Below are positions 1 to 27,554 of a stretch of DNA of 27,554 bases, piece after piece. The stretch is from Thermoproteota archaeon. Lineage in GTDB: Archaea; Asgardarchaeota; Jordiarchaeia; Jordiarchaeales; Freyrarchaeaceae. The first letter of the stretch is position 1. Each line of letters opens with the position of its first letter. The position numbers and the translations under genes were made by a program. The stretch spans positions 1-27,554 of the forward strand of contig JAPDJY010000065.1 of NCBI GenBank assembly GCA_029258835.1, given 5' to 3'. The notes beneath the pieces are model-generated. The model ran no database searches. It was not told where the DNA came from and saw only the letters and a list, made by a program, of their open reading frames with translations.

Positions 1-2
1 CA

Positions 3-602
3 GAAACAGTCATTGGTGTGGATTTGGGAGAGTGGAATGTTGCTACTGCTATAGCTATTTCAAGGCAAAATCCAAAGCCTACGAGAGGCAGATTCTGGAG
101 CGGTGCAAAGATAAGAGAAATCAGAGGGAAATATACTCATATCAGAAGGAACTTGCAGAGGAAGAAGAGGATAGACTTGGTTAGAAGAATTGGAAGCAAA
201 GAAAGACGAATAGTTAATCAGATATTACACAAAATTGCAAAAGAGGTTGTAGAATATGCTAAACAGTTCGAAAAGCCAGTAATAGTGATGGAACAACTTA
301 ACGGAATAAGAGAAAACATGAACGGCTCTGCTAAGCTAAACAGAAGACTACATGCTTGGGGTTTCAGAAAACTTCAAAAATATATTGAATACAAGGCAAA
401 CTTAGAGGGAATCTCCATAGTGTATGTTAATCCGAAAAATACTTCGAAAAGATGTCATAGATGTGGGCATGTTACCCAAGTAGATAGTAGGGAATTTAGA
501 TGTCCAAAATGTGGTTTGGTCTATAATCGGGATTTAAACTCTGCAATAAACATAGCCCATGTCTTAATAAAGGCATGGAATGGGGCTGTGAGTAAGTTTT
601 AA
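3..602 (+). CDS. tnpB: TnpB RNA-guided endonuclease (5'-truncated by window edge; C-terminus altered by insert)
   Basis: Frame is open from position 3 (ETVIGVDLG): RuvC-I GVDLG, RuvC-II VIVME, Zn finger CHRC..CPKC, RuvC-III NRDLNSAINI, and the TSKRC motif. Confidence 0.95.
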   Translation, partial: ETVIGVDLGEWNVATAIAISRQNPKPTRGRFWSGAKIREIRGKYTHIRRNLQRKKRIDLVRRIGSKERRIVNQILHKIAKEVVEYAKQFEKPVIVMEQLNGIRENMNGSAKLNRRLHAWGFRKLQKYIEYKANLEGISIVYVNPKNTSKRCHRCGHVTQVDSREFRCPKCGLVYNRDLNSAINIAHVLIKAWNGAVSKF

Positions 603-1106
603 ATACTACAAAGTTTTAGTAATATATATGCACCCCGAACTATGTTACTTAGCGGGTTTGTTTGAGGGAAAAGGGACTATCAGTATTGACGTTATCCAAG
701 AGCCAAAGGGGCGTTATGGTATAAGGCTCAAACCATTAGTGGAATTTACGATTTCAATTGATGATTCCATCATAATAGAGGATTTCAAAAAACATATTCC
801 TGTAAATTGGTTAACGGTTGTAAGAAAGAAAGATAACGCTATTAAAATTAGATTAAGAGACCAAGAAAGCATTAAGCGGTTCATAGAACGTCTTTTTCCG
901 TATTTTAAATTACCAACAACACGGAAAAAGGCAGAACTCATGCTAAAAATACTCTCGAAAGTGGGTAAACATAAGAGGGGTGGATTTTCGAAGGATGAAT
1001 TTATAGAACTACTTAATTTAACTAGGGAACTAAAGTTGCTTCAAAAGAAAGCGAGAAATAGAGCAAAGACAAATATAGACAACCTAATTTCAAAAATAAG
1101 TTGTGA
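592..1106 (+). mobile_element. 515-bp LAGLIDADG-encoding insert (putative archaeal-type intron or homing element) inside tnpB 3' end/omegaRNA
   Basis: TGTGA direct repeat at 587-591 and 1102-1106. Removing the insert restores GGGGC-TGTGAA-CCCC and a TnpB tail GAVNPPRTPR*. Confidence 0.7.
597..604 (+). promoter_or_regulatory. Putative TATA box for leaderless LAGLIDADG transcript
   Basis: TTTTAAAT lies 24-31 nt upstream of ATG 628, with no SD motif. The region is AT-rich, so this could be chance. Confidence 0.4.
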
Positions 1107-1137
1107 ACCCCCCCCGAACTCCCAGATGAAGTCCTGA
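628..1137 (+). CDS. Single-motif LAGLIDADG homing endonuclease family protein
   Basis: N-terminal YLAGLFEGKGTISI, beta-sheet region, FIERLFPYF..KKAELM, and helical tail FSKDEFIELLNL typical of LAGLIDADG proteins. Confidence 0.88.
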   Translation: MHPELCYLAGLFEGKGTISIDVIQEPKGRYGIRLKPLVEFTISIDDSIIIEDFKKHIPVNWLTVVRKKDNAIKIRLRDQESIKRFIERLFPYFKLPTTRKKAELMLKILSKVGKHKRGGFSKDEFIELLNLTRELKLLQKKARNRAKTNIDNLISKISCEPPPNSQMKS

Positions 1138-1192
1138 CGAAAAGTCAGGATGGAACGGGAGGAGCCCCGTCCGTAAGGGCGGGGTAGTTCAC
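1102..1192 (+). ncRNA. TnpB omegaRNA (reRNA) scaffold, 3' portion; 5' stem arm at 582-586; guide expected from 1193
   Basis: GTGAAC (1103-1108) is complementary to terminal GTTCAC (1187-1192), the pseudoknot. Also CTCCC/GGGAG (1119-1123/1157-1161), TCCTGAC-GAAAA-GTCAGGA (1132-1150) and a GNRA-capped hairpin at 1164-1185. Confidence 0.8.
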
Positions 1193-1293
1193 TTGGTCTG
1201 CCATCAAAGTCAAAAACCTTTAGAGGTCTGTCTTATCCCGTTGTTTACGCCGGCTTTTCCGCTTAAATGCTGTTTCTTTCAGAGCACTCTTTC

Positions 1294-2094
1294 TCAGTCT
1301 TCTTTCGGTGTTACGCCGAGAAACCTTCCGGGGGTTATCCTCTCCTTTTCGAGGAATTTCACACTTCGCTCCTTAAACTCCTCTGTTGACCAGACCAGCG
1401 CAGTTAAGTCTCTTGCCAGCTGCCAGTTGAGCATTGCAAGGTTCGTCCAAAACTTTGAGCATGATTTCATCACACGGAATGCTTGAGGACTCGACCTTTC
1501 TATTATTTCCATAGCTAAAGACTCGGCTTCCTTTTCAACGTCACCGTCGTCTACGACACGATTCACTAGTCCAAGCTGGTATGCTTCCTCAGCCGTCAGG
1601 AGTCTAGCTGTGAACAGAAGTTCTCTAGCCCTTTTCTCGCCGACTATGAGGGGAAGCAGCTGAACCCCTCCTCCAAGCGCGGTCGAGCCAACGATGATTT
1701 CAGGCTGCCCAAGCTTACTAGATCTTCCAGCAACGACCAGGTCACACATCATTACAAGTTCGTGGCCTGCTGCAACACAGTTGCCCTTCACGGCAGCTAC
1801 AACGAGTTTCCCCGTATCCCTAAGGAGGGTGATCACTCTCATGTATGCTTCCTGCCATAGTATTCCTGCTTCGAAGTCGTTCTCCATGAGCTCCTTTAGA
1901 TTTGCACCAGCGCAGAAGTCGTCTCCACTACTAGTCAGAATGACGGCTTGTACTTCATCGTCCCTGTCGGCTTTTGCAAGCGCCTCATACAGGCTCTTCA
2001 GGAGGGTCGTGTCCAAGAGGCACACTTTCCCCTGATAGACTAGCTTCACCCATGCTATCTTATTAGAAGACTTCTCTAATAAAACATGATTCAT
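1294..2094 (-). CDS. Enoyl-CoA hydratase/isomerase (crotonase) family protein
   Basis: FCAGANL, AAVKGNCVAAGHELVMMCDL, GQPEIIVG, AEEAYQLGLVN motifs. Confidence 0.92.
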   Translation of the reverse strand: MNHVLLEKSSNKIAWVKLVYQGKVCLLDTTLLKSLYEALAKADRDDEVQAVILTSSGDDFCAGANLKELMENDFEAGILWQEAYMRVITLLRDTGKLVVAAVKGNCVAAGHELVMMCDLVVAGRSSKLGQPEIIVGSTALGGGVQLLPLIVGEKRARELLFTARLLTAEEAYQLGLVNRVVDDGDVEKEAESLAMEIIERSSPQAFRVMKSCSKFWTNLAMLNWQLARDLTALVWSTEEFKERSVKFLEKERITPGRFLGVTPKED

Positions 2095-2105
2095 TGCTCT
2101 CGCCT

Positions 2106-3023
2106 TCAGCTACTTTTTTCAACTTTAAAGTAGTCGTACCATCCTCCTCTACTATCAGGGATAAACCTTTTATCGCCCTTGTACCCTGACAGGACCAGCT
2201 TCTTTAGCGTGACCGGGGGTGCGTAGCGCTTCTCACCGGTTTCCCTGTAAACGTACTCTCCAACTCGGAAAGCTGTGTCCAAACCCGTGAAGTCCATTAG
2301 TTCAAACGGACCCATAGGAAAGCGGAACGCAAGTTTGCACATGGTGTCTATCTCCTTTATTCCCGCAATGCCCTCCTCAAACATTCTAATAGCCTCCATG
2401 AACCAGCACATCATGAAGCGAGTCGTGAAAAAACCAGGGGAATCCTTCGCCTCCACAGGTACCTTGCCAAGTCTCTTGGAGAGTTCAACCGTTAGTTGAA
2501 AGGTTTCATCCGATGTCAACGCTCCTCTAACAACTTCTATAAGCTTTATCACGGGGGCAGGGTTAAACCAGTGCATCCCTATGAACCTATCCTTCCTCTC
2601 GACGGAGGAAGCCAGGTCGCTTATGAGTATGGCTGAAGTGTTCGAGGCGAAGACGGTCTCCTCCTTGCATATCTTATCAAGGTAGGAGAAAGCTTCCTTC
2701 TTAATTGCAGCGTCCTCTGGTATAGCTTCAATAAGGAAGTCGACGTCTTTAAGGTCGCTGCGAGACGTAGTCGTCTTGATCCGCCCTATGATCTCCTCGA
2801 CGTCGTCGTCTCTGAGGCGGCCTTTCTCGACAAGCCTCATTAGCCCAAATGGACCATCCCTTATCATAGCTAGAGCCTTACTTAGAGTCTTCTCACTTCT
2901 ACTAAACAGAACGACCTCGTAGCCGCTTCTAGCGCAAACCTGGGCGATGTCACGTCCTATCGTCCCAGCACCAAAAACCCCTATCACCTTCACATCATCA
3001 ACCCTCATCGACACCACCATCAA
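2106..3023 (-). CDS. 3-hydroxyacyl-CoA dehydrogenase
   Basis: GAGTIG Rossmann motif, EAIPE, FASNTS, GMHWFNP, PMGPFELMDFTGLD. Confidence 0.95.
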   Translation of the reverse strand: MMVVSMRVDDVKVIGVFGAGTIGRDIAQVCARSGYEVVLFSRSEKTLSKALAMIRDGPFGLMRLVEKGRLRDDDVEEIIGRIKTTTSRSDLKDVDFLIEAIPEDAAIKKEAFSYLDKICKEETVFASNTSAILISDLASSVERKDRFIGMHWFNPAPVIKLIEVVRGALTSDETFQLTVELSKRLGKVPVEAKDSPGFFTTRFMMCWFMEAIRMFEEGIAGIKEIDTMCKLAFRFPMGPFELMDFTGLDTAFRVGEYVYRETGEKRYAPPVTLKKLVLSGYKGDKRFIPDSRGGWYDYFKVEKSS

Positions 3024-3197
3024 ACACTAAAAGCCGCACCACGCTCTTAATAACAACTCTTATATTAAGTTGCTGAATAAACGCAAAACTCTATTAACTC
3101 TCTTCCGGTTGATTGCCGTCACATGAAAAACCATTAAAGACGATTTCATTCGAAAAAGAATGGAAGATGGGAGAAAAACTAGGAAGACGCCACGGTT

Positions 3198-4541
3198 TTA
3201 CACGATTTTCGTTGATTCCCATACGCCTATCGCGATCCCGAGCTCCTTATGTTCTTTTCCTGCCTCTTCAAGCGGTATTCCCTTAAGGGCTGCGTCTATG
3301 GCCTGCCTGAAAGCCATTGCTCCTGCTCTAGGTCCTTCGGGGTGTGCGTGTATTCCTCCCCCAACACCTATTACGATGTCTACCCCTAGGTCGAGCATTA
3401 ACTGGGGTACATGCCTGGGGATTATTCCTCCTGAGGGCATCGGGAAAACCTTTTTAATGTGGTAAAGCGGGTACCTGAGCTCCCTAGCTATTCTAATGTA
3501 GGATTCACGTAGGAATGGCGCCTTTCCGTAGGGTGCAGGGTACACCACTATGTCTGCCCCAGCTATTCTTGGAAGCTTACCCATAATCAAGTGGGAACTT
3601 AACCCATATTCTGGAGCCATGTAAATGGCTCCGGTGAAGTCCGGCAGGTGTGCTAGGATCGGTACGTTTATGCTTGGATCTTCAGCTAGGTCCCTCAGCG
3701 TCTCAAGGCCGATGGGGAGAGCATCCACCATTAAAGCGTTGCCTCCGAGCTCTATAACCTTCTCAGCTAGCTCTATGACGCGTGAAGGCCTATCAGTTAT
3801 GTTTATTGTGTATAGGGTTTTCTCGCCTTTCTCCTCGTCGGCTTTATCTATTGCCTCCATGAACTTTACAACTCTGTCCTCTACTTTGTTAAGCTCCATG
3901 TCAGCCAGCAACTCATCGTCTTTTATTATGTCCACGCCCCCAGCGGCAACCTCGTACGCGAGCTCGGCTCCTATCTCTGGAGGAGAGTAAACACAGGGCT
4001 TAATCATGTTGTTAACGAGTGGTCTGTCCTTGACTCCCAAGATCTTTCTAACCCCTTCGATGCCGAACTTCGCACCCTTAAAGCCTTCAAGATACTTCTT
4101 GGGGAAGGCTAAGTCTAGAAGCTTAATTTTTCCTCCAGCCATAAGGTTTCCCGCCACGGTCGCGAAGAGCATGGGGAACTGGGAGCCGCAAAGGTTCACT
4201 ATGGGGAAGGCGATCTGAACTATGTACTGGCGTTCCTCAACGTCCTTAGGCACCGACCATTGGTATGATGGAGCCTCATACACCCCTATAACCCTTGCAA
4301 CATGCTTCTTTCTGACCTCGGGAGTTTCCTTTGGAACCGGAGTCCAGGTTCCAGTACTCTGCTCGACGGCAGCCATCTGGGATAAGCCGTAAGCATCAAG
4401 CCCTGCAGGTAGACACATGTAATATGTGGCAACTATGTATTCTTCTGGGTCAAACCCTTCAGGTAAGGCTTCAGGCACGTCTAAGTACTCGTATTCATAC
4501 CCTGACAAATCTACCAGCCTCCAAAGGGAACGGTAATACAC
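3198..4541 (-). CDS. RuBisCO-like protein (form IV RLP); probable start TTG at 4508
   Basis: EQSTGTW, IKP, GVDIIKDDE, PMPSGG, GGGIHAHP. K177, R295 and H327 equivalents are substituted (IKPCV, AHLP, DIVVY), so it is not a bona fide RuBisCO. GGAGG precedes 4508. Confidence 0.92.
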   Translation of the reverse strand: MYYRSLWRLVDLSGYEYEYLDVPEALPEGFDPEEYIVATYYMCLPAGLDAYGLSQMAAVEQSTGTWTPVPKETPEVRKKHVARVIGVYEAPSYQWSVPKDVEERQYIVQIAFPIVNLCGSQFPMLFATVAGNLMAGGKIKLLDLAFPKKYLEGFKGAKFGIEGVRKILGVKDRPLVNNMIKPCVYSPPEIGAELAYEVAAGGVDIIKDDELLADMELNKVEDRVVKFMEAIDKADEEKGEKTLYTINITDRPSRVIELAEKVIELGGNALMVDALPIGLETLRDLAEDPSINVPILAHLPDFTGAIYMAPEYGLSSHLIMGKLPRIAGADIVVYPAPYGKAPFLRESYIRIARELRYPLYHIKKVFPMPSGGIIPRHVPQLMLDLGVDIVIGVGGGIHAHPEGPRAGAMAFRQAIDAALKGIPLEEAGKEHKELGIAIGVWESTKIV

Positions 4542-4805
4542 GAGGTTTTAAACTTTATGTTCAAAAATTCTATTGGAGAAAGAGGAAAAACACTTTTTTC
4601 TTAAAAACAAGTAACTATGAATGTTTTATTTTCGCAAAAGCATCCAAAACAGAAAAATAAATGGAGAAAATTTTCCTCCTCTTAGAGGAGGAGAGATGTT
4701 CTTTCTTTCGAAACAATAAAGGAGGATGAGAGCGATGGAGTACATAGGTATGCAGTCATTAACGGTGTTCTACATGGTTGAGGTAGCTGGAAGGGTGGAA
4801 GAGAG

Positions 4806-5804
4806 TTATAGATTAAACGTTGTTCCCACAGCGGACACTACCGTTTTTTCGGGGAGCTTGTTTAAAAGGCTGGCAACGAACTTAACTCCACTACAATGAA
4901 GGGGGGAGAGTATTTCAGGGTTTACTTCCTTCAGTTTTTCTATGGTTTCGCTTACACGCTGCTGAGAAGCCCAGTTCATGTGTAATCCACCTATGAGCGC
5001 GTATACTTCACGTACCCCCGAGAGACTTTGAGCGTTTTCCAGTGTGTTCATTACTCCTGTATGACCGCATCCTGTAAGAACAACTAGCCCTTTATCCTTA
5101 ACCTTTATGTAAATGGATTTTTCATCTCTGAAGTCGTCAAAGACGATTTCATCGCCCCTCTCGGTGTACAACCCCCTTGACACTTCCTCAGGGTGATGTA
5201 TGGGTATTTCGCCGCTCGTCCAAACCCCTGGTGCAAGCTCAACGGGGTTAGGATCCTCGATGACTTTTACTCCTTTCGCTTTGGCGGTGTTTTCAACTAG
5301 CTCCTTGTTTAAGGGTGGAAGCCTCACGGCTTTCCCCTCCTTCATCAGCCTCTCCATTTCTTCCTTACTTAGCTCGATGGATTTTCCTGTCAGCTCCCCT
5401 CGAAGAGCATATTTCACGCCGAACACTCCCGGGTGAAGGATCACCTCAGTCCCTGGGGAGAGTTCATTCATCACTTGAATAAGTGAGCCGAAGTGGTCAT
5501 AGTGTCCGTGGGATATGACTACTTTCTCGATGGACTTTGGGTCGACGTTAAGTTGCTTCATGTTGTTTAATACCGTCCCCTTAATCCCACACGTGTCCAG
5601 CAGAATGGTGTGCCAACCGTCTTCTGACTTAACCTGTAGCAGCAAGGATAAGCCGTGCTCGCCTAGACATCCTATAGTCATAGCGCCAGCATGAGACACT
5701 TTACCCTTAAACCTCTCGTCTATGATCAGAGTTACATCTACGGTGTTCTCTGCCAAAACCAGTATTCTAGCCTTCTCCACTCCTACTCCAAAGTTGACGC
5801 TCAT
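4806..5804 (-). CDS. MBL-fold metallo-hydrolase (COG1237-like)
   Basis: GEHGLS, SHGHYDH, TGCGH, IGGLH, PLHCSG motifs. Confidence 0.9.
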   Translation of the reverse strand: MSVNFGVGVEKARILVLAENTVDVTLIIDERFKGKVSHAGAMTIGCLGEHGLSLLLQVKSEDGWHTILLDTCGIKGTVLNNMKQLNVDPKSIEKVVISHGHYDHFGSLIQVMNELSPGTEVILHPGVFGVKYALRGELTGKSIELSKEEMERLMKEGKAVRLPPLNKELVENTAKAKGVKVIEDPNPVELAPGVWTSGEIPIHHPEEVSRGLYTERGDEIVFDDFRDEKSIYIKVKDKGLVVLTGCGHTGVMNTLENAQSLSGVREVYALIGGLHMNWASQQRVSETIEKLKEVNPEILSPLHCSGVKFVASLLNKLPEKTVVSAVGTTFNL

Positions 5805-6052
5805 CTTTTCCCTCCAATAAATTCACATTGTTAAGTAGGGGGAGTTTGACTATTAAAAATTCCTATTAATGGGAATTTTTATGTTTAGGTGATCTTATGC
5901 TATCAACCACCTTCACGTTAAGCCGCCTTTAAACATCGGCGCTTAGTGCTGCGTCATAAAGGACCGGAGAGAATAGAGGTAAATGGTGTGAGGCCAGTAA
6001 GGGAATTGCTTTTATTAAGTGTCTTTTTTATTTAATCGTTAATGGAGGGGAA

Positions 6053-7648
6053 ATGTTGGAAATTCTCATTAAGAATGGGAGGATTGTGGATGGAAGCGGT
6101 AATCCATGGTTTAAAGGAGACGTCCTTGTTAAAGGAGAAAAAATAGCTAAAGTTGGAGGTAATATTGCCGCTGACGCTGAACTCGTCATTGATGCTCAAG
6201 GGTTAATCGTATCACCAGGGTTCATCGACGTTCACACACTCTGACATCGGATTACTAGCGGATAAGAGCGCGTTAAACTACGTCAGCCAAGGTGTGACGA
6301 CGAACGTGATAGGTAACTGCGGCCTTTTGGCTGCACCCCTAAACAGGGACACGGTTCATGAGCTTCTTGCCATAGCTGCACCCGACTTTGAAGGAGATCC
6401 AACGCAGCTATGGACTACCATGGACGAGTATTTAAGACTTATAGAGAGCGGGGACAGCTATCAACGTTGTGCCATTGGTTGGGCATACGACGACACGGAT
6501 CGCGGTGATGGGAGCCGAGGAAAGAGATCCAACCAAGGAAGAGTTAGAGGAAATGAAGAGGCTGACCGAGCGGAGCATGGAGGAGGGAGCCTTCGGGCTT
6601 TCAGCCGGCTTAATATACGTGCCAGCCATCTTCGCTAAGACCGAGGAGCTTGTAGAGCTATGCAGAGTTGTTTCAAGGTTTAACGGCGTGTTTAGCATTC
6701 ACGTCAGAGGAGAGGGTAAAAACGGCTTGGAGGCGATAAAGGAGGCTATTAGGATTGCTAAGGAGGCGGACGTTCCCTTAGAGATATCCCATCTTAAAGC
6801 GTTTGGTAGAGGTAGCTGGGGGGAGAGCGTTAAAAGGTTAAGGGTCATTGAGGAGGCGAGAGAAGAGGGGGTTGACGTCACAGCGGACTACTTACCCTTA
6901 TACTTTCGCCATGACTTTCATTCACGCCCTATTTCCGCCTTGGCTTCTCAAAGAGGGCGTTAAAAAGATGCCTGAGATGGTGAAGAACCCGGAGGTGAGG
7001 AGGAAATTAAAGGAGTATTATAAGGGGGAGTTCTTCGAGGGGCTCTCCGGTAAGGAGGACTGGACGCTAGTTATCCTGTCAAACCCTAAAAACCCGGAGT
7101 ATAGAGGGAAATCTATACTAGAAATAGCGGAGAAAGAAGGCAAGGACGTTGTAGATGCACTCTGCGACGTAGTCGAAGCGGAGGGAGCCTCCATTGGGAT
7201 CATAGTACATGAAATAAGCGAGGAGGATGTGGACAACATAGCTAGGCACCGTTTAACGATGGTTGGATCAGACGGGGGCATTCCAGCGTCGCCAAGAGAC
7301 ATGGTGCACCCCCGATACTATGGAACATTCACCAGGGTTTTAGGGTACCAAGTGCGGGAGAGGAAATTGTTTAGCCTCGAGGAAGCCGTCGGGAAGATGA
7401 CGTCGCTCCCAGCGCAAAAGTTTAAACTGCTTAGCAGGGGGCTCATCAGGGAGGGGATGTACGCTGACCTAGTGGTTTTCAACCCGAAAACGATAAGGGA
7501 TGAAGCTACATTAGAGGAGCCAGTTAAGCTTTCAGAAGGAGTAGAGTACGTCATCGTAAATGTAAGAGTGGTTTTCGAACATGGCGAGTTGACCGGGGAG
7601 TACCCGGGAAAGGTGTTGCGCTACAAACCCCAAGAAACTTTAAAATAA
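6053..7648 (+). pseudogene. N-acyl-D-amino-acid deacylase (amidohydrolase), three frameshifts
   Basis: Continuous homology across four ORF pieces: PGFIDVHT/SD, QGVTTNVIGNCG, GAFGLSAGLIY, HVRGE, SHLK, GSDG, HPRYYGTF, GMYADLVVF. Frameshifts near 6239, 6451 and 6888. Confidence 0.88.
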
Positions 7649-7667
7649 ACGGGGGAAGAAGGGGTTT

Positions 7668-9362
7668 ATGGAGGGGTTATTTTTGAGTGGGGTTAGATTA
7701 GCGTCTCTTATGGCTAAGGTGCGTGTTGACAGGTTTTTTTACAAGGCGTGCGGGTACGTTGACGAAGACTTGGAGAAGCCTGTAATAGGTGTTGTGAACA
7801 GCTTCGAGGAGGCTAACCCGGGGCACATACATTTAAGAGTGTTGGCTGAGGCCGTGAAGGCAGGTGTTTACTCGGCTGGGGGGACGCCGGTTGAAGTTAA
7901 CGTTATTGGCCCCTGTGCAGCTTACTCTAGAAATTACAGGTACGATCTCCCTACAAGGGATGCAATAGCCGACAGCATGGAGGTGCAGCTCCAGCAGTCT
8001 GTATGTGATGGCCTAGTCTGCATAGGAAACTGTGATAAGATCATTCCGGGGATGTGGCTGGGGGCTGCCAGGCTAAACCTTCCAACGATATTCGTCACCG
8101 GTGGACCAGCCATCCCCGGATCCTTTGAAGGAGAAACCACCTGTTTTCCTCTCGACGCCTTGGTTCCACTGGTTAGGAGGCATTTTTCAGGCGATATAAC
8201 AGAGGAGGAGCTTGAAAGGAGGGTGGTTGAAGCGGAGGATGAATGGATTGAAAGCTGTGGTGCATGTCCGGAGATGACGACAGCTAACACCGTTCAAATG
8301 TTAACTGAGGCGATGGGGCTCGCCCTACCCTACTCCTCGACTGCTCCAGCGGTATCGTCGCAGAAGGTTAGGTTTGCAAGGAGAGCTGGCATGAGAATAG
8401 TTGGACTCGTAAAGGAGGGGATAAGGTTTGCAGACGTAGTGACGGAGAAGGCTCTTGAAAACGCCTTCAGGGTTCTATGTGCTGTTGGCGGGGGAACTAA
8501 CGGGGCGCTCCACCTACTGGCGCTCTCGAACGAGCTGGAGCTGATTGACAGGGTGAACCTGGAAACTCTTGACAGGGTTAGCAGGGAGACTCCCTTCCTT
8601 TCCGCTATAAGGCCCAGTGGCCCAAGCACCGTCGTCGACTTCCACAGGGCTGGAGGGGTTCCCGGGGTGATGAAGGAGCTGGAGGGGTTGCTGCACCTCG
8701 ACCCTGTGACGGTGACGGGTAACACGGTAGGGGAAAACCTGAGGTCGGTCAGCGTCAGAGATAGAGGGATCATCCGGTCAAGGAAGGAGCCCATAATGAA
8801 TGAAGGGGCGTTTGCAGTTCTTAAAGGCAACATAGCTCCTCAGGGTTCAATATGTAGGTATACGTCCGTTAAGAGGGAGCTTTTAAGGTTTAAAGGGGAG
8901 GCAAACGTCTGCAACAGCATGGAGGATGCGGTGATGAAGCTTATCTCGGATAAAGTGGAGGAGGGGCAGGTTCTAGTGGTCAGATATGAGGGGCCTAGAG
9001 GGGGGCCGGGGATGACGGAGATAGTCATAGTAAGCTTTCTTGCGAGGATGATGAACATAGGGAGGCTTGCGATCGTGACCGATGGGCGTTACAGCGGGAC
9101 AGCTGAGGAGCTCCTCCACGTTGGACACGTCACCCCTGAGGCTGCTATTGGAGGGCCACTAGCACTCGTAGAGGATGGCGACACCATAACGATAGATGTT
9201 CCAGCTAGGAGAATAAACGTTGACGTTTCTAGAGAGGAGCTGGATGATAGGGCTTCAAGGTGGAGGCCGCCTGAGCCGAAGGTTAGGAAGGGAGTTCTTG
9301 CGGTTTGGAGCCAGCTGGCGGAGCAGGCAAGTAAAGGAGCGACGTTGAAGACCAAGATCTAG
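7668..9362 (+). CDS. ilvD: Dihydroxy-acid dehydratase (IlvD/Edd family)
   Basis: NPGHIHL, CDKIIPG, GAC..MTTANT, GGGTN, RYEGPRGGPGM, TDGRYSG, VGHVTPEA. Substrate uncertain. Confidence 0.88.
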   Translation: MEGLFLSGVRLASLMAKVRVDRFFYKACGYVDEDLEKPVIGVVNSFEEANPGHIHLRVLAEAVKAGVYSAGGTPVEVNVIGPCAAYSRNYRYDLPTRDAIADSMEVQLQQSVCDGLVCIGNCDKIIPGMWLGAARLNLPTIFVTGGPAIPGSFEGETTCFPLDALVPLVRRHFSGDITEEELERRVVEAEDEWIESCGACPEMTTANTVQMLTEAMGLALPYSSTAPAVSSQKVRFARRAGMRIVGLVKEGIRFADVVTEKALENAFRVLCAVGGGTNGALHLLALSNELELIDRVNLETLDRVSRETPFLSAIRPSGPSTVVDFHRAGGVPGVMKELEGLLHLDPVTVTGNTVGENLRSVSVRDRGIIRSRKEPIMNEGAFAVLKGNIAPQGSICRYTSVKRELLRFKGEANVCNSMEDAVMKLISDKVEEGQVLVVRYEGPRGGPGMTEIVIVSFLARMMNIGRLAIVTDGRYSGTAEELLHVGHVTPEAAIGGPLALVEDGDTITIDVPARRINVDVSREELDDRASRWRPPEPKVRKGVLAVWSQLAEQASKGATLKTKI

Positions 9363-9740
9363 CCGAGTGTGTCTGCTCCACGGCGGCCAGCACGCCTCCA
9401 TCAACCCATAACATGCTTCCAACCCGAAAAAGGAACTCTTTGATTTCCCTCGGGTGACGGGCAGCGTGCAACGTGTACGCGTGGAATGTTTCTAAGAGTC
9501 TTGTGAGGGTGAGATAAGGGGAGGTGGTAAGGGTGGGTTTAGGAAAAGGGGGTGGTGTAACGCAACATGAGAAGCTTGGTGGGGAGCTTGCGAGCAGATT
9601 GGGGGGTTCTACGCTGGAGGAGGATGCTGTTAGGTTGCTACGTTCCCCCTCCCGGGATTTAACGGAGCACGGCGTTAACCCGTCATACTTAGGAAGGTGA
9701 AGTTTTCAAGGAGCCTAAGCGACTGGCTGCGGCTGTGGAG

Positions 9741-10415
9741 CTAGTCTAGCCACCCCTTAGACTTCCAGTATTCGTAGTCGGCTTTGAAGAAGTCCCTCCC
9801 TTCAGATATGAGCTTTTTCAACGCCTGAAACTCGCTCGACTTGAGCACTGTTTCCTCCCAGTTAAACCCTCGCTTTTCCACTATGCACTGAACCATTTCC
9901 TTTCCCAGGCTGGCAGCGCGGTCGAGGTCTTCTTCGTCGAGTTCCATGATGTTCCTAGCTAGAGCGGCGACCACGCCAACAGGGTAGGCTCCTTGGGCTA
10001 CGAGGAAGTTGAGCATGTAGCGTGCAACGGACTCTACGTCTCCGACGCCCATGTAAACGGATATGGCTGCTGCGTACTTCCCGTGGAGGCTTGGTCTATG
10101 GATCATGGAGAGGCAGCGGTCGATGAGGTTTTTCATGAGGCCCGTAACGTGGAGGACGTATACCGGGCTCGCCATAACTATGCCGTCAGCCTCAACCATT
10201 TTACCTTGAATCATCTTAACATCATCATTCTGAGGGCATTCCCCCTTAACAAGGCAGGAACCGCACCCCTTACAGTAGTTAATACGGTGATCTTGGAGTA
10301 GGATTATCTCGGTGTCCGCACCATGCACCCCACATTCCTCGAGCATTCTCTTGGTAAGCCTGTAAGTGCAACCCCAAGTCCCGTGAGGGCTTCCAACCAT
10401 CGCCAAAACCTTCAT
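9741..10415 (-). CDS. Iron-sulfur flavoprotein / NADPH-dependent FMN reductase family
   Basis: GSPH, CKGCGSCLVKGEC (CX2CX2CX5C), ADGIVMASPVY, LMKNLIDR. Confidence 0.9.
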   Translation of the reverse strand: MKVLAMVGSPHGTWGCTYRLTKRMLEECGVHGADTEIILLQDHRINYCKGCGSCLVKGECPQNDDVKMIQGKMVEADGIVMASPVYVLHVTGLMKNLIDRCLSMIHRPSLHGKYAAAISVYMGVGDVESVARYMLNFLVAQGAYPVGVVAALARNIMELDEEDLDRAASLGKEMVQCIVEKRGFNWEETVLKSSEFQALKKLISEGRDFFKADYEYWKSKGWLD

Positions 10416-10720
10416 GCAACCACCTAACTATTATTAGGAGGAAACTCCGTTAAAGCTTGATGCCTTCAGGCGGCGGTGAGGAAACATAAACGTTGAATGT
10501 GTCGGTCGTATCCGCCAAGATCCGTAGGCATGTAGATTCGTCGTGAGGAAGCGTTTAAACCAGAGGCAAGGAAACATTTTAAAGTTAAGGGTTGAACTTG
10601 AATAGTAGGCGTAGTGGACTCTTGACGGTGCTGATTTCATGCAGCTGGTTTTAACGTTGAAGACTACTTCCCCGGGGAGTGGCTTGATGGGGGGTTAGGG
10701 AGGTTAGGAGTTAAGGTGGG

Positions 10721-11794
10721 ATGGTGGTGAAGACTATTGTGGCTTTAGGAGGCGACGGGATTGGACCTGAGGTTGTGGATGCTGCCTGCTACGTGCTGGA
10801 GAACATGGGGTTAGACTTGGAGATAGTTAAGCCTCCCTGCGGGGAAAGAGCCGTTAAGGAGTATGGTACCCCGTTCCCGAAGGAGACCATGGAGCTGACC
10901 AATTCGGCTGACGCTATCCTGTTCGGGGCAAGCGGGGAGGCGAGCGTCATCATCTTAGCGTACTTAAGGTGGTTTCTCGACACGTACGCGAACGTTAGGC
11001 CGGTGAAGTACTATGAGGGGGTTCCAACCCCAATAAGGAGCCCTGAAGGGGTTGACTTCGTTATAGTTAGGGAGAACACTGAGGGTCTTTACCCTGGAAG
11101 GGAGGGAGATATATCCCTCCTAGCGGAGAAGATGCCGGATTATAGGGATAGGCTGGGTAGAGGGTTTGCCGACTATGGTGAGGGAAAGTTCGCCATCGGG
11201 CTCTACACGGTGAAGGGGTGCAGGAGGATAGCAGAGTTCGCCTGCAAGGAGGCTTTGAAAAGGAGGAGCAGGGGGTTCCCGGGGAAGGTGACCTGCGTGA
11301 CGAAGTCGAACGTTCTCAGGGAGAGCGGAGGGTTGTTCCAGAGGATGGTGGAGGAGGAGGTTAGGAAGCACCCTGAGCTGAAGTATGAGCACTTCTACGT
11401 GGACGACATGGCTAGGAGGATAGTTAGGTTTCCAAGGGAAATGGACGTGGTCGTCACTACCAACATGTTTGGGGACATACTATCCGACCTAGCGGCGGAG
11501 CTCATGGGAGGGTTAGGGATGGCTCCGAGCGCTTGCATAGGAGACAGGCACGCCTACTTCGAGCCCGTCCACGGGTCAGCACCGGACATAGCGGGTAAAG
11601 GCATTGCGAACCCCACGGCAACCATTCTTTCATGCGTTATGATGCTCGATTACCTTGGCATGGAAAGGGAGGCCGAGGAGCTTGAGAGGGCTGTTGCGGA
11701 GGTCTACAGGAAGGGGGAGGTTCTAACCCCGGACATGGGTGGAACGGCGAAGACCATGGAGGTGGCGGAGGCAGTCCTCAGGGAGTTAGGGTAG
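10721..11794 (+). CDS. Isocitrate/isopropylmalate dehydrogenase family (LeuB/AksF-like)
   Basis: [48 protein letters not shown]. Confidence 0.95.
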
Positions 11795-11802
11795 GTGGGA
11801 GC

Positions 11803-13053
11803 ATGGGGATGACCATGGCGGAGAAGGTTTTGGCTAGGGCGTCAGGCAGGGAGGAGGTTACCCCTGGGAAGTACGTGACTGCAAGCATAGACTGCGCCAT
11901 GGTTCATGAGGGGCTGGCAGCAGTCTATGTGACCTTGCTTGGAGCGGGGATAAGCAGCGTCTGGAACCCGGACAGGATAGTTGCGGTGTTGGACCACGCA
12001 GTCCCAGCCCCGAATGAAAGGTACGCAAACATTCACAAGCTGGTCAGGGAGGCCGTTAAGAAACTCGGGATAAAGAACTATTATGGGGAGAGGGCTGGCA
12101 TCTGCCACCAAGTGATGGTTGAAAGAGGGCACGTTGCACCGGGGATGCTTATCGTTGGCACCGACTCTCACTCGACGACCTATGGAGCCCTAGGAGCCGC
12201 CGGGACGGGTATAGGGTTCACGGAGATGGCTTACGTATTCGCCACCGGGAAGCTTTGGTTTAGGGTTCCCGAGACCATCAGGTTTGAGCTCGAAGGAGAG
12301 CTGCCATACAGAGTTTCAGCGAAGGACGTGATCCTCTACCTTATAGGCAAGTACTCTTCCGAGGGCGCCCAGTACAAGGCGGTGGAGTTCGCTGGTAGTG
12401 TGGCCGAGGAGTTAAGCATCGACGGAAGGATGACGATTAGCAACATGGCTATGGAGATGGGGGCGAAGTTTGCTTTCTTCGAGCCAGACGGGAAAACCGT
12501 GAAGTACCTTGAGGGGGTGGTTGAAGACGGTGAGACTTTAAAGGCGGATGGTGACGCAGAGTACGAGGAGGTTTACAGGGAGAATCTGTCAGGCCTAGAG
12601 CCGCAGGTGGCTGCACCGTTCACTGTAGACAACGTTTACCCTGTCTCAAAGTTTGAGGGCAAGAGGGTTGATCAAGGAGTTATAGGTTCCTGCACGAATG
12701 GGAGGATTGAGGATCTGCGGGTTGCCGCCGAGATCCTAGATGGGAGGGAGGTTCACCCGGATGTCAGGCTACTGGTGATCCCGGCTTCGTGGAAAATATA
12801 CAGGGAAGCGTTGGAGGAAGGCATTTTAACCACGCTTATAGAAGCCGGAGCGATCATATGTAACCCTGGTTGTGGACCGTGCTTCGGAGCTCACATGGGC
12901 CTCCTCGCCTCGGGGGAAACATGCATAGCCTCGATAAACAGGAATTTTAGAGGGAGGATGGGAAGCTATGACGCTGAGGTTTACCTTGCATCCCCTGCAA
13001 CCGTTGCGGCGTCCTGTGTTGAGGGGAAGATAGCCGACCCGAGAAGGTATTAA
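11803..13053 (+). CDS. 3-isopropylmalate dehydratase/homoaconitase large subunit (LeuC/HacA-like)
   Basis: [37 protein letters not shown]. Confidence 0.95.
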
Positions 13054-13061
13054 GGGGTGTA

Positions 13062-13574
13062 ATGTTGAAGGCTAAGGGTAGAGTCTGGAAGTTTGGAGAC
13101 AACATTGACACGGACTTGATAACTCCTGGAAAGTATATGGACTTGCCCATTGACGAGTTGAAGAGGCATGTCTTAGAGGCTGTTAACCCTGAGTTCGCTG
13201 CCAAGGTTAAGCCGGGGGACGTGATGGTTGCGGGAAGAAACTTTGGCTGCGGGTCGAGCAGGGAGACTGCCCCTCAAGCTATCAAGGCCCTCGGGGTGGG
13301 GGCCATCGTAGCAGAGTCCTTCGCGAGGATATTCTTCAGGAACGCTGTCGCCATAGGGCTACCAGTAATCTCATGCCCAAACGTGGCTGAGGCATTCGAC
13401 AACGGAGACGAGGCGGAAGTAGACATCGAGAAGGCGGAGGTTCGAAACCTCACCAAGAATGTCACCTTAAAGGCAGCCCCTCTTTCAGAAGACATTAAAA
13501 AAGTAATACTTAAAGGAGGGATAGTTCCTCTCCTCAAAGAGTTAGCGGAAGAACAAGGCGGAAAAGCCCAGTAA
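13062..13574 (+). CDS. 3-isopropylmalate dehydratase/homoaconitase small subunit (LeuD/HacB-like)
   Basis: [26 protein letters not shown]. Confidence 0.95.
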
Positions 13575-13748
13575 GGGGAACGTTGAACAACCAATAATCT
13601 ACTTGAAAGGTGGCTGAAATCATATTTTCATGGAATAGTTAGGTTAGAAAAGATTGCAAAAGAGATAAACGTGTTAAGCGTCCGGTAGTCCAAGCTAAAA
13701 AGGATGTGCGTAGTAGCTTTTAGCATTTTCTAAAAAAATTATAAAAAT

Positions 13749-13790
13749 TATAAAATATAATGTAGAAGAAAATTATATAAAATATAATGT
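13749..13790. repeat. 15-bp direct repeat in acyl-CoA ligase promoter region
   Basis: TATAAAATATAATGT at 13749-13763 and 13776-13790. Confidence 0.7.
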
Positions 13791-13837
13791 CCATTTAAGA
13801 TTTATAATGGTGGATGTTGGTTGGGAGGAGAAGATCG

Positions 13838-15505
13838 ATGAGTGTTTTAAAGGGTTTCCCAAGCACCATGATGGACGACTACCAGCTGAATGTGATCAAG
13901 GTTTTAGAGAGGGCTGCAAAGCTCTACGCTAGGAAAGAGGTCGTTTCTAGGAGGATTAGTGATGGGGGCATTTTCCGCTACACGTACAAGGACGCTTGGG
14001 AGAGGGTTCAGAAGGCAGCCAACTTCCTGGTGGAGGAGCTGGAGGTTAAGCCGGGAGACAGGGTAGGAGTAATAGGATGGAACACCCACAGATTCTTCGA
14101 ACTATACTATGCAGCGCCAGGGATAGGTGCTGTTGTACACCAGATAAACCTCAGGCTTCACCCAGATGACCTGACCTACGTGATAAATCACGCAGGGGAC
14201 AAGGTGCTGTTCATGGATGACGGAATGGTGCGACTGCTAGTTGAAAGCGTTAAGGACAAACTTGAAACTGTTGAGAAGTACGTAGTTATGAGTGACAGCA
14301 AGGAGGTTGAAACAACGCTTGAGCCAGCATACAACTACGAGGAGCTGATGGACAAGGCAAAGGCAAGCTATGATTGGCCGACAATAGACGAAAGGAGCGG
14401 GGCGGCGATGTGCTACACCACAGGGACTACCGGTAAACCTAAGGGCGTCGTCTACAGCCACAGAGCTCTTATCATGCACTCGATAGTGGCAGGATTACCG
14501 TCCACTATAAACGTGGGCGAAAAGGATTCGATGCTGGTTATAGTCCCCATGTTCCACGTAAACGCTTGGGGTCTCCCATACGGTGCACCTGCAGCAGGAG
14601 CAAAATTGGTCCTCCCAGCGCAGTTCTACACGCCGGAAATGCTCCTCGAACTCATAGAGAAGGAAGATGTCACCATAGCAGCTTCGGTCCCAACGGTATG
14701 GATTATGATAGTGGATTACCTTAAGAAAAGTGGTAAGAAGGTTGACCTAAGCGGTGTCAAGATCGTACTTGGTGGCAGCGAGCCCCCGCTAGCCTTGATG
14801 AAGACCCTAGCCGAGATGGGGGCAACGGTACAGCATGCTTGGGGGATGACCGAGACGACGCCCCTTGGAACGGCGAACGTGATAAAGAGCTACCTTGAAA
14901 AGGAGCTTTCAGAAGAGGAGAAATGGCAGCTAATGACGAAGCAAGGGCTAGTAGCACCATTGCTGGAGGCCAAAATCGTTGATGATGAAGGGCACGAACT
15001 CCCATGGGATGGCAAAACACCAGGTGAACTTGTGATCAGGGGGCCTTGGATAGCCAAGGAGTACTACAACGATGAGAGGTCGAAGGACGCGCTCATAGAC
15101 GGATGGTTCAGGACAGGAGACATAGCAACCATAGACCCCGAAGGATACGTCAAAATCGTCGACCGCGCAAAGGATCTGATCAAGAGTGGTGGTGAGTGGA
15201 TTAGTAGTGTTGATTTGGAGAATGCTATTATGGCTCATCCTAAGGTTAGGGAGGCTACTGTTATTGCTGTTAGTCATCCTAAGTGGCAGGAGAGGCCTCT
15301 GGCCATCGTCGTCCCTGTTGAGGAGTATAAGGGTAAGGTGACCAAGGAGGAGATCATAGAGTTTCTTAGGCCTAAGTTTGCTAAGTGGTGGCTGCCGGAC
15401 GACGTGGTCTTCGTGGACGAGATACCAAAGACAAGCGTAGGAAAATTCGACAAGAAAGTGCTAAGAGAAAAATACAAAGACTACAAACTACCAACAGCAG
15501 AGTAA
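13838..15505 (+). CDS. Medium/long-chain fatty-acid--CoA ligase (AlkK/DmdB-like)
   Basis: [60 protein letters not shown] before ATG 13838 (ORF track starts at 13814). Confidence 0.95.
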
Positions 15506-15519
15506 AACCTCCCCCCTTT

Positions 15520-15536
15520 TTCTACATTATATTTTA
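15520..15536. repeat. 17-bp inverted copy of the upstream element 13751-13767
   Basis: TTCTACATTATATTTTA is the exact reverse complement of TAAAATATAATGTAGAA. Confidence 0.75.
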
Positions 15537-15597
15537 AGCTAAATTTTTAACGTTTATTCTCTTAATGGGCAAACTAATAGAACATGACAAAACATGT

Positions 15598-16047
15598 TCA
15601 TGGAGTATTTCTTATTGTTGTCAGTCGTGTTATCCCTGGGATCCCGTCGAAGCCGCTGTCGAAACTATATATTATGTTGATGTCTAGGTCTCTCATCACA
15701 GCTACCGATACAGCATCTGTAAAACTTAACCTTTCATACCTTCTGAATATTTGGGCTCCAGCTTCAACGTGTCTATCTTCGACCTTTATTAGTGTTAACT
15801 TAGGGGAGGATAGGAGGGTGTCTAGAACCTCAATGGATTCTTTTACTCCTTTCCTCCTCCTGACGAAAGTTACTGTTTCATCGAGAATGTAGTCGGTAAT
15901 TACTGGTTTCCCCAAGGAGCCTTCTTCGGCGGCGATGACTATCTCTCTGCCTAGCTCATAATGCTTTTCCTTTGGAAAAAACGCTGCGATGAAGATTGTG
16001 GTGTCTAAAAACGGGCGCCTAATGGCCACCACTAACAGCCTCGTCAT
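15598..16047 (-). CDS. vapC: PIN-domain VapC toxin (true start probably about 16030)
   Basis: FLDTTIF, ILDET, LSFTDA, YSFDSGFD acidic PIN motifs; overlaps the antitoxin end. Confidence 0.92.
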   Translation of the reverse strand: MTRLLVVAIRRPFLDTTIFIAAFFPKEKHYELGREIVIAAEEGSLGKPVITDYILDETVTFVRRRKGVKESIEVLDTLLSSPKLTLIKVEDRHVEAGAQIFRRYERLSFTDAVSVAVMRDLDINIIYSFDSGFDGIPGITRLTTIRNTP

Positions 16048-16300
16048 GTTCTGCTACGGAGTCAAAAGCATCTTCAGTATCGTACTTCCCCACAAGGTCC
16101 GTGAGCTTAGCGTTTCTTCTTAAAGGCTTAATAAGGATTTCTTCCCCCATGTCGATCCAAAGCAACTCGTCCCCCGGCCTCAAGTCATACCTTTCCCTTG
16201 TTTCCGAAGGAACGGAAATTTGGCATCCTCTTGAAATCCTAAGCTTTTTAACTATTAACCCCACTTTAACCACCTTATCATGAAATATGCCAAACTCCAT
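16019..16300 (-). CDS. AbrB/MazE/SpoVT-family antitoxin (start uncertain)
   Basis: ISRGCQISVPSETRERYDLRPGDEL..ILIKP swapped-hairpin pattern; directly upstream of vapC. Confidence 0.88.
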   Translation of the reverse strand: MEFGIFHDKVVKVGLIVKKLRISRGCQISVPSETRERYDLRPGDELLWIDMGEEILIKPLRRNAKLTDLVGKYDTEDAFDSVAEHDEAVSGGH

Positions 16301-16569
16301 GTTAATATAGTTTTTCCATGAAAAATAGATGAATAGGCCGGAAGGCTAAAAACCATAAGCCGACCGTGACAAAACATCATGATGAAACGGCACGTCTCCA
16401 TCGGAGGCTTAACCGGGAAGGTTCTGCTGCCATCCCTAAACACTCGTCCACCCATCCATGAGGGGCAATAATATAAGAGGGAAGTGAGGGGGTTCAGCGG
16501 ATATAGTCTTTTATAGACATGTGTCCGCTTTGGGGCGCATCACCCTTGAAGGTTTGGTTTTATCCTTTA

Positions 16570-16662
16570 GGGGCTCGTCCCCTTTCGGGTGACCCCGGGA
16601 GCCCCACATCCGAAGGTGCTTGCCCCGATAGGCAGCCAGGCTGCCTGAGCAGACGGGGCTCC
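16570..16662 (-). ncRNA. Candidate structured non-coding RNA (unassigned)
   Basis: GC-rich intergenic island with several complementary segments, cUUCGg and GAAA loops on the minus strand, and TTTATAT box 25-31 nt upstream (16693-16687). Confidence 0.55.
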
Positions 16663-16857
16663 GATTAAATATGTCTGGGAAGAGGGATATAAACGTGTTG
16701 CGGCCGCAGAACGTCCATTAATGCCTATGAAAAATGTTACTGCTTCGCAAGGCAACTTTCCACCGTTAAACCTTTAGGAAGGATGAAACTCGGAGCGTCC
16801 CCGTGTAGGCTATATGTTAACTTAAAAGATAGGCCGTTCTTCCGGGTTTTGGAAGGG

Positions 16858-17658
16858 TCATTTTGAGAGGAAGTCTAGCAGGAGCTGGGTGAATGCTTCC
16901 CTTTCTTGGGCTATTAATCCGTGGCCTGCATTCTCGAATATGACTAGCTTGGCGTTGAGTATTGCCTCCGCGAGTATTTTCCCGTTCTCGGGTGGAACTA
17001 GGATGTCCTTTCCTCCGGAAACCACTAGGGTTGGCGCCTTTATATTGTTTAGTCTATCGTAAGCGTCGAAGTTCATCACAGCGTTAAGTTGCCTCATGTA
17101 AGCGTCCGGCGGGATCATATACATTGATATTCGCTTAACAGTCAGTTCTGCAACTTCAGGGTGGGTTTTTAAGTATTCCTCAGGGTAGAGGAGGGAAAGC
17201 GTGGCTCTGGCCAAGTCTTCAGGAGGTATTTTGCTTCTATCGGATGCCAGCAGGGAAATTACCTCTTGGGAAGGAGGGATGGCCTTCGACCCACCCGGGC
17301 TTGTTACACAGAGGACAAGCTTCTCAACCCTTTCAGGGTAGTTTATAGCGATCTCTTGGGCTATCATCCCGCCCATAGATACGCCCAGAATGTGGGCCTT
17401 ACCTATGTTTAAAGTATCCATTAGCTTAACGGTGTCGTCGGCGAACATCCTTATGGTGTACTCTACCTTTGGCTTATCGCTTCTTCCAGCCCCCCTGTTA
17501 TCGAAGACGACAACCTTAAACTCTTTCGAGACTTCCTTTATGAAGAGAGGATCCCACCAGTTCACATCAGCAGACAAACCCATAATCATGACCAGAGGGA
17601 AACCCTCCCCATGAACCTCATAGTACATGTTTATGTCTCCAACCCTAGCTATGGGCAT
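16858..17658 (-). CDS. Alpha/beta-fold hydrolase
   Basis: FDNRGAGRS, nucleophile elbow GVSMGG, GGKD, AGH catalytic triad. Confidence 0.93.
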   Translation of the reverse strand: MPIARVGDINMYYEVHGEGFPLVMIMGLSADVNWWDPLFIKEVSKEFKVVVFDNRGAGRSDKPKVEYTIRMFADDTVKLMDTLNIGKAHILGVSMGGMIAQEIAINYPERVEKLVLCVTSPGGSKAIPPSQEVISLLASDRSKIPPEDLARATLSLLYPEEYLKTHPEVAELTVKRISMYMIPPDAYMRQLNAVMNFDAYDRLNNIKAPTLVVSGGKDILVPPENGKILAEAILNAKLVIFENAGHGLIAQEREAFTQLLLDFLSK

Positions 17659-17739
17659 GAAGCCTCCTCCCGAAATTACGTGCAGAAAATACGTTATAGG
17701 CAGAGTTTAAAAAGCTTGCTTTAGTAGAGGCTGGTGCGG

Positions 17740-18483
17740 CTACCTTTTCAGCAATTCCTTCTTCAGCTCCTCCAAGATCTTTGGAAGAGCCTCCGCCGCC
17801 TTGCGCCTAATCGACATGGTTACGTACGGGGTTAGCGCAGTCGGGTTTGGGTTAACCTCCACCACCTCCGCCCCGTTCTCCAAGGCGATGAGTGGCAGCT
17901 GGGCTGCAGGCGAAACAACACCTGAAGTCCCAACAACCAAGAAGAGTTCTGCCTTGCCGCTGGCAATTACAGCCTCCCTCAAAACTTCAGGGTCTAACGG
18001 TTCCCCAAACTGAACCACGTGAGGGCGCAACGCTGTGCCGCAGCTATGATATGGTGGAATGCTTTCTAGGGGCGTGTTGGGCAGGTCGACTATCGCCCCA
18101 TCCCTAGGGCAGCGCCCCTTCCACATGTTCCCGTGGAGTTCAAGTACACGCTTACTTCCAGCCCTAGTGTGAAGGCCGTCAACGTTCTGGGTTATCAACC
18201 AGAAGTTCTTAAAGTACTTCTCCATCTCCGCAATGGCTAAGTGTGCAGCGTTAGGCTTGCAACGAGCCACCAAACCTCTTCTCCACTCGTAGAACTCCCA
18301 AGTCCCCTTATTGTTCCAAGGAGGACCAGCCTTACGGGCGAGCTCTCTTGCCTCGGGGATCTCCCACATTGAGCCGCGCCCCCTAAAGATCGGTACACCG
18401 CTTTCAGCTGAAACCCCTGCTCCTGTAAGAACTACCACGTGGAGGTCACGGCTCACCATAATTTTCAACCTATCAACCAACAT
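17740..18483 (-). CDS. cobB: Sir2/CobB NAD-dependent protein deacylase
   Basis: TGAGVSAESGVP, TQNVDGLH, ELHGN, VGTSGVVSPAA, EVN. Confidence 0.95.
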   Translation of the reverse strand: MLVDRLKIMVSRDLHVVVLTGAGVSAESGVPIFRGRGSMWEIPEARELARKAGPPWNNKGTWEFYEWRRGLVARCKPNAAHLAIAEMEKYFKNFWLITQNVDGLHTRAGSKRVLELHGNMWKGRCPRDGAIVDLPNTPLESIPPYHSCGTALRPHVVQFGEPLDPEVLREAVIASGKAELFLVVGTSGVVSPAAQLPLIALENGAEVVEVNPNPTALTPYVTMSIRRKAAEALPKILEELKKELLKR

Positions 18484-18763
18484 GATCCATCATCTCCAGT
18501 TGATTCTCCCTCCAGCACATCCTCCTTAAGAGGGTGCCGCTTCATTTTCAATTCAACCAGTAGAGCCAAAAAAGTCTTCTTCTCAAAAGAGAGCGTTCTT
18601 TCATGGTTCAATTTAACTTTGGTAGTCCACGCTACTCCGTGCGAACACGCTTGTAGTTAACATTTGATTAAAGGAGGGAAGGAAAATGAAGAAACTTTAA
18701 ACGTGCTGGCAACACAAAGGTAATAACGTTACAATGGAGTTAAGGTTTGCTCGGTGTTGAGAA

Positions 18764-19352
18764 ATGAGGGGTGATGTCTTCGGCAGGATGGTTAAGGCTA
18801 TAGTTAACTTAGATCCTCAAGGGGCTAGGCTGATTGCACAGGGGGCTGTTGAAAGCGGTGTTCCTCGATGGAAGCCGTTAAGGCGTTCTCTAAGGGTTTG
18901 GAGATTGTCGGTGAACTTTTCGAGAGGAACGAGTACTTTTTGGCTGACATGATAATGGCTGCTGACGCCTTTAAGGAGGCCATGGACGTGTTGAGGCCGT
19001 ATATAAGGGGGGCTGGTGGGGGGGACGAATAGTCATAGGGACTGTTAAGGACGACGTGCATGACTTAGGGAGGAATGTTGTGGCGACGCTTCTAGCAGCT
19101 GAGGGATATGGGGTCTACGATTTGGGAGTTGATGTCCCAGCTGAAAAGTTTTTGGAAAAGGTGAAGGAGGTTAACGCGGACATCTTAGGGCTTAGCGCCC
19201 TTTTAACCATGACCATGGAACGCATAAGGGAGGTTATAGGCAAGCTGGAGGAGGAAGGTTAAGAGGGAAGGTTAAGGTTATTGTCGGAGGGAGGCCGGTC
19301 ACACCGGAGTTCGCGGAGGAGGTTGGAGCAGACGGTTATGGAAGAGACGCCG
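18764..19352 (+). pseudogene. Corrinoid (B12-binding) methyltransferase protein, frameshifted and 3'-truncated
   Basis: Cap domain GLEIVGELFERNEYFLADM, GTVKDDVHDLGRN (DxHxxG), GLSALLT and VIVGGRPVT..GADGYGRDA, separated by frameshifts near 18865, 19020 and 19260. Confidence 0.88.
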
Positions 19353-19649
19353 AGTTTAAAGTTCAGATATTTCACTGCGGGGAGATAGGCGACCTTAGAA
19401 GGGCTAAAGAGGCAACCTATGGAAAGTACACTCTTATGGGTAACATACATCCAAGGGATGTGATATTGAGGGGCACTCCGGAGATGGTAGAGGAGAAATG
19501 TAAGGGAGGTTATAGAGGGTCTTGCTCCTGGAGGAGGATTCATCCTATCAGTTGGGGGAGGGGTAAGCAGAAAAATTCCCTTAGAGCACATAGAGGTACT
19601 CATAAGATCGGCTGAGAAGTACGGCCGCTACCCAATAACGGGGAAGTAG
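19353..19649 (+). pseudogene. C-terminal fragment of UroD/MtaA-family methyltransferase
   Basis: Manual translation gives TLMGNIHP..LRGTPEMV..GGGFILSVGGGV..IPLEHI..KYGRYP with one frameshift near 19503; N-terminal two-thirds missing. Confidence 0.8.
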
Positions 19650-20432
19650 GAGGGAGACCCGAGACAGACTAACGCGAACAAAGCCCTCTTGATGCGTGAC
19701 ACCACTACGTTTACCGTATCTTGGCAGATTAACAGCTGCTCTCTCACTTAACCCATTGCTCCCCATGACAGCCTAGAAGATTTTTCTCATTAGCTTTAAC
19801 GCTGAAGGACGTGTTGGCAGATAAAAGAAGAGGTTTAGCTCCAGCCGTGAAGCCAAGTTTCACCTTAGCGGTTCCTCCGAAAGGAGTAAGCAGGTTTTCA
19901 CACGATTTAAGCATGTCAAAATAGGATGCTAGGAACCTGGGTACATACTCCACCTAGATGCCTGAAATCCCTTCCTTAACCCCTTCTAGAAGAAGGGGGC
20001 GGCTTAACCACGTTTTCAGGTCTTCATTCTCCCCAGTTTCGCATAGTACATTCTAAGTTGGCACCAAGGAATCTACGTTAACCCACTTCACCTTTTACGA
20101 GTCACGTAAGGACTTCTTCAGCTGGACAAGCTTCACCTACTTCGCGTCCTCCACGAAGCCTACACTCTTCAACAGATATTATAGTGTTGACCTAATCATT
20201 GCTAAACCATTTTCGGGTTTTGGCTCCATAAAACCAAGCATTAGAAAGTCTGCGACAACACAATCCGTAAGTTTACCTACCGTACTTCCATTACAGTTGC
20301 AGGTTCGACGCTTCCCAGCCACACATCTCCAACCTTTCACTTACATCTAAACCGGAGGAGTAAGGTTAAATTCACTACATAAAAACAATGAGGAAATTTC
20401 ATTTTATATTCTTTCAAGAGTGAGAAAAGAAA

Positions 20433-20675
20433 TTAAGATGTTATGGACATCCTTTTCTTCAGGGTTTTCTTGAGTCTAACGATTAACATGTAGAGTGCTC
20501 CTATGAGGTTGAGATCCTCCTCTGTTTTCTCTCCCTTTTCGCGGAGGAGGGATTCATACACATTTTCAAGTTCCTTAATTAACGATTGAAGATCTTCATT
20601 TGAAACCGTGCACTCGACAAGCCTGGACGTATCTAGGATATCCATGACCCCACCTCCGACTCTGGAAATCCTCAT
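20433..20675 (-). CDS. Small helical hypothetical protein (start possibly about 20645)
   Basis: Protein-like E/K/L composition; GGAGGTGG SD before an internal Met; AT-rich flanks. Confidence 0.6.
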   Translation of the reverse strand: MRISRVGGGVMDILDTSRLVECTVSNEDLQSLIKELENVYESLLREKGEKTEEDLNLIGALYMLIVRLKKTLKKRMSITS

Positions 20676-20963
20676 GATATCGAAAAGTACTAGCAGAGAT
20701 ATTTAATTTTTATTCGTTTCACTTTTCTTTTTACTTTTCTTAGAAAGAGAAAATAGCTAGACATGAGCCATCACCTGAATGATGGCGCTACCTTCTAAAG
20801 AAGGCACAGTCTTTCCACCACTAAAGGGCTCCCGATCGTAATCCGTGACGTTTCCGAGGCATTAGAGTTTAAATCCGTTTATGGCGAAACGAACTTTCTG
20901 GGACGGATGAACCATAAAGTATTTCAAGGAGTAAGGAGCCTTCAGGTTAGAAGGGGGATTAAC

Positions 20964-21569
20964 ATGGTGAAAATATTCATGGTTGAAGAAGGAGAGTTAA
21001 CCCCTGTAGATAAGCCCGTCTTCTCTAGAGGGGACACGTACGTTGTCGATGCAGGGGACAAAATATGGATTTGGATTGGAAGCAAGTCGACGGTTGACGA
21101 GAAGTTTGCAGGGGCACTGTTATCAGATCTAATAGACAAAGAGAGGAGAGGGAGACCGGACGTTGAAACGGTGGAGGAGGGGAAGGAAACCAAGGAGTTT
21201 CTGGCTGCTGTTAAGGGAATGCGCATCGTCGACAAAGACCTGGCAAAGTCGATCCTTAAGAAAGTTAGGGTTGAAAAGCATGAACCTGTAATGTACAGGA
21301 TCTCTGGGGAAGAGTATGAGGCACTCGAAGACATAAAGTTCGTTCAGGTACCTCTTTCAAAGGAGGAACTCGATTCAGAAGACGTCTTCCTCATAGACAC
21401 ATGGGATAAAATATACATCTGGCAAGGGAAAAAGGCAAGCATAAGGGAAAGGGTCGCAGGGGGACGGATAGCCAGAGCATTCGACGCAGAGAGAGCAGGA
21501 GTGCAAAAGGAAATATTCGTTGAAGAAGGAGAAGAACCAGAAGAGCTAAAGAAAATTCTCAATCTCTAA
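20964..21569 (+). CDS. Two-domain gelsolin-like protein (eukaryotic signature protein)
   Basis: Two gelsolin cores: FSRGDTYVVDAGDKIWIWIGSKS..EK..VEEGKE and LDSEDVFLIDTWDKIYIWQGKKAS..ER..VEEGEEP. SD-like AGGGGG before ATG 20964 (ORF track starts at 20907). Confidence 0.93.
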   Translation: MVKIFMVEEGELTPVDKPVFSRGDTYVVDAGDKIWIWIGSKSTVDEKFAGALLSDLIDKERRGRPDVETVEEGKETKEFLAAVKGMRIVDKDLAKSILKKVRVEKHEPVMYRISGEEYEALEDIKFVQVPLSKEELDSEDVFLIDTWDKIYIWQGKKASIRERVAGGRIARAFDAERAGVQKEIFVEEGEEPEELKKILNL

Positions 21570-21675
21570 ACCACGCGATAATCCTTTCTACGGCAACATT
21601 ATGAAAAAAGAAAAACAAAATAGAGTGTAACTGGGTTAACAGTGAAGGCAAACGAGCAGTTAGGCTCAGACGGAT

Positions 21676-22254
21676 TTAGAAGGGCGTCCACTTGAAGGGG
21701 GTGCTTGAAGCGTCCCAGTCTCTTCCACCACGCTTATCCCTCAATCGCTTCAGGATATCGTGTATTTCCTCTAGTGCATTACGGAGTGCCTCCTCAGCCT
21801 CTGCGATCTCTTCGAGATAGTCTTCGTGACCTTCAACGCCAAGCAAATATTGAAGGGATGACAGGAGCTCTGCAACGAGGCCACGTAGCTCCGAGGAGAA
21901 TGAGGAGGGCCATAGAGGAAGCCAGCCCCACTTGAACCACCACTTTTCACCCATAGACTTCTCGAATTCTTTCAGAACCTTACGTCCCTTGTCAGTAAGC
22001 GTGTACCTTTTAGACCCGTCCCGTATCGTTTGAACCTCACTTATGTAGCCATTATCCTGAAGCCATGCAAGCAGGGGGTAGATTGATCCAGGACTTGGCT
22101 TCCAGAATCCTCCTGTCCTCCTCGATATCTCATCCATGATCTCCGCTCCTGACATGGGCTTCTCTGAAAGAAGCTTAAGGACATATGTTCTCAGGTATCC
22201 TTTTGGAACCGATGCCACATGACGCATCCATCTTTTAAACTCGTGAGGAAACAT
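21676..22254 (-). CDS. PadR-family transcriptional regulator
   Basis: VLKLLSEKPMSGAEI, PSPGSIYPLLAWL, KRYTLTDKG; probable ATG at 22254. Confidence 0.93.
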   Translation of the reverse strand: MFPHEFKRWMRHVASVPKGYLRTYVLKLLSEKPMSGAEIMDEISRRTGGFWKPSPGSIYPLLAWLQDNGYISEVQTIRDGSKRYTLTDKGRKVLKEFEKSMGEKWWFKWGWLPLWPSSFSSELRGLVAELLSSLQYLLGVEGHEDYLEEIAEAEEALRNALEEIHDILKRLRDKRGGRDWDASSTPFKWTPF

Positions 22255-22265
22255 CGTCCCACCAA

Positions 22266-22303
22266 TATCCAATTTGATATCAATATCGATATCGAATTAG
22301 ATA
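22266..22303. promoter_or_regulatory. Inverted repeat, probable PadR autoregulatory operator
   Basis: TATCCAATTTGATATC-N6-GATATCGAATTAGATA (14/16 match), between a minus-strand TTTATAT box (about 22311-22305) and the padR start. Confidence 0.65.
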
Positions 22304-22467
22304 AATATAAATTTTTCCAAGAAAGCAATCAGAATTGCGCATCGTCAGCCAGACTAAAGGATGGGAATAGTGAATGGAGTATTCATCTTCAAAGTAGTAC
22401 AATAGAGAATTAGGAGAGGTGTCCTTTGATATTCGTCTCTTCGCAAAAAGGAATATGGAAAGGATTG

Positions 22468-23151
22468 CTAAAGCATGTAAACTTTTCCTTTGCATGCCGG
22501 ATTATTGAATTCTTTGAGCTCATACTCGCATTCCGATCCTGTTATTAAGCTCGTTGTACTAATCATAACTCTTAGCACGATGCAGGGTTTTCCACCGATC
22601 ATCTTTGTGATATGTTCCTCTTCAAACTTCAAGCAAGCGTCTTTAAAAGGGCACTTGTTGATGGAGACTGTAACTGAGCCGTCATCGCCAACTTCCTCGA
22701 TGTTGAAAGGTATTAGCACGTTCATTTTCGCGGTCATCTCACCGAAACTCTTCACCGCTGACAGAAGGTCCACCCTACTTTCACCCGACCCTGCAAGCTT
22801 TTCCGTGAAACTAGCCGCCGTCCTCCTTGTGTCTGACCCTGGAGCACCCTGCAAGATGCTTTCAGCCTTAACTAGGCCATACACTGCGGAGCAGTAGCAG
22901 AACGGGTATCGGTCAACGTTGCTGAGGAGGTAAGCTTTTAACTCATCTAATGTTTCAATGCTCGGAGGATCCTCGCCGAGTTTCTCAGCTTCAAACTTCA
23001 CCGCATTTTCAATAGCTAACCTTGTGAAGACTGGTCCATAAATATTCTCCGACCTACTTATTTCCTGAATTAGATGCTCTGTAACAAGCTTGTAATCATA
23101 ATTCTCTATAAGCTCCGACATTACCTCTACCCCACCCTTTCCAACTACCAA
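22468..23151 (-). CDS. V4R/methanogen-output-domain-like Cys-containing protein (probable start 23121)
   Basis: VSINKCPFKDAC..KPC..CEY..ACKG Cys pattern in the C-terminal half. Confidence 0.55.
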   Translation of the reverse strand: MVVGKGGVEVMSELIENYDYKLVTEHLIQEISRSENIYGPVFTRLAIENAVKFEAEKLGEDPPSIETLDELKAYLLSNVDRYPFCYCSAVYGLVKAESILQGAPGSDTRRTAASFTEKLAGSGESRVDLLSAVKSFGEMTAKMNVLIPFNIEEVGDDGSVTVSINKCPFKDACLKFEEEHITKMIGGKPCIVLRVMISTTSLITGSECEYELKEFNNPACKGKVYML

Positions 23152-23455
23152 CCATGGAAAATTATATTTGTCTTCTTATATTATTAAATCTTTCTTCTCT
23201 TTTTATTTTTTTAATTTTTTAAATTTTTATTTAGTTTTTTATCTTAACTACTATAATCTTGACTACTTAACTACTTATTTTAACTACGGAGGTTGGCTAC
23301 GGGAATGAACACCTCACTGCATGGTTTTCCGCTTCTCCCAATTTACCTTCCATAAAAAGGACTAAAAACAAAGGATGTTTGCCTCTATGATCCTTCTTCC
23401 AAATGTGAACGCTACCAACAACGAGTCGAAAACGGAGACTCATCCTTAGAAGGGT

Positions 23456-24076
23456 TTAGTCGATTAAAACTAGCCCTGTTAGAGTGATTATGTTACGTGT
23501 GCTCCATTTGAGAGTTAAGCCGGCGTTCTCAAGGGTTTTGTGGACGTCTATTCCTACGGCCTCCATGCTCGGCCGGGCTTCGAAGGGATGTTTGCAGGGG
23601 GAATTAACGTCGCATTCCTCGCAGAGGGGGCATGCTCCTGCGGCGAAGCCTACGGCGAACCTGTACCCCATCTTAAAGGCTTCCCTCTCGACTCCGGAGA
23701 CCACACGGTTGAGTAGCTTCCATGCGAACCCACCTCTCGCCCTTAAAAGCCTGTTGAACTCCTCATCTGAGATTATATCCTCTAGTTTAACATCGTCGCG
23801 GAGGCGTGCCTTAATGTCCTCGGTTAGGGGGATGTCGACCTGAACCAGTATTGCATACCTGTATTTTGAAAGGTACTTTTCGAACTCCTCAGCGGACGGG
23901 GTGAACGGGGGACACATTTTGTTTCTGCCATAGAAGGGGCAGGGGGGGTACCTGCACTTTAACTGGACGCGTGCATCCACAGTTATCACGTCTGTGGTTA
24001 CAACTTTAACTCTACTAGCTCCGAGTGAGAAGGCCAGCTTTGAAAGTTCATCCAAGTCTTTCTTTAACTTATTCAA
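23456..24076 (-). CDS. DUF2284 predicted metal-binding protein
   Basis: KC..CPFYGRNKMCPP, GACPLCEEC, CKHP..ARPSMEAVGIDV, GLVLI. Confidence 0.9.
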   Translation of the reverse strand: MNKLKKDLDELSKLAFSLGASRVKVVTTDVITVDARVQLKCRYPPCPFYGRNKMCPPFTPSAEEFEKYLSKYRYAILVQVDIPLTEDIKARLRDDVKLEDIISDEEFNRLLRARGGFAWKLLNRVVSGVEREAFKMGYRFAVGFAAGACPLCEECDVNSPCKHPFEARPSMEAVGIDVHKTLENAGLTLKWSTRNIITLTGLVLID

Positions 24077-24174
24077 TAGGGATCACCCCTTGAGTAAAAG
24101 TAAAAGTGAGCAAGTAAATGAGGCTTCCTCTTTGGTAGAATTACAGGGATGGTTCAGCACGCTTAGACCAGTGG

Positions 24175-25470
24175 CTAAGCATACTTTTCTAGGTGTTCGG
24201 GGAGTAGCATGTTTTTCTCGATTATTTCCTTGTAAAGGTAGGCGCTTTCCCTAAGACGCCTCTCCATGCTTTCAAAGTTTACTTCTACCAAGCCGAACTT
24301 CATCTGGTATCCTAGAACCCATTCAAAGTTGTCTATAAGCGACCAGTAAATGTATCCTTTAACGTCGGCTCCTTGCGATATAGCGTCGTGAACAGCCTTG
24401 AGATGCCTAACTAAGTACCGGCGTCGCTGCTCGTCGTCTCTCGTCGCGATGCCGTTTTCCGTCACAATTAGAGGTTTACCGTACTGTTTAAGTGAAAGAA
24501 GCACTTTACTTAAGCCGTCAGGGTACACTTCAAGACCTTGATCAGACCTTTCTGCTCCCTCGGGAACGTTGACGAATGGTAGGGGGAACTCCTCGTTTTG
24601 AGGGGTGCAAAGGGTTCTACTATAGTAGTTTACACCTATGAAGTCCCATGAGTCTTTAAGGTAGTCTTGCTTCTCTCCCGTCCCTAGTGGGGGCTGAATG
24701 GCTCCTGTATTTATGCTTTCCAGCATGCACTCATTGAAAAAATGGTTTCTCTTCTTAGCTTCTTCAACATCCTCCTTAGAGAGAGGGTTTAAGGGTTCGA
24801 AGGGTATCATTTGCTTTACGGGGGCAACCATTGGCTTAGGGTATCCGAGAGATTTACATGTTTCATGGATTGCCTGGTACGCTCTCCCATGGGCTAGCAG
24901 CATGTTTCTGGCAGCAGTCAGGCACTTATCAAGGCTTCTCTCCCCTGGCGGGAAGATCCCGAAAAGGTATCCCATCGTCGCGACGATCATAGGTTCATTG
25001 ATGGTGTTATAGATGGAAAACAGGTCGCCTAGGTTTTCCACTACGATCCTAGCGAACGACTCGAATATTTCAGGGCTTCTTGGGTTGAGCCATCCACCTT
25101 GATCCTCAAACCATAAGGGGTTTGTGAAGTGGTGTAGGGTGACCATTGGCTCTATTCCACGATCCCTAAGCGCTGACAGCACCTTACGGTAATGTTCAAC
25201 CTCAACATTGTTTATAACGCCCTCCTTTGGCTCTATTCTACTCCACTCCACCGAAGTCCTGAAAACCTTTAAGCCTAGGAAGGATGCTATGTCGAAGTCT
25301 TCCTCGTACCTGTTGTAGTGGTCGCATGCACGTCCGGACGTTGAACCGTCAAGTATTCTCCCCTGTTCCTCCCACCTCCACCACTGATTTCCCGTGTTTT
25401 CTCCCTCAACTTGGTGGGCTGAAACAGCGCATCCCCAGAGGAAGCCTTCGGGGAAAGCTAGGGCCTTCAA
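24175..25470 (-). CDS. Glycoside hydrolase family 1 (beta-glucosidase/galactosidase)
   Basis: FPEGFLWG..SAHQVEG, TLHHF, TINEP acid/base, VTENG nucleophile, WSLIDNFEW. Confidence 0.96.
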   Translation of the reverse strand: MKALAFPEGFLWGCAVSAHQVEGENTGNQWWRWEEQGRILDGSTSGRACDHYNRYEEDFDIASFLGLKVFRTSVEWSRIEPKEGVINNVEVEHYRKVLSALRDRGIEPMVTLHHFTNPLWFEDQGGWLNPRSPEIFESFARIVVENLGDLFSIYNTINEPMIVATMGYLFGIFPPGERSLDKCLTAARNMLLAHGRAYQAIHETCKSLGYPKPMVAPVKQMIPFEPLNPLSKEDVEEAKKRNHFFNECMLESINTGAIQPPLGTGEKQDYLKDSWDFIGVNYYSRTLCTPQNEEFPLPFVNVPEGAERSDQGLEVYPDGLSKVLLSLKQYGKPLIVTENGIATRDDEQRRRYLVRHLKAVHDAISQGADVKGYIYWSLIDNFEWVLGYQMKFGLVEVNFESMERRLRESAYLYKEIIEKNMLLPEHLEKYA

Positions 25471-25546
25471 TCGTCAAACCCCTACATTCCATCAAAACTA
25501 AAATAATTTAAAGTTTTAGTTAAATCATTTCATATTAACGGCTATC

Positions 25547-26380
25547 GTGATGGAGGGTGAAGGATTGATCATAGACTTCCACGTTCACCCATACTTTAAC
25601 CATGGCGACGGGAAAACCTTTAATTGGAGAGACTACTGGTCAATAGAGCTCACCTACCGATCCCTTAAACACTTAAGGTTAAAGCTGGGTGTTAGACGCC
25701 TTTGCAGGTACTTCGAGTACAGGATGAAGCTGAGGGGGATAAGCCTTTGCGTGATGTCGACCTTTTACACGTACCTTAACAGTGTGGTAAAGGCGATGGT
25801 TGAGCTTCGGCCAGACCTTTTCATCGGGTTCTGCAACGTTGACCCGCACGCAGACGATGCCCACCTTCAACTTTTAGGTCATGTCAAGCTTGATGGGTTT
25901 AAGGGGTTAAAGCTTCACCCCCTCCACCAAGGTTTCCGCCCTCAAGATGTACCTGAAATATGGAGGGTAGCGTCGAAGCTGGGGATCCCCGTTCTAGTCC
26001 ATTCAGGTAAAATATGGAGGAGCGACCCGGACTATGCGGACCCTTCACATTTCTACGACGTGCTTGACACCTATCAGGGGTTTACACTGGTCTTAGCTCA
26101 TATGGGTGGAAATTACGTTGAGGATGCCGTGAGGCTTGCCAAGAAGTTCGACAACGTGTACTTGGAGACGTCGGGTGCATCTAAGAGGAGAATTGTGTAC
26201 GCCCTCGAAAGGATCGGCTGCGAGAGGATCGTTTACGGCAGCGACTCGCCTTTTATTCCCATGGGTGACCCGGTGAAGGAGATAGATAAGATCAGGGAGC
26301 TGCCCGTCAGGGAGTGGGAGAAGCAGAGGATACTTGGAGGAAACGCGGCGGAGATCTTGGGGCTGGGTGGGGATGCCTGA
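25547..26380 (+). CDS. Amidohydrolase_2 family TIM-barrel metallohydrolase
   Basis: IDFHVH, GLKLHP, VLVHSG, LAHMGG, NVYLETS, YGSDSP. Confidence 0.92.
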   Translation: MMEGEGLIIDFHVHPYFNHGDGKTFNWRDYWSIELTYRSLKHLRLKLGVRRLCRYFEYRMKLRGISLCVMSTFYTYLNSVVKAMVELRPDLFIGFCNVDPHADDAHLQLLGHVKLDGFKGLKLHPLHQGFRPQDVPEIWRVASKLGIPVLVHSGKIWRSDPDYADPSHFYDVLDTYQGFTLVLAHMGGNYVEDAVRLAKKFDNVYLETSGASKRRIVYALERIGCERIVYGSDSPFIPMGDPVKEIDKIRELPVREWEKQRILGGNAAEILGLGGDA

Positions 26381-26382
26381 GG

Positions 26383-26979
26383 CTAGAATCCTATTTCCAG
26401 CATTGTTAAGAGGACTTCGTGCGGTTTCAGCTCGACCTCCTCGACTTCAAGCTCCACCTTCTTCTTTAGCCTGACGTCGTGATCCCCTATTATCTCGACT
26501 ATGTTTGCTTCTGCGAGTTGATGGCATAACTGCACAACCCTCCACCTTTCAAGCCCTATAGCCTTTGATATGGTGGTAAAGGAGAGGGTTTGACCACGCT
26601 GGTGGGCTTCAAGCAGCATGTCATAGATCTCTGCTCTCTTCTCGTGGGACAACGCGAAGCCTAGCTTGGCGAGCTGCTCAACCGACATGTCACCGAACGT
26701 CACGACTGATCCGTCATCGACGTCGACCAACTTCAGCTTTAACATCTTGTTCAGAAGGAAGACAACCCCTAAATGTACGGCTTTGAGGACGCTTCCAAGG
26801 TCTGGCTTGGCGAGAAACCTAAGCTGATCGTAAACGTACTTAGACGACTTACCAGTCTTCTTCCTCATCCACTTAGGGTTAGCTACCTTTTTGTCGAAGA
26901 TTTCCCTTAATATTTCCACTCTTGTCGGATGGGATAAAGCCTTAAAGTACGGGACAACGTCTTTCATGGACTTCTTCAA
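26383..26979 (-). CDS. Tandem ArsR-like winged-helix protein
   Basis: Two repeats: FKALSHPTRVEIL and GFALSHEKRAEIY, each followed by HTH and wing. Confidence 0.75.
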   Translation of the reverse strand: MKKSMKDVVPYFKALSHPTRVEILREIFDKKVANPKWMRKKTGKSSKYVYDQLRFLAKPDLGSVLKAVHLGVVFLLNKMLKLKLVDVDDGSVVTFGDMSVEQLAKLGFALSHEKRAEIYDMLLEAHQRGQTLSFTTISKAIGLERWRVVQLCHQLAEANIVEIIGDHDVRLKKKVELEVEEVELKPHEVLLTMLEIGF

Positions 26980-26991
26980 TTTACAACACCT

Positions 26992-27554
26992 TTAGAGGGG
27001 CTCAACGGTTAACGGTCCGGGCTTGGAGAATATGAATCCAGGCTGGAGGCAATTCATCTCCTTCAAGATCTTTGAAAGGCTCGCCGCCGTCTCCTCGTCT
27101 AACGGCACGTCCAGTATCAGGAAGCGCTTCCTCTTGCCGCCGCTCCAAGCTCCTAAGAGGCCTGAGACGAGGGATAGGAGGGTTATGAACTCCCCGTCGC
27201 TCAGGGTGTGAACCTTCTGGGAAACCTTCCTACCTAAGACCAGTCTTTCCAGAACTCCCGTGTCGACTTTGAACCCCTTTATGCCTAAGAGCTCGCCTAC
27301 CCTTGGAAGGTCCTTAGAGATCCTTCTTGAGAACTCCTTCTTAGCCTCCTCCTCAAGGTTCTTCAGGAACTTGGCGGCTAAGCCTGCCAGCTTAACAGTT
27401 TTTTCCAAGGACACCACCCTGCTCTCATGCATAGCATCATTTATAGCTTCAAAAGCCCATTGAGGAGCCAACATTTTTGCTATTGCAGCAGCTTTACTAA
27501 CCTCAAACCTAGTAAATTTTTTTTCTTTTTGCTCCAACCAATACATCCATAAAG
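26992..27554 (-). other. Chimeric ORF: acyl-CoA dehydrogenase-like segment joined to an SMC/Rad50-like ATPase C-terminus; open beyond window edge
   Basis: LWMY..AIAKMLAPQWAFEAINDAM resembles the ACAD C-terminal helices. LSDGE..RFLILDVP resembles the ABC signature and Walker B. Confidence 0.5.

Follow-up and report, generated by a model that had tools for sequence, protein, structure and literature searches.

A LAGLIDADG gene has been inserted into the 3′ end of an archaeal tnpB and splits the first (“nexus”) hairpin of the element’s omegaRNA. In our view the insert is likely to be a homing endonuclease gene cassette, free-standing and without an intron, that parasitises TnpB elements. These elements gave rise to Cas12 and are seen today as RNA-guided “homing” transposons; the cassette would make the guide-RNA gene of such an element the habitat of a further tier of selfish DNA, one parasite living on another. 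A sequence-only reading of this DNA had placed a homing-type gene in the loop of the omegaRNA pseudoknot, and the site, copies of the element without the insert and recurrence of the same junction have now all been found. That reading had offered two interpretations, a hyperparasite of a multicopy target and a composite element in which splicing gates omegaRNA maturation; the first stands, and is the better of the two since other elements share this junction, but the second finds no support. It had also known of no described example, and we found no matching description of such a case in the searchable literature. The window referred to throughout is the whole stretch of 27,554 nucleotides that was analysed, and all features given below lie on its + strand.

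The insertion and its host element

The insertion at a conserved site is real. TGTGA is duplicated at 587–591 and 1102–1106, with 515 bp between the copies, and in-silico removal of 592–1106 yields GGGGCTGTGAACCCC and turns the TnpB tail GAVSKF (stop) into GAVNPPRTPR (stop), all of which had been read correctly from the letters alone. The cassette (592–1106, 515 bp) can be placed equally well at 587–1101, its register being ambiguous by 5 nt. It is AT-rich (33% GC, against 49% for the genome), is absent from the paralogues C2 and C1, and is present as a single copy, no second DNA copy of the insert being found elsewhere in the MAG. The earlier description of a LAGLIDADG segment of 515 bp flanked by TGTGA needs one amendment, in that the ORF extends beyond the 515 bp, its last 31 nt lying in the 3′ part of the omegaRNA. 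The same duplication, GTGA(R), surrounds the cassette in two other loci, L037 and L039, and the 3′ copy together with the adjoining AC (1102–1108) contains GTGAAC (1103–1108), which is strand 1 of the omegaRNA pseudoknot.

The host is a TnpB element with an omegaRNA, as judged both by its TnpB domain and by a scaffold with the nexus-loop pseudoknot. The window begins within tnpB, the N-terminal half of which lies off the contig, and holds its C-terminal 199 codons (3–602); these match the Pfam Cas12f1-like TNB domain (PF07282, E 1.1e-25) and are 83% identical in amino acids to the full-length paralogue C2, and the stop codon TAA (600–602) comes from the insert. Within these 199 residues the RuvC Asp, Glu and Asp are intact, as had been claimed, and so is the CxxC..CxxC zinc finger; when the paralogue is aligned to Cas12f/TnpB structures, these three acidic residues prove to be conserved. 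The element belongs to the IS200/IS605-IS607 superfamily, in which the associated TnpA (a Y1 or a serine recombinase) distinguishes IS605 from IS607; no tnpA lies upstream of the C2 paralogue.

The architecture of such a scaffold, with its stem-loops, nexus-loop pseudoknot and right end, is described in bioRxiv 10.1101/2023.11.20.567912. In the upstream omegaRNA region, a hairpin in the tnpB 3′ end (CCATGTCTT/AAGGCATGG, 557–578) is predicted by RNAfold in both the joined sequence and the C2 copy. The 5′ strand of the nexus stem, GGGG(C) at 582–586, now stands 515 nt from its partner, a C-run at 1108–1115 that counts 8, 7 or 6 C depending on the sample; in the insert-free C2, GGGGAG-CTGTGAAC-CTCCCC forms a single hairpin. 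Stem-loop 2 (1119–1161) comprises an outer helix, 1119–1123/1157–1161, and an inner hairpin, 1131–1138/1144–1151, with 100% and 92% of cells paired and 9 pairs bearing compensatory changes in a covariation count over 6 copies, and stem-loop 3 (CCCCGTCC GTAA GGGCGGGG, 1165–1184) is 100% paired, again with compensatory changes (helices 4 and 5). The element ends at GTTCAC (1187–1192), which is pseudoknot strand 2, and a guide would start at 1193. The complementarity of this terminal motif to GTGAAC was confirmed, the similarity between window and C2 ends directly past GTTCAC(T), and the pseudoknot covaries, an A-U pair having become G-C in L037 and L039. Over the scaffold as a whole, 96% of cells are paired, 13 of 23 pairs carry compensatory changes, and 0 of 500 shuffles were as good. 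By this covariation, the host omegaRNA is genuine and remains under constraint.

The Asgard MAG also holds two paralogues that lack the cassette and in which GCTGTGAAC is uninterrupted. Across the junction, the joined window sequence aligns to both without interruption, to C2:130422–131102 with 84% identity over 684 nt and to C1:101610–102228 with 76.5%, and the omegaRNA 3′ parts of C2 and the window are 95% identical. The search for insert-free copies, which the sequence-only reading had proposed as the means of overturning its own claim, thus found close homologues in the same genome to be contiguous. Its other concern, an assembly chimera, is excluded, because the junctions are bridged by contigs from three independent public DNA runs and studies (X1, reaching over 140–1170 of the window; X3, 452–1170; X2, 55–1064). 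A sceptic might still suspect an artefact of assembly, or else a one-off insertion in decay and without biological consequence, and could point to the 6% contamination of the source MAG, to a contig that starts within a repeated tnpB and to the Lys at the catalytic position of the window copy. The artefact is refuted by the presence of the same insertion in contigs of three independent studies and the one-off by four further loci that carry related cassettes at this site, while the strong purifying selection on the LAGLIDADG gene speaks against decay; we give this explanation hardly any credence.

The LAGLIDADG gene, its putative promoter and the question of splicing

The LAGLIDADG gene (628–1137) encodes 169 aa with a single motif and is I-CreI-like. 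The ORF matches Pfam LAGLIDADG_1 (PF00961) with E 5.5e-5 and 24.4 bits, above the 23.1 cutoff; two relatives, P0005 and P0007, reach E about 4e-8 with the same profile, and a profile of the family matches I-CreI at full length (residues 5–162, E 2.5e-27). The AlphaFold2 model (pLDDT 91, pTM 0.85) has the predicted alpha-beta-beta-alpha-beta-beta-alpha core fold, and its best Foldseek matches are I-CvuI, I-CreI and I-MsoI (E 2e-10, TM 0.73–0.84). Values of dN/dS of 0.13–0.16 at dS 0.75–0.96, including 0.16 between two carriers that lack tnpB, indicate purifying selection. Sequence and model alike point to a bona fide I-CreI-type enzyme under selection. In the window copy, the motif reads LAGLFEGKG and has Lys15 (codon 670–672, AAA) in place of the acidic residue (D20 in I-CreI), and this copy is probably nuclease-dead; in three public runs A670G gives Glu at codon 15 of the same element, and the catalytic Glu is present in 21 of the 23 aligned relatives.

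The linear ORF has its own stop (1135–1137); in the 7-C variant of runs X1 and X3, it would end instead at tnpB’s own TGA, with the tail EPPRTPR. The non-coding part of the cassette amounts to 36 nt only and includes a putative archaeal TATA box, TTTAAATA (598–605), read from the sequence 23 nt before the ATG. L037 has the same box at the same spacing, and TATA-like boxes precede the gene in L039, L044 and L045. The placement of this putative box implies a leaderless LAGLIDADG mRNA, and its conservation within so short a non-coding part argues for an independent leaderless transcription unit. In the one RNA run considered, metatranscriptome X19, contigs cover the omegaRNA 3′ part only, via an insert-free paralogue, and give no cover over the insert.

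Archaeal LAGLIDADG genes are known mostly from bulge-helix-bulge (BHB) introns in rRNA, and an intron, BHB or other, would account for several features of this locus. The tRNA-splicing endonuclease would excise the insert, ligation of the exons would bring back the nexus hairpin together with the natural TnpB tail, and what had been cut out, perhaps as a circle, would be the LAGLIDADG mRNA; the exact 515-nt deletion does restore hairpin as well as tail, and in a circularised insert the ORF would reach a TAA (593–595) right past the end of the domain. No canonical BHB (hBHBh′, with two 3-nt bulges and a 4-bp helix), and none shared between elements, was found in any junction register of the window, L037 and L039 or in co-folds of the junction flanks, nor did any motif restore the loop. 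Of the six registers that restore the paralogue sequence, one alone has a 4-bp central helix, with two G-U pairs in it and no flanking helix; the best motifs elsewhere (601/1099 in the window) consist entirely of A-U and G-U pairs, fall at positions in L037 and L039 that are not homologous, and leave the loop unrestored. A ribozyme would have no room in 36 non-coding nt, there is no group I or group II match, and an Rfam search of 1–1500 at E≤1 returned no intron family, the two matches being due to chance. Moreover, a conserved TATA box stands before the ORF, the ORF stops by itself in linear form, L037 is without any 5′ exon partner, and the nexus hairpin of L045 is complete without splicing because a copy of its 5′ strand has been rebuilt downstream of the cassette. 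An intron is on these grounds quite improbable, though a relaxed, non-canonical splice keeps a small probability, and the earlier suggestion that splicing gates omegaRNA maturation is unsupported, for want of a BHB or an Rfam intron and in view of the gene’s putative promoter and of L045. An intein was rejected as well: the reading frames of ORF and tnpB differ, the tnpB stop comes at 600–602, and the ORF begins with a separate ATG (628).

The reading that we favor, a free-standing homing gene, would involve a cassette made up of its own TATA promoter and a single-motif LAGLIDADG gene, set within the DNA for the nexus hairpin loop. As a member of a single-motif family, the enzyme would work as a homodimer, and its target, to go by symmetry, is probably the pseudo-palindromic nexus-hairpin DNA of cassette-free copies. 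In the C2 form of the proposed target, GGGGGAGCT-GTGA-ACCTCCCCG, 7 of 9 flanking positions are symmetric, and the putative C2-type recognition site is GGGGGAGCTGTGAACCTCCCC. The cut would fall across the central GTGA, which is also the duplicated sequence, and repair from a cassette-bearing copy would install the cassette; transposition of the mobile, multicopy host element may carry it along as well. The cassette supplies tnpB with a substitute 3-codon tail and a stop, the duplication leaves the pseudoknot strand GTGAAC beside the 3′ scaffold, and transcription of the LAGLIDADG mRNA would continue into the omegaRNA 3′ part behind it. Among the observations that count against the homing reading are the 4–5 bp end duplication, which classical homing does not create, and the window copy without a catalytic acid. 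A design rule may follow from it, namely, that DNA encoding an RNA hairpin, being palindromic, offers a ready target to a homodimeric LAGLIDADG enzyme, and the family would offer thermophile- and Asgard-derived meganucleases whose target is predictable.

Recurrence of the cassette and its relation to the transposon

Further tnpB and LAGLIDADG pairs at the same junction, for which the sequence-only reading had recommended a search, do exist. Three other loci (L037/38, L039–41 and L042) carry cassettes at the same 3′ junction, with proteins 77–81% identical. L042 is cut by the contig end, and tnpB is largely deleted in L037 and L039, where two independent internal deletions removed it and kept the left end, the cassette, the omegaRNA 3′ part and the right end; these tnpB-deleted, MITE-like carriers are found at unrelated loci. 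In L045, a cassette with a protein (P0007) that is 37% identical occupies the homologous loop position of a Desulfurococcales-type tnpB, of which the genome relatives are insert-free in 18 of 18 cases, and the second nexus 5′ strand downstream of the cassette has covaried with the 3′ strand (GGGAAC/GTTCCC). Fusions of LAGLIDADG and tnpB sequence by deletion are seen in C13, from this genome, and in L044. Both omegaRNA sub-lineages include insert-bearing and insert-free members, so that presence is patchy at one conserved site and the cassette-free alleles are intact. Homing genes would thus have settled repeatedly in the one omegaRNA hairpin whose loop makes the essential pseudoknot.

The family is rare, and the pattern of presence and absence rests on few loci. 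Two collection scans with the LAGLIDADG alignment, against genome contigs and metagenome contigs, yielded no further members, and none beyond this genome turned up in the class (11 genomes) or the phylum (400 genomes). The distant relatives P0010, P0017, P0022 and P0025 have no obvious tnpB adjoining, and the association with tnpB is seen in the closer clade P0001–P0007 and the C13 copy only. In the four close loci, the LAGLIDADG genes pair up as window with L042 and L037 with L039, a grouping that agrees with the pseudoknot type and not with stem-loop 2; this is compatible also with largely vertical descent within the transposon lineage, for which recent homing is unnecessary.

The repeated loss of tnpB, with the LAGLIDADG gene and scaffold kept, would be explained if the gene were not a pure parasite but a co-operative or domesticated module, a working part of the transposon. 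The enzyme might take over TnpB’s cutting of cassette-free or transposon-free alleles, or its promoter might drive the omegaRNA 3′ scaffold for a TnpB acting in trans. Besides the independent losses in L037 and L039, which retained the cassette, the scaffold and both ends, the low dN/dS between these tnpB-less carriers fits such a role, as do the compensatory changes in scaffold helices among insert-bearing copies, the nexus hairpin rebuilt downstream of the cassette in L045 and the deletion fusions in C13 and L044. However, an active parasite of functional elements equally predicts purifying selection and scaffold conservation, and non-autonomous derivatives commonly lose tnpB anyway. In addition, a protein-guided LAGLIDADG enzyme has one fixed target, and the varied empty donor sites, which a guided TnpB can reach, are beyond it. 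We regard a domesticated module as unlikely, though it deserves a hearing. Somewhat less likely still is the bolder proposal of a stable archaeal composite element, in which the transposon moves the cassette between loci and genomes and, in tnpB-less derivatives, the cassette replaces the RNA-guided nuclease as copy-drive while its promoter feeds scaffold to TnpB made elsewhere. If true, a protein-guided nuclease would have displaced an RNA-guided one within a single transposon, and this would have happened repeatedly in Asgard and Thermoproteota lineages. Under the homing reading, which we prefer to both, cassettes in TnpB elements may account for some of the “orphan” LAGLIDADG genes and unusual tnpB pseudogenes that archaeal MAGs contain. 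The loci can also be regarded as natural experiments on how far the omegaRNA nexus tolerates insertion, which is relevant to compact TnpB editors.

Comparison with known systems

The cassette enzyme resembles I-CreI, I-CvuI and I-MsoI in fold, length and its single LAGLIDADG motif, and by analogy a pseudo-palindromic target and a 4-nt central cut would be expected of it. Those enzymes, however, are encoded in self-splicing group I introns of chloroplast 23S rDNA, whereas the cassette gene has a putative promoter of its own and no ribozyme, resides in the guide-RNA gene of an archaeal transposon and is about 20% identical to them. In its proposed mode of life it resembles the seg and mob genes of the T-even phages, which are free-standing homing endonuclease genes (“intronless homing”). 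Like the cassette as we read it, these are stand-alone genes with their own expression signals and a patchy distribution at fixed sites among close relatives, and they spread by cutting alleles that lack them and being copied in with flanking DNA; they differ in being GIY-YIG or HNH enzymes located between phage genes, whereas the cassette has a LAGLIDADG enzyme within the structured RNA gene of another selfish element.

The archaeal rRNA-intron enzymes I-DmoI, I-PorI and I-Vdi141I (Dalgaard et al. 1993, cited in PMC13565253) share with the cassette that an archaeal LAGLIDADG gene lies in a structured RNA gene, and I-Vdi141I is also a structural match of the cassette protein (Foldseek, rank 46). 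They differ in that their carriers are BHB introns, cut out by the splicing endonuclease, and that their host is rRNA. Finally, the IStrons, chimeras of a group I intron and an IS605 or IS607 element (bioRxiv 10.1101/2023.11.20.567912, PMC4227781), resemble the present case in combining two selfish systems in one TnpB element, with the overlap at the omegaRNA, of which the nexus-loop pseudoknot is essential for TnpB activity. IStrons, however, join a ribozyme to a transposon, are bacterial and have had their splicing demonstrated, whereas the elements described here have archaeal hosts and carry, in place of any ribozyme, a protein-coding endonuclease cassette.

An insertion at the 3′ end of tnpB

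The window opens inside tnpB and holds its C-terminal part (3-602, plus strand; the last 199 residues, with a Cas12f1-like TNB domain, E 1.1e-25), in which both CxxC pairs can be read, as can the Asp, Glu and Asp of the RuvC site that the sequence-only reading had called intact. That reading had also seen TGTGA duplicated around a LAGLIDADG-coding segment, and the sequence bears this out: the copies stand at 587-591 and 1102-1106, the 515 bp between them have a G+C content of 33% against 49% for the genome (a MAG of 2.72 Mb in 91 contigs), and the ORF at 628-1137 (169 aa) matches Pfam LAGLIDADG_1 over the curated cutoff. Deleting 592-1106 indeed gives GGGGCTGTGAACCCC and a TnpB tail of GAVNPPRTPR*, and GTGAAC has its complement in the terminal GTTCAC (1187-1192). 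Farther 3′, the minus-strand genes at 1294-4541 look like ordinary metabolism, as judged from their translations alone: an enoyl-CoA hydratase-like gene (1294-2094), a 3-hydroxyacyl-CoA dehydrogenase-like gene (2106-3023) and a RuBisCO-large-subunit-like ORF (3198-4541).

The cassette is a real insertion, on the basis of insert-free paralogues and independent assemblies. In the same genome, contig C2 carries a full-length tnpB (129866-131101; 390 aa, 83% amino acid identity to that of the window) that runs uninterrupted (...GGGGGAGCTGTGAACCTCCCCGAAC...) across the site where the window has the cassette, and the 86-nt 3′ part of the omegaRNA is 95% identical between the two; a decayed tnpB copy on contig C1 is likewise uninterrupted there. 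The in-silico joined sequence, with which insert-free copies were sought, aligns straight across the junction to both. The earlier reading had named an assembly chimera as the explanation that would undo it, and this is ruled out by contigs from three public DNA runs of three studies (sediment, marine-sediment and hydrothermal-vent metagenomes), of which X1 (140-1170) and X3 (452-1170) each bridge both junctions and X2 (55-1064) bridges the 5′ one. Insert-free relatives co-occur in these same runs. C2 matches the first ~125 nt of the window exactly, and in other runs the reads extend into tnpB upstream of position 1; the contig break there is a repeat break. The C2 TnpB (L002:349-1521) has Trp in place of its last zinc-finger Cys (CLKWG vs CPKCG) and may be inactive owing to this change; an IS607-like tnpA-tnpB pair lies convergent just 3′ of it.

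The host scaffold and its passengers

In C2, GGGGAG-CTGTGAAC-CTCCCC forms a hairpin, with pseudoknot strand 1 as its loop. This hairpin corresponds to the "nexus" stem-loop, which forms a pseudoknot with the 3′ end of the scaffold that has been reported to be conserved and to be essential for the activity of TnpB (bioRxiv 10.1101/2023.11.20.567912), and the cassette is thus located in the nexus loop. From this loop to the right end, across an alignment of six copies (four insert-bearing, two insert-free), the predicted scaffold of pseudoknot, stem-loop 2 with an inner hairpin, and stem-loop 3 has standard pairs in 96% of cells and compensatory changes in 13 of 23 pairs; none of 500 shuffles reached these pairing values, and slid controls gave only 32-43%. 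Covariation extends to the pseudoknot, which reads GTGAAC/GTTCAC in the window, C2, C1 and L042 and GTGAGC/GCTCAC in L037 and L039. The nexus stem varies between samples, with one additional G in the run at 581 and 8, 7 or 6 C in the run at 1108-1115. Over 1110-1192, a 159-nt metatranscriptome contig (run X19, record 11) represents the omegaRNA of an insert-free paralogue and continues past the terminal GTTCAC into tnpB 3′-end sequence overlapping its own start, which suggests an RNA or DNA form of ~130 nt that is circular or in tandem, or else one element lying within a second copy. Coverage in this run takes in the omegaRNA 3′ part but not the insert.

TnpB elements carry such cassettes repeatedly. 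Among 5.8 billion proteins searched, only three close relatives of the LAGLIDADG protein were found (77-81% identical), and on all three contigs the same 3′ stretch of omegaRNA and the same right end come after the cassette, so the 3′ junction recurs at L037, L039 and L042. The genomic surroundings are unrelated (L037 by cdc6/orc1, L039 by thiF, L042 in another context). Different internal deletions have removed tnpB from two of the three loci, leaving the left end with the first ~30 tnpB codons in L037 and with the last ~20 in L039; both are thus MITE-like derivatives, with the LAGLIDADG gene and scaffold retained.

More distant relatives came from an exhaustive profile search. P0007 (37% identical; L045:560-1325) is encoded by a cassette that lies behind another tnpB, from a family of Desulfurococcales type; the 18 genome relatives of that tnpB are all insert-free. 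Alignment places the L045 insertion directly after GGGGAGC and ahead of the loop TCTGACC, the homologous nexus-loop position, with an imperfect 13-nt repeat (AGATGTGGGGAGC / AGATGGGGGAACC) on its flanks. Downstream of this cassette lies a second, diverged nexus 5′ strand that has co-varied with the 3′ strand and pairs with it perfectly (GGGAAC/GTTCCC), so that hairpin and pseudoknot are complete without splicing. Upstream of the gene for P0005 (51%; L044:130-878) lies the reverse-oriented 3′ end of another omegaRNA, and immediately downstream lies a C-terminal fragment of tnpB (..CGLKLDRDLNASGNIA..). A second tnpB of the source MAG (C13 ~3536-4765, L006:1046-2275; PF00961 E 1.3e-11, TNB domain E 8e-16) has its middle replaced by a frameshifted, AT-rich LAGLIDADG gene on the opposite strand, which separates the N-terminal ~65 codons from the RuvC-II-to-end part and differs from the window cassette in both site and orientation. 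Near the still more distant P0010, P0017, P0022 and P0025 no tnpB is obvious. An inverted repeat of ~25 nt (GGTTCTGGTAACTCTTCGGGAGATA with its complement; L065:330-365 and 1020-1060; L066:650-690) brackets the genes for P0022 and P0025, which also have a common downstream CAGAACCCTAT box; these features point to another structured-RNA host.

For the host element in the window, the outcome is a substitute TnpB tail, SKF*, with seven residues lost, and nexus stem halves that stand 515 nt apart; pseudoknot strand 1 and the remaining scaffold are still in one piece, and their transcription would follow that of the LAGLIDADG mRNA. Continued scaffold covariation and the rebuilt L045 hairpin suggest that such elements may often keep their guide function.

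Enzyme, proposed target and the intron question

The family profile gives a full-length match to I-CreI (E 2.5e-27), and the AlphaFold model (pLDDT 91) has TM 0.73-0.84 to I-CvuI, I-CreI and I-MsoI. LAGLIDADG proteins with a single motif act as homodimers on pseudo-palindromic sites, and the same is expected of the window protein, which has one motif. Strong purifying selection on the gene is indicated by pairwise dN/dS values of 0.13-0.16 (dS 0.75-0.96) for the window, L037 and L039, the tnpB-less L037 and L039 pair included. At the catalytic position, which is Glu or Asp in 21 of 23 aligned relatives, the window differs (LAGLFEGKG); position 670 is G, giving Glu, in all three public runs, and the MAG copy is thus probably an inactive variant of an element intact elsewhere. 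The C-run sets the frame of the ORF and hence its tail: in the linear form it stops at its own stop codon, and in the 7-C variant (runs X1 and X3) it would finish ...SCEPPRTPR* at the original tnpB stop codon.

In the empty C2 site, the nine bases to each side of a central GTGA are symmetric at 7 of 9 positions (GGGGGAGCT | GTGA | ACCTCCCCG), a consequence of RNA hairpins being encoded by inverted repeats, and GTGA is the core of the cassette-flanking duplication (window, TGTGA; L039, GTGAG; L037, TGAG). We propose that a homodimeric enzyme recognises the nexus-hairpin DNA and would cut across GTGA with a 4-nt stagger, the break then being filled by a cassette copied from an occupied copy. Such a stagger is typical of the LAGLIDADG family. 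Standard homing is not expected to leave a flanking duplication; possibly this one dates from a founding insertion at a staggered cut, or it may have been retained since it preserves both the last tnpB codons, to one side, and, to the other, pseudoknot strand 1. Occupied and empty members are present in each of the two omegaRNA sub-lineages, which requires at least two gains or precise losses. Judged from the four close loci, the spread may reflect recent homing or mainly vertical descent with the transposon.

The alternative that splicing gates omegaRNA maturation drew no supporting sign. No archaeal bulge-helix-bulge motif able to restore the loop emerged from a scan of all junction registers in three elements; the candidates with the best scores consist of A-U/G-U pairs only and lie at non-homologous places, and co-folds of the junction flanks agreed; there was no Rfam match to a group I or II intron. 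The non-coding part of the insert is only 36 nt. Within it, TTTAAATA ends 23 nt before the ATG, a layout shared by L037 in box and spacing, with similar boxes in L039, L044 and L045; we infer a putative archaeal promoter for a leaderless mRNA.

Relation to known systems

Full-text literature searches for LAGLIDADG with TnpB, IS605, IS607, IS1341 or omegaRNA returned no description of such a cassette, in keeping with the earlier statement that no example was known. As a homing endonuclease gene it is ordinary; what is new is where it lives, in a hairpin of the guide RNA of RNA-guided transposons, a niche that recurs across at least two phyla of archaea. The nearest analogue in mechanism is the free-standing homing endonuclease gene, and in structure it is I-CreI; in concept it is the IStrons, where an intron competes with an omegaRNA inside a single TnpB element.
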